Part shown: piece after piece, positions 1 through 64,000 of the stretch
How the letters are laid out: every line of letters begins with the position of its first letter
Position numbering within the stretch: the stretch's first letter is position 1
Source: an uncultured delta proteobacterium
Lineage (GTDB): Bacteria > Desulfobacterota > Binatia > UBA9968
Direction: 5' to 3'
DNA length: 64,000 nt
Assembly (NCBI GenBank): GCA_963847445.1
Contig: CAWJZV010000034.1
Span: 192,001-256,000 of the forward strand
The notes under the pieces: generated by a model
What the model was told of the DNA's origin: nothing
What the model saw: only the letters and a program-made list of their open reading frames with translations
Database searches by the model: none
Program-made: the position numbers and the translations under genes

Positions 1-410
1 ACGATTCTTATTTTGCCGCCATTCGCAAGTATCCGGTAGGACTCGCGCAACATGACCATCCCCAGTTCCCAGGGCAAATGCTCGATCAAATGCTCGTTAA
101 AAACATATTGGAATGACTGATCGGGAAGAGGAAATGTAGTAGTGGCATCGATATAGACCTGATTGTTGCTGGGTTCGAGATCGGAGTTTAACCATCCTTG
201 CGGATTATTACTGCCTGCCCCCAATTGTAACTTGCGCACAGAGTGAGCCTTAAGGTACTGGTCAATGGCTTGTGAATTGCCAAAGCGTAATAAGGGATAA
301 TGGAGCGTCTTCTTAATATCGTCCGCAATCGTTACGCCGATGATAAATGCGATGAAAGCAAGCAAGGTCAGCCGCAAGTAGGATTGTTTGTTGTTCTCCA
401 TAGATGCCAT
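1..410 (-). CDS. SAM-dependent methyltransferase (type 11-like) with N-terminal hydrophobic anchor, truncated by the window edge
   Basis: Manual translation: MASMENNKQSYLRLTLLAFIAFIIGVTIA...KLQLGAGSNNPQGWLNSD...FQYVFNEHLIEHL...ESYRILANGGKIRI (LxLGAG motif I, EHxIEH, RILxxGG). Confidence 0.8.
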   Translation of the reverse strand, partial: MASMENNKQSYLRLTLLAFIAFIIGVTIADDIKKTLHYPLLRFGNSQAIDQYLKAHSVRKLQLGAGSNNPQGWLNSDLEPSNNQVYIDATTTFPLPDQSFQYVFNEHLIEHLPWELGMVMLRESYRILANGGKIRI

Positions 411-614
411 CTAGCCGCTTGCGGGTTTGATTGTAAAGTGGCGGCTTTGTGCCGTATATCTCCAGTGACAGTTGCTAGCGCACCGGTTTCAATGCACTAC
501 AGACACGACTAGCCTTCGGGTTGGCAGGAGATAGCGTCGTCAATGCTATCGATATGATGAAACTGACTTAACTTCGGTGAGCGCAGGGCTACGCGGAGGT
601 GTTCGTTGGAGAAC

Positions 615-1202
615 TTACCGGGAAGGTTGTCCTCGTTCCGTAGCGGGCGGATTTTGACTCGTCGGCGGCCATCGCAGTGTCAGTGATTGATTCAGCAGCT
701 CGGTCAATTTTTTCTTTTGTTCGGCGTTGAGCAGCGCCTTGCCCTGCTCGATGGCGCGGATGCGGGCGATGCGCAGGTCGCTGCGGAGCTTTTCTTCCTC
801 GCGTATTTTCGCTTCAAGCTTGGCCATTTCCACTGGCTCGCTGTCGAGCAAGGTGGCGATATCAAGCTCCAGGATGCGCAAGTCCGCCTCATTGCGGATG
901 GTCAAGCGCTGGAAATTATCGCGCTGCTGCTCCAACCGGCGCACTTGATCCGCGGACAATCCCAGCGCCTCTTTGTTGTTGAGCATCTGGCTGATCACCG
1001 GGCGGTCTTCGCGCGCGCCGCGCGGCCCGACGCGCTCCCACAGCCGCCCGCCCCACTCGTGCAACGCGCGTTGAAAGCGCTCCCAGGCATCGGACAGTTC
1101 TTCCGGCACCGGCGGCTTCGACCGTTCCGGTTCGGCGCTCAAAGCGGGGATGGTGACGATCAACAGCAAGGCAAACGAACATAAAAAAAACCTACGTTGC
1201 AT
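615..1202 (-). CDS. Spy/CpxP-family periplasmic chaperone-like protein
   Basis: Signal peptide from MQRRFF; LGLSADQ...LNAEQKKKL LTxxQ-like repeats; helical. Confidence 0.75.
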   Translation of the reverse strand: MQRRFFLCSFALLLIVTIPALSAEPERSKPPVPEELSDAWERFQRALHEWGGRLWERVGPRGAREDRPVISQMLNNKEALGLSADQVRRLEQQRDNFQRLTIRNEADLRILELDIATLLDSEPVEMAKLEAKIREEEKLRSDLRIARIRAIEQGKALLNAEQKKKLTELLNQSLTLRWPPTSQNPPATERGQPSR

Positions 1203-1333
1203 AACGCCTCCAGTGAGCCAATTCAGCAGGGACTGGCAAAAAGTAAAGCTCCGCCACGTCTCGAAGTCAACGCAGTGGGTCATGGCACGGCGGGCCAACG
1301 ATGAGGCGAGTTGTCATAGCAATAATTTCGCTC

Positions 1334-1362
1334 TTGACATTGGCACCGCGCAGTCGTAGAGC
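1334..1362 (+). promoter_or_regulatory. sigma70-type promoter upstream of the structured RNA
   Basis: Perfect TTGACA (1334-1339), 17-nt spacer, weak -10 TAGAGC (1357-1362). Confidence 0.5.
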
Positions 1363-1368
1363 GGTAGC

Positions 1369-1770
1369 AGATTCACTGAACGCCGCCAGGCGTAGGGGCG
1401 AGTGAGTCGCATAATGCAGTGAAGCCCCAAGGTGTGAAAGGAGGTCTTTGCTATGCAAGACGGAAATCCACCGAACCACGTATGCCCGCTGTTTGCGGGC
1501 GGCTCCCGACCCGGACATCTACCCGTCTCACGCAGCGGCGTTAACTAACCGGACCTCAACTAAATTGCCTGAAGGCAAATCGTCGCTCTAGCGACATAGT
1601 GAGGAAGGTCGTAGGTAGTATGACACGCGGAGGTCACTCACGTGAGTGCGTTCCGGATCAAGCCCATCGAACCGTTGGCAGCGGGAGTAAGGGCAAATTA
1701 AATAGCGCAGTTAAGCGCGCGAAACGCGCCGCAAGGGCGTCCTTCCGTGAAGGACGCCCTTGTCATTCTT
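1369..1770 (+). ncRNA. Candidate large structured ncRNA, unassigned family
   Basis: More than 12 helices in two multibranch domains plus two long-range pairings; no credible ORF; flanked by promoter and terminator. Confidence 0.65.
1732..1770 (+). terminator. Intrinsic terminator-like hairpin
   Basis: 14-bp perfect stem CAAGGGCGTCCTTC/GAAGGACGCCCTTG followed by TCATTCTT. Confidence 0.7.
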
Positions 1771-1837
1771 AGCGCGCCATTCAGTTTCGGTCCGGCAATG
1801 GAACGGGTTAAACTAGCAAACGTTTGGGGAGAAGATC

Positions 1838-2324
1838 ATGATAGAAGCGGATCATCGTTATCTACGCTATGCCTTGATGGTCGCCGAACGTGCCCGCGAC
1901 CATGGCGACCGCCCGTTTGGCGCGGTGCTGGTGAGCAATCGCGGCAGAATTTTGATCGAGGCGGAAAACGCCAAACACGCCACTCATGATTGCACGAGCC
2001 ACGCCGAAACCAGGCTGCTCGCCCAGGCGTCGCGGCAGTTTCCCCGCCACCTGCTGGTCCATTGCACGCTTTACGTAAATGCCGAGCCCTGCCCAATGTG
2101 CGCCGGGGCGATATTCTGGAGCGGTGTGGGCCGCGTCGTCTTCGGTCTCAGCAACGCCCGCCTGAGACAGCTGGTCGGACAGCGTTCGGAGCAACTATTC
2201 GAACATTGCGCCGAGGTGCTCGCCGAGGCACGCACACGTCGAAGTGGTGGGACCCTTGTTCGAAGAAGAAGCGGCCCAGGCGTTTAGAGAAGGGCTCGTC
2301 TTGCCAACAGTTCTGGCACAGTGA
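1838..2324 (+). CDS. Nucleoside deaminase (cytidine/guanine deaminase-like); frameshift near the 3' end
   Basis: PFGAVLV, HAE and EPCPMC zinc motifs; C-terminus EVVGPLFEEEA continues in another frame. Confidence 0.85.
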
Positions 2325-2414
2325 TTTTGTTCACCGGGCAGGGAGCCACGGATCCATAGTCGGCTTAGCGCAACGACAGGCGTTGACGGTTCGCGCAATC
2401 ACAGGGAGGGAACC

Positions 2415-3236
2415 ATGCAAATCATCACGATCTACCAGGGCGCTTCAGGCAGCGGCGAAGAGTTGGCCGAGAGCGTGGCGCAGGCGTTGGGTTACGGCCG
2501 CGTCGACCGCGAAGTGCTGGTTCAGGCAAGTTTGCAGTACGGCATCCCGGAATCCAAACTCAATGAAATCGTCGAGCGCGAACCGAGCTGGTGGGCGACC
2601 TTCACGCGCAATCTCGATCCTTATCGAATCGCGTTACAGGCGGCGTTCTGCGAGATCGCCCGCGATCATGGCATCGTCTATCACGGTCATCTGGGCCATG
2701 AACTCATCCCGAAATTTCAGCATGTTCTCAAAGTTTTGCTCACGGCACCGATGGAAATGCGCGTCGAGCAAGTGCGCGCGCGCCACAAGCTCAATGAAAT
2801 AGCCGCGCGGCGTTACGTCGACGAAGTCGACAAGGCGCGCACGCGCCGGCTGCAAGGCATGTTCGGCACCGATTGGCGCGATGCCAGCCGCTACGATTTG
2901 GTGGTCAATCTTGGCCATATGAGCGTGGCGACGGCAAAGCAGTTGATCGTGGCTGCGGCCCACGCGCCGGACTATCAGATGACCCGAGCATCGAAGCAGG
3001 CGTTTGAAAACTTTGCGCTGGCATCGCGAGTTCGCGCCACCTTAGCGCTCGCTGAAGACCTGTCCCAGGTGCGGGTCGAGGTCGATGCCAATGAGGGCGA
3101 TATTCTCGTCAGCGGCACTGTGCCGGAATGGATTACCGCACGGCAAGTCGTCACCCACATCGAAGCGATTCCTGGCATCAAGCAGGTGCAGGCGGATCTC
3201 ACGACGCTGCCGTCCAGCCTCGGAATGACCAGTTGA
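2415..3236 (+). CDS. Cytidylate-kinase-like family protein with C-terminal BON domain
   Basis: IITI..GASGSG, YDLVVN; C-terminal VEVDANEGDILVSGTV...IPGIKQV. Confidence 0.8.
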   Translation: MQIITIYQGASGSGEELAESVAQALGYGRVDREVLVQASLQYGIPESKLNEIVEREPSWWATFTRNLDPYRIALQAAFCEIARDHGIVYHGHLGHELIPKFQHVLKVLLTAPMEMRVEQVRARHKLNEIAARRYVDEVDKARTRRLQGMFGTDWRDASRYDLVVNLGHMSVATAKQLIVAAAHAPDYQMTRASKQAFENFALASRVRATLALAEDLSQVRVEVDANEGDILVSGTVPEWITARQVVTHIEAIPGIKQVQADLTTLPSSLGMTS

Positions 3237-3248
3237 CAAGTGCGGTTA

Positions 3249-4527
3249 CTAGAAAATTGCCGACGCCGATATCAAGCAACTGGCTCGGAAAATCCACGAC
3301 GCGCTAGCGGTGCGCGCCGTCTCTTTGAGCAGGGTCGCCATGGCGAGCATGCCGACGGCGATCGCGGCGGCGAGGACTTGCCAGGCGATCGGATAGGAGC
3401 CGGTGCGATCGACGATGTAACCGAAAAGCGGCGTGCCCAACGTCGCCGCGCCGGCGTTGATCGTGATCATCATGCCGAGCCCGGCGCCGGTCTTGGCCTT
3501 GCCGGCGATCTCGCCGATGAGCGCGTAGGAAACGCCTTGGTAGCCGACGATGCAGACACCGGAGAGAAACAAGATCGCCATGAGGAGAAAGTAGGAGGAG
3601 TCCCGTCCCATCAAACTTAACGCCGTGAAGAGAATCACCGACAATACGCCGATCAATATCAGCACGATCTTACGTCGGCCGGCGAAGATCCGGTCGCTGA
3701 CGACGCCCCAACCGACCCGTCCGATCATCGCCCCCGCCTGGGTGAGGGCGAGCGCCTGGCTCGCCCAGTAGGACGAAAACCCCATGGCGTCTTTCAGATA
3801 CAACGGCACGTAAGTGATCAGCGCCATCTGCCCAATCAAGATAAATCGCCGTCGCGCAGCTAATCGGCAACAGCGCCCAAACATTCAGCGGTCCGTCGGT
3901 GGTTGCGGCGCCGCGGTTAGCTTCGGCGACCGCGATGTTTTCAGCCGCCGGTTCGCGCCACAGCCATGAGAAAATGAAACCGAAAAGCAAATTGACCACG
4001 CCCAAGGCGGCTAACGAGCCGCGCCAACCGATCAACAGTACCAGTGACGGTGCGACGATCGCCGCGAGCACGCCGCCGCCCGGCACGCCGGTCTGCTTGG
4101 CGCCCATGGCGGTCGCGCGCTCGTCGCGGTGAAACCAGTACATTACGCCTATGGTCGACGCCGGATTGAGAAAGCTGTAGCCAAACCCGGCCAGGAAAAA
4201 GCTCAGGCAGCCAAACTCGAAGGACTGCGAAAATGCCGCCGCCACGGTGCATAGACCCAAGAGCACATGACCTTGCAGGGTGGTTTTGCGCACACCCAGG
4301 CGATCCGCCAGCCAACCGGTGCCAAACGACGCGCCGGTCATGGCCAGATAAAATGACGAAAAAAACAATCCCACTTGGGCGCGCGATAGTCCGAGCTCGT
4401 CCTTGTAAAACGGCGCCAAAGTGTTGATACCGTACTGCGCCGCGGCGCCGATGATATGCGACACGCTGATCAGCGCGAGGATCTTCCAGCGGACAGGGTC
4501 CCGCTTCACTGTGATGTCAGCAGCCAT
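3249..4527 (-). CDS. MFS transporter (frameshifted)
   Basis: GWLADRLGVR motif A; two consecutive hydrophobic ORFs (3670-4527, 3249-3884). Confidence 0.85.
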
Positions 4528-4542
4528 GGCGATAAACGGGGA

Positions 4543-6146
4543 TTAGTCGAAGACGGTTGTGCTATAGCTGTCGGCGTCGACAAAGGCTTCAATGACGCTC
4601 GGTCCATCGAGGGCGAATGCCCAATCGAGGGCGTTGCGAAATTCATCCGGCGTCTTGGCGGCGCGGCAGGGCACGCCGAAATAATGCGCCGGCGATTCCG
4701 GCGGCGCGCCGAGACGCACGCCGGAAAGCGCATAGTTGCGTTTTTCTTGTTTGACTTTCATCAAGCCAAGCCAGCCGTCGTTGAGCACGATCACCGGCAC
4801 GGCGAGATTCAGCCGGCGCGCCAACGCCAATTCGCCGGCGGTCATCTGAAAGCCGCCGTCGCCGACCACGCAGACAACGGCGCGATCGGGGTGAACGAGT
4901 TTCGCCGCGTACGCCGCCGGCATGCCGTAGCCCATCGACGACCAACCGTTGGTCGCGAGCAGAGTCCTGGCCACATCGGTGCGCCACTGCGACGCGATTT
5001 GATGGGTGTGCGCGCCGACGTCGTAGGCCAGGATGCCGTCGGCCGGAAGCCTCTCGCGCAAAATATCCAAAACTTGATAGCGGCGCAAAGTTCGCGCTGG
5101 CTGGACGGAGCGCTTGGTCCAAAGCCTCGCGATGCGCGTGGAAATCCCGTCGATCGACCAGTCGTTCGCCATGGCCGGAGTGGCGCTCATAGCGCCAATC
5201 GCCGCGTCCAAGTTGCACGCCCTGTTCCAAATCAGATTCACACCGTTGCCGCTCTCAGCCGCTTCGGTGCTGATGTGAATGATCGGCGTCCCGGGCTTCA
5301 CCCACTCTTCGTAATTGATCTCGATGGGATCGTAGCCGACGGCAATGATGAGATCGGCCCGGTCGGTGAATTTTTTAATATCGCTGCGTCGCGCCCGGCC
5401 GATGACGCCGGCCGAGTTTGCATGGCTCTCCGGCAAAAACCCTTTGCCATGCAGGGTCGTGACGAATGGAATATTTTGCCGCTCGACGAATGCTAATAAA
5501 TTCTGACTGGCCGCGCAGCGGGTGAACGACAAACCGCTAATGAGCAACGGCCGCTTGGAACTGCTGCAACGCCTGCGCAATCGCCGCGGCAATTTCATTC
5601 GATAAATCCGGCAGCAAGCGCCGGCGCCGTCGGCGCGCCCCGGGTTTCCAGCGCCACCGCCTGGGCGACATCCTCGGGCAAGTCGAGATGCACCGGCCCC
5701 GGCGGTTCTTGCGTCGCGAGGCCAAGCGCTTGAGCGAAGATCTCGCCGACATTGCCATGGCGGCAAGCGAAGGTCGCCTTGGTCAGCGGCTCGAATAGCT
5801 TGTGATGATCGATGCGCATCTGAATACGCCGCTCGAGCCAAGGCGTGGCGACATTGCAAGTGATCGCCAACAGCGGCGCGCGGTCCAGCCAGGCGCAACC
5901 GACGCCGGTGGTTAAATTGGTCGCGCCGGGACCGACCGTCGACGCACATACGCCGGGAACCCCGGTCAGATAACCCACCGCCGAAGCCATGAACGCCGCC
6001 GAAGTTTCGCTGGCGGTGAGCACGAACTCAACCGAACTGCCGCGCAGCGCTTCGATCAACGGCAACACCGGCCCGCTCGGAATGCCGAATACCCAGCGCA
6101 CTCCGGCCTGTTCCAGTGTGCGAACGATTAGATCGCTGTTGTTCAT
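4543..6146 (-). CDS. Thiamine-diphosphate-dependent enzyme, acetolactate synthase-like (frameshifted)
   Basis: GVRWVFGIP, GPGATN, PGPVHLDLP; C-terminal SMGYG and GDGGF...LND ThDP motif. Confidence 0.9.
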
Positions 6147-6198
6147 GTATTTGATTCAACCTTGCCGTATTAGCGCGGGCCATCGCCGACGCTCTCGT

Positions 6199-6260
6199 CG
6201 AGGATGGAGGCTAGAAGATGGCGCTTTTCAGCCCTCGATCCTCCATCGTCAATCCTCGAC
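6199..6260. repeat. Heptamer-periodic imperfect palindrome
   Basis: GAGGATGGAGG...CCTCGATCCTCCATCGTCAATCCTCGA; related copy at 36976-37041. Confidence 0.6.
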
Positions 6261-6268
6261 CCAGGCCG

Positions 6269-7076
6269 CTAATTGCCAATCCGCACCGGGTCGACGACGT
6301 CTTGCACGGCGCGAATAATCGACAGCGCGGTCAACTTCCCGGTCTTGGGATTTTCGCTCGGGATATTTTCGATATGCACATGCAGCTTGCCGAACTCGCC
6401 TTCGATATCGATGTCGTGGCAGTTGCGCAACAGGCCGGGCACGGCGAGGATGCGCACGCGGGTCTGGTCCGGACCGATCCCCGCCAAGCTTACCGCGCCG
6501 GTAACGTTAACGTTTGCCGGAAAGCCGCGGCAGGCTTCGCGCGCCGAGCCGGAGAAAACTTCTTGCTCTTCCTGCAAGCCAACCAGGGAGATACCACGCT
6601 CGACCAGGTACGGCGCGCCTTCGAGGCCCAACGGCGGCTTGCGCGTCGTGTGCGTGACATGGGTGATAGCGCCGACGCAGGCCGACTTGATGCCATCCAA
6701 GCCGGCGATGGCGCCCGACGGGACGTACAAGCGGCAACCGGTGCGGCGCGACTCCGCCATGACCTCGGGATGTTCGAGGAGCGCGCCGACGCTGATGACC
6801 ATCAGATCTTTGCCGGCGGCAAAGGCCTTTTGGGCTAACTCCGCCACCACCTGACCGCCCGCCGCTTCGACCATCAGGTCGGACGCCGCGATCAATTCGT
6901 CCAAGGAAAGATACCGCGGCGGGTTTTTAAACGCCGCGAGAAACTCCCGGGCGCTTCTGCGACCTTCGGCTGGTCACGCCGGCGATGCGCACCGACAGTT
7001 TGCCATCTTCCACGGCGCGCACCAGCGCCTTGCCAATCGCCCCGCAACCGACAATGCCAATCGACTTGATCGCCAT
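6269..7076 (-). CDS. nadX: L-aspartate dehydrogenase (frameshifted at the N-terminus)
   Basis: IGIVGCGAIG; SGAIAGLD, TTRKP, FPANVNV, NPKTGKL motifs. Confidence 0.85.
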
Positions 7077-7315
7077 AAATCGCCGTCAACCTCATCAGAA
7101 AGTTTTAGCGCTCGTCTATCTAGCTTGAAGCGTTTTGCCCTGTCAATCGACGCCAGCGGGTTAAGACGATCAACGCGATATCTGGCGGAAACGGCAAACC
7201 AAGCGATATCCAGCTCATAGCCACGCCAAGCGAGTCAAAAGTCAAATGACGCGACCGAATTAAAATTCACATGGAAAAGATTGGCAAATCCTTCGCATGG
7301 TGGTAGATGAGATCT

Positions 7316-7588
7316 ATGCCGGCGTACGAAATTTACTTCCGTTGCGACGACTGCAAACGCGAACATACGATCCACATGAAGATCCACTTCACCGAAGGAC
7401 CGGATCGCAAGCAAAGTCTTGCCGAATTCTTCGTCGGCCGTTCGATGCCGCCACAGGTCTCGTCGTTGCAAGGCCATAACGCGTTCTGTCTAAAAACCGG
7501 CCGGCGCTTCAAACTCGACAAAGACGAGCAAATCCTGCTGGTGCCGCCATCGGCGCGATCAGCTCGCCGCCGCGCCAACCACAGTTGA
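7316..7588 (+). CDS. Small hypothetical protein with CxxC..H..C putative metal site
   Basis: MPAYEIYFRCDDCKREH...FCLKTG; host-like codon usage. Confidence 0.65.
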   Translation: MPAYEIYFRCDDCKREHTIHMKIHFTEGPDRKQSLAEFFVGRSMPPQVSSLQGHNAFCLKTGRRFKLDKDEQILLVPPSARSARRRANHS

Positions 7589-7662
7589 TCCCGAAAACCG
7601 ATTGACGCCGTAGGTATGGCGCGCGCCAAGGCAGGCAGCGCGGCGCGTTAGCTCTCAGGGTC

Positions 7663-8077
7663 TCAGATGCCGTACAGCATCAGATAAATCACCACGCCGG
7701 TCACCGAAACGTACAGCCAGATAGGAAACGTCCAGCGGGCGATGCGCCGGTGCGCGTCGAAGCGCTCGCGCAGTGCGCGGATCAGGGTTATCAGCACCAG
7801 CGGCACCACCGCCGCCGCGAGAATGGTGTGGGTGATCAGGATCGTGAAGTAGACCGGACGAATCCAGCCTTGGCCCTTGAACCCCACCGAGCCGACTTGA
7901 AAGTGGTACACCAGGTAGGAGATCAGAAACAGCATCGAGCACGCGAGCGCCGCCAGCATGCAGCGCCGGTGGGCATCGCGGTTCTTGCTGCGAATGAAGA
8001 AATAGCCGGCGCAAAGAAAAACGGCGCTGAGGGTATTCAGCGCCGCGTTCAGAGTCGGAAGTTGCGACAGCGGTCAT
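7663..8077 (-). CDS. DUF420 membrane protein (CtaM/YozB-like)
   Basis: LPTLNAALN...FLISYLVYH...HRRIARWTFPIWLYVSVTGV. Confidence 0.85.
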
Positions 8078-8358
8078 CACCGCGGGTAAGATATCCGGCA
8101 GCAACATTAAGACTCAGGAAAATGCACAGAATAAACGGCACAAGCGCGACGATCGTCAGCGTCTTCTTCTCGATCTTGAGGTGCATGAAGTGGAGCGCCA
8201 CCAGCGCGGCTTTCCACACCGCCAGACCGACCAGCAAGCGCGACCAGCAGCGTTCTCGGCAGACCCAGAAACGTCATGCCGATCTCGACGGCGGTCAGCA
8301 CCGAGAGAATGATGAAAATCTTGATGTAGTTGTGATGCGAGTGAGCGGTCGATGACAT
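8077..8358 (-). CDS. Cytochrome c oxidase subunit IV family (frameshifted)
   Basis: YIKIFIILSVLTAVE, KAALVALHFMHLKIE. Confidence 0.8.
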
Positions 8359-8379
8359 GATGACTCCTCTAATGTTTGA

Positions 8380-8989
8380 CTATAACAGATAGACGAACGT
8401 AAAGATCAAGATCCAGACGAGATCGACGAAGTGCCAATAGAGGCCGGCGATCTCGACATGCTTGGCCTGGTACCGGCCGCGATTGACCGCCGCCAGCACG
8501 CAGATATTGTAGATCACGCCGCCGGTAACATGCATGCCGTGAAAGCCGGTCAGCACAAAGAAGGTCGTCGCGAATAAATCGTTGCTAAAGGCCAATTTGT
8601 ACTGCGGCAGGGTGTGGCCGATCAGATGCGTCCACTCATAGGCTTGCAGGCCGAGAAAGATCGCGCCGCCAAGGATGGTCAGGCTCATGAACTTTTTGAA
8701 GCGCGGCTTATCGCCGTCCTGCAACGCCGGCCAAGCCCAATACCATGGTCACGCTGCTGACGATCAGCAAGAATGTCATCAACGCCGTCAGGTTGATGCC
8801 CAGCACCTCGGCGGGAACCGGCCAGCTCTTGCTGTGGTAACGCAAGGCGCCATAGGCGACAATCAGGCCGCCGAACGACATCGCGTCGCCGGCGAGAAAC
8901 AACCACATGCCGAGCTTGCCCCAGCTCTCCGGGGTCAAGGGGGTTTCGGCGGGCTCCACCGCACCATGCACCGCTACCGCTTCACTCAT
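8380..8989 (-). CDS. ctaE: Cytochrome c oxidase subunit III (frameshifted)
   Basis: KLGMWLFL..D; TGFHGMHV; YWHFVDLVW. Confidence 0.9.
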
Positions 8990-9282
8990 TTCGCGCTTTC
9001 CTCCTGGGTCCAAATCAACGGATTAATCGCTTCCTGCACTTCCAGCTCTGCCGACCTTGCTTGCCTCGCCGCCGCTCTGCGGTACGCAATCACTAAACAT
9101 CCGGCAATGGTTCCGGCGATGGCGTAGGGCGCGGCGAGCAGGAAACCGACGCTCCAGTTGAAGGCGTGGGTCACAGCGTCATCGTCGCCGGAAAAACACA
9201 CAGAACAGGCCTTGGCCAGCGTCGGCAAGATTAAAAAAGTACCGATCAGAAACGCAACCAAAATTCTCGCTTTAACACACAT
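8986..9282 (-). CDS. Small membrane protein, signal peptide + CxxC + TM helix
   Basis: AKACSVCFSG followed by a hydrophobic segment; overlaps the ctaE start. Confidence 0.6.
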   Translation of the reverse strand: MCVKARILVAFLIGTFLILPTLAKACSVCFSGDDDAVTHAFNWSVGFLLAAPYAIAGTIAGCLVIAYRRAAARQARSAELEVQEAINPLIWTQEESAK

Positions 9283-9332
9283 AAACAGGCAAAAAAATAA
9301 CTTAACGGCTCTGCCCTGTCAACCAAACTGCG

Positions 9333-9987
9333 CTAGTAAAGATAAACCAAGCCGTACAGCACCGGCCAAAGCGCCACGACAAAGGTCCAATACATGCGCG
9401 CGGTTTGCACGCCGACAAAATCTTTCTTGGTAAAGCGCCCGCGCGTGGCCTGCCAGCAGACGATCGTCAGCCAAATCAGTCCGCCGATGACATGGACGCC
9501 ATGGGCGCCGATGAGGGTGTAAAACAATCCGCCATAGACGCTGCTCGACGTGGTCAGGCCGAAATGGATCATGCGCAGCCACTCATAGCCCTGGATCAGC
9601 AAGAACAGCGCACCTAAAAGTGCGGTCCAGGCCAAATAGCGCGCGATACGCGGCGCCGGCGCGCGCCGCGCCAACCGCCCAATGCACGGTCAGGGCGCTG
9701 ACGAGCAAGATGACCGTATTCACGCCGGTCACACCGATGGGCAAGCGCGGTTGAAACGGCGGCGGCCAGACTGTGGCGCTCAGACGAAAAACCAAGAACG
9801 CGCCGATCAGACCGGCGAAGAACATCAATTCGGCGCCAAGCAGCATGATCACGCCGAGCCGGCATTGTTAAGGATCGGCACATTGGGCCGCACCGGCGGA
9901 CCGCCGCCGCCGGCGAATTCTCGACGCGGTGCAGCGTGCCACCGGTGCCGCGTCATCGAGCTTGCGTGCCGCCGAACTGGTTGTCAT
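9333..9987 (-). CDS. Second cytochrome c oxidase subunit III paralog (frameshifted)
   Basis: NARLGVIMLLGAELMFFAGLI; NTVILLVS; GAHGVHV; MYWTFV. Confidence 0.85.
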
Positions 9988-10009
9988 GATTTTCGCCGTA
10001 GTCAATGGT

Positions 10010-10135
10010 TCAGTAGACGACGATGAACACCATGATCGCCGCGATATAGAGAATCACGGCAGCCGCCAAGAGCGCGCCGAAGCGCCCGCGCTTCGCAGCT
10101 TTTGCTCGGCCCGGTTCTGTCATGGTTTGATTCAT
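10010..10135 (-). CDS. 41-aa single-pass membrane peptide within the cox operon
   Basis: MNQTMTEPGRAKAAKRGRFGALLAAAVILYIAAIMVFIVVY*; ATGA overlap with the ctaB stop. Confidence 0.6.
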   Translation of the reverse strand: MNQTMTEPGRAKAAKRGRFGALLAAAVILYIAAIMVFIVVY

Positions 10136-11038
10136 AACGGGACTCGATCTAAAGCCATTACCAGCAAGAGCACCGGTAGATAAACCAAGGAAACAAACAG
10201 CAGCCGCCGCGCGTTGGCCAAGGTCGAGTTCAGCGCCAAGGCGATGCCAGCGGCGATGAAACCGACGCCCAACACAAACGCCGCGGCGAAATAAATCCCG
10301 CCAGCGAGTCCGAGCAGGGTCGGCAATAGACTCACGGCCAACAGCGCGGCGCTATGACTGATGATCTGGCGATTGGTGCTGCCGCCTTCCGGCTCGATCA
10401 CCGGCAGAAACATGATGCCGGCCTTGGCGTAGTCGTCGCGGTAAAGCCGGGCGATCGCCAGGGTATGCGGCACCTGCCAGAGAAACATGATCGCGAACAG
10501 CACCCAGGCATCGACTTCCAACGATGCCGCGCGTCGCCACCCAGCCGATGACCGGCGGCAAGGCTCCGGGCACGGCGCCGACCAGCATGCACAGCGAGCT
10601 ACGCCGTTTCAGCGGCGTGTAAAAGAGCAAATAGCTGATCGTGATGAACGCGGTGACGCAAGCGCTCAACAGATTCACCGTCAGCGCTAGATAGACGAGC
10701 CCCAAAATGGTGACGGCGATACCGAACCATACCGCTTCACGCGGTTGCAACCGGCCATCCGGCAGCGGCCGGCGTTGGGTACGCTGCATGACCGCGTCGG
10801 TATCCCGCTCCATATATTGATTGAGCGCCAGGGTGCCGCCCGCCGCCAGCGCGGTGCCGATCAAGGTTTGCACCAGCACCAGATAGTCGGGCACTTGCTC
10901 CGAGCCGAGGTAGAAACCGACGAAGGTCGTGATCAGCACCATGAGCACGACGCGCGGTTTGGCCAACTCGACAAAATCGGCGGCCCGGCGCAGTGCGCTG
11001 GTGCCGGTCAGAGTCGCGGTGTCGGTGTTCGAGTTCAT
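10132..11038 (-). CDS. ctaB: Protoheme IX farnesyltransferase (heme O synthase), frameshifted
   Basis: KPRV, NQYMERDTDAVMQRTQRRPL, YTPLKR, WQVPH, YRDDY. Confidence 0.9.
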
Positions 11039-11055
11039 ACGTGAATACTGTTCCG

Positions 11056-11990
11056 TCAATACCGGCCGGCCCGTGGCGCTGACTGCCGCGGGTTGCGACA
11101 AGCGAATAGGCCCGCAACGCGATCGTCAGGCTCGTGACCAGCATCAATGCACCGATTATCAAATGGGTCGTCGTGGTCAAGACCAAGACCACGGCCGGCA
11201 GTGGCAACACCGTGGTAAACTTCGCCAGATAGGATAGCCGTGCCGAGCAACAACTGCACGAGCAAGAGCCCGCCAAGCAAGTAGGCCGGTCGCAACCAGC
11301 GCCGATTCCGTGCCATGATGCCTGGTGATCCGGAGCAGGAACAAGATCACATGCACTGCCACCAGCGCGGCGAACAACAGATGGCCATCGAGACGCTCGC
11401 CGGTGTGGCGCAGCAAAGCGCCAAAGACGATTTGCACATAGATCAGCACCGTGGTGATCAGCGCCAGCCGGCGCAGTCGCCCGCCGTCCGTTAGCGGCGT
11501 CGACTGGGGTGAGTTACGCCACTCTGTTGCTGTGAACAGCGCCAGACTCACGGTCAAGGCAAAAAATGCCTGGGCAAAGCAAGCGTGAATAATCGCCAGG
11601 GTGTGTTGCAGCAACACCACCCGCAGGCCGCCGAGGATGCCTTGAAAGATGACCAAAGCCGAGCGCCGCGACGCCGAGCCAGCGCAGCCAGCGGCGCTGC
11701 TCTTTTAGCCATAACGTCAGCGTGAGCGCGATGGTCAGTAGTCCGACGCAGGAAGCGACCAGCCGATGGCTATGTTCGTAAAAGATCCCACCGATCATCT
11801 TCGACCAGGGGTAGAGAAACATGTTGTAGCCGAAGGTCGTCGGCCAGTCGGGGACGGCCAGTCCGGCGCCTAAACTGGTGACCAAACCGCCGATAAATAG
11901 CAACGGAAACGTCGCGCAGGCCAGGATCACCGCAAGGCGATGCGGCCAGGGTGAAAATGACGAAGGATGGCGGGCAGTCTCTGCCGCCAT
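11056..11990 (-). CDS. ctaA: Heme A synthase COX15/CtaA family (frameshifted)
   Basis: GGLVTS.GAGLAVPDWP, EHSHR, QGILGGLRV...H. Confidence 0.85.
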
Positions 11991-12027
11991 CCTTCGTGGA
12001 TTCCAGGTTCATCGTTCCGACTTTCGC

Positions 12028-13798
12028 TTAGTGCGCCCGCGCCGCGGCTCTGCTGCCGATGTTCTTGTCCTGCGGCAGCCAGTCTTCCTTCACTTCCGGC
12101 GAGCTGTATTCGTAGGCACCGCGATAGACCGTCGGGATGACTTCGAAGTTGCCATGGGGCGGCGGCGTCGGCGCCGACCACTCCAGGGTGTTGGCCTGCC
12201 AGGGATTGCGTTCGGCCTTCTTGCCGGCGAACAGACTCCAGAAGAAATTAAACAAGAAAGAATATCTGCGACGCGCCGAGAATCAAGCGCGCTCCAGGTG
12301 ATGAAAACGTTCCAGTCCTGCATCGGCGGTCAGGAATTCATACTGCAGTCGGGTTGTAGATGCGCCGCATATGGCCGCCGACGCCCAAGAAAGTGCATCG
12401 GAAAAAACGCGCCGTTGAAGAAAATATAGGTGAGGACAAAATGAATCTTGCCCAACGGTCTGGTTCATTTGCCGGTCAAACATTTTCGGGAACCAGTAAT
12501 AAACCGCCGGCGAACAGCGCGAAGATGATGCCGGCGACGACGTAGTGAAAGTGGGCGACGATGAAGTAGGTATCGTGGATGAAGATATCGACCGGCGTCG
12601 ACGCCATGAAGATGCCGCTCAAACCGCCGATCAAGAAGTTCGAGACGAATCCCAAAGCGAACAGCATCGGCACGGTCAGGCGAATCGAACCGCCCCACAG
12701 CGTGCCGAGCCAGTTAAATACTTTGATCGCCGAGGGCACCGCGATGACCATCGTCGTCATCATGAAGGCGGTGCCGAGCAGCGGATTCATGCCGCTGACG
12801 AACATATGATGGCCCCAGACGATCCACGACAGAAACGCGATGGCGATCATCGAAAAGGCCATGGCGTGGTAGCCGAAGATCGGTTTGCGCGAGAAAGTCG
12901 ACAGTAAATCGGAGGTGATGCCCATGGCCGGCAGCACCAGAATGTAAACCTCCGGATGGCCGAAGAACCAGAACATATGCTGCCAGAGCAGCGGCTCGCC
13001 GCCGCCTTCCGGCAGGAAAAAACTCGTGCCCGCCATGCGGTCGAAGAGCAACATCGCCAAGCGCCGCGGTCAACACCGGCAGCGCCAGCAGCAACAAGAA
13101 TCGCGGTGATGAACAGCGACCAGACCGTCAGCGGCATGCGGAAATAGCCCATGCCCGGCGCGCGCATGTTGACGATCGTGGTGATGTAGTTGATCGAGCC
13201 CATCAACGACGAAACGCCGATGACCATCAAGGCGATGATCCACAGATGCTGGCCCCACTCGACGCCGGTGTACTGCGCCTTGGCGGAGAGCGTCGCGTAA
13301 CCGGTCCAACCGCCCGCCGCCGGGCCGCCGGGGACGAAGAAACTTGACAGCATGATCACACCGGAAACCGCACCGACCCAAAACGACAGCATGTTGAGCT
13401 TCGGGAAAGCCATGTCGCCGGCGCCGATCATCAGCGGAATGAGAAAATTGCCGAAGGTGCCGACCATGATCGGCATGACCACGAAGAAGATCATGATCGT
13501 CGCGTGCATGGTGAACAGCGCGTTATAGGTCTGCGGCGGAATGATGCCGCCGCCGTTGGGACCGGGATAAATATAAGGTTCGGAGATGAAGCCTAAGCCC
13601 CGGCACCGGGGTTTCCGGCCAGGCCAGCTGCCAGCGCACCAGCATGGCGAGAATGCCGCCGATCATGAGCATCAGCAGGCCCACGAACAGGAATTGCCGG
13701 CCGATCATCTTGTGATCGAGCGAGAAAATATAATGGCTGATAAAACTCGGCTTTGGGTGGTGTCCATGCGCTCCATGCGCCACTGCTGACTCGCTCAT
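12028..13798 (-). CDS. ctaD: Cytochrome c oxidase subunit I, A1 type (several frameshifts)
   Basis: [49 protein letters not shown]. Confidence 0.95.
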
Positions 13799-13844
13799 CG
13801 GTTAAAAACCTCCGTAGTGATGCTCGGTTAAATCGGAACTAAGA

Positions 13845-14516
13845 CTGGCTACTGCGGCTTGGGCGCTAACTTTTCCGCCGCCCATTTTTGATAGTCTTCC
13901 GGGGTGTAAACGTTGAGCCACCCCTTCATGCCGGAATGGCCAAAGCCGCAGAGCTCGGCGCAAGGCAGCTCGTATCTTGCCGGGCTTCTTGGCTTCGAAC
14001 CAGGTCAGAATCGTGCGGCCGGGCACGGCGTCTTGTTTGAAACGCAGGTTAGGAATGAAAAAACTGTGGATGACATCGCTCGACGTCAGATGAACGCGAA
14101 CGACTTTGTTCACCGGCACATGCAGGTCGTTGTCGAACTTGACGTCGTCGTCGGTGCCGAATTTGCCGTCGGCGCCGGGATAAACCACGTCCCAGTTGAA
14201 CTGCTTGGCGGTGACCTGAATTTCAAAATCGCTGGCCGGAATATTGCGTTTGATCTTGGCCCAGGTGTTGACGCTCATGAACGACAAGCACGATCAATAT
14301 CGCCGCGGGAATCATCGTCCAGATTATCTCCAGCGTAGTATTGCCGTGATTATAGACCGCCCGCCGTCCCGGCTGCTCGCGGTACTTGATCAAGAACCAA
14401 ATCATCAAGACAGTGACGAGCACGAATGTCGCCGCCGTGATGTAATAAATCAGATAAAATAACGAATCGATCTCATGACCATAGGTAGAGACATCTTCCG
14501 GCAACCAACGCAACAT
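13845..14516 (-). CDS. ctaC: Cytochrome c oxidase subunit II, CuA (frameshifted)
   Basis: LEIIWT, DVIHSF, DAVPG; CAELCGFGHSGM in a shifted frame. End coordinate approximate. Confidence 0.9.
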
Positions 14517-14614
14517 TTATCCAACCATCCTTATATTTTGTGGAAGTTGTAAGAAAAAAACTAGGTTCTTGCTAACATAGCGATACTGCCATTTCAAGAA
14601 GAAACGCCCGAGAT

Positions 14615-15166
14615 TTGCAATGGTTTGGCGCCGATGATACTGACAATGCAGCGCTTCTCGACACTTCCAGCATGACTACTTGGCATACCGTGAGTTTGCT
14701 TTTGCATCTGGTCGCCTTCGCGATGTGGATCGGCGCCATGGTGTTTTTTCTCATCGTCATGGGACCGGCGGTGCAGGAACTCGAACCGAGTATCGCGATT
14801 CGCACCATGAACCGTGGCCGTATCGGTCTGGAATCGATCTCCTGGATCGCCATTGGGTTGCTCTTCGCCACCGGTGTCGCCAACCTGGCGCTGCGTCAAC
14901 CTACCAGCGCCGCGCCGGGCACGGCGTACATGATCATGCTCAGCGCCAAGCTTTTCATCTTCGTCGCCATGACGGTGCACCATTGTCTCCAGGTCTTCAA
15001 ATACGCCCCGCGCATCGCTCAACAAACCGCGGCGATAAATCTCGCTGCGACGGTCTGGCCCGAAACATTGCTCGGCGACTGGCGCCGCTGGTTCATGCTG
15101 CTCAAACTCAACGCCGGCCTCGGCCCGGTGGCGGTGCTGCTCGGCTTGGCCTTAGTTAAAGCCTAA
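14615..15166 (+). CDS. CopD/DUF4149-like membrane protein
   Basis: LLLHLVAFAMWIGAMVFF; about 4 TM helices; divergent from the cox operon. Confidence 0.65.
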   Translation: MQWFGADDTDNAALLDTSSMTTWHTVSLLLHLVAFAMWIGAMVFFLIVMGPAVQELEPSIAIRTMNRGRIGLESISWIAIGLLFATGVANLALRQPTSAAPGTAYMIMLSAKLFIFVAMTVHHCLQVFKYAPRIAQQTAAINLAATVWPETLLGDWRRWFMLLKLNAGLGPVAVLLGLALVKA

Positions 15167-15213
15167 AGGCCGTCATGCTAATCCTCTTTTAAAAGTCCGG
15201 CAAAATTGGACCA

Positions 15214-16416
15214 GTGCTGATGGCGAGCTCTAGCTGGACAAACCGCATCAAGGCAACCCTGGTGGGTGTCGGGATCGGGCTAGCCGTTCTGATGAGCGGC
15301 AACTGGTGGAATATTTACACTCATCATGTGCCCAAATGCCCCAGCGAGAAAAACTGTGTGGCGGATTTCGTCACCTTCTACGCTGCCGCGCAAATGATCT
15401 GGGACGATCGTCAAGCGCTTTACGATCTCGATCACCAGCAAACTTATCAAAACCGCATCGCCCCGGTGGAAAAGGTTTTACCCTTCGTTTACCCGCCGAT
15501 TACCGCGGCGTTCCTCGCGCCGTTGGCTTGGTTCCGTTTCTCGACCGCGTTTTTGCTCCTGACGATAGTCAACTTACTGCTGATTGGCCAGAGTTTACGG
15601 CTGCTCATGCGTTATTTGCATTTGTCCACCGACCAAGCGCATTGGTTAATGTTATTCACACTGTGCAATTTTGCCGTGCACGGCGTGGTATTTTACGGCC
15701 AAACCTCGGCGATTGTGCTGTTTTTCCTGACCCTTCATGTACTCGCCCAGAGACAAGCGGAGCGCGCCGTGGCGGGAGTTTGGGCTGGTCTGCTGTGCGT
15801 CAAACCGCAATATTTAGCGGTGCCTCATTTGATTCTGCTGGTGCGCCGCCGCTGGCGCGAGTTTGTCGTCGGCGCCGCCATCGGCAGCCTGCTGATTATC
15901 GGCATGTTTCTGTGGATCGGCTCCGATGCCTCGGCGCAGTATTTTCAACTCGCACGCCGGATGGTGAGCGCCGACAGCGACTGGTGGAATCAATGGCGTG
16001 GCATGCACAACCTGCGGGTGTTGGTGATTTATGGCTTGCCGAAGGTTGGCACGCCGTGCGCTTGGTGGCTCTTGAGCGCCGTCGTCGTCGCCATTTTAGC
16101 TTGGGTCAATTGGCCGGCGGCAAAGCATACCGAGAATCACGCGAGCCGCTGGATCGTCAATTGTCTTGGCCTGCTGATTGTGCTGCCGCATCTGTTCACT
16201 CACGATCTCACCCTGCTGATCGTTCCCTGTGCGCTGCTGCTCAGCAAGGTCAAAGCGCAAGTGCCGCTCGCCATCGGAATCGGTTTGGTGATCCTGGCGA
16301 TTCTCCCCGCGCTGAACTCCCTGGTGCCAGCGATCATGGCCATCGCTCTGGTGATGCTATTCGCCGGCAGCCTGTTTTTCTGCTTACGAGAGCGATCGGC
16401 TCGTTGGCAACGTTAA
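15214..16416 (+). CDS. GT87/DUF2029 membrane glycosyltransferase (GT-C)
   Basis: DFVTFY, PFVYPP, GQTS, KPQY, HD motifs. Confidence 0.85.
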   Translation: MLMASSSWTNRIKATLVGVGIGLAVLMSGNWWNIYTHHVPKCPSEKNCVADFVTFYAAAQMIWDDRQALYDLDHQQTYQNRIAPVEKVLPFVYPPITAAFLAPLAWFRFSTAFLLLTIVNLLLIGQSLRLLMRYLHLSTDQAHWLMLFTLCNFAVHGVVFYGQTSAIVLFFLTLHVLAQRQAERAVAGVWAGLLCVKPQYLAVPHLILLVRRRWREFVVGAAIGSLLIIGMFLWIGSDASAQYFQLARRMVSADSDWWNQWRGMHNLRVLVIYGLPKVGTPCAWWLLSAVVVAILAWVNWPAAKHTENHASRWIVNCLGLLIVLPHLFTHDLTLLIVPCALLLSKVKAQVPLAIGIGLVILAILPALNSLVPAIMAIALVMLFAGSLFFCLRERSARWQR

Positions 16417-16425
16417 GTAGCGCCC

Positions 16426-17407
16426 CTAACCCTTCGGATAAAGCGACTTGATAAAGCCGCTATCGTCTAACTGCTTGACGAAGCGCATGTCCATGAACGT
16501 CTCCGGCGCGAAGTTTTTCGCTTTCGGTTCGCGTATGGCGACTTGGTCGAGAACGAAACGCAGACCGCCCACCGTCGGATAAGGCACGCGTTGCAGCTTC
16601 GGCGCGTAGAAATCGACGGTGGACGCCAGAATCGCCGGATCTTTGATGCCGGTGTATTTGCTCGTCACCTTCATCGCCAGCTCGCGGTTGTTTTTGTAAA
16701 TCGCGATCGCCTCCGTGTAAGCGCGCACAAAGCGCTGCACCGTGTCCAGGTTGTCTTTAATGTAGGACTTCTTGGCGACGATGCCGACGAAGGGAAATTC
16801 CAGGCCGAGCGCCGCGAGATCGGCGAGCTCTTTGAATCCGATGCGCTTGCCGTGATCGGTGAACGGATCGGCGAGAGCGCCGGCGGCGATACGGCCCGAT
16901 TGAATGCTGTTAAAAATTCCTGGGTAATCTTCCAACTGGACCAGCGCGACATCCTTTTCCGGTTGCAGTCCGGCTTTGCGGATCGCGAAGCGCGCCGAGA
17001 TATCGGTATTCGAACCGTAGCGGGTGACGCCGACCGCCTTGCCTTTGAGATCTTCCATTTTCGCAACCGTGCCCATGATCACGATCGGTGTGGTATTGAG
17101 CGCGACGGCGACGAAGGTGACGTCCATCCCGGCAACGCCGGCCGCAAGCATCGCCGGCCCGCCCATCTGCGCGAGTTGAATTTCCCCCGACACCAGAGTC
17201 TGCGCCATCGTCGAGCCGCTGCGGATGTAAGCGACTTCGGCTTTGATGCCGTTCTTATCGAACAGTCCCGCCTCGCGCGCGATCCACAGCACCGCATGGG
17301 GACCGGAAGTAGCGGCATAGCCCGTCATCACCCGCACCGGCGTCTGCGCCGACGCCATTTCGCTGGCGCCGAGCAATAGCCAACAACGCAACAATCGTTC
17401 GAATCAT
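16426..17407 (-). CDS. ABC substrate-binding protein (NMT1/SsuA-like)
   Basis: WIAREAGLFDKNG, DLKGKAVGVTRYGS. Confidence 0.85.
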
Positions 17408-17506
17408 TTGTCCTCCACTAACTTGATTCCAAGGTCGGTTCGGAAGTATAGGGATAAGCGGAATGCAAGGTCAACTATCGGCATATTCATTTCTAAGGAG
17501 CAGTCC

Positions 17507-18490
17507 ATGGCCATTGTTCGTCAAATTATTCGGCTAAGTGTTTTCGCACTTATGTTCAGTCAAACAACGACGGTTGGCGCCGCCAACATCAACGTCGTCT
17601 GGACCAGTGAGGTCGGCCAATTCGCACCGCTCTGGGTGACCAAGGAAGCGAAGTTTTTTGAAAAATACGGCAACAACGTTGAGTTGATTTTTATCCAAGG
17701 CGCAACTTTGGCCGCCGCGGCTTTGACATCGGGCGACGCTCAAGTCGGCATGTTCTCACCCCAGGTGGTGATTTCAAACGCTGGGATTGGAGCTGGTCAT
17801 GTTCGGCCGCCTGGGCAATACCATGGACAATCGCATTTATGCCAGGAAAGGCATCAAAAGTATCAAGGAAGTAAAGCGCATCGCCATCAGCCGCTTTGGC
17901 AGCAACGCCGATTTCGCCGCCCGCTTCCTGCTCCAGCGTGAGGGACTCCGGCCGGACATCGATGTCGCGCTCCTGCAGGTCGGCAATCAAGTGAACCGCA
18001 TCGCCGCAGTCGAGACCAATAACGCGGACGCCGCCATGCTCACGCCGCCGATGACGCTGCAAGCACGCAAACTTGGAATGACATTGCTGCTCGATGCGTC
18101 AAAATTGAATATTCCCTATTCCAGCTTGATGTTCGTGTCGCGCAGACCGTACCTGTCAAAAATGCGGGCGGAACTGGTCAACTTCACCAAGGCGATGATC
18201 GAAGGTGTGGCGCTGTACAAGTCAAATAAAGAATTCGCCATGAAAGTCTTGTCAAAATATATGAAAGTGCAAGACCGCGAGATCCTCGAAGAGAACTTCC
18301 GCGAATACGATTTTCCTCTTAAGCCCTACCCGTCGAAAGAATATTTCGACCTGCCGCTCCAGGAAGTCGGCAAGAAAGACCCCAAGGTACTCAAAGAAAA
18401 TCCCGAGCGTTTCACCGATTTGTCCCTGGTGAAGGAATCGAGAGCAGCGGCTTCATCGATAAAATTTCCCAAGAATACCGCGTGAAGTGA
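17507..18490 (+). CDS. ABC substrate-binding protein (NMT1/SsuA-like), frameshifted
   Basis: PLWVTKEAKFFEKYG; IAISRFGSNAD. Confidence 0.8.
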
Positions 18491-18548
18491 CACGACCTCT
18501 GATTTAAGATCAGAGGTCGTGTCATCCCGAGCGAAAGCGAGGGATCTC
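18488..18548 (+). repeat. 16-bp hairpin fused to a partial palindromic repeat unit
   Basis: TGACACGACCTCTGAT/ATCAGAGGTCGTGTCA, then GTCATCCCGAGCGAAAGCGAGGGATCT. Confidence 0.65.
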
Positions 18549-18591
18549 GTCCAAAAAGATCTGAATGATCAACATTTAAGGAGGACAATCC

Positions 18592-19687
18592 ATGGCAAGC
18601 GTAAGAGGCGCAACACTACTAGGGCCGGATAAATTGGAACTGCGCGAATATCCCATGCCGGATATTCCCGCGGACGGCGGCTTGACTTAAAATTGAAATG
18701 GGCGGCGTATGCGGCACCGATGTTAAATATCTCCACGGCAAGCTCAAGGTCGACTATCCGATCATTCTCGGCCATGAAATTCTTGGCCGGGTCGAGAAGC
18801 TCGGCAAGAACGCCGCGGCGATTCACCATGTCAAAGAAGGCGACCGGGTTATTCTCAAAGGCGCGCTCGGCTGCGGCCGCTGCGCCGACTGCCGGCGCAA
18901 TAATCAACGATTCTGCCGCCAACGCACCAACTACGGCGGCCGCACCAAATGCGACCTGCCGCCGCATCTGTTCGGCGGCTTTGCCGATTATCTCTACTTG
19001 GCACCCGATGTTCTTTGCACCAAAGTGAGCGAGTCGCTGTCTGCTGAAGCGGCGGCGCTGGTCGGCTCGGTGATGGCCAACGGTTTTCAATGGGCGATCC
19101 GCCGCGGCGGCGTCAAGATGGGTGACTTTGTGCTCATCCAGGGACCGGGACAGCAAGGATTGTCGTGCACCTTCGCCTCCAAGCATGCCGGCGCGGCGAA
19201 AATCTTCGTCACCGGCATCGGCCGCGACAAGCCGAGGTTGGAATTGGCGAAAAAATTCGGCGCCACCCGCACGATCAATGTCGAGGAAGAAGATGTCGTC
19301 GAAGTGATCCGCAAGGAAACCAACGGTGAGTTGTGCGACGTCGTCATCGACGTGTCAGGCAATCCCAACGCGATCTTGAAATCGGTGGACTGTCTGCACC
19401 GCCAATCGACCATGGTGCTGGGCGGCTTGACCGGCGACACCACGGTGACGCCGATGTTGATGGACAAGCTGGTGTGGAACGAGATCAAACTGCAAGGCTG
19501 CTTCACCGCCGACAACGACGCCACCGAAGCCGCGTTGCGCATCATTGAGGAAACCAAGTTTCCGGTCGAACAGATGGTCAGCCATGTCTTTCCCTTGAAA
19601 GACATCGAACACTGCATCCGCTCCATCGGCGGCGAGGTGCCGGGCACCTTCCCGACCAAGGCGTTGATCAATCCGGCGATCGGGTAG
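18592..19687 (+). CDS. Zinc-dependent alcohol dehydrogenase (MDR), frameshifted at the N-terminus
   Basis: GVCGTD, LGHE, CGRCADC..C, GPGQQG. Confidence 0.9.
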
Positions 19688-19712
19688 GCGATAGGCGACG
19701 GCGCGGTCCGTG

Positions 19713-19740
19713 GTAGGGGCGATTCATGAATCGCCCTTGC
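19713..19740. repeat. GTAG-type REP palindrome
   Basis: GTAG-GGGCGATTCA-TGAATCGCCC-T. Confidence 0.75.
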
Positions 19741-19755
19741 ATTAAATCAATCGGA

Positions 19756-20514
19756 ATGATCGAAGGCCTCACAGATAAAGTCGTCATCGTTACCGGCGGC
19801 GCCCATGGCATCGGCAAAGCTTACTGCAAAGGCTTCGCCGGTGCCGGCGCCTGCGTCGTCATCGCTGACATAGACCTGCCAAGCGCGGCAGCGGCAGCCA
19901 ATGAAATCGGCGGACAGGCGTTGCCAATTCAGGTCGACGTGTCGAACGAAGACGCCACCAAGAAAATGGCGGCGCAGGCCCTCGATAGCTTCGGCCGCAT
20001 CGACGTTCTCATCAACAACGCCGCGGTATTTTCCGTGGTGCCGATGAACCGGGGCCGGATTGAAACCATCGATCCGGCGGAATGGGATAAGCTGATGGCG
20101 GTGAATCTGCGCGGGCTGTTTTTCTGCTGCCGCGCCGTGCTGCCGGCCATGCGCGCGCAGAAGTCCGGCAAGATTATCAACATCGCATCGGGCACCGTCT
20201 TCGCCGGCAGCCCAGGGCGGATTCATTACGTTACGTCGAAGACCGCCACCATCGGTTTTACCCGCACGCTGGCGCGCGAAGTCGGCGGCGACAATATCAA
20301 CGTCAACTGTCTGGCCCCCGGCAACACGCTGTCGGAAGAGAATCCCAGCGCGGAAACCATTCGCCTGCGCGAGTCCTCCGCCGGTCTGCGCGCGCTCAAG
20401 CGTGTCCAAGTGCCGCAAGACGTGGTTGGCGCCATGCTGTTCCTGGCATCGCCGCTGAGCGATTTCATGACCGGCCAGACGGTGAATGTGGATGGCGGTA
20501 TTTCGTTTCTATGA
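19756..20514 (+). CDS. SDR oxidoreductase
   Basis: TGGAHGIG, NNAA, YVTSK, VDGG. Confidence 0.9.
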   Translation: MIEGLTDKVVIVTGGAHGIGKAYCKGFAGAGACVVIADIDLPSAAAAANEIGGQALPIQVDVSNEDATKKMAAQALDSFGRIDVLINNAAVFSVVPMNRGRIETIDPAEWDKLMAVNLRGLFFCCRAVLPAMRAQKSGKIINIASGTVFAGSPGRIHYVTSKTATIGFTRTLAREVGGDNINVNCLAPGNTLSEENPSAETIRLRESSAGLRALKRVQVPQDVVGAMLFLASPLSDFMTGQTVNVDGGISFL

Positions 20515-20524
20515 TGTCACCACG

Positions 20525-20563
20525 ATTGGAACCACGTTGGAACGACTGGAACGATTTGGAACG
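20525..20563 (+). repeat. Degenerate ~9-10-nt tandem repeat ((T)TGGAACGA)
   Basis: TTGGAACCACG-TTGGAACGAC-TGGAACGAT-TTGGAACGG. Confidence 0.6.
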
Positions 20564-20572
20564 GAGAGTTTT

Positions 20573-21613
20573 ATGAGCACTAGTTATCCGATCATCGACG
20601 CCGACGGTCACGTGTTGGAAAAAGACCGCGAGCTGCACGATTACCTCGGCGGCCGTTACAGCAGCGCGCCGCGCTTTGAAACCTACGCTTACTTTCCATC
20701 CCTCGACGGTTGGAACCGCGGCACCGGAGTGCCCGGCAAGGATCCGGAAACTCCCGCGCCGCGCTGGTTGCAATTTCTCGACGAGCTGGGCGTTCATACG
20801 ACCGTGCTCTATCCGACCGGCGGACTCGGTTTGGGGTTGGTGCAGAATCCCGAATGGGCCTGTGTGCTGGCGCGCGCCTACAATTCCTGGCTCGCCGATC
20901 GCTTCGTCAAGCAAAGTCCCCGTCTCAAAGGCGTGGCGCTCCTGCCGGTGCATGAACCGCTCGAAGCGGCGAAAGAACTGGAGCGCGCCAAATCCTTGGG
21001 CCATGTCGCCGGATTACTGCCGGCGGTGACCTGGCTGCATAAAGGCTACGGTCACAGCGACTTCGATCCGATTTATCAAGCGGCCGAGCGGCTCGACATG
21101 CCGCTGACCATCCACGGCGCGCCGAGCCGCGGCATGGGTTTCGATTTTTTCAATAAATTTTTGCACGTCCATACCCTCGAACATCCGTTCGCGATCTTGA
21201 CCCAGTTCACCCACATGGTTTTCGAGGGCGTGTTCGTGCGCTATCCCAAATTGCGCGTGGCCTTTCTCGAAGCCGGCTGCGGCTGGCTGCCGTACATGAT
21301 GGATCGCATGGACGAGGAAATGGAAAAGCCCTACCGCGTGCAAGCGCCGCTGTTGAAGCAAAAGCCCAGCGAGCTGATCCGCAACGGCCAGATCTGGACC
21401 ACCTGCGAAGTGGAAGAAAAGGCGTTGCCCTTCGTGATCCAGCAATTCAATGCGAAATGCCTGATGTGGCCGTCGGACTATCCGCACGAGCGGCTGCCCG
21501 ATATGTTCAAACGCGACATCCCGGAATTTCTCGAGCGCGACGACATCAGCGACGAGAGCAAGAAAGCGATCCTGCACGACAACCCGGTAGATTTTTACCG
21601 GCTAAAGATTTGA
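20573..21613 (+). CDS. Amidohydrolase-2 family (decarboxylase/hydratase-like)
   Basis: IDADGH, AYNSWLA, IH, FLEAGCGW, SDYPH. Confidence 0.9.
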   Translation: MSTSYPIIDADGHVLEKDRELHDYLGGRYSSAPRFETYAYFPSLDGWNRGTGVPGKDPETPAPRWLQFLDELGVHTTVLYPTGGLGLGLVQNPEWACVLARAYNSWLADRFVKQSPRLKGVALLPVHEPLEAAKELERAKSLGHVAGLLPAVTWLHKGYGHSDFDPIYQAAERLDMPLTIHGAPSRGMGFDFFNKFLHVHTLEHPFAILTQFTHMVFEGVFVRYPKLRVAFLEAGCGWLPYMMDRMDEEMEKPYRVQAPLLKQKPSELIRNGQIWTTCEVEEKALPFVIQQFNAKCLMWPSDYPHERLPDMFKRDIPEFLERDDISDESKKAILHDNPVDFYRLKI

Positions 21614-21628
21614 AGAGGGAAGATTATC

Positions 21629-21768
21629 TCCCGCAAAGGCGCAAAGACGCAAAGAATCACGGCATGTCATTTCGACCGAAGGGACAAATCTTTCTTAGAT
21701 CCCTCACCTGCGTTCGGGATGTCGGGCCACTGCCCGTCACTTGGCGTCTTTGCGCCTTTGCGGGAAAA
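21629..21768 (+). repeat. ~140-nt composite palindromic element, copy A
   Basis: Outer IR CCCGCAAAGGCGCAAAGACGC/GCGTCTTTGCGCCTTTGCGGG enclosing a GTCATTTCGACCGAAGGG..AGATCCCTC..CGGGATG core. Confidence 0.8.
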
Positions 21769-21798
21769 TGTTCTTATTGAATTCTAAGGAGGCACACC

Positions 21799-22557
21799 AT
21801 GCGTTTGAAAGATAAAGTAGCCATCGTCACCGGCGGCGGGGTGGGAATTGGCAAAGCTTACGCCCACGGTTTGGCAAAAGAAGGCGCGAAAGTTGTCGTC
21901 GCCGATATTCAAGACGTCGAAGCGCAAAAGGTTGCCGCCGACATCACAGCAGCGGGTGGCGAAGCCATCGCCGTGGCCGTCGACGTGACCTCGGCGGAGA
22001 AAACCCAGGCGATGGCCGCGGCAGCGTTGAAAACCTACGGCCGCATCGACATCCTGGTCAACAACGCCGGTCTCTACTCGGCGTTAAAGAAAAAAGCGTT
22101 CATGGAAATCGACACCGACGAATGGGACCGGGTCATGGCGGTCAACGTCAAGGGACTTTTTCTCTGTGTGAAAGCCGTCTACCCGGCGATGAAGCAGCAG
22201 CAAAAAGGCAAGATCATCAATATCTCATCGGGCACGACCCAGACCGGCACGCCGTTTTTCCTGCATTATGTGTCCTCGAAAGCCGGCGTCCTCGGCTTCA
22301 CCCGAGCGCTGGCGCGGGAAGTCGGCGGCGACAATATCTGCGTCAACTCGATCATGCCCGGCCTGACCATCTCCAGCCCAAACCAGGAAGGCGTCACCAG
22401 CCCCGAGCAACTGGCTGACCGCAGAAAACGCCGCGCCCTCCAGCGCGATCAATATCCGGCGGATCTGGTCGGCACGGTGATCTTTCTCGCCTCCGACGAC
22501 AGCGACTTCATGACCGGCCAGTCCATCGGCGTCGACGGCGGCATGAATATGCACTGA
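21799..22557 (+). CDS. SDR oxidoreductase (paralog of 19756-20514)
   Basis: TGGGVGIG, NNAG, YVSSK, VDGG. Confidence 0.9.
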   Translation: MRLKDKVAIVTGGGVGIGKAYAHGLAKEGAKVVVADIQDVEAQKVAADITAAGGEAIAVAVDVTSAEKTQAMAAAALKTYGRIDILVNNAGLYSALKKKAFMEIDTDEWDRVMAVNVKGLFLCVKAVYPAMKQQQKGKIINISSGTTQTGTPFFLHYVSSKAGVLGFTRALAREVGGDNICVNSIMPGLTISSPNQEGVTSPEQLADRRKRRALQRDQYPADLVGTVIFLASDDSDFMTGQSIGVDGGMNMH

Positions 22558-22618
22558 GGCGACAGAGAGAAGAGACAGAAATTTGAGATGGAGATTGCGA
22601 AAGCCCATAAGATGAGAC

Positions 22619-22646
22619 GTAGGGGCAATTCATAAGTTACCCCTAT
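22619..22646. repeat. Degenerate GTAG-type REP
   Basis: GTAGGGGCAATTCATAAGTTACCCCTAT. Confidence 0.6.
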
Positions 22647-22851
22647 ATTCGGATCAAAGGGATAAAGGTCGTGTTACCGCATTGGCGGCCCCAACAGGTT
22701 CACGCATGGGAAGCGGCGCAGCGGGCGACGCAGGATCGGACCGGAGTCGCGCTCGATCACGCGTGCAAAATAGAAGTCTCACTTCTAACTTGCAAATTAA
22801 TCGGAAGGGGCTTTAGCAACGCAGAATCGCTGATGCCGTCGACGGTCGCGT

Positions 22852-23913
22852 CTAGCGCTGCGGCAGCGGCTCGTTGCCGGCGATCTTGTTGAACAGCGCG
22901 ATGACATCGGCGTCGCGCGGAATGTCCTTGATCGCTTTCTCCTGAGCTTCCGGCAACAGCGGCGTGGCGTCGTCGGCGGAGAGCCGTTTGAACTCCTTCA
23001 AGAACGCCGGATCGCGGAAAGTCTTGCGCATCGCCTCGCGCCAGTGCGCCACCGCTTCAGGCGGGCGTCCCTGGCGGCAGAATGTAGGGCGAGCCGACCA
23101 GGCGGAAGGTGCGGAACATGGTCATGATCTTCCGCTCGCGCTCGCTTTTGGCGAAGCTTTCCAACTCAGGCAGTTTGTTGAACAGGGCGTGGGGATGGCG
23201 GTCGTCCTTGGGAATCTGAATGATCGCATGAAAATTGAGGTAACGTTTCTCGATCTGCTCGGCGTTGCGTTGCAAAATCGTGTCAGGGATGTTGGCGCGG
23301 GCATCGAGTTCGCCGCGGTCCATGGCGAGGTCGAGCTCGGGTCCCGAATAGCCGGTGATAAATTTCGGATCTTTGAGTCCGAGGATCCAGGAGAACAGCC
23401 GGCCGTTTATATAAATGTCGTGGCCGACGGTTTGCGCGCCGACGCGGAGACCGGGATGGGCGCGGAGTTTATCCAAGCTATCGAGCCCCAGCCGCGCCAC
23501 CGAGCCGAAAACATATTGCGCCGTGCTGTTGGCGGCGCCGAGATAAATCAGTTTATCGATATCGTACTCGACACCGGTTGAGCCGAGCACGGCGTTGGCG
23601 ACCAGGCCCGGAACCGACGTTGCCCAGGGTCAGCCCGTCGGGTTTGGCGTTGCGCGCGACAAAGTTCGACGCCTTACGGCCGCCGCCGCCCGGCATGAAC
23701 TGGGTGACGATGACCGGCTCGCCGGGAAGGTATTTCTTCAGAAAGGGCAGCGCCGCCTGCGCGCGCAGGGCGCCGGTGCCGCCGGGTTCGCGCCCTTGCA
23801 CCAGCAAGATGGTCTTGCCTTGGAAGTAGGGCGTCGGATTGGCCGAAAAGTGGCGCGCTGCCGAGCGCGACAAACAGCATGACGACTGCCGTTAACCAGA
23901 TCATTTGTTTCAT
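22852..23913 (-). CDS. TctC/Bug-like tripartite tricarboxylate transporter substrate-binding protein (frameshifted)
   Basis: YFQGKTI, KYLPGEP, MPGGGG, KPDGLT, TGYSG, RGELD, PPGTP. Confidence 0.85.
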
Positions 23914-24067
23914 GATGCCCTCTGGGAAATTGACGTTGTAGTTGTCTACCATGCAGATCGGTTAATTCAAGTAGATTTGTCGTGACGACCCAGCTACCCG
24001 CGGCGTTTGCTGAATCGTGAAATCGCCAGTCGATCGCGCTTCGTCCGCCGCCATGGCGCGGCTCAAT

Positions 24068-24817
24068 TCAGGGCCAGGTAAACTGCGCCACCGGCGTGTC
24101 GTTGAGCAGCCGGTGGTCGGTCATATCGCATTGCAGCGGCGTGACCGAGACATAGCCTTCGTGCACGGCGACACAATCGGTGCCGTCGTCATTGGCGAAA
24201 CCCATGTCGTCGCCGCCGATCCAATAATACTTGCCGCCGCGCGGGTCGACCCGCTCGACGATGGTTTCGCTGTAATGGCGCTTGCCCATGCGGGTGAATT
24301 TCCAGCCCTTGAGTTGTTCTCTCGGTAAATTGGGCACGTTGACGTTGAGCAGGGTGCCCGCCGGAATGCCCGGCTTTTGGATGCTCTCGATCAACCTCGC
24401 GGTGAACTCCGCCGCGGCGCGAAAATCAAAATTCACGAAAGTGACAAGCGATACGGCGATGGCGGGAATGCCCAGGAGCGTGCCCTCGATGGCTGCGGAC
24501 ACCGTGCCTGAATAAATAATATCGTCGCCGAGATTGGGCCCTTTGTTGATGCCGGAGACGACCAGGTCGGGTTTTGCCGGCAGCAGACCGGTGAGCGCGA
24601 GTTTGACGCAATCCACCGGCGTGCCATTGACCGCCATGCGCCGCGGCCCGAGCTCGTGGACGCGTAGCGGCCGGTGCAGTGTCAACGAGTGGCTCGTGGA
24701 ACTCTGCGCCCGGTCCGGCGCCACGGTGTAGAGTTCGCCGAGGTGAGCGAGGCTCTGTTCCAGAGCGGTGAGTCCTTCGGATTGGATGCCGTCATCGTTG
24801 GAAAGCAAGATGATCAT
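24068..24817 (-). CDS. surE: 5'/3'-nucleotidase SurE
   Basis: LSNDDG, GTPVDC, SGINKGPN, YSGTV, SVTPL. Confidence 0.95.
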   Translation of the reverse strand: MIILLSNDDGIQSEGLTALEQSLAHLGELYTVAPDRAQSSTSHSLTLHRPLRVHELGPRRMAVNGTPVDCVKLALTGLLPAKPDLVVSGINKGPNLGDDIIYSGTVSAAIEGTLLGIPAIAVSLVTFVNFDFRAAAEFTARLIESIQKPGIPAGTLLNVNVPNLPREQLKGWKFTRMGKRHYSETIVERVDPRGGKYYWIGGDDMGFANDDGTDCVAVHEGYVSVTPLQCDMTDHRLLNDTPVAQFTWP

Positions 24818-25001
24818 GCAGCCATACTGGCAAAGAAGTCATGAACGGACAAGCGCAAGGGGCAGCCGGCGATGATCCCTATAGGATCGCTCCCATGCCT
24901 TGAACCTGATGGGTGACAGGTGCGGAGGTCCAGTGGACCGCTTTTAGGTTTTTTTTCTCGCAAGGTCTTCACTTCCGCTTTTCCAGCGCTATGCTGAAAT
25001 C

Positions 25002-25142
25002 AGAAGTTGGCGACTCGATCGAGATACTCTGCTTCTTGGCATTGCCTCCCTAAGCAGAGCAGTGGGTGCGATTACAGCTTACGTGCTACTGCAACCTACC
25101 GCCGACTCAGGCGCCCTGTCACCCCGGGGCGCCTTTTTTATT
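25002..25142 (+). ncRNA. Candidate ~140-nt sRNA with intrinsic terminator
   Basis: -10 TATGCT (24990); stems 25005-12/25100-07, 25027-34/25052-59, 25062-67/25094-99; terminator AGGCGCCC/GGGCGCCT followed by a T-run. Confidence 0.5.
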
Positions 25143-25180
25143 TCACGCTCGGGTTCCGCTTATATTTTGGCAAAGGGGAT

Positions 25181-25345
25181 GTCAAAGGAACGTTGTTGAC
25201 TGGCTGGACAAACTCTTTTCACTATCTTCATCTTCGACAACATCCCTTAATTCTGCGCAGACTCCCACTGCTCAGCAGCATGTGCGCGTGATTGTCCATC
25301 AACGCCCAGACGTAAAACCGGCGTCCCCGTATTGTTGCCACGACG
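25181..25345 (-). mobile_element. Internally deleted Y1 (RAYT/IS200-like) transposase remnant 1
   Basis: Encodes TGTPV/YVWALMDNHAHMLLSSG (HUH motif NHAH); end segment shared with 27415-27480. Confidence 0.7.
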
Positions 25346-25552
25346 GCAGGCAAATTATTTTCTCACTATCAAAGTGACATCACGGATTTACTCAATGGAG
25401 TTGATATCTACAAATAAACATTACTTTATGGATGAGGGGGGGCTGGGATCAGTGGCGAGATGTACAACCAGTTTGGTAGGCATTCATGTCACTGACCTAC
25501 GCTGAATGCTCCTAATAAACTTCTTAGGCAAAAAATCGGAGAAGCGAATGTG

Positions 25553-25858
25553 CTAGGACTGACGGTCTGACACCAAACTGGATTCGATCGCGAATCCTGG
25601 ACGCATCTCGTATCGGATGAAGTAGTTATTGAAGCTGGTGTGCAACTCGAAATAAATCCGACCGTATTGGATGCGCTCGGATCTATTTGGCATGACGAGA
25701 TATTCAATCCGACGCTGATCCGCACCCGCCTCGATTAATTGATTAACCGCCTGTTGGAACACACCGCGCTTTGCGTTGTGTGCCGCTTCATAGAAATCTT
25801 TTAGGAAACTATCTTTTATAGCGGTCACCTGCTGCGCGGTTATCCAGAAATCTTGCAC
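25553..25858 (-). CDS. Hypothetical protein (101 aa)
   Basis: Open frame with protein-like composition in the low-GC islet; no motif recognised. Confidence 0.45.
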   Translation of the reverse strand: MQDFWITAQQVTAIKDSFLKDFYEAAHNAKRGVFQQAVNQLIEAGADQRRIEYLVMPNRSERIQYGRIYFELHTSFNNYFIRYEMRPGFAIESSLVSDRQS

Positions 25859-26279
25859 GTCGACCTTAATCTATTATTGAGATCGCAGGGAATTCCAAGA
25901 CAAATTGATGCCATTGCAATTTCGCGAAGCGTCGTGAGCCTTTCTTGGAAAAAAGTTGATCAAGAAACAGCTCTGAAATAACAAAGGGGGGAAAATAATT
26001 GTCAGTGTACACGATCAGGTCGAAGAGGGCACTGGTTTTTTTCGGTTTCGTGTACCTGGCTAAAGCCGAGTGCAGCTTTCATTGAGAACTAAGCGCAGTC
26101 TACGATACGCCTGAGTTCTCCTATTCTAGTCCGAGCTTTTTTCCTTGCGCGCTTGGGAACGCTATCGGCAACACAAACTAGCGTAAGCGCTGCTAACCGA
26201 TTAAGATACGCAGAACAATCTCCAATGCCTTCTCTCCGACAGATGCCGCGAAAGATCGATCGAGCGAGGAAATACCGCC

Positions 26280-26562
26280 ATGCGTATGAAGAACCCGCCC
26301 CATCCTGGGCGCATTGTTCGCCAAGAGTGTATCGAGCCTCTGGGACTGACCGTAACTGAAGCCGCCAAGCGTCTCGGAGTAATCGCGGCAGACCTTGAAC
26401 AATCTGGTCAACGGCAAGGGCTGTGTCTCGGCCGAGATGGCGGTGCGCCTTTCTAAAGCCTTTGGATCAAGCCCCGAGGTGTGGCTCGGCATGCAGATGG
26501 AATACGACCTCGCGCGAGTCGAGAAGGAAGTGGGCAACATCAAGGTTAAACGAGTTGCATGA
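26280..26562 (+). CDS. higA: HigA-family antitoxin (one frameshift)
   Basis: [10 protein letters not shown]...[53 protein letters not shown]; GAGGA RBS. Confidence 0.85.
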
Positions 26563-26722
26563 GCGCGGAGCGGTGCTCCTAGCCGGGTCCGAAATCGGGT
26601 GGCGGGAATAACCTTAGACGGCACAGGAGATCAGCACAGATGTCGTCACGGGGTGGGGGTTGACTTCTCCGGCGATGACTTATTCCTTGACCTGTAAATG
26701 GTGAAGCGAGCTGTCTTACAAA

Positions 26723-27370
26723 ATGAAAAAACTAACTCTTGCACCGGAACAAGTCCTGGCCACGGATACTTCGTTTCCAGAAGACGATCTGGCGTTTCAG
26801 ATTTACTATCGGGTGTTTGCCAAAGGCGGTGGCGTATCATTGCCGCCCATTATCGTCGGCTCGATTAAATCACCGAGCGACTGGATTGCTCGGCTGGAGA
26901 GTGGATATTCGCACCGCGAGCATAGGGACCCGGATCTAGTTCGACAGCGGCGTCGAGAATATAGGATTTTGTTTGCGAAATTGCGGGAGATTCCGTATTA
27001 CATCCTCGATGGCAATCACCGGGCCTTAGCGTCAGCTTTAAGTCGACAGCCGCTCAATGCTCTTTACCTAGAGTCCGATGCAGACCTGCTGGAAGTCGAG
27101 CGAATGGTTTCAACCGGGGATCTGCTATCTTTCCCGCATGAAGCTGGGAGTGTGGAAGAGTTAGAAGGGCAATCGATTCAACACTTTCTGAAACTCAATG
27201 ATCTTCCGCCCAATCACGCTCTCAATGCTTCAAATAAGATCGATCTCACTCCTTTGGTGTCCGTCGCGACTCGTGCATACGATTTATGTTCGAGCAACAG
27301 ATTACCGCGCTACATGGTTAAGAACTACACGGCGCGGAAGGAAGGCCGTCCAAGGATACTGCCGAGTTAA
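26723..27370 (+). CDS. ParB/sulfiredoxin-like N-terminal domain protein
   Basis: LPPIIV...YYILDGNHRALA. Confidence 0.6.
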   Translation: MKKLTLAPEQVLATDTSFPEDDLAFQIYYRVFAKGGGVSLPPIIVGSIKSPSDWIARLESGYSHREHRDPDLVRQRRREYRILFAKLREIPYYILDGNHRALASALSRQPLNALYLESDADLLEVERMVSTGDLLSFPHEAGSVEELEGQSIQHFLKLNDLPPNHALNASNKIDLTPLVSVATRAYDLCSSNRLPRYMVKNYTARKEGRPRILPS

Positions 27371-27414
27371 CCCACTCTGAGCCGATAGCGCGAGCAACAT
27401 TTGGCGGCGTGAAG

Positions 27415-27648
27415 GTCAAAGGGGACGTTGTCAACTAGCTGGACAAACTTCTTTTCAATATCTTGGACAACTTCGCTTAATGTGGGTCAACGCCCAGGCG
27501 TAAACCGGTGTCCCGGTTTCTCCGGTCAATCGCCCGAGCTGCCGCATGATCTCGTCGATCCTGTTGGTCAGCGAAGTTTCGCCGCCGCCCGATCCCGCGG
27601 ACCGTTGTGCAATGTCCCGGGACTATCCAGTCGTGCTTGCCTCGGCAT
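27415..27648 (-). mobile_element. Internally deleted Y1 (RAYT-like) transposase remnant 2
   Basis: MPRQARLDSPGTLH/VRGIGRRRNFADQQDR/GETGTPVYAWAL, then jumps to the shared end segment. Confidence 0.75.
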
Positions 27649-27739
27649 AGATTGTAACTTTTGTTTTCCGAATTTCTCCACGTTCGAGTTCGTCCAGCTA
27701 GTCAATAATTTCCACTTTGTGACAACGATTCAGGCGTTG

Positions 27740-29929
27740 CTAAATTAAGCCGGGTCTAAAAATTGCCGATGGCCTTCGATCATGGCGGCAAACTGTGCTT
27801 GCTCCGTTTACTGAAATGGTTGCGGGAAATTTAGCGCTGCTGCGGCGCCAGCGCGCTAGCCACTTGTGGTCGAGCAGTGGCGGCGCCAACGGATGCTGGG
27901 CGGCGCTTTCAGCTCGGTTGAACGCGATCGTGGTCTCGCTCTTCGGGCCGGTGCCGACCCCTTGGGCGACCCAGAAGCCGGCGCTCAGCAATGCCACGCG
28001 CACGGCGGTGGCTGCGGAGTAAGTATAGAGTTCAGCCGGTTTGGCCAGGCAGCGGGCAAATATTCTCGCGAAGATTTCCCCGGTCCACAGTGCAGCGTCG
28101 GTTTTAAATGAGAAAGGATCGTAAAAAATCAGGTCGGGGATCGCTGCGGTTTCGATTAAGTCACGAAAGTCTCCTTGGAGAAGTTGCCAATGCAGCATTT
28201 CCGATGGGTGTTGCCAGCTCCCCTGGGAGAGAATCTTCGACGGCGCGCTGTGGTGCAGGTGCGGGAAGTAGCCGGAATGTTTGGCGGCGAGGGTGAGCGC
28301 ATCGAGATCCTGCTCAAAACTGAGCAGACGCAGGGGGCGCAGGCCGGCGCGGTTATTTCCCCCGTGGCAGCGCTCGAAGCAGTGAATCGCCGCCATGGCA
28401 TTGCTGGCGGCGCCCAGGCCGACATCCCAGATGACCAATTCGTCGGAGTTGCCGTGACTTGTTTTTGACCACGCTGATTCCAGCGTGGAACCACTAAATG
28501 GGGTTTCCAAAGGGGGTTGAACATCCCCTTTGCGATATTTAATTAGCGCCGGGGTCAATACCCCGGCCGCGAAGTGACTTCGTTTATTGACTAAGCGCGC
28601 GGCGAGAGCCGACTGCTCGATGTAAAGCTGGTTGGCTTCTTCGCTCGGCGCGCTCACCGAGTGCATGATTTCGCCGGAGCTGATTTGACGAATGCTGTAA
28701 AAACCATGAACCGAGCGGTGCAGCTCATAATCGCCCAGGCGGGCCGGCTGGACGACTTTGGTTTTCTTCGGCGGCCGGATCGGATTGTCTTCATCGGCGC
28801 GCATCAGCTCGGCGCGTTTCTCGCGGTAGTACGCGGCAAAGTTGCCGGCTAAAATTCGCTCGCGCATTTCCTTCATCAGGCGATGGTAGAACGCCAGGTT
28901 GTGCATGCCCAAGAGATGCCAGCCGAGCGCTTCAGCCGATTTGATCAGGTGGTGCAGGTAGGCGCGCGAGTAATCTCGGCAGCATTGGCAATCGCAAAGG
29001 GCGTCGACAGGGTCGTCGGCGAGTTTATGAACCGTGCGGCGCAACTGCAGTTTGCCGTGGGAGGTAAAGGCGACGCCGCGTTGCGCCAGTTGGGTCGGGA
29101 TAATGCAGTCGAACATGTCGACGCCGCGATGCACCGCCTCGAGAAGATCGCTGGGCGTGCCCACGCCCATGAGATAGCGCGGCAGCTGCGCCGGCAGCTG
29201 CTCGGTGACCAGCGCGGTGAGATCGTAACGCTCGGCGTGAGTTTCGCCGACCGCGAGACCGCCGATGGCGAAACCGTCGAAGGGCAGTTCGCGCAGGAAT
29301 GCGGCGCTGATTTTTCGCAGCTGCGCATGACAGGCGCCCTGAACGATAGCGAAGAGTGCGGCCGGGGCATCGCCGCGCGCCTGCAGCGAACGTTGCGCCC
29401 AACGATGGGTCAGCTCCATGGCTGCCTGCGCTTGAGGATACGCCGCGGTGGCGGGGATGCATTGATCGAGCACCATCATGATATCGCTGCCGATGGCTTG
29501 CTGCATTTCAATGCTCGACTCTGGCGACAGCAAGTAGCTCTTGCCATCGACGTAGCTTTTGAAGTTTGCGCCGGCTTCATTCATGGCTCGCGAATGGGGC
29601 AGCGAGAAAATCTGAAAGCCGCCGGAGTCCGTCAGCACCGGGCCAGGCCAATTCATGAAGCGGTGAATGCCGCCGAATTTCTTGAAGACTGCGGCGCCGG
29701 GACGAAGCAGGAGATGATAGGTATTCGCCAATAACAAGCGCGCGCCGGTTGCTTGCAAACTTTCCACGGTCTGCGCTTTGACCGTCGCCTGGGTGCCCAC
29801 CGGCATGAAGATCGGCGTTTCGACGGCGCCGTGCAGCGTTTGAAAGGTTGCCGCGCGGGCCCGGGAGCCAGGCGAACCGGCTTCCAGAGTGAACTGCAAT
29901 CGGGGGTTGTCGCGCGGTGAATTTACCAT
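27740..29929 (-). CDS. tgt: tRNA-guanine transglycosylase fused to an MnmC2-type SAM methyltransferase
   Basis: FMPVGT, NTYHL, DSGGFQ, GGLAVGE, YLMGVG, DMFDC, CxCxxC..H; C-terminal WDVGLG, SFE, GDF, FYDPFS, TYSAA..R..L..AGF. Confidence 0.9.
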   Translation of the reverse strand: MVNSPRDNPRLQFTLEAGSPGSRARAATFQTLHGAVETPIFMPVGTQATVKAQTVESLQATGARLLLANTYHLLLRPGAAVFKKFGGIHRFMNWPGPVLTDSGGFQIFSLPHSRAMNEAGANFKSYVDGKSYLLSPESSIEMQQAIGSDIMMVLDQCIPATAAYPQAQAAMELTHRWAQRSLQARGDAPAALFAIVQGACHAQLRKISAAFLRELPFDGFAIGGLAVGETHAERYDLTALVTEQLPAQLPRYLMGVGTPSDLLEAVHRGVDMFDCIIPTQLAQRGVAFTSHGKLQLRRTVHKLADDPVDALCDCQCCRDYSRAYLHHLIKSAEALGWHLLGMHNLAFYHRLMKEMRERILAGNFAAYYREKRAELMRADEDNPIRPPKKTKVVQPARLGDYELHRSVHGFYSIRQISSGEIMHSVSAPSEEANQLYIEQSALAARLVNKRSHFAAGVLTPALIKYRKGDVQPPLETPFSGSTLESAWSKTSHGNSDELVIWDVGLGAASNAMAAIHCFERCHGGNNRAGLRPLRLLSFEQDLDALTLAAKHSGYFPHLHHSAPSKILSQGSWQHPSEMLHWQLLQGDFRDLIETAAIPDLIFYDPFSFKTDAALWTGEIFARIFARCLAKPAELYTYSAATAVRVALLSAGFWVAQGVGTGPKSETTIAFNRAESAAQHPLAPPLLDHKWLARWRRSSAKFPATISVNGASTVCRHDRRPSAIFRPGLI
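28469..28582. repeat. Four tandem hairpins inserted in frame in the tgt fusion
   Basis: CCACGCTG/CAGCGTGG, CAAAGGGG/CCCCTTTG, GCCGGGG/CCCCGGC, CGAAGT/ACTTCG. Confidence 0.65.
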
Positions 29930-29941
29930 GGGTCGGATTAT

Positions 29942-30085
29942 CTCTCGCAAAGGCGCCAAGGCGCGAAGTTGACGGGCGGATGCCCGTCATCCGGAGCGAA
30001 CGCGAGGGATCTAAGAGAGATTTCTCCCTTCGGTCGCAATGACATCCCTTCCGACCTTGGCGTCTTTGCGCCTTGGCGAGAGGAA
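29942..30085 (-). repeat. ~140-nt composite palindromic element, copy B (inverted)
   Basis: Reverse complement aligns by eye end to end with 21629-21768. Confidence 0.8.
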
Positions 30086-30224
30086 CATCCGAATCTCGAT
30101 CCTGTCTGAAAATTCGCGCATATCGCATCGTATCACTGGTTGGCGCACTGGCGCGAGGGGCGTTCTTGTGTCGGCCACGGCGCCTAAGGTATAAATTTTA
30201 CTCGATTGAAGGAGAATGCTTGCC

Positions 30225-31482
30225 ATGGCAAACGCGGAAATCGTCGCGATCGGTTCGGAATTGCTGCTCGGTCAGATCGTCGATACCAATTCGGCCTGGA
30301 TGGCCCAGCGGCTCACTGCGCTGGGGGTGAATTTATATTTCAAATCGGTGGTCGGGCGATAATCCTGAGCGCATGAAGGAAGTGATCGCGCGGGCGGTGG
30401 AGCGCGCCGACATCGTTATCACCAGCGGCGGCATCGGGCCGACCCAGGACGATTTGACTCGCGACATCGTCGCCGAAGTCACCGGTCGCAAACTGGTTCA
30501 AGACGCCGGCATGCTGGAGCAGGTCGAAGGCCACTTTCGCCGGCGCGGCCGGCCGATGACGCCCAACAATCTGCGCCAATCCTATATGCCGGAGGGAGCG
30601 ATCCCGGTGAAAAACCCCAACGGCACGGCACCGTCCTTTGTCGTCGAAGATCCGCGCGCCGTGGTTTTCTCGTTGCCCGGCGTGCCGGTGGAGATGAAAT
30701 GGTTGTTCGAAAACGAAGTCGAGCCCTATCTCAGAAAGAAGTTCAATCTCGCCGAGGTGATTCACTACCGCGTGCTCAAGATCGTCGGCATCGGCGAGAG
30801 CGCGGTGGACGATAAGGTCGGCCACTTGATCGCCAACTCAAGCAATCCAACCGTCGGCGTGCTGGCGTTACCCGGCCAAGTCGACGTGCGCATCGCCGCC
30901 AAGGCGGCCAATCGCGCCGAGGCGATGAAGATGATCGCACCGGTGGAAGCCGAGGTGCGCGAGCTGTTGGGCACGGCGATCTTCGCCGCCGACGAAGAAA
31001 CCATGGAGGTTGTCACCGGCCAATTGCTGCGCGAAAAAAACCACACCGTGGCGGCGTGCGAGGATCTCACCTGCGGTCAATTGGCGGAGCGCCTGCAGAC
31101 CGCCGGCAATGAGAACTTCGGCGCCGGCTTTATTTGCAATAACGAAAATGCCCTGCGCTCATTACTGAAAAACGCGCGCAGCGGCATAAATCTCGACGCG
31201 ACTTTAAAAGATCCAACCGCGCTTACCGACGAAATGGCTTGGGCGGCGCGCCAACAGTCCGGCTGCGATTTCGGCTTGGCGCTGCACGCCATCGCCGATC
31301 CCGACAGCAAGATTCAAAATCTCGCGCGCGGGCAGACCTATGTTTCGCTTACCGACGGCAAGACTTTTCTCAGGCGTGAAAGCACCAGCGCCGGCCGCGG
31401 CGCCTACGACCGCTCGCGCATGACGCTCAGCGCCATCGATTTGCTCAGAACGGCGTTGTTGGAAGGGATGAATCAGAAATAG
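30225..31482 (+). CDS. cinA: CinA-like protein (MocF/COG1058 domain + degenerate PncC domain), frameshifted
   Basis: [43 protein letters not shown]. Confidence 0.85.
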
Positions 31483-31530
31483 TTGCGTGCGCAAATTTTC
31501 TTAGCCCCGAACATCTCGGAGTCGGGTATT

Positions 31531-31676
31531 CCTCGCGCCAAGGACGCCAAGGTCGCAATGTTCGGAATCGTTGTCATTTCGACCCTTGGGAGGAATCTAT
31601 CTTCGATCCCTCGTGCTCCCTCGGGGTGACGGGCATAGGCCGTCACCTTTGCGAGCTTTGCGTCTTTGCGGGAGAT
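31531..31676 (+). repeat. ~140-nt composite palindromic element, copy C
   Basis: GCCAAGGACGCCAAG..GTCATTTCGACC..GATCCCTCG..CGGGGTGACGGGC..CTTTGCGTCTTTGCGGG. Confidence 0.75.
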
Positions 31677-31741
31677 AATTCCGAGTTTTCGGTTTTCGGC
31701 TGTGTCGCTCTCGGTCCTTGGTGGTGAAAAACTCTTGTCCA

Positions 31742-33547
31742 CTAGTTTTGCATAGTCAGTTTCGGTAACAGCGCTTGCAGTCGGCTGAGTGGCTCTTCCA
31801 AGCTCTGGATCGCTTCGCTCCAGAATTCAGTTTTCTCGATATCTCTGCCGACGGTTTGTCGCACGACATTCTCCGCCGTGTCGCTGCCGGCGCGGCGCAG
31901 GAATTCTTCGTATTTAGGCAGAAAACATCGCCTTCGTTTTTGAACATGGCGTAGAGGCCGCGGCTGAGCAGATAGCCGAAGGTGTAGGGGAAATTGTAGA
32001 AGGTGATGCCGGTGATGTAGAAGTGCAGCTTTGACGCCCAGAAGTAGGGATCTTCGCCGCCGGTTTCGAGCACGTCGCCCAATAACGCGTCGTTGCGTCT
32101 GCCACCATCAGTTCTTTCAGTCGCGACACGCTGAGCGGCCCTTTGGCTCGTTCTTCGTAAAAAGATTTTTCAAACTCGATAGCGCACGGGAATGTCCAAC
32201 AAGTAGACCGCGCCATGGCCGACTTCGATGTCGAGGATACGCGCTTTGTCACTGTCGCTGACCGTCGGGTCGTCGAGGATGCCGTTCATCAAGACATTTT
32301 CGCCGAAGGTCGACGCGGTTTCCGCCAGCGTCATCGGATAGCCGCGGGCGTAGGGACGGACGTCGCGCATCATGGCGCCGTGATAGGCGTGGCCCGATTC
32401 ATGGGCGAGGGTCAGCACATCGCCGAGGGATTCGTTGTAGGTCATGAAGATGCGCGATTCTTTGCTGAGCATGGAGCTGGTGCAAAAACCGCCGGGCCGT
32501 TTGCCCGGGCGCGGCTCCCAATCGACCCAGTTCTTGCCGATGACCTGCTCGGTGAAGAATCTTCCCAGCGCGGGTAGGCGCGGCTAAACGACTGCGGCGA
32601 CGGTGGCTTGGGCTTTGTCCCAAGACAGTTTCCCGTGATCCGGCAGATCGAGGGGCGCGCCGAGATCGAACCAGGCGACCTGCTGGCGCGCCATCGATTT
32701 GGCTTTTAGTTGGAGAATACGCCGCGGTATTTCCAGGTTCGCCATCAGCGCCTCGAACATGGCGTCGAGGGTCTTGCGCCCGATCGCGGCTTGAAAAAGC
32801 GCGATGTCGAGAAAGTGATCGACGCCGCGGTGGCGATTCAGTGTCAGCCGTGTGCCGGCGATGGCGTTGAGGGCGGCGGCGGCGGTGTCTTCGACGCTTT
32901 GCCAAGCCGCGTTGCCGCCTTCGAAGGCGGCTTGGCGCACACGCCGGTCGGGATCGTCCATCAACGAGCGGCGTTGCGACATCGGCAAACGCGCGCGCTT
33001 GCCGTCGGGATAGACCATGTCGAATTCTAGTTTGGCAGACACCGTATCGTAGAGCCGGCCCCAGGCCTGGATGCCGTCGATGCCCAAGTCGGTGGCGAGG
33101 ATTTCTTTTTCCGCCGTCATGGCGCGGCGCGCTTCTTCGCGCAGGCGGGTCAGATAGTTCTGCGCCCCAGCCAGTGCGGGACGGGCGCAGAATGCCGCAA
33201 AGACTTTGTCATCGGCGCTCTTGCAGGCGCGCAGCAGTTCGATTCTGCACTTTAGCGAGCTCGGCGCGGGTGCGGCTGAGCTCGGCTTCTTCTTTCTGAT
33301 AACCCTCGTTGCGCGCGTCGGATGAAGCCAGGCAACCGATGTAGGAACCGAGGTGCGACATGCGGCGCGACAGGTCTTCGTTGCGCAGGAGAATATCTTC
33401 CCAGTCTGGTGCCGATTGCGCAGTAAGGGCCGGTAAACCAGCGGCGGTTGCTGCAGCGCAGCGACATCGGCGCGGATGGCTGTCTTTGAATTGAACCATT
33501 TCGGCGCCGTTAAATTCAGGAAAGTAACTCGTCAGGTCCCAGGTCAT
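31742..33547 (-). CDS. pepF: Oligoendopeptidase F (M3B), multiple frameshifts
   Basis: TWDLTSYF, AWGRLY, TLAHESGHAYH, LAETASTFGE, FYNFPYTFG. Confidence 0.9.
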
Positions 33548-33626
33548 GGCGCCTCCGCGCGGTTTCGGGTTGCGGGTTCCGAGTCCCGGCACCGAATCCG
33601 TCGAGACTGCAACCTGCGATCACTAC

Positions 33627-34605
33627 TCAAATTTCCACATCGGTGCCGACGTTCCGTTCCAGTGCCTTGCGATAAACTAATTGCGCCGTGGCGACATCTT
33701 GAATGGCGATGCCGACGGATTTGTAGAGTGTGACTTCACTCGGGCTGCTTCGTCCCGTCTTGGCGCCGGCGAGGACTTCGCCGATCTCGCCATGGATATC
33801 GGCTGCGCCGATGGACTGTTCTTTGAGCGCGAGCAGGATGTCGCCACACTCGGCCATGATCGCTTCGCGCGAGTCGACGACGACCTTGGCGCGTTTCAAT
33901 GTCGCGCCGTCGATCTCGCGCAGATCGGGACGGTGCGAGCCGACGGCGTTGATGTGGACGCCAGGCTTGAGCCATTCGGCCTGGACGATTGGCTCTTTGG
34001 CGGTGGTTACCGTCACCAGGAGATCGCTGTCGCGTACCGCAGTCTTGCGCCGAATCGACGACTTCGATTGGGATGGCGCAGGGCTTTTCCAAGTCTTGTT
34101 TAATACTGCGCGCGCTCTTTCCCGACGGACTGTAGAGCTTGATACGGCTCAACTGGCGCACCCGGGTGAGGGCTTGAATATGGGCGCGCGCCTGCACGCC
34201 GGCGCCCAGGATTCCCAGCACCGGCGTGTCGGGGTTCGCTAAGGCCCTCGTCGCCAGCGCCGAGGCGCAGGCGGTTCTGATCGCGGTGATGTAGCCGCCG
34301 TCCATGGCGGCGATCATTTTGCCGGTGTCGCTGCTGAACAACATGATGGTGGCGAGGATCGCCGGCAGATTTTGCTTGGGATTGTCTTGAAAGTAGGTCA
34401 CGACTTTCATGCCGAGGGCTTTATCCTCGTTCAAATATCCCGGCATGCTGGTGATCCGTCCTTGGATTTGCGGCAGCGGCACGACCAAGCGCACCGGCAT
34501 GACCGCCTTGCCGGTGGAATATTGGATATGCGCTTGTTCCAGTGCGGCGATCAGTTCGTCGATGTCGATCAAACTCTGAACTTGTTTCTCGGACAAAACC
34601 AGCAT
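33627..34605 (-). CDS. Ornithine cyclodeaminase/mu-crystallin family (frameshifted)
   Basis: ITAIRTA, GAGVQA, HINAVG, KSVGIAIQD. Confidence 0.9.
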
Positions 34606-34689
34606 GATTCATTTTGATAGCATAAAGCGCGCGCTGAATATAACGAGCGCAGCGATCGATTTGTCGGTGCGCTGAAAAATCGGCGCCTG

Positions 34690-34908
34690 CTACTTGATTT
34701 CCTTGTTGGCTTCTTCGAGGGCGGCCTTTTGTTTGTCCTCGCTCTGCTTGAGCGAGTCCTTGGCGCTGTCCAAGGCGTTGAACGGTTGGGTGACCACTTC
34801 CTTCACCGCTTCGCGGCCCTTTTCGACGGGAGCTTTTTTCGCGTCGCAACCGCCAAGCAGGCAGATCGCAATCGCCAGCGGTGCCATTCTGCGAATTTTT
34901 AGTTTCAT
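34690..34908 (-). CDS. Small lipoprotein
   Basis: Lipobox LLGGC; charged helical tail; coupled to tsaC. Confidence 0.7.
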   Translation of the reverse strand: MKLKIRRMAPLAIAICLLGGCDAKKAPVEKGREAVKEVVTQPFNALDSAKDSLKQSEDKQKAALEEANKEIK

Positions 34909-35532
34909 GCTTCAATGACTCCTTTGCCCACGACAACTTCGAGAGCTTCCCGGCTGATCTCGCCGGCGCGAATGATTCTCAGCTTATTTTTTTCAACCGC
35001 TGCGACGGTGGAGCCGGTTGGCGAAGTCAATTCGCCGCCGTCAACGTAGATGGTGATCTTAGCGGAGAAATAGTTTTTCGCTTCCAGGACGGTGTGCGCG
35101 CCAGGTTGCCCGGAAGGATTGGCGCTGGTGGCCGTCAGCGGATGGCCGAGTAAGCGCACCAGTTCCGTGGCGATGGGCTGGCTCGACAGGCGCACGCCGA
35201 TGCCGCCCTGGCGGTTGACCAGCGGGCGCGGAATATCGGTCGCGCGCAGGCAGTACCAGCGTCAGCGGCCCCGGCCAGAAATGCGCCATCAACTTTTCCG
35301 CCAGCGGGGAAACTTTCGCCACCAGAGAATCGAGCATCGCCCGGTCGGCGACTAGCACGGGAAATGGATTGTCGGGATCGCGGCCCTTGAGTTGAAAGAT
35401 GTTTTCGACGGCGGAGAAATTCAGCGCGTCGGCGCCGAGACCGTAGAGCGTTTCGGTGGGAAAGACGATTACTTCGCCGCGTTTGAGCGCGGCCAGCGCA
35501 CTCGCCAAATTTTCTTCACGGTTCGGTTCCAC
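34905..35532 (-). CDS. tsaC: Threonylcarbamoyl-AMP synthase (frameshifted)
   Basis: FPTETLYGL, KGR, FWPGPLT, TSANPSG, STV. Confidence 0.9.
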
Positions 35533-35577
35533 TGTGGAATGGCTGATTCATGCGGTGCGCGCAAACTTTCGGACTAC

Positions 35578-35665
35578 TCACCGCAGAGACGCTGAGGACG
35601 CGGAGTAAAGATTGGGTTGATTAAATATATTCCGAACTCTGCGCACTCCGTGTCTCTGCGGTGAA
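35578..35665. repeat. 9-nt-periodic long inverted repeat
   Basis: TCACCGCAGAGACGCTGAG.../...CTCCGTGTCTCTGCGGTGA. Confidence 0.7.
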
Positions 35666-35674
35666 ATCCTTCCT

Positions 35675-36971
35675 TCATTGGTCGCGGCTAGCTATGTCGG
35701 CAACAGCCCGGCGGGCGATGTCTTTGCGATAGTGCATGCCGGCCCAAGAGATTTCGCCGACCGCGCGATAGACTTCTTTTACCGCTTCGGCCATCGATTT
35801 GCCGCGGGCGGTGACGCCCAGGACCCGGCCGCCGGTGGTGAGCCAGCGGTTGTTTTCTTTGGCGGTGCCGGCGTGAAAGACGAAGCCTCGTTGCCAGTCG
35901 GCTAGTTTGTCCAGGCCGGAAATTTCTTTGCCTTTGTCATAGGCGCCGGGATAACCATTGGCGGTGAGGACGACGCAGACGGCGGGGTCTTCGTGCCATT
36001 CGGCTTCGACTTGATCGAGTTTGCCGTCGATGGTGGCTTCGAGCAGCGGCAGCAAATCGCTCTTGAGCCGCATCATGATCGGCTGGCATTCGGGATCGCC
36101 GAAGCGGGCGTTGAATTCTATGACCTTCGGTCCGCTCCTTGGTAATCATCAAGCCGACGTAGAGCAGGCCGCGGTAGCGGATGTTTTTCCGCTGCAGATC
36201 CGTCAAGCAGCGGCGTCAGTACTTCGCGCAGAACTCGCTCATGGACCTCGGGCGTCACCACCGGCGCGGGCGAGTAGGCGCCCATGCCGCCGGTGTTGGG
36301 GCCCTGGTCGTTGTCGAAGATCGCGCTTATGGTCCTGGGACGAAGCCAGCGGCAGCACATGTTCGCCGTCGGTCAAGACCATGAACGAGGCCTCTTCACC
36401 GTCGAGAAATTCTTCGATGACGACTTTGTCGCCGGCGGCGCCAAACGCCTTTTGCGACGAGGATTTCCTCGATGGCGGCTTCGGCTTCCGCCAAGGTCGC
36501 GCAGATCAGCACGCCCTTGCCGGCGGCGAGGCCGTCGGCTTTGATCACATACGGTGATTTTTGCCGCGCCAAATACTGCTTGGCTGTAGCGGCGTCGGTG
36601 CAAGTGGCGAATGCCGCCGTGGGAATTCCGTTGGCGCGGAGGATTTCCTTGGTGAAGGCTTTGCTGCCTTCGAGTTGGGCGGCGGCTTGGTTTGGTCCGA
36701 AAATTCTCAGATCGACGGGATTCGAATAGATCGACGATGCCGAGGGTCAGCGGCAACTCCGGGCCGACGACGGTGAGATCGATATGTTCTCTTTTCGGCG
36801 AAGTCGGCCAGTCGATCGAGTTGCTCGGGGTTGATCGCCACGCATTCGGCTAACTCGCCGATGGCCGCGCTGCCCGGCGCGCAGAAGATTTTCGTCACGC
36901 GCGGGCTTTGGCTGAAGCTTCCAGACCAGCGCGTGTTCGCGGCCGCCGCTGCCGATGATTAGTAGTTTCAT
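35675..36971 (-). CDS. purD: Phosphoribosylamine-glycine ligase (multiple frameshifts)
   Basis: [33 protein letters not shown]. Confidence 0.95.
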
Positions 36972-36975
36972 GAAG

Positions 36976-37041
36976 GGTCGAATATGGAGAATGGAGGATG
37001 GAGGATCGCGATCTTCTATCCTCCATTCTCTATCCTCGACT
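36976..37041. repeat. Heptamer-periodic imperfect palindrome
   Basis: ATGGAGA-ATGGAGG-ATGGAGG..TCTATCC-TCCATTC-TCTATCC-TCGA. Confidence 0.65.
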
Positions 37042-38613
37042 TAATGTCTAAAATGCCTCATGCCGGTGAAGATCATGGCGATGCCATGTTCGTTGGCGGC
37101 GGCGATGACTTCTTCGTCCTTGATCGAGCCGCCGGGTTGGATGATCGACTTGGCGCCGCCATTGGCGGCTTCGTCGAGGCCGTCGCGGAATGGATAAAAG
37201 GCGTCGGAAGCGACCGCGGAGCCTTTCAGATCGAGACCGTGAGTCGCCGCGCGCAGCACGGCGATCTTGGTCGAGTCGATGCGGCTCATCTGGCCGGCGC
37301 CGACGCCGAGCACTTGGTCGGGCGAGGCGAACACGATGGTGTTCGATTTCACATGGCGGCAGACCCGCCAGGCGAAATCGAGGGCGCGATACTCGTCGTC
37401 CGTGGGCTTGCGTTCGGTGACGACTTTGCAGGCGCGCACGTCGATCTTGCCGGTGTCCCAATCTTGGATCAGCATGCCGCCGCGCACGCGCCGCAGATCG
37501 TAACCGCCGGTCTGCGGCTGGCTCATGTCGCATTCGAGCAAGCGGATGTTGAGCAGCCGCTTTTGCGACGACAGCACGGCTTTGGCTTCCGGCGTAAAGC
37601 TCGGCGCGATGACGATTTCGAGAAAAATATCCTTGAGTTCCAGCGCGGTCTCTTCGTCCACCGGCCGATTAAACGCCAAGACGCCGCCAAAGATCGAAAC
37701 CGGATCGCAGGCCTTGGCTTTGCGAAACGAGTCGGCGAGGGATTTTGTCGACAGGGCGACGCCGCAAGGATTGTTGTGCTTGATGGCGACGGTGGCGATA
37801 TCGGAGAATTCCAACACCGTGCTCAAGGCCGCGTCGGCATCGAGGATGTTGTTGAACGACAGTTCCTTGCCTTGGAACTGTTTGGCCCGCGAGATCGATG
37901 GGCCGGCATCGCCCGTGGTGCCGTAGAACGCCGCGCTCTGATGCGGATTCTCGCCGTAGCGCATGTCCTGGAGTTTGCTCACTTGGATGTTGACCGTCTG
38001 GCCCCAGCGCTGCGGCTTCTTGTCTTGGTCCAGCGAAGAAAAGTAGTTGGAGATGGCGCCATCGTAGTGCGCGGTGTGCTGGAACGCCTTGCAGAAAAGC
38101 CGGAAGTGCGTCGCCGGCAGGAGCGCGCCGTTATTAGCCTTCATTTCGCAAGAATCGAATCGTAGTCCGCCGGATCGACGACGACGCCGACATGCTGATG
38201 ATTTTTCGCCGCGGCGCGCACCATGCTCGGGCCGCCGATGTCGATGTTTTCGACGACTTCTTCGAAGGCCGCGCCGCGGGCGACGGTGGCTTCGAAGGGA
38301 TAGAGATTGACGACGACGAGATCGATGGGCTTGATGCCATGCTCTTTCATCTTGGCGACATGTTCGGGGTTGTCGCGCAGCGCCAGGATGCCGCCATGAA
38401 TTTTCGGATGCAGGGTTTTGACCCGGCCGTCCATCATTTCCGGAAAGCCGGTGAGCTCGGCGACGTCTTTGACGGGATCTTGTTGTCGCGCAGCAGCGCC
38501 GCGGTGCCGCCGGTGGAAACCAGTTCGACGCCCATGGCTGCGAGGGCGCGGGAAAATTCGACAATGCCTTGCTTGTCGGAAACGCTGATAAGGGCTCTTT
38601 CAATCTTGCCCAC
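37041..38613 (-). CDS. purH: Bifunctional AICAR transformylase/IMP cyclohydrolase (frameshifted)
   Basis: [40 protein letters not shown]. Confidence 0.95.
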
Positions 38614-38627
38614 TGCCGGTAATCCTC

Positions 38628-39769
38628 CTAAATATTGTTGTGAATGCGGGGAACGCGAGCGCCGATGGAAGTGAAAATCTCGTAAGAGATCGTGTTTGCC
38701 CAGCCGGCGATCTCGTCGGCGCCGATTTCCGCGCCGCCTTGACCGCCGAGGAGAACAACCTCGTCTCCCTGCTGGACATTTCTAATATCGGTAACATCGA
38801 TGGTAGTCAAATCCATGCTCACTCTACCGACTACCGGCGCGCGTTTGCCGCGCACCAAGACTTGCGCGCGGTTGGAAAAAAGCCGGCGGTAACCGTCGGC
38901 GTAGCCCACCGGCAACGTGGCGATGAGGCTGTTTCGCTGCGTCACAAAAGTGCGACCGTAGCCGATCGCTGGTGCCGGCGGCGACGCGCTTTAACTGGAT
39001 GATGCGCGTCTGCCAACTCAGCACCGGCTTGAGATCGATCTGCTTCTTGAGCGCCGGCGCCGGATACATGCCGTAGAGAATCAGCCCCGGCCGCACCATG
39101 GAAAAATGCGCTGTCGGTTCGGTGATGAGCGCCGCGCTCTTGGCCATGTGGCTGCATTCGATGCATGACCTCGGCGTCTGCCAAGCGGCTTAGCACTTGA
39201 TTGAAACAGGTAAGCTGTTTCTGGCTATAGCGTTCTTTGGCGCTCTCGGCATCGGCAAAATGGGAAAACACGCCGCGCTAGTTTGACCGCTTCTGAGCTT
39301 GGCGAGCGCCGGCAGCCAAGCTGTCGATTTCCTCGGCCGGGAAACCAATGCGGCCCATGCCGGTGTCGACTTCGATTTCCACTGGCAGCGTCGCTTTGAT
39401 CGTTGGCGCAGCCGTTTGTCCAAAGCCTTCAACGTCTCGACTTCATGGACCACCGGCGTTAGCCGGTATTTCAAAAACTACTCGCAATTGTTCGAGGTAC
39501 ACACCGGCGAGCACCAGGATCGGTTGCCTGATGCGCGCGCGCCTGAGTTCTATGCCTTCTTCCACCGTGGCGACACCGAAGGCGTCGCTGCCGGCGGCGG
39601 CAAGAGTTTTTGCCACAGCGACGGCGCCATGGCCGTAACCGTTGGCTTTGACCATGGACAGGATTTTCACCCGCGGACCGACCAGGGCGCGAATCTGTTT
39701 GAAGTTCCAGCGCAAGGCTCGATGGTCGATGACGCAGAGGGTGGGCCGCCCTGGCAGGGTGATGGTCAT
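38628..39769 (-). CDS. alr: Alanine racemase (multiple frameshifts)
   Basis: [12 protein letters not shown] lysine, MVRPG, GYADG, GRVSMD, TISYE. Confidence 0.95.
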
Positions 39770-39796
39770 TAAGGACGAGGTTGTCTGTTCGACTGG

Positions 39797-40140
39797 TTAC
39801 TTAACCTGGAACCGGCAAGCGCCGGTTTGTCCGGTGTCAAGACGATCACCTGGTCGCCGCTGGAGGCGGCGAGCAGCATGCCTTGACTCTCCATGCCGCG
39901 CAGTTTGGCGGTGGCCAGGTTGGCGACGACGACGATTTGTTTGCCGACCAGTTGTTCCGGCGTGTAGTGGCTTCTGATGCCGGCGCAGATTTGCCGCTGT
40001 TCGGTGCCGAGATCGACTTGCAGCACCATCAGTTTGTCGGCGTTGGGATGGGGCTCGGCGGCGGTGATCGTCGCGACTTTGAGCTCGATCTTTTTGAAAT
40101 CGTCGATGGAGATGGTGGCGCTAGTTTCCGAAGTTTCCAT
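39797..40140 (-). CDS. Stand-alone tRNA-binding domain (MetRS C-terminal/Trbp111/CsaA-like)
   Basis: ISIDDF, HPNADKL, RQICAGI, VANL..RGMESQGMLLAA. Confidence 0.9.
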
Positions 40141-40294
40141 CGGAGAAAAGTAGCAGAAGTGGCGCGGCAAAAAAAGCGACCTTCATGCCACCGGCGATTT
40201 TCTCCTTCGTCCGCTAACGGGTGGAGGCGGTTTGAGCCAGAGAGTTTGTCGCTGGTTACTCAGTTGGCGTACAACCGGGCTCTGTGATTGTCTA

Positions 40295-41530
40295 TCACGG
40301 TTCATTAGCGGCCAGACGCCAGAGCGAGGTCACTTCGGCGGCCCGCGCGAAGTGCAGCGGATCGCTCGCATCGGATGCCTTGGGATGGCTTGGCTTGGCA
40401 TCGATTCGGCCCACGACCTTCAGGCCGGCAGTCGCGAACGCAGCCAACAGGTCGACGCGTGATCGTAAGCCTAAGTGCTCGGCAAAGTCAGACAAGATGA
40501 GCCAACCCTCACCTCCCGGCAGAAGGTGCGCGGCCAAACCATTCAGGAACCCAAGCAGCATGCGGCTGTCTTCGTCGTAAATAGCAGACTCAAGGGGTGA
40601 GCTGGGCCGCGCGGGAAGCCAGGGCGGATTGCACACCACTAGCGACGCTCGGCCCTCGGGGAATAGATCCGCCGGCACTACCTGCACTTGCCGCGTCACG
40701 CCCAGCCGTGCGAGGTTGTCACGCGCGCAGGCGAGCGCGCGCGGGTCCTGATCGGTCGCGACCACCTGCTCGATACGGCGCCGCGCTAGCACCGCAGCGA
40801 GCACACCGGAGCCCGTGCCGATGTCAAAGGCGACAAACCTGGCCTGCCTGGTCACAGGCAAGGGCGCTGTCGCGACGAGGCTCACATATTCTCCCCTTAG
40901 CGGAGAGAAGACGCCGTAATGCGGGTGGATGCGGTTGTTCGGCGCGTCGCCGAGCGCGGAAATCTCAACGCCTTTTTTGCGCCACTCATGGGCGCTAATC
41001 ATCCCCAGTAGGTCGCGCAGGGACGCCACTGAGGCGCCGACAGCCGCGTCCGCTGGATCCTTGCCCCACGCGTCCGCGCAGGCTTGTCGGGCATCGGGGG
41101 CGCGGCGCAAGGCAATACTATAATCGTCGTTAAAAGGCAGCAGCAGCAAGCCCAACACGCGCGCCCGCTGCGACTGGGCCTGACGATGGCGGTGAAAGGC
41201 GTCGGCAGGGGATGCGCACTGAGTAGATTCGCTTTTTCGGCTTCTTTGCTTGCGTCCGGGCGTTTTGTCGATGCGCCGCGCCAGTGCCTGGAGCAACTGT
41301 GTGGCGTTGTGAAAATCTCCACGCCAGAGCAAAGCCGTGCCTTCGCAGGCCAGGCGATAGGCAGCGTCAGCCGTGATGCTGTCGTCAGCCACAGCGACCC
41401 GCTCGGGCGGTGGCGCGCCGCGCTCTGAGCGCCAGAGAGCCGCACAACTTGTACCCGCTTCAGTCCAGTGGATGGACGGCCTTGGGCTGTCGAAGGGCTC
41501 TGTACCGCCGCTGGAAAGTGAAATTGGCAT
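40295..41530 (-). CDS. Class I SAM methyltransferase (MTS/HemK-like, NPPW)
   Basis: HYGVFSP, DIGTGSG, CNPPW. Confidence 0.85.
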   Translation of the reverse strand: MPISLSSGGTEPFDSPRPSIHWTEAGTSCAALWRSERGAPPPERVAVADDSITADAAYRLACEGTALLWRGDFHNATQLLQALARRIDKTPGRKQRSRKSESTQCASPADAFHRHRQAQSQRARVLGLLLLPFNDDYSIALRRAPDARQACADAWGKDPADAAVGASVASLRDLLGMISAHEWRKKGVEISALGDAPNNRIHPHYGVFSPLRGEYVSLVATAPLPVTRQARFVAFDIGTGSGVLAAVLARRRIEQVVATDQDPRALACARDNLARLGVTRQVQVVPADLFPEGRASLVVCNPPWLPARPSSPLESAIYDEDSRMLLGFLNGLAAHLLPGGEGWLILSDFAEHLGLRSRVDLLAAFATAGLKVVGRIDAKPSHPKASDASDPLHFARAAEVTSLWRLAANEP

Positions 41531-41821
41531 CGGTTTCGTCAAGACGGATAGGACAAGAGGGCAACCGCACTCGCGGCAATCGGTCACGCCTGCGGATCGA
41601 CTATTTCACCGATTGGCAATATCGCTTCTGCTCCATCTGCTCGCCGCCGATGCTCCCGGCTTCTACTATATAACTATACAACCGAGTGACTATGCATGAA
41701 TACCGCTTGGCCGCTGGCGCAACTCCTTGGCGGTTATCCCGCTCCGCTGCACTGCCCTTGCTTATCCTGGCGGAAAAATAATTGTCAACGGTTTCTTGAC
41801 TCACGTCGCGCTGTTTCGTAT

Positions 41822-41836
41822 TAGTAACTGTTATTA
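41822..41836 (+). promoter_or_regulatory. Fur/PerR-type 7-1-7 operator overlapping the rbr promoter
   Basis: TAGTAAC-T-GTTATTA (6/7 palindrome); TTGACT at 41796. Confidence 0.5.
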
Positions 41837-41855
41837 TTTAGGAGGAGGAAGCATT

Positions 41856-42283
41856 ATGGCAAAAAGCATTAGCAGGCACAAAGTCTCATGAGAACCTGAA
41901 GGGCGCCTTCGCGGGCGAGTCTCAGGCCAATCGGCGTTACCTGTATTTCGCACGGGTGGCGGATATCGAAGGGTTATCCGGATGTCGGCGGTTTGTTCCG
42001 CGACACGTCGGAAGCCGAGACCGGTCACGCCTTCGGGCATCTCGACTTTCTCAAAGAAGTCGGCGATCCCTGCACCGGCGTGGCGATCGGCACCACGTCG
42101 AAGAATTTAAAGTCGGCGGTGGAAGGCGAAACCTACGAATACACCGAAATGTATCCGGGCTTTGCCAAGACGGCGCGCGATGAAGGACTGCCCGAATTGG
42201 CCGAATGGTTTGAAACTTTGGCCAAGGCGGAAAAGTCTCACGCCGGTCGCTTCGCCAAGGGGCTCGATACTCTCGGTAGTTGA
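41856..42283 (+). CDS. rbr: Short rubrerythrin (no rubredoxin domain), frameshifted
   Basis: [30 protein letters not shown]. Confidence 0.9.
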
Positions 42284-42359
42284 TGACCTCGTTGACCGAT
42301 TATCACGGCGGCGGCTAGCGCGGAATTTTCTACGCCAGCCGCCGCTCTCGATAGCTATC

Positions 42360-42940
42360 ATGAAAAAAATTGTCCTCGACGATATCTTGGGATTTACCGC
42401 CTACGAAAAGGTGCGCGAAGAGTTCCGCCGCGAAATCATCGAAAAGAAAAAACTCCGCCGGGTTTCGGTGGGCGAGAATATTTCCCTGGTGTTTGAAAAC
42501 CGCGACACGGTGATCTTTCAGATCCAAGAAATGTTGCGCGCCGAACGGATCACCGACCTCGACAAGATTCGCGAGGAGATCGCCGTCTACAATGAACTGA
42601 TTCCCAACCCCGGCGAACTCAGCGCCACGCTGTTTCATCGAGATCGAGGATCAGACTCACTTGCGCGACGACTTGCTGAAATTTCTCGGCATCGACGAAG
42701 CGGTACTATTCAAGGTCGGCGATCAGAGAGTTCCCGGGCGATTCGAAGAAGGGCCGCGCAAAGAGGATAAGATTAGCGCAGTCCAGTATGTGCGATTTTC
42801 CTTCGATACGCGGAAGCGCGCCAGGCCTTTCTCGCCGGGGCGCCGGCTGGAAATTGCTGTTGACCATGCCAACTACCGCGCGAGTAAAGTTCTTAGCGCC
42901 GCGGTGCAAGCGGTCGTTGGCCGAGGATTTGGCGGAATAG
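42360..42940 (+). CDS. DUF3501 family protein (frameshifted)
   Basis: YEKVR..KKLRRV..FEN..QIQEM..YNELIP..LSATL; SAVQYVRF. Confidence 0.85.
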
Positions 42941-42942
42941 CT

Positions 42943-43335
42943 ATGGCGTCTACCGCAAAGCTGGCGCGGAATACCAGACAATTGGCGATGGTCTGGCAGG
43001 CCATCGAGCATGATCAGTCCCATCCCACTGCCGATCAGGTCTATGACCGGGTGCGGCGCAAACTGCCGAATATCAGTCTCGGCACCGTGTATCGCAACTT
43101 GCAGAAGCTGGTGGCACTAAAAAAGCTGCAAGTCTTGATGCTCGGGCGCTCGCAACATTTCGATCCGCTGGTCAAGCGTCATCAGCATTTTATCTGCGAA
43201 GTTTGCGATCGCGTCTTCGACGTGCTGGTTGAAAGCCAACGGGAGATCCGGCCGGCAAAGCTTCCCGAAGCGGGCTTCACCGTAACCTCGCACCACTCGG
43301 CCTTCTACGGTACCTGCAAGAGCTGCTCTTCCTAG
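42943..43335 (+). CDS. Fur family regulator, PerR-like
   Basis: HPTAD, SLGTVYRNL, HQHFICEVC..VFD, CKSC. Confidence 0.9.
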   Translation: MASTAKLARNTRQLAMVWQAIEHDQSHPTADQVYDRVRRKLPNISLGTVYRNLQKLVALKKLQVLMLGRSQHFDPLVKRHQHFICEVCDRVFDVLVESQREIRPAKLPEAGFTVTSHHSAFYGTCKSCSS

Positions 43336-43449
43336 TATTCTTATTTCTTGTAAACTGGCGGCCGCGGCGATAAGGTCTTTCCAGTCGCGACGGTAGCCAG
43401 CGCAAGGATTGCGGCAGCGAATCCACGGCGCTGGCCATGAGGAGGAGAA

Positions 43450-44332
43450 ATGAAACGACGTAGTTTTATTGGCGCGCTTACGAGCTTTCTGCTCTTGCCG
43501 CTGCGTGAAATCGTCGAGGCGGTGTGCAATCCGTCGGTGGTGCACTTCTTTCATCATGGACGCCAACTGGTTCAGGCGCGCGGTAATAACGGCAAAAGCC
43601 TGGCTCTGGGCTCTTATTTTCTCCAGTGGTACGGCCATTCGAGTTTTTTGATTCACTCGGGCAGCCAAACCAAAGTCGTCGCCGATCCCAATTTCAATGT
43701 CACCCCGGGGATTCAAGCCGACGCGGTGACCATCAGCAACGATCACTTCACCCATAACAACACCGGCGCGGTGACCGGCAATCCGGTGATTTTGCGCGGC
43801 ATCACTTTTAAGCAGACCTGGCAGCCGATTCGCACCAGCGTAAAAGATATCACCATCGTCAATATCCCGAGCCAGCGCAGCGCCAACTGGGGCGCCATCG
43901 CTAATTCCATATTCGTTTACGAAATGGGCAGCTTATGCCTGGCCCATCTGGGCAACATCGGCCACTTGCTTACCGACGAGCAGGTCAAGGTGCTGCAGCG
44001 CGTTGACGTCATGATGGTGCCCATCGATGCGATGACCAATCTGGGTTTCGAAGACGTCATCAAGGTGATCGACCAGGTGAAGCCGCCGATTGTGATTCCG
44101 ATGCATTACGATATCGCGCGCCAGGCCGAGCTGTTTGCCGTCTTCGCCAAAGAGCACTACCCGGTCAAACGTCGTCGCGGAGTCGCAACTTACTTTAAAT
44201 CGTTCGATGCTCCCGAAAACGACCGAGGTTTATGTGCTCGCCCATCCCCGTTCCACAGGCTTTCGGCGACTGAAACGTTGCGGTTCATTTCTTTTATGGC
44301 CGCTCGCACAAAGCGCCGCGAATTTCGGTTGA
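43450..44332 (+). CDS. MBL-fold metallo-hydrolase with Tat-like leader (frameshift at the 3' end)
   Basis: KRRSFI; WYGHSSF, ADP, SNDHFTHN, HLGN, IPMHY. Confidence 0.8.
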
Positions 44333-44382
44333 TGTTTGTCTGCTTGTGGCTTATAATACCGAGAATTCGTTACAGGTGCTTT

Positions 44383-44750
44383 TTGGACACTAAAGACCAC
44401 CACATATTTTCGCAAGATGTTGAGCGAGCGCATCGAAGAGTTGCGCACCGAGGCCGGCAAAACCGTCGGGACCATGGACGAAGAAGAAAACTTCCCCGAT
44501 CCCATCCGACCGGGCGTCGATGGAGTCCAACCGCAACTCGATGCTGCGCATGCGCGACCGCGAGCGCAAACTCATTTTCAAGATTCAAGAAGCCCTGGAG
44601 CGTCTCGAAGCCGGCACATACGGCATCTGTGAAAAGTGCGATGAAGAGATCGGCATCGCCCGGCTCAAAGCCCGCCCGGTGACGACACTGTGCATCCAGT
44701 GCAAGTCCGACCAGGAAGTCGAAGAAAGAAAGGCTAAGCGGGTCCTCTGA
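44383..44750 (+). CDS. dksA: RNA polymerase-binding protein DksA (frameshifted)
   Basis: FPDP, RDRERKLI.KI..AL, YGICEKC...RLKARP..LCIQC. Confidence 0.9.
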
Positions 44751-44767
44751 CCGGCAATTTCACTCCT

Positions 44768-45631
44768 ATGAAACTTCGCAAAGCGGTTATTCCCGTGGCT
44801 GGGCTGGGCACGCGCTTCTTGCCGGCAACCAAAACCGTGCCCAAGGAGCTGCTGCCGATCGTCGATATCCCGTCGATCCAGTATGTCGTCCAAGAGGCGG
44901 TGGACGCCGGCATCGAAGAGATCATCTTCGTCACCGGCCGCGGCAAAGACAGCATCGAAGATCATTTCGATGAAGCGCCTGAATTGGAGCAGTTGCTTGC
45001 CGCCCGCGGCAACCATGAGATGGCTCAGACTTTGCGCAAAATCGCCGAGATGACCGAAGTGGTTTCGGTGCGGCAGAAAAAGCCATTGGGCCTCGGTCAC
45101 GCGGTGCTGTGCGCCCGCGATTTGGTTGGCGATGAGCCATTTGCGGTGATGCTTGCCGATGACTTGATCGAGTCCGAAGTGCCGGGTATTCGCCAGTTAA
45201 TCGATATTTTTGAAGAGACTGCCGAATCAGTAATTGCGCTCATGGAGGTGCCCCAAGCGGAGGTGCATCAATACGGCGTGATTAAAGGGCGGGAAATAAA
45301 AAAGCGGCTCTACCAGGTCGAAGCGACCGTGGAAAAACCGTTGGCAAAGGATGCGCCGTCGCGCATGGCGATCATCGGCCGCTATGTGCTGCGGCCGGAG
45401 ATCTTTCAAATTTTAAAAAACCTACCTCCAGGGCGGGGCGGTGAGATCCAGCTCACTGATGGCCTATCGCAATTGGTTCGTGAACGGAAAATATTTGGCT
45501 GCGAGTTCGTCGGCGACCGGTACGATATCGGCGACAAATTCGGTTTTGTCCGGGCGACGGTGGCTTATGCGTTGAAAAGGCCAGACCTTAGAGATAAAGT
45601 GCTGGAGTATTTGAAATCCATCAAAAACTAG
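44768..45631 (+). CDS. galU: UTP-glucose-1-phosphate uridylyltransferase
   Basis: KAVIPVAGLGTRFLPATK, LGLGHAV, VEKP, GEIQLTD. Confidence 0.95.
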   Translation: MKLRKAVIPVAGLGTRFLPATKTVPKELLPIVDIPSIQYVVQEAVDAGIEEIIFVTGRGKDSIEDHFDEAPELEQLLAARGNHEMAQTLRKIAEMTEVVSVRQKKPLGLGHAVLCARDLVGDEPFAVMLADDLIESEVPGIRQLIDIFEETAESVIALMEVPQAEVHQYGVIKGREIKKRLYQVEATVEKPLAKDAPSRMAIIGRYVLRPEIFQILKNLPPGRGGEIQLTDGLSQLVRERKIFGCEFVGDRYDIGDKFGFVRATVAYALKRPDLRDKVLEYLKSIKN

Positions 45632-45708
<77 letters not shown>

Positions 45709-45949
45709 AATTCTTCTTTCAATCCCGCTACTAGTCAAATAATGGAGGCGCTCCCCTGCTACCCGCAGGCAGTCGCCATAGGGATCAATCTACCCGCATC
45801 TGTTACTAAGCCTCGCCAAACTGGTTCGTCCTTCGCCGTGGTCTCGCCGCAGTCGCATTGTTCTTATTACCGAATTGACATAACTCCTGGGCTATGAAAA
45901 TAGGATCGGGAATTTTCATGACGGTACGATAACCATCGCGCGGGGGAAA

Positions 45950-46268
45950 CCATGTTGCCGGTGGTGTTTATGGCGTCGGTCGGCCGCTTGGGGCCGATGG
46001 AGCTGGACCAGCGGCAAATCGAAGAAATGTTCGGCGCAGTCGCTATTTGCCGTGGCGATCTTGGCCAATCTCAAGTTTAGCCTCGGCGAGGCTGTGGTCA
46101 TATTCTTGTTGTTTGCGACTCAACCGTTATTCCCGGATCCGTAATTTCGCTTCTATTATTCGATTCTCTATATCATCCTGGCCCTAGGCATGATGGCGCT
46201 GAGAAAGGATTCGCCAAGGCGTGTTCGGGTTGTTCGCTCGCGGCGCGCCGGTATTGAAGAAGCACTAG
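45950..46268 (+). pseudogene. C-terminal fragment of a cation antiporter (Na/Ca exchanger-like)
   Basis: LDQRQIEEM/AQSLFAVAILANLKFSLGEAVVIFLLFATQ; in-frame stop and shifts; N-terminus absent. Confidence 0.5.
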
Positions 46269-46350
46269 ACTTGGATCGACTGGCATGTCAGCCTGAGCGT
46301 CAATAGGCATCGGTGCGCCGGCGTTTTTTAGCTGGCGGAAGGTCTAAGTC

Positions 46351-46665
46351 ATGGCAATGAAACCGACAGGAATCATCCGGCAGTTGGGCTGGCGCAAATT
46401 CTTTCAGCTGCTTACCCATCTGCCGAGCTTCGTAAAACTGTTCTCACGCTTGATCAAAGACCCAAGGGTTTCTACCAGCCCAAAACTGGTTGTCGCTGGC
46501 ATCCTGGCCTATGTCATCTTGCCGACCGATCTGCTGCCGGATTTTCTTATCGGGGTCGGTCAGATGGACGACCTTGCGGTCATCCTCGGCGGCTTAAAAT
46601 TATTTCTCCGTCTGTGTCCTAGTGAAGTCGTGCAGGAACACTTGAATTCGATCACACAGGGTTAA
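46351..46665 (+). CDS. YkvA/DUF1232 family
   Basis: DPRV, AYVILPTDLLPDFL.GVGQMDD. Confidence 0.9.
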   Translation: MAMKPTGIIRQLGWRKFFQLLTHLPSFVKLFSRLIKDPRVSTSPKLVVAGILAYVILPTDLLPDFLIGVGQMDDLAVILGGLKLFLRLCPSEVVQEHLNSITQG

Positions 46666-46748
46666 CCCAGCGCAGTGATTATTGCGGGAGAATGGCGAAA
46701 TTCGCGCCGGAATGATTTCCGGCGAGTTCTGGGAAACTTACCGGCGGG

Positions 46749-46961
46749 TTAGTGCTTAGCCGCGGCGGGCTTTTCTTCCTTGATATTGTCGTGGATCATG
46801 CGTGGCACGCCGCCGCAGTTGAAGCAGCGGGGCGGTTCATGCTTGGTTTCACCTTCGGGGTAGCGCATGAAGCGTTTGTAGAAAGGCTTTTCCGTGCCGA
46901 CAAAGTCGTCGTAATAAAAAGCCAGTTTGCCGCACTCGCTGCATTGTAGATACTTCGCCAT
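46749..46961 (-). CDS. Small zinc-ribbon protein (70 aa)
   Basis: MAKYLQCSECGK...RCFNCG; GGAG RBS. Confidence 0.65.
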   Translation of the reverse strand: MAKYLQCSECGKLAFYYDDFVGTEKPFYKRFMRYPEGETKHEPPRCFNCGGVPRMIHDNIKEEKPAAAKH

Positions 46962-47177
46962 CTTCGATTCTCCTGAAATCTCGCCCTCGCGGTAGGCAGA
47001 AGAATACTCACGAACTCTGCCAAGGTCAATGACGGCGGCCGCCGCGGGGTTGAGAATTAATATGATTTGATGCATGGCTTACTATGCATGGGCGACGCCG
47101 CCGCAAATTCAGGGTTGCCGCATGAGTGATTTCAACCGTTTCATCAATCATTAACACACTAAGGGAGGGTCGAGACT

Positions 47178-47780
47178 ATGGCGATCAAATTGTTTAATTC
47201 TCAAACTTCGATGTTTTGCGAAAAGGTCCGGGTGGTCTTTGCGCTGAAGAAGGTGCCCTACGAAGTCATTGACGTGCGCGCCGACGAGCGCAAGTCATTG
47301 CTCGAATACACCAATCAGCGCAAAGTGCCGACGGTCAATTACAACGGCGAGTGTGTGATCGACTCGACGGTGATCTCAGCGCGGCTGGAAAAAGATCATC
47401 CGCAGAACAGCATTTACCCGGAAGGCGCCAATAACAAGGGGCTTTGCCTGGCCATCGAAGACTGGTCCGACGAAGTTTTGATTCACGCCAATCACGCCAT
47501 GCGGCGCGCCGATAATCCGGACGCAAAACAAAAGGCCGAAACCGAGTGGGATAACCACTTCAAAACCCTCGACCAGATGTATACCGGCAAGAAATTCATC
47601 TTCGACAACAGGATGACCATTGCCGACATCTCAATCTTCTCGGAGCTGCACTATCTGTACACCGCGGTGAAATACGATATCCCGGCGCAGTATAAAAACG
47701 TCCACGCGTTTCTGGAAAACATGCGCCAGACCTTGAAGCTCAAATCCTTGGCCGACAGCTTCGACGCGCCCTCGCTCTAG
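47178..47780 (+). CDS. Glutathione S-transferase family
   Basis: SMFCEKVR, KVP, IDS, TIADIS. Confidence 0.9.
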   Translation: MAIKLFNSQTSMFCEKVRVVFALKKVPYEVIDVRADERKSLLEYTNQRKVPTVNYNGECVIDSTVISARLEKDHPQNSIYPEGANNKGLCLAIEDWSDEVLIHANHAMRRADNPDAKQKAETEWDNHFKTLDQMYTGKKFIFDNRMTIADISIFSELHYLYTAVKYDIPAQYKNVHAFLENMRQTLKLKSLADSFDAPSL

Positions 47781-47788
47781 GATCGGGT

Positions 47789-48031
47789 ATGAAGACCGAC
47801 GTAATCGTGCCGCGCTTGGGTTCGAGCGACGAGAGTGACGAGGTGAGAATCCTGCGCTGGATCAAGACCCCTGGAGCTGCGGTGAAAAGGGGCGAGGCGC
47901 TGCTCGAAGTCGAAACCGACAAAGTCAACGTCGAGATCGAAGCACCGGCGGATGGCATCTTGGGTGAGGTAAGCGCCAAAGAGGGCGACTTCATCAAATT
48001 CGGCGCTGCGGTTGCGGTTATCGATAAATGA
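47789..48031 (+). CDS. Stand-alone lipoyl-carrier domain
   Basis: EVETDKV lipoylation motif; 80 aa. Confidence 0.85.
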   Translation: MKTDVIVPRLGSSDESDEVRILRWIKTPGAAVKRGEALLEVETDKVNVEIEAPADGILGEVSAKEGDFIKFGAAVAVIDK

Positions 48032-48205
48032 TTCCGCATGGAAACATCTCTGCCCGGTTGGTGCGGGCGGTCCCCGCCGGCGCTGATCGGGCAGAGATAG
48101 GCTAATTTATTGTTCATTCCAGCAGTTACCGAAAATCACTTTGTTTGCTCTGTTCTCATTGATGACCGGCGCTAATGCTTCTCTAGCGCGGCTAGATGCA
48201 TTGGC

Positions 48206-50032
48206 TTGGGTTGTGCCGATGGCGGGTCAGCATCGCGGCAACGGGTACTGATGGAAGCGCGCTTCGCACAACTCCTGACCCGCACTTGCCTTATCGGTTG
48301 CCTGCTCGGTGTGGCGGGCTCGGTTTACTTGTTGGCCGGCCTGGCCGGTTTGGTTCACAGTTTGGTGCTCAATCTCGCTATCGCCGCGGTTCTCGTAGTG
48401 GCGCTGCTGTTTTTCCTGTGCAACTTCCTGGTAGCCTTCGCTCAGACCAACTGGGTCGGACGCGGTATCTGGCTGGCGATCTTAGCGATTTTGCTGGTCG
48501 AATGCCTGCTCGGGTTCCTGCCGCCGACCAGCCGAGATGAGTTGACCCATCATCTGGCGATACCCAAGCTCTACGCCGATGCCGGGCGCATCATCGAAGT
48601 GCCGGTGGCGCCTTACGCCTACTATCCAATGCTGGTCGACATGCTCTACACGCCGTGGATTTATTGGGGCCTTGATTTTGTCCCCAAGTGGATTCACGCG
48701 CTCTACGGCGCGCTCACTGGCCTGCTGATCTACGCGTATCTGGGCTGGCGCATGAACGGGCTGTACGGTTTAATCGGCGCCTTTTTCTTTTTGTCGACGC
48801 CGGTGATCCTGCGTCTCAGCCACTGGGGCTATATCGATCTCGGCATTACTTTTTACACCACCGCGGCGCTGCTGTTGCTGTTGCGCTGGCGGGAAAATAG
48901 AAACGCTTTGGGCGAGCTGGCATTGGCCGGGCTATCGTTGGGATTTGCTCTGGCCACCAAGCCCAACGGTCTGGTGGCGGCACTGATTATCGTCATGCTG
49001 TTTGCTTTGGTGTTGGCCAAACCGCCGCGCAAAAGTTTATTCGCGTCGATTCAAGAATCAGCGCTATTCGGCGCCTTGACGCTACTGCCGTTCTTACCCT
49101 GGTTGCTCAAGAACTGGTGGCAAACTGGCAATCCCTTTTACCCGTTCTTTCCCGGATGGTTTCACGCGAAAGCTGCCGCGGCTCCGGACACCGCCAGCTT
49201 TGCCGGCATCGGCATCTTCGACAAGCGCGAACTCTTGTACGGCGAAAACATCTGGCAGATCGTCACACTGCCGCTACGGCTGTTCTTTTCCGGCCAGGAC
49301 GATAACCCGCAATACTTTGACGGCGTGTTGACGCCGTTGCTGATCTTATTGTTGCCCTGGGTTTTCACGGGCAAGTGGCCGGAGGACAAGAAATTGCTCG
49401 CCGGTTTTTCCCTGTTGTCGCTACTCTATGCGGTCTTTTTGGTCGATCTGCGGGTGCGCTACGTGTTGTCGATTGTCCCGCCGCTGGCGATCCTAGCCGT
49501 TTACGGGGTGTTCAATATTTATACCCGGATCAAGCGGCCGGCGCTTTTATTTGCCGGCTTATTACTGTTCGCCATTTGGCATGGTGCTTTTCTGTGGAAG
49601 TATGTCGCGGCGGCCGCTCCATGGCCTTATCTAATTGGCGCGGAGAGCCGTGATGGCTATCTTTCACGAACGCTGCCGGAGTATCCGACGTTTCGCTATA
49701 TCAACCGGGAAACGCCGGCAAATGCGAAAATTTATCTTCTCTTTATCGGCCGGAGAGCGTATTATTGCCAGCGGAACTATTTCCACGATGGCGGTGAACT
49801 TCCCGGATTTCTTTTAGCCGCGATTCGCAACGCGAAAGACATCGCACAGTTAGAACAGTCGCTCAGGGGAAACCAGATCACCCATCTCATGCTGCGCGAG
49901 GATCTCCTGAGCGGTTTTCTAGGTAACAATCTCACCACGGATCAAGCACGGCGGTGGAACGAATTTGCCACGAACCGGTTGCAGCTCAACTTCCGTGAGC
50001 GCGGCTACGCACTCTATCAATTGAATGGCTAA
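48206..50032 (+). CDS. Multi-TM GT-C (ArnT/PMT-like) glycosyltransferase
   Basis: DELTHHLAIPK, YID, TKPNG, TGNPFYP, RY. Confidence 0.75.
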   Translation: MGCADGGSASRQRVLMEARFAQLLTRTCLIGCLLGVAGSVYLLAGLAGLVHSLVLNLAIAAVLVVALLFFLCNFLVAFAQTNWVGRGIWLAILAILLVECLLGFLPPTSRDELTHHLAIPKLYADAGRIIEVPVAPYAYYPMLVDMLYTPWIYWGLDFVPKWIHALYGALTGLLIYAYLGWRMNGLYGLIGAFFFLSTPVILRLSHWGYIDLGITFYTTAALLLLLRWRENRNALGELALAGLSLGFALATKPNGLVAALIIVMLFALVLAKPPRKSLFASIQESALFGALTLLPFLPWLLKNWWQTGNPFYPFFPGWFHAKAAAAPDTASFAGIGIFDKRELLYGENIWQIVTLPLRLFFSGQDDNPQYFDGVLTPLLILLLPWVFTGKWPEDKKLLAGFSLLSLLYAVFLVDLRVRYVLSIVPPLAILAVYGVFNIYTRIKRPALLFAGLLLFAIWHGAFLWKYVAAAAPWPYLIGAESRDGYLSRTLPEYPTFRYINRETPANAKIYLLFIGRRAYYCQRNYFHDGGELPGFLLAAIRNAKDIAQLEQSLRGNQITHLMLREDLLSGFLGNNLTTDQARRWNEFATNRLQLNFRERGYALYQLNG

Positions 50033-50912
50033 CCCGGTCGAAACCTCAATCATCGTTCCCGTCTACAACGAAGCGGCGAATCTGAAAAAACTCCTTGGCC
50101 AGATTCACGGGCTCGACTTGCCGGAATGCGAAATCATCGTCGTCGACGATGGGTCGAATGACCGCAGCGCGGAAATTGCCATGACGGCCGGCGCCAACGT
50201 CGTGCGTCATCCTTACAACATCGGTAACGGCGCCGCGATAAAAAGCGGCATGCGCGTGGCTAAAGGCAAGTTCATAGTATTGATGGACGGCGATGGCCAG
50301 CACAAGCCCGAGGATATCCCCAAGCTGTTGGCCGCAGCAGAGATTTATCACATGGTCGTTGGCGCACGCGCCAAAGGGTCGAAGCTCCGCCTGCACCGCA
50401 ACTTGGCCAACATGGTTTACAATCTTTTGGCTTCCTACGTGACCCGGTTCAAGGTGGAGGATCTGACTTCAGGGTTTCGAGTGATGCGCCGGCGCGACGC
50501 GCTGCGCTTCATCGATTTGCTGCCCAACACGTTTTCGTATCCGACGACACTGACGCTGGCCTTTCTGCGTTCCGGGCTGACCGTCAAGTATGTGCCGATC
50601 CAGACCCTTTACCGCGCCGGCCAGAGTAAGATCAGCCTGGTGACCGACGGTATTTTATTCCTGCTGATCATCACCAAGATCGCCACGTTGTTCTCGCCAT
50701 TTCGAGTTTTCCTGCCGGTGAGTGTGTTTTTCTTTCTCGGCGGCCTTGGCAATTACATTTACACTTACGTCACGCAGAATCGTTTCACCAACATGTCGGT
50801 GTTCGCCTTGAGCACGGCGGTGATTATTTTCATGTTGGGTTTGGTCTCCGAACAGATTGCCCTCTTGCGCATGGAGCGCCAGGAGAGCGGGCGGCGGCGG
50901 GACGATGGATGA
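50025..50912 (+). CDS. GT2, polyprenol-phosphate glycosyltransferase (DPM1-like)
   Basis: IIVPVYNE, DDGS, DGDGQH, DLTSGFR, two C-terminal TMs. Confidence 0.9.
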   Translation: MANPVETSIIVPVYNEAANLKKLLGQIHGLDLPECEIIVVDDGSNDRSAEIAMTAGANVVRHPYNIGNGAAIKSGMRVAKGKFIVLMDGDGQHKPEDIPKLLAAAEIYHMVVGARAKGSKLRLHRNLANMVYNLLASYVTRFKVEDLTSGFRVMRRRDALRFIDLLPNTFSYPTTLTLAFLRSGLTVKYVPIQTLYRAGQSKISLVTDGILFLLIITKIATLFSPFRVFLPVSVFFFLGGLGNYIYTYVTQNRFTNMSVFALSTAVIIFMLGLVSEQIALLRMERQESGRRRDDG

Positions 50913-50918
50913 ATTCAA

Positions 50919-51683
50919 TTGGCGCAAACTTCCTTCGTTGCTGACAGAGCGAACGTTGTGAATCCACAGCTGAAGACTCAAAAGACTCCGGACGCAGCGA
51001 CGGTACGCGAATTCTACGAGCGGGTTTACTACGCCAACGCGACGGCGTCAGCGGCTATTCCGGCGCACTACCGGAGGCTTGCCAAGAAGCTTCAGCCGTG
51101 GAAGGGCCAGCGATTGCTCGACGTAGCCTGCGGCACAGGTCAGTGGCTTAATGCGGCTGCCGCGCTTGGCGCGGTGCCCGCCGGCATCGATATTTCCCAA
51201 ACAGCGCTCGATATTTGCCGCAAGACTCTACCTGACGGCGAGCTCCATTGCGGTCCGGCCGAGCAGCTACCGTTTGCCGACCGGCGGTTCGACGTTGTTT
51301 CATGTCTCGGCGCATTGGAACATTTCTTAGATCCGCACGCGGCGCTGCGCGAGATGGTCCGGGTGGCGAAACCGGGTGCGATATTCATTCTGCTCGTACC
51401 GAATGCGGGATTTTTGCCGTTGCGCTTGGGGCTCTATTCAGGAACGCAGCAAGCTGATGTTCGCGAAGAGGTGCGGTCGCTGTCGCAGTGGCGCGAACTT
51501 TTTGCAAGCGCCGGTCTCAGTGTGCGCCATCGCTGGCGCGATCTCCATGTTATCTCGCCGTCATGGATTTTTCGCGGACCTTGGTACGCATGGCCGGTGC
51601 GCGCCGCCCAAGCGTTCGCCCTACCTTTCTGGCCGCTGGATTGGCAGTATCAAGTTTATCATCTGTGCACGATCAAGCGTTGA
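50919..51683 (+). CDS. SAM methyltransferase type 11
   Basis: LLDVACGTG, LPF..FD, LEH, RVAKPG. Confidence 0.9.
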   Translation: MAQTSFVADRANVVNPQLKTQKTPDAATVREFYERVYYANATASAAIPAHYRRLAKKLQPWKGQRLLDVACGTGQWLNAAAALGAVPAGIDISQTALDICRKTLPDGELHCGPAEQLPFADRRFDVVSCLGALEHFLDPHAALREMVRVAKPGAIFILLVPNAGFLPLRLGLYSGTQQADVREEVRSLSQWRELFASAGLSVRHRWRDLHVISPSWIFRGPWYAWPVRAAQAFALPFWPLDWQYQVYHLCTIKR

Positions 51684-51694
51684 CTACCGCGAGC

Positions 51695-52877
51695 ATGGAG
51701 ATTCTCGTCATCACGTGGAATTATCCACCGCGGCAGGGAGGGATGGAGCAGCTGCTCGCCAGCGTGTGCGCTGGCTTGAGCAAAAATCATCGGGTGTCGG
51801 TGATCACGGCGTATGCCGATAAGCATTTCACAGCGGGCGAAGAGTCGGTTTTTCGGCCCGCGTCGCCCGGCCTCGTTCGCTACTTTCTCTTCGCATTTAC
51901 CAAAGGGTTCGCGCTACTGTGCGGCAACCGCAACATCTCCGTGGTTTTCGGCGGCAGTGTGTTAGTGACGCCGATTGTCTTGATACTGGCCCGCTTGTTT
52001 CGCCGTAAAGCGATCGTCCAAGCCCATGGCTTAGATCTGATCTATCGCAATTCAATCTATCAATTCTTCGTTGTCCGCGGGCTTCGCTATGTCGATCGCG
52101 TGATTGCCAACAGCCGTCACACGGCAAGGTTGGCTCAGCAGAAAGGTGTGACGGAGCGAGCGATAGAGATAATCCATCCCGGTGTCGACTGGCAGCGCTT
52201 CCAAGTGGCGGAGGACGCGGTAGCACTAAAGCAGACGCGGGGATTGGCGCACCGTAAAGTAATTCTTTTCGTCGGCCGGCTGGCCCGGCGCAAGGGCGTC
52301 AAAGAATTCATCGAGCATTCACTGGCCGATATCGTCACGCAAGTGCCTGAGGTTTGTTTTGTCATCGCCGGCGCCAATGCGGCGGAATCGTTGACCCAGC
52401 ACGAAGATGTCGCCGGCGAGATTCGCCGAGCGATCGAGCGCCATGATCTTTCCGAACAGTTGCGTTGGTTCGGCGCGGTCAGCGACGCCGAGCTGGCGCA
52501 GATTTATGCACTTTGCGATGTGCTCGTGTTGCCGGTTTTGGATCTGGATTCTGATGTCGAGGGCTTTGGCATGGTTGCCTTGGAAGCTGCAGCCGCGGGC
52601 AAGCCGGTAATCGCCACTCGTTGCGGCGGGATTCCTGACGCTGTTGAGCGACGGGGTGAGCGGCATTCTGGTGGAGCCGGGAGACTACCAGCGCTTGAGT
52701 GAGTCGATTGTTTCGTTGCTAAAGGATCCACAGATAGGCGCAGCGATGGGACAATCCGGCCGCCAACGCGCCGAGAAAGAGTTTACCTGGGGCTCGGTGG
52801 TGTCACGCTACGAAGCGACCTTCCGCGGTCTGAGTGAAGAAGCTAATCAGGATGCGCTTCCGATCTTCGACCTTTGA
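51695..52877 (+). CDS. GT4 glycosyltransferase (frameshifted)
   Basis: YPP..GGM, HGLD, FVGRL..KG, EGFGMVALEA. Confidence 0.9.
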
Positions 52878-54010
52878 GTCTGGGAAAACTTCGTGCCGGA
52901 GATTTTTTCGAAGAATCTGCTCAGATGTGCCGCCGAGTCGGCCCAAGAGGGCGCATCGATTTGCGCCGCGGTCTTTTTTTCCAATTGTAACCGGATAGCG
53001 CTTGCCAAGCTCATTGAATCTTCAGGCTCAAAAAAGCAATCCGGATAATCCTTTAGCAACTCATTCATCGAGCCCACCGCGGCGGCGACCATCGGGACAC
53101 CGCAGGCGATGATTTCGTAAGCCTTTTGGGGGAAACTGTATTCGCCTTGAGCTGAACGGCGATAACATATGACGGCGAGATCGAGGGCATTTAAGAATAT
53201 CGGGACTCGTTCGTGGGGTAATGATTGAAAATCGTGAATCCGCGGTCCGCTCGGTATCTTTTGCTTCGGACTGCGTGCTCCAGCTAATGCTAAATGGAGC
53301 TCTGGCATTTCTTCCGCCAATGTCGCAAAGGCGGAGAATAGGGTGTCGATGCTACGGCTTGAATCAAGTGCTCCTGCGACGCCGATGATCTTGGCGGCGG
53401 CTGGCAGTGTCAAATCTCGCCGGCAAGTGCGTCCTGTCCCGCGGATAGAATAAATCCTTGCGCACACCGCTCAAGATCACAGCATGCGGATTCGTCACGG
53501 GATAGGTTTGCATGACATGGTCGGCCAGGCGTTGACTGAAGAAGGTGACCCCGTTCGGCTTTTTTTACCGCGCTGCGAAACATGGACAAGACGCCGGGCA
53601 ATTTGGTCGCGGAAAAAGCTTCGAAGTTGTCGTAAAGGTCGATCACCAAACCACAGTGAAACTCGCGGGCGAGGCGAGATCCCAAGATCGCGTGATAGGC
53701 GTCCGAACAAGCCCAGATGATATCAGGTCGAAATTCACCTATCAGTTGTCGCGCCTGGCGGAAATAGCCCGGCAATCCCGGCAAGACAGCCACGCATTAG
53801 ATTGACTGATTGCCACTCGACTTGGCCATCCCGCGAGGCGGTGCAGTCGATGACATGGGCTTCGTTACGCGCGCGGTAGCTTAAGCACAGGCCGTGAACC
53901 TGATGGCCGAGTCGCGCGAGCTCCAAGGGGAGCTCGCGGAATCTGCCGAAACGATCATCGAGGAGATCTTTGCCCATATACTGGCGTTTGGTGAGGACGA
54001 GGATTCTCAT
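52847..54010 (-). CDS. GT4 glycosyltransferase (frameshifted)
   Basis: LARLGHQV, DLYDNFE, FPQKAYE. Confidence 0.8.
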
Positions 54011-54173
54011 TACCGTTGGCTGGTCGATAGCGCTCGAAAGATGACCTTAATATACCGGAAGTGCCCAGGTGTTCAAAAAAAAATAGTAATCCACCGCCAC
54101 AGGACGTATAATAACCGTTATTACTGCGACGATATACGCTTAATGGGGCCTATAATCGCGGAAAGTTTGACCC

Positions 54174-55073
54174 ATGGAACAAACGATCCATTCTTCTACT
54201 CTTACCGCTCCCGTTGCACAGCCAGTTGAATCAAAACTTGTGGAGGTCGAGTATTCGCCCGCCGGCGTGAAACGCAACGGAGCAATTGGCTGGAGTCTAA
54301 TGGCTAAAGAGCTGGCCGATAACCGCCGGCTTATTTGGCTGCTGATGCGGCGGGACATTTCGGTGCGTTACCGGCAGTCGATCCTCGGCTACGTCTGGGC
54401 GATCGTGCCGCCACTTTTCACCGTCGCGACCTTCGCGTTTCTCAACGCGTCCCACGTCTTACCGATCGGCAATACCCGCATTCCCTACGTCGCCTTTGCA
54501 CTCTGGGGCTTGAGCGTGTGGCATCTCTTTGCCGGTTGTCTTAGCGCGTGCACCGCGAGTTTGGTCGCCAGCGGCGCCCTGGTGACCAAGGTGAGTTTCC
54601 CAAGGGAGACACTCGTCGTGGCGGCGCTCGGTCAACCGCTATTCGATTTCTGTGTGCGCTTGCTACCGGTTGTCGCGGTTTTCTTTTGGTACGGGGTGGT
54701 GCCTGAGTGGACTGTTGTATTTGTCCCGCTGATACTTCTGACGGTCATGCTATTAGCGTTGGGATTTGGATTTATCCTGGCGATTGCCAATCTTGTGTTC
54801 CGGGATACCGGCAATGCACTGGGAATGGCACTTACGGTCGGCATGTTTCTCACCCCCGTGCTTTACCCGGCGCCGGTGCGCTGGCCGTTTTTCATGGTTA
54901 ACGTCCTGAATCCGTTGAGCCCCTTTGTGACCGCTACCCAGGATCTGATCGCTATCGGATACGTAAGCAGACCGGCAATGTTGGCGGTGGCATGCTTGTT
55001 TTCGTTAGCCTTGGCCTTCGGCGGTTGGCGCGCTTTTCACGTCACGATTCCACGTGTCGCCGGCTACGCTTAA
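54174..55073 (+). CDS. wzm: Polysaccharide ABC exporter permease
   Basis: RDISVRYRQSILGYVW, KVSFP, FRD, TPVLYP, LNP. Confidence 0.9.
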   Translation: MEQTIHSSTLTAPVAQPVESKLVEVEYSPAGVKRNGAIGWSLMAKELADNRRLIWLLMRRDISVRYRQSILGYVWAIVPPLFTVATFAFLNASHVLPIGNTRIPYVAFALWGLSVWHLFAGCLSACTASLVASGALVTKVSFPRETLVVAALGQPLFDFCVRLLPVVAVFFWYGVVPEWTVVFVPLILLTVMLLALGFGFILAIANLVFRDTGNALGMALTVGMFLTPVLYPAPVRWPFFMVNVLNPLSPFVTATQDLIAIGYVSRPAMLAVACLFSLALAFGGWRAFHVTIPRVAGYA

Positions 55074-55084
55074 GAGCCGAGTTC

Positions 55085-56401
55085 ATGTCCATCGATCCTA
55101 TCATCAGCGTGCAGAGCGTCAGCAAGAAATTTTGCCGCTCGCTCAAACGGACCATGCTTTATGGGGCTAAGGATGTGGCCCGCGACCTGTTAGGTATCTC
55201 TCCGAACTCCAGCGAATTGCGAGCGGACGAATTCTGGGCTTTGGAGGACGTTTCATTTGAGGTGCGGCGCGGCGAATGTTTGGGCCTAATCGGACCAAAC
55301 GGCGCCGGCAAAAGTACGCTTTTGAAGCTGCTAAACGGAATTACCCTCCCGGATCATGGCACGATCAAAATCAGCGGCAGTGTCGGTGCCTTGTTGGAAC
55401 TAGGCGCGGGATTTCATCCGGCGCTTACCGGCCGGGAAAATATTTACTTGAATGCTGCAATTCTTGGACTTAGCCAAGAAGAGATATCTGACAAATTTGA
55501 CGCCATCGTCAATTTCGCCGGTTTAGACGAATTCATCGATAGCCCGGTTAAACATTATTCGTCTGGCATGTACGTGCGCCTGGGGTTTGCAATTGCAGTG
55601 CATGCGGAACCGGATATTTTTCTAATCGATGAAGCGCTTGCGGTCGGGGATGTCTCATTCCAGTCCAAGTGTTACGGCAAACTGAGAGAATTCAGCGAGC
55701 GAGGCGTGACCATAATCCTCGTCACGCACAATCTGGACGTTGTCAATTCCCGCTGCAGTCGAGCAGTGTTACTCTCCAAGGGAAATGTGCTCTGCCACGG
55801 GACGCCGAAAACTGCGGTTGATGAATACAACAGGATGATTTCTAAGAGTCGTCCTAAAAGTTACGCGTCCGTCGGAAATCGAGCCGCTGAGGCAAGGTCG
55901 GTGGCTCGGGCAAAGACCATCGAGTGGAACGGATTGTTCAAAGTTAATCCGAACGAAGACCGCTACGGCTCGCATAAAGCCGAAATTCTTGAGGCAGGAA
56001 TATTCGATTTAGATGGCGCTCCGATCCAGGTCATAGAACGGAATCGCGAATTCCTGATCAAAATCAAACTGCGTCACAATGAATCGATGACGACTGCCGT
56101 GGCCGCGTATTCTATCAAAGATGCTAAGGGGATGGTGCTTTGCGGCACGAATACTATGTTCCAGAATATCGAAATGGGACAGGTAGAACGCGGTGCGGTT
56201 GTCCTGGTTGTGTTCAGGCAAGTCGCTCGCCTTAACGCCGGTGCTTATCTTCTTTCCATAGGCTGTGGAGCGTGGGAGACGGAGGCATATGTAGTCTATG
56301 ACCGACGTTTTGATTACATGCCGTTCCAAGTTGTCGAAGCTAGCCAGAGGGTCGGTCTTTTCGATCCAGAATCGGAAATTGAGTGGCAACAACTGCAATA
56401 A
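55085..56401 (+). CDS. wzt: Polysaccharide ABC exporter ATPase with Wzt_C domain
   Basis: GPNGAGKST, YSSGM, DEALAVGD; ~150-aa C-terminal extension (RYGS...GTNT). Confidence 0.9.
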   Translation: MSIDPIISVQSVSKKFCRSLKRTMLYGAKDVARDLLGISPNSSELRADEFWALEDVSFEVRRGECLGLIGPNGAGKSTLLKLLNGITLPDHGTIKISGSVGALLELGAGFHPALTGRENIYLNAAILGLSQEEISDKFDAIVNFAGLDEFIDSPVKHYSSGMYVRLGFAIAVHAEPDIFLIDEALAVGDVSFQSKCYGKLREFSERGVTIILVTHNLDVVNSRCSRAVLLSKGNVLCHGTPKTAVDEYNRMISKSRPKSYASVGNRAAEARSVARAKTIEWNGLFKVNPNEDRYGSHKAEILEAGIFDLDGAPIQVIERNREFLIKIKLRHNESMTTAVAAYSIKDAKGMVLCGTNTMFQNIEMGQVERGAVVLVVFRQVARLNAGAYLLSIGCGAWETEAYVVYDRRFDYMPFQVVEASQRVGLFDPESEIEWQQLQ

Positions 56402-56417
56402 TTCTGGAGTGCGGGCT

Positions 56418-57043
56418 ATGAGCGGCAAGGATGACTTTGGCCAAAGCTTGCCTATTGGCGCGCATCACTACCGGGCTTATGTCGGTCCACCGGAAAAGTA
56501 TGATTTGGTGGGGGCAATGCAGTTTAACTTGCTAACCCACCTTGGACTGCGCGAATTTCATTATCTGCTAGACATTGGCTGCGGATCTTTGCGAGCTGGG
56601 AGATTGTTTATTCCCTATCTACTATCGGGGCACTACTATGGGATTGAGCCACAATCGTGGTTGGTCGAGGAAGGTCTCAACAAGGAATTGGGTCGAGAAA
56701 TTCTGCAACTCAAGCGTCCGGTGTTTAGCCATGACTCAGACTTCAACTGTCTTCAGTTTAACCAACAAGTTTGATTTTGTCGTGGCTCAGTCCATCTTCT
56801 CCCACGCAGCCCCGGCGCAAATTCATCAATGCCTCGGCGAGGTGGGCCCAGAGTCTTCAACCCACGGGCGTATTAGCGGCGACCTTTGTGGCGGGAAAGG
56901 TGGATTACCAGGGAGAACGCTGGGTTTACCCCGAATGTGTCACCTATACACTTAAGCAAATGAAACAGTTCGCCGGCGATCGAACAATCTCATCGCCGAA
57001 ACGATCGATTGGCCTCACCCGAACGGGCAGACCTGGCTCTTGA
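56418..57043 (+). CDS. SAM methyltransferase (frameshifted)
   Basis: HYRAYVG, LLDIGCGSLRAG, FDFVVAQSIFSH. Confidence 0.8.
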
Positions 57044-57129
57044 TCAAGCGGCGTGCGAATCGCATTTGAGGGGGGCGATTGCGGTGCGAACGGCTCCCGC
57101 GGTGCGATCAATGTGACGTTCTGAACGGC

Positions 57130-58206
57130 ATGGAAAATTCACACGAATGGCCTGTATGCATCATCGGCATGCACCGCAGCGGCACCTCGATGGTTGCCAA
57201 TTTGCTGCGCCTCCATGGCCTTTCATTAGGTCCCGACGAGCGTTTGATGGGCGCCAGCGAGAGCAATCAGTTCGGACATTTCGAGCACACCGGCTTCCTT
57301 GAAATCAACGAGGCGCTTCTGAAGCATTTGGGCGGTTCCTGGGATAGTCCCCCGACGCTCCAATCGGGCTGGGAGCAAGATCCCGACTTGGATGATTTGG
57401 CGCGGAAGGCGAGTGTGCTGCTTAAAGACTTCGCGGCTTGCAAGCATTGGGGTTGGAAGGATCCTCGCACGACGATACTTCTGCCATTCTGGCGGAGAAT
57501 CGTTCCAAACCTCCGATATGTCATTTGTATCCGCAACCCCTTGGAGGTGGCTTGGTCGTTGGCGCAACGCGACGGGCAATCGATTGCCGGGGCAGTCCAT
57601 CTTTGGCGGCAATACACATGTCAGGCAATTCGGAGCACCGAAGGTTATTCACGCATTCTGACTTTTTACGAAGATTACTTCTGTCGACCGACCCAGGAAG
57701 TAAACCGGCTCTCCGAGTTCTGTGGTTTGCGCAACGCGACCGGCGTTTCGCAAATCGAAGCAAGCATTGCCGGCGAGCTACGCCATCAAGTCGGAGGGGT
57801 CGAAGAGCTGCTCAACGAACCGCAGCATTTCCCTCGAGGACAAGTTGCTTTATTTCATGCTTCGCGCGCTACCGTTACCGGGTCCATTCGGCGACGCCCA
57901 AGGATTACATAACCGGAACAAATGTCCGCGGATGGCATGGGTAGCGTCTTGCGGTTGATTTCTGAATTGCATGACCAAGATAAGATCCTGCAATTGGAAA
58001 GTGCCGTCGGCGAAAAGGAGCAACAGTTGAATGCGCTCAGAGCCTTAATGAGAGAAGAATCGAGACGCAAAGACGAAACGATTGCACAACTGCAAGACCG
58101 TAATGCGCGTCTGCAAACTTTTGCCGACGCCGTGCGACAAACTCTAGCGTACCGTTTGTACAGAACTCTTCTCAAACCGTTTAGAGATTCTCGGGCGAGC
58201 CACTAA
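57130..58206 (+). CDS. Sulfotransferase-family protein with C-terminal coiled coil (frameshifted)
   Basis: GMHRSGTS, GHFE, WGWKDPR, RNPLEVAWSL, YED; tail QLESAVGEKEQQLNAL...LAYRLYRTL. Confidence 0.8.
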
Positions 58207-58315
58207 TTTTAGTTGGTTTGCACAGCATGGTTCGAACGAGCACCTGTTGAAAACACTTAAAAGTCACGCTGCGAATATGGGCGGGCTAACCCCTTAAAGG
58301 CGAGGCAGATCTAAG

Positions 58316-59053
58316 ATGCTAAGGCAATTACTGAAGACTTTTGGAATCGACAAGACTGATAGTCCGGTGGTTCAATTCAAAACAGGCATACTCAAAAAAG
58401 CGATGCCAGCGGAATCGGCCATCGTCTTCGGCGATATATGGAAGGTCGACGGCTTCTATACGCAAAAAACACTGGAACTCGGCTGCAAGCGAGCCGCTTT
58501 AGTCGATTCGTTGGAGACGGCTAAGTGGCTCAAGACCAGGCTCCAGTATCCGCAGATTGAGTTCTTCAAAGGGGATTTTTCGAATTCATTGTTCATGAAA
58601 AGCATTGCGGAAAAATTCGATCTGGGAGTGGCCTTTGATATCTTGCTACATCAACCACCTTTGCTCAATACGCTGCACCTCATGCTTGAAAAGATCGACA
58701 AGCGGTTCTGCGTCGTGCAACCGATGCTGCGCGAACAACAGTTTCCTAACGCACTCATCTACTTGCCCGGCAATACCGACGATCTTTACCCGCTCAGGCT
58801 GAACCATGGCGAATTTCGGATGTTCGATATTTCTCAAGTCAATCAGAGCCATTGGATATGGGGAATGACCGCGAGTTTTTTGCATGCCGTCTTGAGCGGC
58901 GAAGGTTTCGATGTCATTCACCAGGAAGAATTGTCGCCATTAGAGAACGAGAAGTGGTTTTGGGGCGGATACGTTTACGAGCGAAAGCGTGACAATCCCG
59001 GTCACTGGTCGGCGGCGAAGGTTACCCCCGGCTTATATAAATCTGATTGGTGA
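58316..59053 (+). CDS. Hypothetical, methyltransferase-like protein
   Basis: FDLGVAFDILLH, WIWG; located in the glycan locus. Confidence 0.55.
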   Translation: MLRQLLKTFGIDKTDSPVVQFKTGILKKAMPAESAIVFGDIWKVDGFYTQKTLELGCKRAALVDSLETAKWLKTRLQYPQIEFFKGDFSNSLFMKSIAEKFDLGVAFDILLHQPPLLNTLHLMLEKIDKRFCVVQPMLREQQFPNALIYLPGNTDDLYPLRLNHGEFRMFDISQVNQSHWIWGMTASFLHAVLSGEGFDVIHQEELSPLENEKWFWGGYVYERKRDNPGHWSAAKVTPGLYKSDW

Positions 59054-59101
59054 GTCGGGCATCCCGCAATCATAGATTGTGGTTGGTTTCGGAAAATCAC
59101 T

Positions 59102-60029
59102 ATGTCCGGCAAACAAAAGCCTGAGATTTCGATCATTATTCGAAGTAAGAACGAAGAGCGCTTGATCGGGCGGGTTCTCACAGCCATTTTTCAACAGGAC
59201 ATCGATCTTCGATTCGAAGTGATAGTGATCGATTCGGGATCCACCGACGGGACTCTCGACATCGTCCGAAACCATGCCGTGCGGCTTTATGAAATCGAGG
59301 CGCGCGATTTTAGTTATGGCAGCGCGCTCAACTTGGGCGCAACATTAGCGCAGGGCCAGTACCTAATAAACCTCTCTGCCCACTGTATCCCAACGAGCGA
59401 TCGATGGATTGCCAACATAGCTCAGGGATTTGCGGCCCAAGTCACGCATTGCCGCCACCTACGGCGGGCAGGTTCCAATTAAAGGTTTAAACCCCTTCGA
59501 AGAGCGGTCGTTGTTGGCGGCATTCAAACCGGACGACTATGGCAGAATCGGGCCGCCGTTTTCAAACGCGAACTGTGCGATTCGAAGGGAAATTTGGCAA
59601 CGGTATCCATTCGATGAAACGGCAAGTTTCGCCGAAGATTACATCTGGTCGCAACTGCTCCCGAAAGAGTTCGAAATCAAATACGTCCCAGAAGCCGAGG
59701 TTTATCACACGCATCCGGCACGATTTAAGTATTGGGCAAAGCGCTCCTATGACAACGGCTTGTTTGTGCAGTATCTACAATATGCCTACGGACTTCAGTA
59801 TCGATGGGCGGGAGGAGAAAATCGACTTGCCAACAATCCACGCGACTTCGGTGCGGTGCTTCGGTACGCGGTTCGCTCCGTCAGAGTCATGAGGTTCTTG
59901 ATTGCGAATGGATATTTGAAGTTCCTGCCGGTTTTTCCGATCTATTCGGCCTTGGAACAATACTACTACCGCAAAGGATTGGCCGACGGTCGTAAGCTTT
60001 ACGGGTCGCGGGAAAGGCCTCTTTCATGA
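59102..60029 (+). CDS. GT2, rhamnosyltransferase-like (frameshifted)
   Basis: SIIIRSKNE, DSGSTD, FSNAN, AED, VYHTH. Confidence 0.85.
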
Positions 60030-60032
60030 GCG

Positions 60033-61002
60033 GTGGCAGCGTGCGAAATTTCCATAGTGCTGCTTACCTTCAATGGGGAGCAATATTTGGCGGAGGTCCT
60101 AGCGTCGATCTTCACGCAGCGAACGAGGTTGAGTTATGAAGTCCTTGCGATTGACTCGGGTTCCACTGATCGAACGCTGGAAATCCTCAATAAACATCCC
60201 GTCCGTGTCATGCAAATTCCCAACCTGAGAGTTTGGTCACGGCCGGACGCGAAATTTGGCGGCTCAAAATAGTTTAGGTCGTTATGTTGTATTCTTAACC
60301 CAAGACGCCGAACCCGCTAACGAACACTGGCTGGAAAACTTGGTTCGCCCGCTTGTCGAAGATGAGCGGGTGGCCGGAAGTTATAGTCGCCAAGTTCCCA
60401 GACCGGACTGTAATCCCATCGAATCTCGGGATATCGGTATCGGCGCCGGCCCGCTGAGCACGGTCAAGAGGGTCGATCAACAGGATCCGTTGCAGAAACA
60501 GAACTATGCCGCGTGCTTGTTTCGATTTATCGCCTTCTCCAATGTCAGCTCATGTATCCGCCGTGATGCGCTGGACAGATTACCCTTCTCCGAAAAGATC
60601 GTGATGGTGGAGGATCAGGAATGGTGCAAGCGGGCCATAGAGTCGGGCTACTGGATCATCTACGAAGCGACGTCGGTAGTTCACCATTCCCACAATCATC
60701 CGTTACCGATGATTTACCAGCGACATTTCGACTACGGGTTGTCGCTGCGAGAATTTGCGTCACTTCCACTTTCTTTCAAAGGAGTCTTATCTTACGCGGT
60801 TTTCGAGGCAATGGGCGACGTCATATTCATTGTCGGTCGGCGAGAAGGCGCGCTATCTACTTGGAAATGGATCCTCAAAGCGCCAATCATTCGGTTTGTC
60901 ATGCGCTACGGTCTTTACAGAGGTTTGCGTAGCAGGATCCGGCCGCCGGTGGTTGTCACTAAAGAAGTTGCATTTCGCCCGACCGAATCGAAGATCCGCT
61001 GA
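60033..61002 (+). CDS. GT2, rhamnosyltransferase-like (frameshifted)
   Basis: DSGSTD, LTQDA, FSNVSS, ED, HSH. Confidence 0.85.
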
Positions 61003-61009
61003 TGCTGGA

Positions 61010-61895
61010 TTACGTCTTGTTTACGCGCAGCGGTAGCCATGCGACTAACAGGGAAAACGGTGGAGTGAGAGATCGATAACGGAAACAGCGCACGATTGCC
61101 CGGCCGCCGAGACCTACGATCTTGGTCAAAACCAGAAGCGGAATCTCTGCCGGATGCTGCCACGTCTTCAAGCTCAAGAGCAGATGGCCGCGCGCCATGT
61201 GATATTCATAGAAGAAGCTAGATCGCGCAACGGAGGGTCCGTAGTCATGTTTTACATAGGCATCCGTCGCGCATACTACCTTTTTGCGTTGGCGAGTCAG
61301 GCGCCAAGCCAGTTCGGCATCTTCGCCATACATGAAAAATGCTTCGTCAAATAATGGCGATTTACTAACCAATCGACTCGGTACCAACAGGCAACAACCG
61401 GTAAAATAATGAAAGCGAAACCGTCCCGGTCGTGAATATAGCAAGCCAAGATAACGGTGATACCAGACGCCTTGCTCCCGCTCGGTGGAATCGCTCGATA
61501 CCACCCTTGGCGCGGCGAGTACGGCTTCGGGTTCGTGTTCCAACGCCCGGAGCAGCCCGGCCACTAGCCCCGGTCCCGCCACCGCGTCATTGTTTAGTAA
61601 CAAGTAATAGTCGTGCGGCGATTGAGCTTGTTGGTCATGGGCGATGACGAAGTTAACGCCTTTGCCAAAACCGAGGTTGGTCCCGGCGGAAATGATTTCG
61701 ACCGCAAAGTCAGCTCGTTGGGCGCGAACTTGATCGACGGGCTTTATGAAGAGTTGCAGCCGCTTCGCCTTTCTGGGAATTATCCAGAACATAAATGGTC
61801 TTTAGGCCTTGGCCGATCAGCGAGATCAAGCAGTTTTTTGTTATCTCTGCGCCGTAATAGTCGAGTACAATGGCGCAGACAGTTGGGATGCTCAT
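61010..61895 (-). CDS. GT2 glycosyltransferase (frameshifted)
   Basis: NLGFGKGVN, LLNNDA, GCCLL, FDEAFFMYGED. Confidence 0.85.
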
Positions 61896-61907
61896 GGTGG
61901 GTTACAA

Positions 61908-62705
61908 ATGATGCTATCGACGGAATTTTATTTTATCGCTTTCTTGTTCGGAGCCATGGTCGGCAGTTTTCTCAATGTCTGCATTGCCCGCATTCCGAAC
62001 GATGAATCGATCGTTCAGCCGTCTTCACATTGTCCTAAATGTAAGGTTTCGATTCCTTTTTACTATAACATACCGTTGCTTAGCTATGTATTGCTTCGGG
62101 CTCGGTGTCATTCCTGCAGGGAAAGTATCTCGCCGCGCTATTTCATCGTTGAGCTGCTGACGGCGCTACTCTCCGTGATGCTCTATTCCTGGTTTGGGCT
62201 GAGCTACACGTTCTTTGTGAGTTTTGTCTTCGCCGCCGCGCTGATCGTGATTTCGTTCATCGATCTCGACGTTAGGATCGTACCGGACGTGATCAGTTTG
62301 CCTGGGATCGTTGTTGGCTTGGTGTTCTCAGTCATCGGTTATTTCGTCTTTGCCGATTCCTTCGAGATCCTGCCGACGCCGCTAAGTTCGCTCATCGGTA
62401 TCCTCGTTGGCGGCGGGTTCTTACTCGCCACGGCCTGGGCCTACGAAAAATTCACTGGAGTAGACGGCATGGGCGGCGGCGACATCAAACTGTTGGCGAT
62501 GATCGGTGCGTTCCTCGGCTGGCCGTCGGTGCCGGTCACGCTTTTTGTCGCCTCGATCTTGGGTTCAGTGATCGGGATCGGCCTGATGGTCGCCACCGGC
62601 GCCGGTCGCCGGCTGGCATTGCCGTTCGCGCCTTTTCTATGCTCGGGGGCGCTGGCGTATCTTTTCTACGGCAGTCAGCTGATCGGTCTCTATCTCGGCG
62701 ATTAA
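61908..62705 (+). CDS. pilD: Prepilin peptidase
   Basis: GSFLNV, CPKC/CHSC, IDLD, GMGGGDIKL, PFAPFL. Confidence 0.95.
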   Translation: MMLSTEFYFIAFLFGAMVGSFLNVCIARIPNDESIVQPSSHCPKCKVSIPFYYNIPLLSYVLLRARCHSCRESISPRYFIVELLTALLSVMLYSWFGLSYTFFVSFVFAAALIVISFIDLDVRIVPDVISLPGIVVGLVFSVIGYFVFADSFEILPTPLSSLIGILVGGGFLLATAWAYEKFTGVDGMGGGDIKLLAMIGAFLGWPSVPVTLFVASILGSVIGIGLMVATGAGRRLALPFAPFLCSGALAYLFYGSQLIGLYLGD

Positions 62706-63252
62706 CTTCGCTAGGCAGCTCGGTTCGTGTCTGGCTGATTTATTCCGGCATACAGCACCGCCTCGGGGGTAAATCTTGTGTCATGGGGTTTATTGTCCTC
62801 TGACGGCACACGAGCCGCTTACAAATTCGAAAGATGGCGAACAGCATCGAAAGATCGACCGATGCAATAATTGTTAGAATAAACGACCGTTGTAACTCGC
62901 TGATTGATGCGATTCGCCGTTCCCTGGAATGGTCACCAGTACGACCCAGCCTGGCACTTGCAACTCGTACTTCATCGGCACGGTTCAGTAGCTCGCTATA
63001 AATTGACGCCCACCTCGTTCCATTCGATATCGCCGATGGCGGCCTTGCCGATTAGAGTTTCCAGCCATTCCGCTGGCACTGTTAGGCAATACAGTAATGC
63101 GACGCCGTTGATTTCAAATGGGTGGCAAGTTTGCGCCGCAGCTAAGGCGAAACCAAACAACTCAAGAATCCAGGGTCTTGCTGGATGCGATTTGGCGGGG
63201 TCTTGACAGATTGATCTGAGACCCATATGGTCCGCCAGCTTTTGGAGGGACC

Positions 63253-63702
63253 ATGCGTGTCATCGAAGTTTACGGCTTCTCGACAATTGAATTGGTGGTT
63301 GTCGTTGCGTTGACCGGGGCGATGGCGGCGATTGCGCTGCCCAACTGGAACCGCTTCCTAAAGAGCTACCATCTCAACAACTCGGTTCGTCAGATTCAAT
63401 CCGAGCTGCACACCCTCAAGTCGCGCGCGGCAGCGGAAAACGTCAGGTTTCAGTTGGTCTATGCCGCCGGTGCGAGGGACTACACGATTCAACGCGATAG
63501 CATAGCCCTGGTTACCAAGCCGTTGGCTGAAGGGACGATGATCGCCAAAGCGGGGACGGTGACATTCTCGCCGCGCGGCACGGCGGCGGCGAATCGCTTG
63601 CGTTTGCTCGATAGTGAACTAGGCGCGTGCCGACAAATCGTCGTCAGCGCCACCGGTCGGGTGCGCTCATGCACGCCCAACAGTTGCGCGGAGGATTGCT
63701 AA
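63253..63702 (+). CDS. FimT/GspH-like minor pilin
   Basis: G|FSTIELVVV prepilin motif; FSPRG, VSATGRVR. Confidence 0.85.
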   Translation: MRVIEVYGFSTIELVVVVALTGAMAAIALPNWNRFLKSYHLNNSVRQIQSELHTLKSRAAAENVRFQLVYAAGARDYTIQRDSIALVTKPLAEGTMIAKAGTVTFSPRGTAAANRLRLLDSELGACRQIVVSATGRVRSCTPNSCAEDC

Positions 63703-63703
63703 G

Positions 63704-64000
63704 ATGGCCCGGTTGCTTTGGCGTTCGAGACTCGATCAACGTGGCTACACCTTCAACGAACTGTTAGCGGCCATGTCCCTCTGTATGGTCGCCGTGATGA
63801 GTTATTCGTTGAACAGCGCGTCGATGTTTCGCCAACAGACGGTCAACGGCAACGCGACTATCGCACTGCAATTGGCCCAGGATAAACTTGAAGAGCTACA
63901 AGCCCGACGCAATCCCGCCGATGAAAATCGCTGTCCAGGCGCTGGGGATCTTGGGCTGTCCGCCAGCGGCGGCTCGGGAGGGCGTTTCGACCGTTGCTGG
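63704..64000 (+). CDS. PilV-like minor pilin, partial
   Basis: Manual translation: QRG|YTFNELLAAM...ALQLAQDKLEEL. Confidence 0.75.
   Translation, partial: MARLLWRSRLDQRGYTFNELLAAMSLCMVAVMSYSLNSASMFRQQTVNGNATIALQLAQDKLEELQARRNPADENRCPGAGDLGLSASGGSGGRFDRCW

What the first reader, a model, noticed from the sequence alone, without database searches (positions are those of the whole stretch)
1334..1770. Candidate large (~400 nt) pseudoknotted non-coding RNA with its own promoter and terminator
Seen in sequence: an ORF-poor interval bounded by TTGACA-N17 and a 14-bp terminator that can be almost entirely paired. Domain 1 is closed by AACGCCGC(1379-86)/GCGGCGTT(1535-42) and contains GGGGC/GCCCC (1395/1424), GGTG/CACC (1431/1469), GTCTT.GC/GCAAGAC (1444/1455) and GCCCGC/GCGGGC (1484/1495). 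Domain 2 is closed by TAACT/AGTTA (1542/1709) and contains CCGGA/TCCGG (1549/1652), CCTCA.CTA/TAGTGAGG (1554/1597), TTGCC/GGCAA, GTCGC/GCGAC, GTCGTA/TATGAC (1608/1619), CACTC/GAGTG and GCCC/GGGC (1662/1691). Two otherwise unpaired segments of domain 1 match domain-2 loops exactly: CTACC(1519-23) with loop GGTAG(1614-18), and CTCCCG(1503-08) with CGGGAG(1682-87). That gives two inter-domain pseudoknots. TTCACTG(1372)/CAGTGAA(1417) is a further or alternative pairing. This complexity is like ribozymes or OLE/GOLLD/raiA-class RNAs, but I recognise no RNase P, tmRNA, SRP, 6S, intron or riboswitch signature. Inference: an undescribed structured RNA, or less likely a long attenuator for the downstream deaminase.
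Basis: partly seen in the sequence, partly recalled or inferred. Interest (0 to 1): 0.88.

Follow-up and report, generated by a model that had tools for sequence, protein, structure and literature searches.

The report
Structured RNA carrying a tiny gene
This is a real, expressed, roughly 400-base RNA gene of an uncultured soil-bacterial lineage that folds into a conserved shape and also carries a tiny proline-containing reading frame, and it matches no described RNA or protein family.

Summary
The interval 1334-1771 is a real, self-contained gene. It has an invariant TTGACA box, a covarying terminator, and RNA contigs from four metatranscriptome studies that lie wholly inside it. Homologs occur in 57 of 123 genomes of the order (families f1 and f2, not f3). 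None were found in 17 other families of the class.

No Rfam family reaches its gathering score. Both domain-closing helices and both inter-domain pseudoknots fail in homologs.

It follows a perfect Shine-Dalgarno sequence, and 93 of 97 unique homologs keep SD, ATG, Pro-Pro at codons 6-7, and exactly 12 nt to a conserved GCCCGC.

The supported fold has these parts:
- a 5' H-type pseudoknot, which is lineage-specific
- a hairpin that sequesters the SD with the Thr-Pro-Pro codons
- two long-range helices that tie the coding region to the 3' half
- a three-way junction right after the stop codon
- a small hairpin and the terminator

My best reading is a translation-gated, dual-function RNA. The function is unknown, and translation has not been shown.

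The parts
1334..1362 (+). Promoter: -35 box TTGACA (1334-1339), 17-nt spacer, -10-like TAGAGC (1357-1362). The inferred start is near 1368-1371.
   Evidence: TTGACA is invariant in 60 of 60 aligned homologs, and a TA follows at a fixed distance. It is also present in distant members L140-L142. The consensus scan did not flag it because the -10 box is weak. RNA contigs begin at 1386-1392 in three studies.
1370..1428 (+). 5' domain: helix H1 1370-1377/1401-1408, hairpin H2 1380-1384/1389-1393, and GGGGC 1395-1399 paired with GCCCC 1424-1428. Together they form an H-type pseudoknot.
   Evidence: On A2, H1 is 96.8% paired with 4 compensatory pairs. H2 is 92.9% paired with 3 compensatory pairs. The pseudoknot helix is 83.7% paired and mostly invariant. 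The domain is lineage-specific. It is replaced by another arrangement in some genera and absent in genus g23.
1431..1472 (+). Hairpin that sequesters the ribosome binding site. The SD AAGGAGG (1438-1444) has GGAG 1440-1443 paired with 1466-1469 (the Thr/Asn-Pro codons). GTCTT 1444-1448 pairs with AAGAC 1457-1461. The start codon 1453-1455 sits at the tip.
   Evidence: Helices 4-6 are 89-93% paired, with 4 compensatory pairs around the start codon. Searches agree.
1453..1548 (+). Small ORF of 31 codons plus stop (MQDGNPPNHVCPLFAGGSRPGHLPVSRSGVN). The conserved part is Met, four codons, Pro-Pro, four codons, then Pro-Leu-Ser/Phe-Ala-Gly.
   Evidence: Of 97 unique homologs, 93 keep SD + ATG + CCNCCN-N12-C[CG]N, with Pro-Pro at codons 6-7 in 91. 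In-frame indels occur in L103 and L124. The C-terminal part is read in different frames or truncated.
1485..1493 (+). 5' strand of long-range helix LR (CCCGCTGTT, codons 11-14).
   Evidence: It pairs with 1677-1685 at -16.8 kcal/mol in the window. It is complementary in nearly all lineages, with compensatory changes. Cognate partners fit better than non-cognate ones, with 0 of 5000 permutations as low.
1677..1687 (+). 3' strand of LR and the conserved 3' motif (GGCAGCGGGAG; GACAGGCGGGA/C in most homologs).
1524..1556 (+). 5' strand of the long irregular helix P5. It covers the last eight codons, the stop codon and GACCT 1552-1556.
   Evidence: The duplex with 1606-1650 is -25.9 kcal/mol. The core GACCT/AGGTC is 94% paired with 3 compensatory pairs. 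For the extension, cognate energy is -18.5 against -14.5 non-cognate, with 0 of 5000 permutations as low.
1557..1605 (+). Three-way junction: strand CAAC-TAAA, hairpin P6 1565-1578 (TTGCC TGAA GGCAA), hairpin P7 1582-1595 (GTCGC TCTA GCGAC), and the purine strand ending in GAGGA.
   Evidence: P6 is 98% paired with 2-4 compensatory pairs. P7 is 92% paired with 3. This is the best conserved part of the RNA. Model R2 built on it finds 57 of 123 genomes of the order.
1606..1650 (+). 3' strand of P5 (AGGTC 1606-1610 and its extension).
1714..1728 (+). Small GC hairpin (GCGCGCGAAACGCGC) just upstream of the terminator.
   Evidence: It is 82% paired on A3, with 2 compensatory pairs. The alignment is off by one in some lineages. 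It is also present in distant members.
1733..1771 (+). Intrinsic terminator: stem 1733-1745/1749-1761, then a T-rich tail.
   Evidence: The stem has 13 pairs, 96% paired, and 12 pairs carry compensatory changes. RNA contigs end at 1708-1745 and none goes beyond.

Best explanation
Shown:
- Positions 1334-1771 are an independent transcription unit that makes an RNA of about 400 nt. It is conserved in one order of uncultured soil and sediment bacteria and is present in environmental RNA libraries.
- The RNA has a conserved, covarying architecture.
- It carries a short ORF behind a perfect Shine-Dalgarno sequence.

Inferred mechanism: the RNA is gated by translation, so folding and translation exclude each other.
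- In the folded state the SD is paired with the Thr-Pro-Pro codons.
- Codons 11-14 are paired with a motif about 190 nt downstream (helix LR).
- The last codons and the stop codon form the stem (P5) that closes a three-way junction.
- A ribosome that initiates meets an invariant Pro-Pro motif. PPG, PPD and PPN are recalled to be strong pausing motifs that depend on EF-P.
- That motif lies exactly 12 nt before LR, so a paused ribosome would stand with its front edge at that helix.
- If the ribosome moves on, it must unzip LR and, in most lineages, P5. This would remodel the 3' half: the junction, the GACAGGCGGGA motif and an A-rich linker.

I therefore read the ORF mainly as a cis-acting sensor of translation. 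It would switch the conformation, activity or lifetime of a trans-acting or protein-binding RNA. A peptide function may exist in addition, which would make it a dual-function RNA. The target of the 3' domain is unknown.
For: Independent gene:
- TTGACA is invariant in 60 of 60 homologs and the terminator covaries.
- Among 110 unique loci, 92 have a called downstream ORF. It is on the opposite strand in 57 and co-oriented in 35, and it falls into many unrelated families.
- RNA contigs from 4 studies lie wholly inside 1386-1745. None covers 1000-1385 or 1746-2500. One has depth 36.7 in a run of only 22 million letters.

Structure:
- On A2, 92.6% of cells pair, against 34-43% when the partners are slid. 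Thirteen pairs are compensatory.
- On A3, 93.7% pair against 40-55% slid, with 24 compensatory pairs.
- On A4, 90.6% pair against 22-55% slid.
- LR and the P5 extension fit cognate partners better than non-cognate ones (0 of 5000 permutations each). Two control regions and the local hairpin do not.

ORF:
- 93 of 97 unique homologs keep SD + ATG + Pro-Pro + 12 nt.
- The third positions of both Pro codons vary while the first two never do.
- Indels in L103 and L124 are in frame.
- Synonymous GCG>GCT and GCG>GCA changes keep Ala but break the local hairpin.
- Genus g23 lacks the anti-SD pairing but keeps Pro-Pro.

Sensor rather than peptide:
- Two lineages stop right after PPG, giving 8 codons. 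Three stop at 18 codons.
- The C-terminus is read in different frames.

Novelty:
- No Rfam family reaches gathering score in the window or in 19 diverse loci.
- The peptide matches no Pfam or NCBIfam family.
Against: - Translation is not shown. No ribosome profiling or proteomics was available.
- The coding signature is weak. Diversity by codon position is 0.297/0.258/0.363. The synonymous share is 20.4% in frame, against 16.7% and 16.4% in the shifted frames.
- Most conserved codons coincide with paired nucleotides. CUCC(A)CC is the anti-SD and GCCCGC is the LR strand, so RNA constraints alone explain much of the 'peptide' conservation.
- One homolog (L032) lacks the SD and part of the ATG. 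One paralog (L117) has lost Pro-Pro.
- No target or output of the proposed switch is known.
- The pausing strength of PPG/PPD/PPN is recalled, not tested here.
- Contigs cannot give the strand, the ends or the level of the RNA.
- The distribution is patchy. Only 11 of 30 genomes of the own genus have it, and it is missing from genomes that are 98-100% complete. That fits an accessory element better than a core regulator.
- Kin are not independent, so the permutation counts overstate significance.
Confidence: 0.5

Rival explanations
1. This is an ordinary mRNA for a small protein. The roughly 30-residue peptide, with its conserved N-terminal motif MxDxTPPxxxxPLSAGG, is the effector. The RNA structure only provides tight translational control and a long half-life.
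For: - SD, ATG and frame are conserved in 93 of 97 homologs, and 88 of 93 ORFs have 24 codons or more.
- Indels are in frame, and synonymous changes break the local hairpin but keep Ala.
- Ala-Gly-Gly lies outside the LR helix yet is conserved.
Against: - The ORF is cut to 8 codons in L126 and L130 and to 18 in L007, L074 and L082. The C-terminal third is read in different frames.
- The most conserved nucleotides are the loops and junction strands of the three-way junction in the 3' untranslated part. A stabilising UTR does not explain that.
- The peptide matches no protein family.
Confidence: 0.2
2. This is a purely non-coding RNA. The SD-like sequence and the AUG are structural or binding elements, for example a 30S or protein decoy, and no peptide is made.
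For: - The SD is sequestered in a covarying hairpin.
- Nearly all conserved codons are base-paired nucleotides.
- The coding signature is weak.
- L032 lacks the SD and part of the start codon.
- Three SD-like AGGA motifs recur in the RNA.
Against: - The ATG sits at the tip of a hairpin, 5-7 nt after a perfect SD, and is kept in 93 of 97 homologs.
- Pro-Pro is kept in g23, where the anti-SD pairing is absent.
- Indels are in frame.
- The first 8 codons carry no in-frame stop in any of the 93.
Confidence: 0.1
3. This is the toxin mRNA of a type I toxin-antitoxin-like accessory module: a highly structured, translationally inert small-ORF mRNA, activated by processing and controlled by an antisense RNA.
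For: - The distribution is patchy even within one genus, with 1-2 copies per genome and variable genomic sites.
- It has its own promoter and terminator, a sequestered SD, and long-range pairing of the coding region.
- From recall, and from the listing and abstract of PMC5066626 only, these are traits of dinQ, hok and tisB mRNAs.
Against: - The peptide is hydrophilic, rich in Pro, Gly and Ser, with no membrane helix.
- Its length and C-terminus are not conserved.
- No conserved antisense promoter was found. The only minus-strand promoter-like site in the window (1438-1411) is not conserved in clade B (read).
- The RNA is abundant in environmental RNA libraries.
Confidence: 0.07
4. This is a cis-acting leader or attenuator. 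A leader peptide with proline codons controls read-through of the terminator into the downstream deaminase and cytidylate-kinase-like/BON genes.
For: - In clade A the deaminase follows in the same orientation about 70 nt after the terminator.
- In L010 the 3' third and the terminator are missing, and the element runs straight into the BON-domain gene.
- It resembles the recalled proline-codon leader ORF mgtL.
Against: - The downstream ORF is convergent in 57 of 92 loci that have one. The co-oriented deaminase occurs in only 8 loci.
- Neighbours are unrelated across lineages.
- RNA contigs stop before or within the terminator and do not cover the deaminase.
Confidence: 0.05
5. One reading: two domains closed by AACGCCGC/GCGGCGTT and TAACT/AGTTA, joined by two inter-domain pseudoknots, in a ribozyme-like non-coding RNA.
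For: All these segments are complementary in the window itself and in its closest relatives in clade A.
Against: - In 60 homologs these helices pair in only 7-28 sequences at two or more of their positions, and none shows compensation.
- Competing helices (H2, LR, P5) do covary.
Confidence: 0.03

Closest known systems
Dual-function bacterial sRNAs (RNAIII/delta-hemolysin, SgrS/SgrT, SR1/SR1P, AzuCR/AzuC); recalled, not tested by sequence
   Same: It is a stand-alone transcript of a few hundred nt with its own promoter and terminator. It has conserved RNA structure outside the ORF, plus a small ORF of 30-45 codons or fewer.
   Different: There is no sequence or Rfam relationship. Here the ORF is locked into two long-range helices with the 3' domain, and only its first 8-17 codons are conserved. 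No base-pairing target is known.
Leader ORFs rich in proline codons in the Salmonella mgtA and mgtCBR leaders (mgtL, mgtP); recalled
   Same: A short ORF with conserved Pro codons lies inside a structured RNA, and the ribosome's position is thought to decide between alternative pairings.
   Different: Those are 5' leaders of downstream genes. This RNA ends at its own terminator, and its neighbours vary or are convergent. No homology was detected.
Type I toxin mRNAs (hok, tisB, dinQ; dinQ paper PMC5066626 seen as search listing and abstract only)
   Same: It is a small ORF in a highly folded mRNA. The SD is sequestered, mutually exclusive structures exist, the coding region pairs over long range, and it occurs as an accessory, patchy gene in one or more copies.
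   Different: The peptide is hydrophilic and poorly conserved beyond 17 residues. No antisense partner was found, and the RNA appears abundant in the environment.
Large structured bacterial RNAs of unknown function (OLE, GOLLD, ROOL, raiA, HEARO) in Rfam
   Same: It is a complex, conserved, multi-helix fold with a pseudoknot and a multi-way junction. It was found by comparative analysis and is abundant in RNA libraries.
   Different: None of these families matches. They have no conserved translated ORF. This RNA is restricted to one order of bacteria.
tmRNA
   Same: It is a structured RNA of similar size with an internal short reading frame flanked by pseudoknots or helices.
   Different: tmRNA has a tRNA-like domain and no SD or AUG. 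Rfam does not match here. This ORF has a canonical SD and ATG.

Membership tests
Any Rfam 15 family (RNase P, tmRNA, SRP, 6S, riboswitches, OLE, GOLLD, ROOL, raiA and the rest) | A covariance-model score at or above the family's gathering threshold | tested here: not met
   The whole window gave only a tRNA at 45633-45705. The region 1200-1900 at E up to 10 gave 5 chance-level matches. The best was DUF3577 at 18.2 bits, against a gathering score of 42.6. Nineteen diverse homologous loci gave 0 matches.
Riboswitch or cis-regulatory leader | A fixed position upstream of, and co-oriented with, the regulated gene or genes across homologs | tested here: not met
   Of 92 loci with a called downstream ORF, it is convergent in 57 and co-oriented in 35. 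The families vary. The element has its own covarying terminator.
Riboswitch or cis-regulatory leader | A conserved aptamer domain present in all members | tested here: not met
   The 5' pseudoknot domain covaries. However, it is replaced in some genera and absent in g23. Model R1 finds 45 of 90 family genomes, while the junction model R2 finds 54 of 89 and also hits f2.
Dual-function sRNA (a functional kind, not a homology family) | An independent small transcript with its own promoter and terminator | tested here: met
Dual-function sRNA | An ORF that is actually translated | not testable with these tools
   Only indirect support exists. SD + ATG + Pro-Pro are kept in 93 of 97 homologs, indels are in frame, and the codon signature is weak.
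Dual-function sRNA | An RNA activity separate from coding, such as base-pairing with targets or protein binding | not testable with these tools
   This is inferred only from the strong conservation of loops and junction strands in the untranslated three-way junction and of the 3' motif.
Type I toxin-antitoxin toxin mRNA | A small hydrophobic, membrane-active peptide | tested here: not met
   The peptides are rich in Pro, Gly, Ser and charged residues, with no hydrophobic stretch.
Type I toxin-antitoxin toxin mRNA | A conserved antisense or adjacent antitoxin RNA gene | tested here: inconclusive
   The only minus-strand promoter-like site is not conserved in clade B, by reading. The contig data carry no strand information.
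Ribosome-arrest or leader peptide (SecM, MifM, TnaC, mgtL type) | A conserved arrest motif whose ribosome footprint overlaps a regulatory RNA helix | tested here: inconclusive
   The geometry fits. Pro-Pro is invariant and lies exactly 12 nt before helix LR in 93 of 97 homologs. Pausing itself could not be tested.
Ribosome-arrest or leader peptide (SecM, MifM, TnaC, mgtL type) | A downstream gene whose expression is the output | tested here: not met
   There is no conserved downstream gene within or after the transcript.

The most novel reading that the evidence does not exclude
This could be a new class of bacterial riboregulator: a stand-alone RNA whose activity is switched by translation of its own internal mini-ORF. 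A ribosome loaded at a self-inhibited SD would pause at an invariant di-proline exactly one footprint ahead of a long-range helix. Whether it proceeds would depend on EF-P, prolyl-tRNA or general translation capacity. That would decide whether the three-way-junction domain stays folded or is released. The RNA would thus report the cell's translational state to an unknown trans target, in genomic neighbourhoods that often hold apparent stress-protein genes.
Probability: 0.25. Interest if true: 0.9.

Novelty: new variant of a known kind. Interest (0 to 1): 0.74.

Why it matters
If the reading holds, this is an undescribed RNA family that joins two regulatory principles usually seen apart. One is the trans-acting structured RNA. 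The other is the leader peptide that senses ribosome movement.

- **Tractable size:** the conserved core is about 330 nt.
- **Ready model:** a covariation-supported secondary structure exists, and lineage variants act as natural mutants. Examples are the 8-codon and 18-codon ORFs, the lineage without the 5' domain, and the fusion to a BON-domain gene.
- **Easy to detect:** the RNA appears abundant in soil, sediment and river metatranscriptomes, so it can be probed and followed in nature.
- **Annotation:** it marks a gene that protein-centred and Rfam-centred annotation both miss in a poorly known, uncultured lineage. The public genome titles of that lineage read Candidatus Binatia, Deltaproteobacteria or Syntrophobacter.
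- **Method:** a long 'non-coding' candidate can hide a conserved mini-ORF, and helices seen in a single sequence can mislead.

Tried and rejected
- **Rfam:** I tried gathering and permissive thresholds on the window and on 19 homologs. Nothing matched.
- **Fold energy:** both strands score alike, so it does not separate them.
- **Promoter/terminator scan:** it missed the real + strand signals and gave only minus-strand chance-like sites.
both closing helices, both pseudoknots, CCGGA/TCCGG, GCCC/GGGC and CACTC/GAGTG were tested on 60 homologs and rejected as conserved pairs. My first run used coordinates off by one for H1 and H2. In one search my helper mis-placed GTCGC/GCGAC and GTCGTA/TATGAC. 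Both were redone.
- **All-against-all column-pair scan:** it was noisy because there are few clades. I used it only as a lead.
- **Consensus and single-sequence MFE folds:** they disagreed in the variable region 1625-1700. I give no model for 1651-1676 or 1688-1713.
- **Local hairpin 1484-1500:** it is complementary nearly everywhere but shows no covariation, and five lineages have uncompensated breaks. I treat it as at most an alternative or transient structure.
- **A second ORF from ATG 1619:** it is not conserved (alignment).
- **SD pairing with GGACCTC 1551-1557:** it is invariant, so it is uninformative. I did not pursue it.
- **Peptide look-ups:** Pfam, NCBIfam and the ESM Atlas returned nothing. 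The Atlas blank shows neither absence nor novelty.
- **Literature:** three searches found no description of this RNA. The terms were 'Binatia' with 'small RNA' (0 papers); 'Binatota' with five RNA and small-protein terms (none of the 10 listed papers holds 'Binatota'); and a dual-function/long-range/SD/pseudoknot set (6 papers, none on this RNA). I saw listings and abstracts only. I opened no paper and no supplementary file, so a mention there cannot be excluded.
- **RNA coverage:** in the RNA runs, 1000-1385 and 1746-2500 had no cover. For contigs this is only a weak hint that the flanking genes are not co-transcribed.
- **Not used:** Complex prediction, structure prediction and the search of protein representatives. 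A 31-33-residue peptide would not reach significance in that library, and no binding claim is made.
Full report
**What is in the window**

Between a divergent gene for a periplasmic protein and a cytidine/dCMP-deaminase-family gene lies an interval with no long ORF.
- The upstream gene is on the minus strand and ends near 1202. Its only Pfam match, to Metal_resist, is below threshold.
- The deaminase gene is at 1838-2287.
- The interval carries TTGACA at 1334-1339, TAGAGC 17 nt later, and a 13-bp GC-rich stem at 1733-1761 with a T-containing tail.

Chance is not excluded by the single sequence.
- The + strand folds at z = -3.13 and the minus strand at z = -3.35.
- The consensus scan flagged neither the promoter nor the terminator.

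**Known families**

No Rfam 15 family reaches its gathering score, in the window or in 19 diverse homologous loci.
- The whole window gave only a tRNA at 45633.
- A permissive scan of 1200-1900 gave five chance-level matches.
- The 19 loci gave nothing.

**Homologs**

- BLAST found the element in 16 of 61 related genomes.
- An exact-pattern scan gave 7 loci in species-representative genomes and 60 metagenome contigs.
- The public titles of the genome records read Candidatus Binatia bacterium, Deltaproteobacteria bacterium or Syntrophobacter sp., and all are MAGs.
- A profile search showed the full-length element in 85 loci, 77 of them unique. Later fetches raised this to 143 loci, 112 unique.
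- Some genomes hold two copies.

**Distribution**

- A covariance model of the 5' domain (R1) hits 45 of 90 genomes of family f1, in 17 of 23 genera. It hits none of 5 f2 and 28 f3 genomes.
- A model of the three-way junction (R2) hits 57 of 123 genomes of the order: f1 54 of 89, f2 2 of 5, f3 0 of 28.
- In an even sample of the class, R2 hits 7 of 151 genomes, counting G000. All hits are in f1 (5 of 8) or f2 (1 of 2). None is in 17 other families.
- Within the window's own genus only 11 of 30 genomes have it. Several genomes that are 98-100% complete lack it.

The element is therefore restricted to one order among the genomes searched, and it is patchy there.

**An independent gene**

- TTGACA is invariant in 60 of 60 aligned homologs.
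- The terminator has 12 of 13 pairs with compensatory changes.
- Flanking genes differ between lineages. The commonest downstream neighbour is a convergent gene in 22 loci, which I take to encode a CBS-domain protein. That label comes from reading its sequence and was not checked by any search.
- The commonest upstream neighbours are a divergent gene of the same cluster as the window's periplasmic-protein gene (20 loci) and a divergent gene for a protein of about 412-431 residues (20 loci).
- The co-oriented deaminase follows in only 8 loci.
- Of 92 loci with a called downstream ORF of at least 70 codons, it is on the opposite strand in 57.

This argues against a leader or attenuator.

**Expression**

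- Twenty public runs hold the sequence, six of them RNA libraries from four studies.
- I laid four RNA runs, one per study, on window 1000-2500. Their contigs lie entirely inside the element: 1389-1708, 1386-1745, 1446-1723 and 1392-1659. A further contig belongs to a clade-B relative.
- Nothing covers the flanking genes.
- One run of only 22 million letters holds the RNA at depth 36.7.
- Contigs show presence and extent only. They do not give strand, exact ends or level, and DNA carry-over cannot be formally excluded. Even so, contigs of 268-361 nt that end inside the element in four studies fit a discrete, abundant transcript.

At 1438-1444 stands AAGGAGG, and seven bases later ATG (1453). 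A 31-codon frame follows and ends at TAA 1546-1548.

Among 97 unique homologs that cover this region:
- 93 have an SD-like sequence, ATG, and the pattern CCN-CCN-N12-C[CG]N.
- Pro-Pro is at codons 6-7 in 91.
- 88 of the 93 ORFs have at least 24 codons, with a median of 33.

The conserved peptide core is M-x-[D/E]-x-[T/I/A]-P-P-x4-P-[L]-x-A-G-G.

Evidence for translation:
- Both Pro codons vary only at the third position.
- Length changes inside the conserved part are in frame: L103 is 3 nt shorter and L124 is 3 nt longer.
- GCG>GCT in L130 and GCG>GCA in L015 keep Ala while breaking a local hairpin.
- Genus g23 lacks the anti-SD pairing yet keeps Pro-Pro.

Evidence against, or for weak peptide constraint:
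- Diversity by codon position is only 0.297/0.258/0.363. The synonymous share is 20.4% in frame, against 16.7% and 16.4% in the shifted frames.
- Many conserved codons are also paired nucleotides.
- The C-terminal third is read in different frames in L001, L003 and L015. It is truncated to 18 codons in L007, L074 and L082, and to 8 codons in L126 and L130, where the stop follows PPG directly.
- L032 lacks the SD and part of the ATG. One paralog, L117, has lost Pro-Pro.

**Supported secondary structure, in window coordinates**

*5' domain*
- H1 is 1370-1377/1401-1408 and H2 is 1380-1384/1389-1393.
- GGGGC 1395-1399 pairs with GCCCC 1424-1428, forming an H-type pseudoknot with H1.

*SD hairpin*
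- The paired segments are 1431-1433/1470-1472, GGAG 1440-1443/1466-1469, GTCTT 1444-1448/AAGAC 1457-1461, and GC 1450-1451/1455-1456.
- The AUG sits at the tip.

*Support for these two parts*
- On 28 sequences these helices pair in 92.6% of cells, against 34-43% when the partners are slid.
- There are 13 compensatory pairs, and 0 of 500 shuffles reach the observed values.

*3' half*
- The P5 core is GACCT 1552-1556/AGGTC 1606-1610.
- P6 is 1565-1569/1574-1578 and P7 is 1582-1586/1591-1595.
- A small hairpin lies within 1714-1728, and the terminator follows.
- On 42 diverse sequences, 93.7% of cells pair against 40-55% slid, with 24 compensatory pairs.
- On the junction alone, 90.6% pair against 22-55% slid.

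**Two long-range helices**

MAFFT does not hold these in register, so I tested them by duplex energies.

*LR*
- LR pairs CCCGCTGTT 1485-1493 (codons 11-14) with GGCAGCGGG 1677-1685.
- The distal half changes in concert between lineages. Examples are CUGUC/GACAG, UGUCAG/CUGACA, CAGUCUG/CAGACUG, GCG/CGC and GUCG/CGAC (and the alignment).
- Cognate partners give -16.6 kcal/mol and non-cognate partners -15.1, with 0 of 5000 permutations as low.

*P5 extension*
- The extension pairs 1524-1551 (the last eight codons and the stop) with 1611-1650.
- Cognate partners give -18.5 kcal/mol and non-cognate -14.5, with 0 of 5000 permutations as low.

*Controls*
- Two control regions show no such effect.
- Neither does the local hairpin GCCCGC/GCGGGC, where 3994 of 5000 permutations are as low.
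- That local hairpin also carries uncompensated breaks in five lineages in which LR stays strong.

These permutation counts ignore relatedness. They are indications, not probabilities.

On 60 homologs, the following are paired in only a minority of sequences at two or more positions, and none shows compensation:
- the closing helix of 'domain 1'
- the closing helix of 'domain 2'
- CCGGA/TCCGG
- GCCC/GGGC
- CACTC/GAGTG
- both inter-domain pseudoknots

CGGGAG is the 3' strand of LR.

**Variation between lineages**

- The 5' pseudoknot domain is not universal. Several genera have a GGGG...CCCC helix around a GACG/CGUC hairpin, and some have a 5' hairpin with CCUCC in its loop.
- Genus g23 has almost no leader.
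- The universal core is SD, ATG, four codons, Pro-Pro, 12 nt, LR, P5 and junction, the 3' motif, the small hairpin, and the terminator.
- In L010 the 3' third and the terminator are missing, and the element abuts the gene for a cytidylate-kinase-like/BON protein.

**Mechanism**

*What is shown:* a conserved, expressed, independently transcribed structured RNA with a conserved mini-ORF whose ribosome binding site and coding region are base-paired.

*What I infer:* translation and the folded state exclude each other.
- The invariant Pro-Pro lies exactly 12 nt ahead of LR. A ribosome paused there, or terminating there in the 8-codon lineages, would stand at the entrance of LR.
- Further movement would unzip LR and P5 and remodel the 3' domain.
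- Only the first 8-17 codons are constrained, while the loops and junction strands of the untranslated junction are the best conserved nucleotides.
- I therefore favour a cis-acting, ribosome-sensing ORF inside an RNA whose 3' domain has its own, unknown, function.
- That PPG, PPD and PPN pause ribosomes without EF-P is recalled knowledge, not tested here.

*Neighbouring genes:* the window has a cytidylate-kinase-like/BON gene at 2415-3236. From reading the neighbour sequences, other loci appear to hold CBS-domain, CsbD-like, universal-stress-protein and RNA-binding-protein genes. Only the BON and deaminase labels come from a family search, so a stress context is merely suggested.

**Rivals**

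The rivals are a plain small-protein mRNA, a purely non-coding RNA, a type I toxin-like module and a cis leader. Each is weighed in its own section.

**Novelty**

I found no match in Rfam, Pfam or NCBIfam, and no description in three literature searches (listings and abstracts only). The general kind, an sRNA with a small ORF or a leader ORF with proline codons, is known. This architecture and family are not.

Noticed in passing
window 1838-2333: The deaminase gene downstream of the element is frameshifted near 2225-2245. Up to ...EHCAEVLA it reads like its homologs in L005 and L007. The conserved C-terminus (VEVVGPLFEEEAAQAFREGLVLPTVL) continues in another frame. This is either a pseudogene or an assembly indel.
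   Followed up: partly
L010 (G023:C521), element columns after the second junction hairpin: This natural variant has lost the 3' third of the RNA and its terminator. The element runs directly into the SD and start of the cytidylate-kinase-like/BON gene, with no deaminase between. It could show what the promoter and ORF do without the 3' domain.
   Followed up: partly
L016, L019, L058, L065 (clade C), between the SD and the ORF: An insertion of about 17-20 nt creates a 5- or 6-codon mini-ORF (MRRVV or MRRVMI). It also creates a second SD (GAGGAGGG) directly before the conserved ORF.
   Followed up: no
L126 and L130 (genus g20): The conserved ORF ends at a TAA right after Pro-Pro-Gly, giving 8 codons. 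The downstream nucleotides that elsewhere encode PLSAGG are kept as the strand of the long-range helix.
   Followed up: partly
loci around the element (clusters); window 2415-3236: Genes near the element recur across lineages. The window's cytidylate-kinase-like/BON gene is confirmed by Pfam. By reading their sequences only, others look like CBS-domain, LTXXQ/Spy-like, CsbD-like, universal-stress-protein and RRM-type RNA-binding-protein genes. This may mark a stress-gene neighbourhood.
   Followed up: no
window 45633-45705: This tRNA gene is the only Rfam match in the 64-kb window.
   Followed up: no
window 1688-1713 and homologous positions: An A-rich linker with repeated A-A-N triplets in clade B (AACAACAAGAAAAGAUAAA) lies between the 3' motif and the small hairpin. 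From recall, it resembles Hfq distal-face binding sites. I did not test it.
   Followed up: no
L017 (G005:C178), around 1500-1540: This is a remnant that keeps only the SD and the first seven codons (MQDGTPP, then a stop) of the element. It lies beside the same 412-residue upstream gene as in L012 and L015. It looks like a decayed copy.
   Followed up: no

Follow-up and report, generated by a model that had tools for sequence, protein, structure and literature searches.

Queuosine and mnm5s2U are among the best-studied wobble modifications, and both of their pathways are thought to be essentially mapped. MnmC2 methylates the aminomethyl group at position 34 of nm5(s2)U34, which is, to our knowledge, the only characterised substrate of this fold, and we know of the N-methyl form of preQ1 only from phage DNA. 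According to passages of one report, N-methyl-preQ1 is present in phage DNA, where it is made by an unrelated enzyme (PMC10516641); no report of N-methyl-preQ1 in RNA was found in the literature searched. Proteins joining Tgt to MnmC2 are listed, among four other MnmC2 fusions, in a section of a preprint (bioRxiv 10.1101/2023.12.21.572861, 2023).

We analysed such a fusion gene in a stretch of 64,000 nucleotides from an uncultured delta proteobacterium (the window). The original prediction had described one uninterrupted reading frame at 27740-29929, composed of a full bacterial Tgt with its characteristic motifs and an MnmC-type SAM domain, and each of these points was borne out. A frame of 739 amino acids without internal stop runs on the minus strand from a TTG at 29959 (27740-29959); the predicted interval is the same frame read from the first ATG at 29929 (P0001, 729 amino acids, no internal stop), so that the frame extends upstream of the ATG noted before. 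The presence in one frame of a complete bacterial Tgt and, behind it, a SAM methyltransferase resembling MnmC2 is confirmed, with the following features:

27740..29959, minus strand: whole fusion frame, TTG at 29959, first ATG at 29929 (P0001)
28811..29863, minus strand: Tgt (tRNA-guanine transglycosylase) domain, residues 23-373, by Pfam TGT, TIGR00430 and Z. mobilis Tgt chains
29078..29092, minus strand: class-specific Q-L-A-Q-R, residues 280-284 (canonical: R286-x-x-R289-N290), by comparison of fused with canonical Tgts
28730..28810, minus strand: linker, residues 374-400, partly of low confidence (pLDDT) in the full-length model
27812..28729, minus strand: MnmC2-like SAM methyltransferase domain, residues 401-706, by Pfam, NCBIfam, alignment, model and fold search
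28406-28429, minus strand: motif I WDVGLGAA of the methyltransferase domain
28109-28123, minus strand: YDPFS motif of the methyltransferase domain
28457..28582, minus strand: insertion, residues 450-491, predicted disordered (alignment gap, pLDDT <50)
27740..27811, minus strand: assembled sequence of the C-terminal tail, probably frame-shifted (contigs against family consensus)

A stop between the domains had been named as a reason to doubt the fusion. The domain junction (28732-28804) is spanned without gaps by X2 record 22, X5 record 26 and X19 record 13, which are contigs of three other metagenome runs and not raw reads. The final ~22 codons of the assembled frame are probably shifted by a 1-nt insertion near 27804/27805: one base is missing in the X2 contig at 27804 and in the X5 contig at 27811, and the alternative frame from 27804 restores the conserved C-terminal pattern of the family and ends with a stop at 27745-27747. 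A contig of run X19 skips 28455-28591 in frame, around the disordered insertion (residues 450-491), which is missing from most family members in the alignment. X19 is an RNA-library run in which contigs of relatives cover parts of the fusion gene, an observation that is no proof of transcription.

The N-terminal half matches Pfam TGT over residues 23-373 (E 1.2e-141), passes the NCBIfam Tgt equivalog TIGR00430 with 436.4 bits (cut-off 306.75) and aligns over the whole Tgt domain with the Z. mobilis Tgt chains (PDB 1OZM/1ENU, E 7e-108). The motifs DSGGFQ, LDQC, GGLAVGE and CxCxxC...H correspond to D102, D156/C158, G229-E235 and C318/C320/C323/H349 of the Z. mobilis enzyme. In its numbering, D102, D156, C158, Q203, G230, L231-A232-V233, E235 and D280, as well as the Zn site formed by Cys318, Cys320, Cys323 and His349, are present in the window and in 100% of 76 fused Tgt domains, so every catalytic, preQ1-pocket and zinc residue was found. 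Among these, we take Asp102 and Asp280 to be catalytic, Asp156, Gln203, Gly230, Leu231-Ala232 and Glu235 to line the base pocket, and Cys158 with Val233 to mark the preQ1 type. The Tgt nucleophile is D274 in the numbering of the window's protein. The fused Tgt domain is 43-49% identical to canonical Tgts and carries the class-specific changes E157Q, R174L, R286Q, R289Q and N290R. The arginines R286 and R289 of the PTRxxRNG motif are thus not kept, the window reading PTQLAQRG: across the 76 fusions Q280 (=286) occurs in 97%, Q283 (=289) in 87% and R284 (=290) in 100%, against R286 in 100%, R289 in 100% and N290 in 88% of 16 canonical Tgts, and both arginines are also found in Z. mobilis. The class-specific changes sit near the site of nucleotides 34/35. 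R289 presumably has an RNA-contact role beside the ribose-34/phosphate-35 site, and a literature search on the roles of R286 and R289 returned one passage, on Arg286 only, which places this residue at the ribose-34/phosphate-35 pocket (PMC5395182).

The C-terminal half matches Pfam Methyltransf_30 at residues 557-669 (E 7.1e-16) and passes its gathering cut-off of 22 with 58.7 bits. On the MnmC2 equivalog NF033855 the domain scores 66.9 bits in the window's protein, a second score for this domain type being 69.1 bits, both below the cut-off of 136, compared with 243.7 and 212.2 bits for the genuine MnmC of genomes G096 and G098. Modelled alone, the domain reached a pLDDT of 84.8 and a pTM of 0.84, and the nine top Foldseek matches of this model were all MnmC2/MnmC chains (E 3e-12 to 5e-10), followed by spermidine synthases at ~4e-7; the closest solved MnmC2/MnmC relatives gave a sequence E of 4e-5 and a Foldseek TM of 0.63-0.74 on the target. 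In E. coli MnmC, Glu-101, Asp-178, the Gly66-Gly70 loop and Pro-182 are described as SAM/catalytic residues, with Pro-182 >98% conserved in bifunctional MnmC (passages of PMC3648344). Motif I, a GxGxA loop and the two acids that correspond to E. coli Glu-101 and Asp-178, found in SFE and YDPFS (the latter is D604 of the window's protein), are retained in the fused methyltransferase; Phe stands in place of Pro-182, and KNPxxW reads KTDxxLW. Both halves look active as judged from these residues. L105, L106 and P0233 are standalone proteins of this methyltransferase subfamily, from which it follows that the domain type can function unattached to Tgt; the search for split and standalone forms matched 771 shorter proteins, most of them incomplete, labelled 'partial' and encoded on contigs of 1-3 kb. 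The full-length AlphaFold model (pTM 0.55; 0.84 when the C-terminal domain was modelled by itself) contained no confident interdomain packing and is neutral on coupling; pLDDT fell below 50 in the linker segment 388-392 of this model and in the insertion at residues 450-491 in both models. In MnmC, the two domains are packed against each other but have active sites ~45 A from one another (PMC3648344).

Profiling against a second tgt and queA had been suggested as a check. A second tgt locus was found in all 37 carrier genomes examined, the fusion never being the sole Tgt, and queA adjoins the canonical tgt wherever both were seen. Among the 9 carriers of the 19 genomes of the window's genus, the canonical tgt is intact in 7, in frameshifted pieces in the window's own genome (G000) and represented by a fragment only in G009; we infer that the pieces in G000 stem from assembly indels. 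The canonical tgt accompanies the fusion in 16/16 carriers of the family of G031 (61 genomes), in 8/8 carriers of the family of G096 (25 genomes) and in 5/5 genomes of the loci L069, L020, L012, L082 and L080 (G031 is the genome of L069 and was counted once, with its family, in the total of 37). The fusion lies within long contigs, and in G015, G038 and G039 one contig carries both it and the canonical tgt; the two halves are linked throughout, no fused-type Tgt without the methyltransferase half being found in the 37 carriers. QueF and QueG are present in the lineage of the window, with QueG in 26/31 relatives and QueH in 0/31; neither QueG nor QueH was found in G000, where we read the missing QueG as an assembly gap and not as absence. 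The suggestion of the original prediction that the fusion may serve as an alternative to queuosine is not supported by the genomes: with QueF, QueA and QueG present and the canonical tgt-queA pair kept, the fusion is an addition to the queuosine route.

In one family, redundancy is seen on the methyltransferase side as well. In the family of G096, bifunctional MnmC scores above the equivalog cut-off in 7 of the 8 carriers and is split into two adjacent pieces in the eighth (G105), and the fusions of this family are intact despite MnmC, two of them having diverged to 78% identity. Genome G035 encodes two standalone Methyltransf_30 paralogues besides the fusion, and no other clear Methyltransf_30 was found in 4/5 distant carriers. 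Within the genus of the window, the fusion is the only protein with Methyltransf_30 and the sole candidate for the step from nm5 to mnm5; among the relatives MnmM was found in 0/31 and MnmG in 29/31. From this combination the fused domain could be the MnmC2 of that lineage. The suggestion that the gene simply combines two independent position-34 activities is weakened nevertheless, since the housekeeping Tgt is never replaced (37/37) and a genuine MnmC stands alongside in one family. The best explanation of the sequence comparisons is that the fusion represents an accessory paralogue and is neither the housekeeping Tgt nor the housekeeping MnmC.

The fusion is more than a chance event and the architecture is common. 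The C-terminal half was matched by 2021 protein clusters at E<=0.001 (8000 candidates scored), and both Pfam domains were present in all 120 clusters among the matches listed. The original prediction that such fusions may already exist in databases, with no characterisation known to it, agrees with these clusters and with the preprint section, which lists the fusion without a function. From 591 candidate stretches, 80 genome loci were kept, all matching the query nearly end to end, and most of the carriers seen are MAGs, several of them labelled Opitutaceae. The fused Tgt domains form one clade (76/76; support 0.87, stem 0.67), and their cross-phylum identity is 66-77%, against 44-54% for the canonical Tgts of the same genomes. 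Carriage is patchy, with 9/19 genomes in the window's genus, 16/61 in the family of G031 and 8/25 in the family of G096. No operon clue emerged when the ORFs of 81 loci (the 80 and the window) were clustered, the commonest neighbour cluster apart from the fusion itself occurring in 6 loci. Tblastn searches returned 72 plasmid and 20 phage records, none covering >=80% of the query and all Tgt-only at <60% identity. Furthermore, a search of window positions 25000-33000 for riboswitches and other RNA elements was empty at E<=1, as was one of 139,833 bases from 10 of the 80 loci at the gathering threshold, while promoter and terminator scans stayed at chance level. The single clade, the high cross-phylum identity and the lack of conserved neighbours fit a selectable accessory gene, and horizontal spread of such a gene appears to be the best explanation of the distribution.

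We infer from these data a substrate RNA, an acceptor atom and a product. The N-terminal half would act as a specialised, catalytically complete Tgt paralogue that swaps guanine for preQ1 (7-aminomethyl-7-deazaguanine), most likely at G34 of tRNAs with GUN anticodons, and the MnmC2-type domain, held on a tether of ~25 residues, would then methylate the aminomethyl nitrogen of the inserted base with SAM as donor, giving 7-(methylaminomethyl)-7-deazaguanosine (N-methyl-preQ1). The deoxynucleosides of preQ1 and of its N-methyl form are recorded at m/z 296.1 and 310.1 (PMC10516641), from which we calculate values near 312.1 and 326.1 for the corresponding ribonucleosides, 14 Da apart. The reverse order, in which the free base is methylated and then inserted, is possible and would yield the same product. 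We give this reading of an accessory enzyme, with insertion of preQ1 and N-methylation of the inserted base, a probability of about 0.42; the redundancy pattern, with an extra Tgt and a genuine MnmC alongside, lends it indirect support. Being in every case an additional gene next to the usual enzymes, and one spread horizontally, the fusion may write an RNA base that has not been recorded, and since the full queuosine route coexists, its product would compete with QueA. That N-methyl-preQ1, at the GUN wobble position or at another guanine selected through the changed RNA-contact residues of the enzyme, is a natural RNA modification not on record and a horizontal accessory trait of soil and freshwater bacteria is a proposal to which we give slightly less than even odds. 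If true, part of the tRNA pool would be diverted from queuosine, for a purpose that might, speculatively, be the tuning of decoding or the blunting of anticodon-directed nucleases. The fusion duplicates a housekeeping step of both wobble pathways, is kept under strong selection beside the originals and moves between phyla, which makes it a candidate for extending 7-deazaguanine chemistry in RNA by a new branch.

The two activities might also be independent, the Tgt half forming preQ1-tRNA that proceeds to queuosine through QueA and QueG and an ordinary MnmC2 half converting nm5(s2)U34 to mnm5(s2)U34 elsewhere. The fold and the nearest solved relatives are those of MnmC2, the preprint section files the protein under MnmC2 fusions (10.1101/2023.12.21.572861), the methyltransferase subfamily has standalone members, and the window's genus, with Methyltransf_30 confined to the fusion, MnmM in 0/31 and MnmG in 29/31, fits this explanation. 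It nevertheless leaves unexplained why a second, fully conserved Tgt stands beside the retained tgt-queA pair in 37/37 carriers and why the fusion is kept up beside a genuine bifunctional MnmC, and the 67-69 bits against an equivalog cut-off of 136 and the missing Pro-182 speak against an ordinary MnmC2; we consider it doubtful. Were the protein a plain Tgt plus MnmC2, lineages would gain mnm5s2U by acquiring it, and the automatic annotation, under which the entire protein is called 'Tgt', would need correcting.

Alternatively, both halves may act jointly on something other than preQ1 at G34 of GUN tRNAs, be it a guanine elsewhere (at a different tRNA position, in some other RNA or in DNA), a different 7-deazaguanine or a further amine such as that of queuosine or epoxyqueuosine. 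The replacement of R286 and R289 and the change of N290 to R in the fused class only, likewise E157Q and R174L, would suit such a shift, as would a paralogue non-redundant with the canonical Tgt and the DNA-acting Tgt relatives of phages and bacteria described in parts of PMC10516641. The Tgt(34) equivalog score, the 43-49% identity to canonical Tgts, the canonical preQ1-pocket residues C158 and V233, the lack of Dpd-like or other conserved neighbours in 81 loci and the lack of full-length matches in phage or plasmid records argue the other way, and we regard this explanation as unlikely. The notion of a redundant duplicate without a distinct role, or of an assembly or binning artefact, draws on the indel-rich assembly of G000, in which breaks affect mnmG, the canonical tgt and several genes of the window, and on the predominance of MAGs among the carriers. 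It is already largely refuted and very improbable: an unbroken frame is found in the window and in 2021 clusters, contigs from other studies bridge the junction, the gene lies inside long contigs, sometimes that of the canonical tgt, and the catalytic residues are invariant.

Returning to N-methylation of inserted preQ1 as the preferred reading, the fusion can be compared with the known systems part by part. With canonical bacterial Tgt (Z. mobilis) it shares the catalytic, preQ1-pocket and Zn residues and a score above the equivalog cut-off, but it forms a separate clade with E157Q, R174L, R286Q, R289Q and N290R, is never found beside queA, is always an additional copy and always carries the methyltransferase. 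Like standalone MnmC2, the methyltransferase half has an N-terminal strand segment; in contrast to solved MnmC2/MnmC it shows 17-23% identity only, scores below the equivalog cut-off, has replaced Pro-182, reads YDPFSF where those enzymes read LDGFAP and has its own conserved C-terminal extension, W..RW.RS..K.P. Its partner is Tgt, whereas in bifunctional MnmC it is the MnmC1 oxidase. The TGT/MnmC2 group of the preprint has the same architecture (PF01702 + COG4121/MnmC2) and the window's protein is a member, but the listing, as far as that section goes, gives no function, paralogue status or distribution. The architecture itself was already catalogued, and what the present analysis adds are the paralogue status, the MnmC redundancy, the clade, the patchy carriage and the class-specific residues. 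The phage pair DpdA2 and DpdM differs in its target, which is DNA, and in that DpdM is encoded by a separate gene and is a DUF3109 metal-cluster protein of unrelated fold, with the CxxxCxxCC metal motif of that family (passages of PMC10516641); a Pfam scan of the fusion protein at E<=0.1 gave TGT and Methyltransf_30 only, with no match to DUF3109. According to the same passages, the pair makes 7-(methylamino)methyl-7-deazaguanine (mdPreQ1) in DNA, a Tgt-family enzyme inserting preQ1 before its aminomethyl nitrogen is methylated (PMC10516641), and this is the logic that we propose for the fusion.

The frame at 27740 to 29959 bears out the original prediction that Tgt is joined in a single frame to an MnmC-type methyltransferase, and residues 23-373 matched Pfam TGT (E 1.2e-141) and residues 557-669 Pfam Methyltransf_30 (E 7.1e-16).

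27740..29959, minus strand: fusion open frame, 739 aa from TTG, 729 aa (P0001) from the first ATG at 29929
Fusion residues 450-491, minus strand: insertion of 42 residues, missing in most relatives and predicted to be disordered
Window 30373-34605 and positions 24338-25380 of contig C14 of the same genome (G000): frame-broken genes

The N-terminal half scored over the NCBIfam Tgt(34) equivalog cut-off (436.4 vs 306.75 bits) and the C-terminal half under that of MnmC2 (66.9 vs 136 bits). In three other runs, contigs (as distinct from raw reads) span the boundary of the two domains (~28732-28804) without a gap, so the stop codon between the domains that the original prediction had considered was not found. 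The contig of the metatranscriptome run X19 skips 137 bases (28455-28591) and carries 5 other bases instead with the frame preserved; it is a relative without the clade-specific insertion. A 1-nt insertion has probably thrown the last ~22 codons of the window frame out of register: a base is missing at 27804 in the contig of metagenome run X2 and at 27811 in that of run X5, and reading on from 27804 in the other frame recovers the conserved C-terminal pattern of the family.

The G000 assembly is indel-prone, with the canonical tgt, mnmG and several window genes in pieces. Such frame breaks are typical of uncorrected long-read indels, so pseudogene claims from this single genome are unsafe. Within 30373-34605, CinA begins at position 47 of the profile for its first domain, at least 4 ORF pieces (31756-33592) make up an M3 oligopeptidase-like gene, and 33627-34605 contains an ornithine cyclodeaminase-like gene that is likewise divided. 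Two ORFs near the fusion, of 215 aa (26723-27367, plus strand, convergent with it) and 101 aa (25556-25858, minus strand), had no Pfam match at E<=0.001.

The long Tgt and Methyltransf_30 frame was found in 9/19 genomes of the window's genus (G000, G002, G003, G004, G007, G008, G009, G014, G015); the count takes in the unpublished G005 as one non-carrier, and our conclusions are independent of it. In seven of these nine carriers an intact canonical tgt (frame ~376-411 aa) directly adjoins queA, and G009 has a fragment only. The canonical tgt of G000 also adjoins queA, on C14, in four pieces (frames -1/-2/-1/-3), which we read as assembly indels because each piece is 84-94% identical to the Tgt of a congener. 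Both the canonical tgt and QueA accompany the fusion in all five distant carriers (genomes of loci L069, L020, L012, L082 and L080). In the family of G031 the fusion is present in 16/61 genomes, with canonical Tgt kept in 16/16 carriers, and in that of G096 in 8/25, with canonical Tgt and adjoining queA in 8/8. Taking all groups together, with G031 (the genome of L069) entering only once, a second tgt locus exists in 37/37 carriers, and a fused-type Tgt devoid of the methyltransferase half in 0/37. Mis-binning does not explain this pattern, since both genes share one contig in G015, G038 and G039 and many fusions lie deep within long contigs.

As QueF, QueA and QueG coexist with the fusion, its proposed role as an alternative to queuosine fails at the genome level. 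The search of G000 gave no hit for QueG (PF08331) or QueH (PF02677); among 31 relatives QueG occurs in 26 and QueH in none, and a gap in the assembly probably accounts for the missing QueG.

A tree built from 76 fused Tgt domains and 16 canonical ones placed every fused domain in one clade (76/76), which has a support of 0.87 and a stem of 0.67 substitutions per site. Across phyla they are 66-77% identical, against 44-54% for canonical Tgts of the same genomes. Carriage is patchy inside groups, locus comparison found no conserved gene neighbours, and the window fusion forms a transcription unit by itself, its flanks being convergent and divergent. Together these sequence data point to an accessory gene spread horizontally; strong purifying selection alone is less likely. 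The fusion was not found in plasmid or phage records. Its G+C is 0.60 in 28001-30000, compared with 0.54 in the 4 kb on the lower-coordinate side and 0.58 on the opposite side, which would fit a foreign origin, if only mildly.

Alignment to Z. mobilis Tgt showed D102, S103, D156, C158, Q203, G229-G230-L231-A232-V233-G234-E235, Y258, M260 and D280 to be invariant in the 76 fusions, likewise C318/C320/C323/H349. Relative to the canonical set, the class-specific changes are E157Q, R174L, H127Y and N290R (100% of 76 fusions each), G69A and R286Q (97% each) and R289Q (87%). Some positions that separate the two sets are not specific more widely, A49 and H332, for example, occurring also in Z. mobilis. 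In the available text of PMC5395182, Arg286 lies beside the ribose-34/phosphate-35 pocket. The methyltransferase half (residues ~401-706; predicted model pLDDT 84.8, pTM 0.84) retains the equivalents of Glu-101 and Asp-178 of E. coli MnmC, and MnmC2 or MnmC chains take the top nine places among its fold matches, with spermidine synthases ranking behind. The full-length model (pTM 0.55, linker partly low-confidence) indicates only that no rigid packing is confidently predicted.

The expectation that such fusions already sit in databases proved correct. Of 8000 candidates scored, 2021 protein clusters matched the C-terminal half at E<=0.001, mostly named just "queuine tRNA-ribosyltransferase" or "Tgt" among the matches listed, where 120/120 carried both domains. 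Relatives are encoded on 591 stretches of one-genome-per-species contigs; the best 80 all match nearly end to end and are labelled Opitutaceae and other Verrucomicrobia, Binatia, "Deltaproteobacteria", Syntrophobacter, Riflebacteria, Oligoflexia/Bdellovibrionota and some Proteobacteria. The fusion is real, of a common architecture and already catalogued, in a 2023 preprint (bioRxiv 10.1101/2023.12.21.572861), but uncharacterised.

MnmC2 methylates nm5(s2)U at tRNA position 34, the chemistry and the position proposed below for the fusion. In the window's order MnmG occurs in 29/31 genomes and MnmM in 0/31, and in its genus Methyltransf_30 is confined to the fusion, which may carry the sole nm5-to-mnm5 enzyme of that lineage. 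Two independent activities on one polypeptide are a possible if doubtful reading. Elsewhere the family of G096 has a bifunctional MnmC over the equivalog cut-off in 21/25 genomes, including 7/8 fusion carriers (checked on L108 and L109), the eighth (G105) having MnmC in two adjacent pieces. G035, whose fusion locus L080 is labelled Oligoflexia, encodes besides its fusion two standalone ~275-aa paralogues (L105:587-1435 and L106:819-1637), 32-34% identical end to end to the fused domain, making three copies of one MnmC2-like type, all at ~70 bits on the MnmC2 model. In these lineages at least, each half therefore duplicates a function that the genome already encodes. The fusion stays intact despite such redundancy, the G096 and G098 copies having diverged to 78% identity, and the absence of any distinct role, or an artefact, is very improbable.

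Because the halves are strictly linked, both strongly constrained and, in at least some hosts, both redundant with housekeeping enzymes, the simplest account, with a probability of about 0.4, has them work one after the other on a single nucleotide: the Tgt paralogue would install preQ1, and the MnmC2-type domain would then methylate its aminomethyl nitrogen. A coupled activity directed at some other target or acceptor is unlikely. The new element is the consistent status of the fusion as an accessory, apparently horizontally spread paralogue in which putative RNA-contact residues are altered, which raises the odds that it has its own function; no description of this paralogue aspect was found in the literature searched.

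Compared with known systems, the fusion replaces Pro-182 of bifunctional MnmC, >98% conserved according to the available text of PMC3648344. The literature searched mentioned N-methyl-preQ1 in phage DNA alone, as the base mdPreQ1. This is the product of DpdM, which PMC10516641 describes as a DUF3109 protein and whose fold is unrelated to that of the fusion's methyltransferase.
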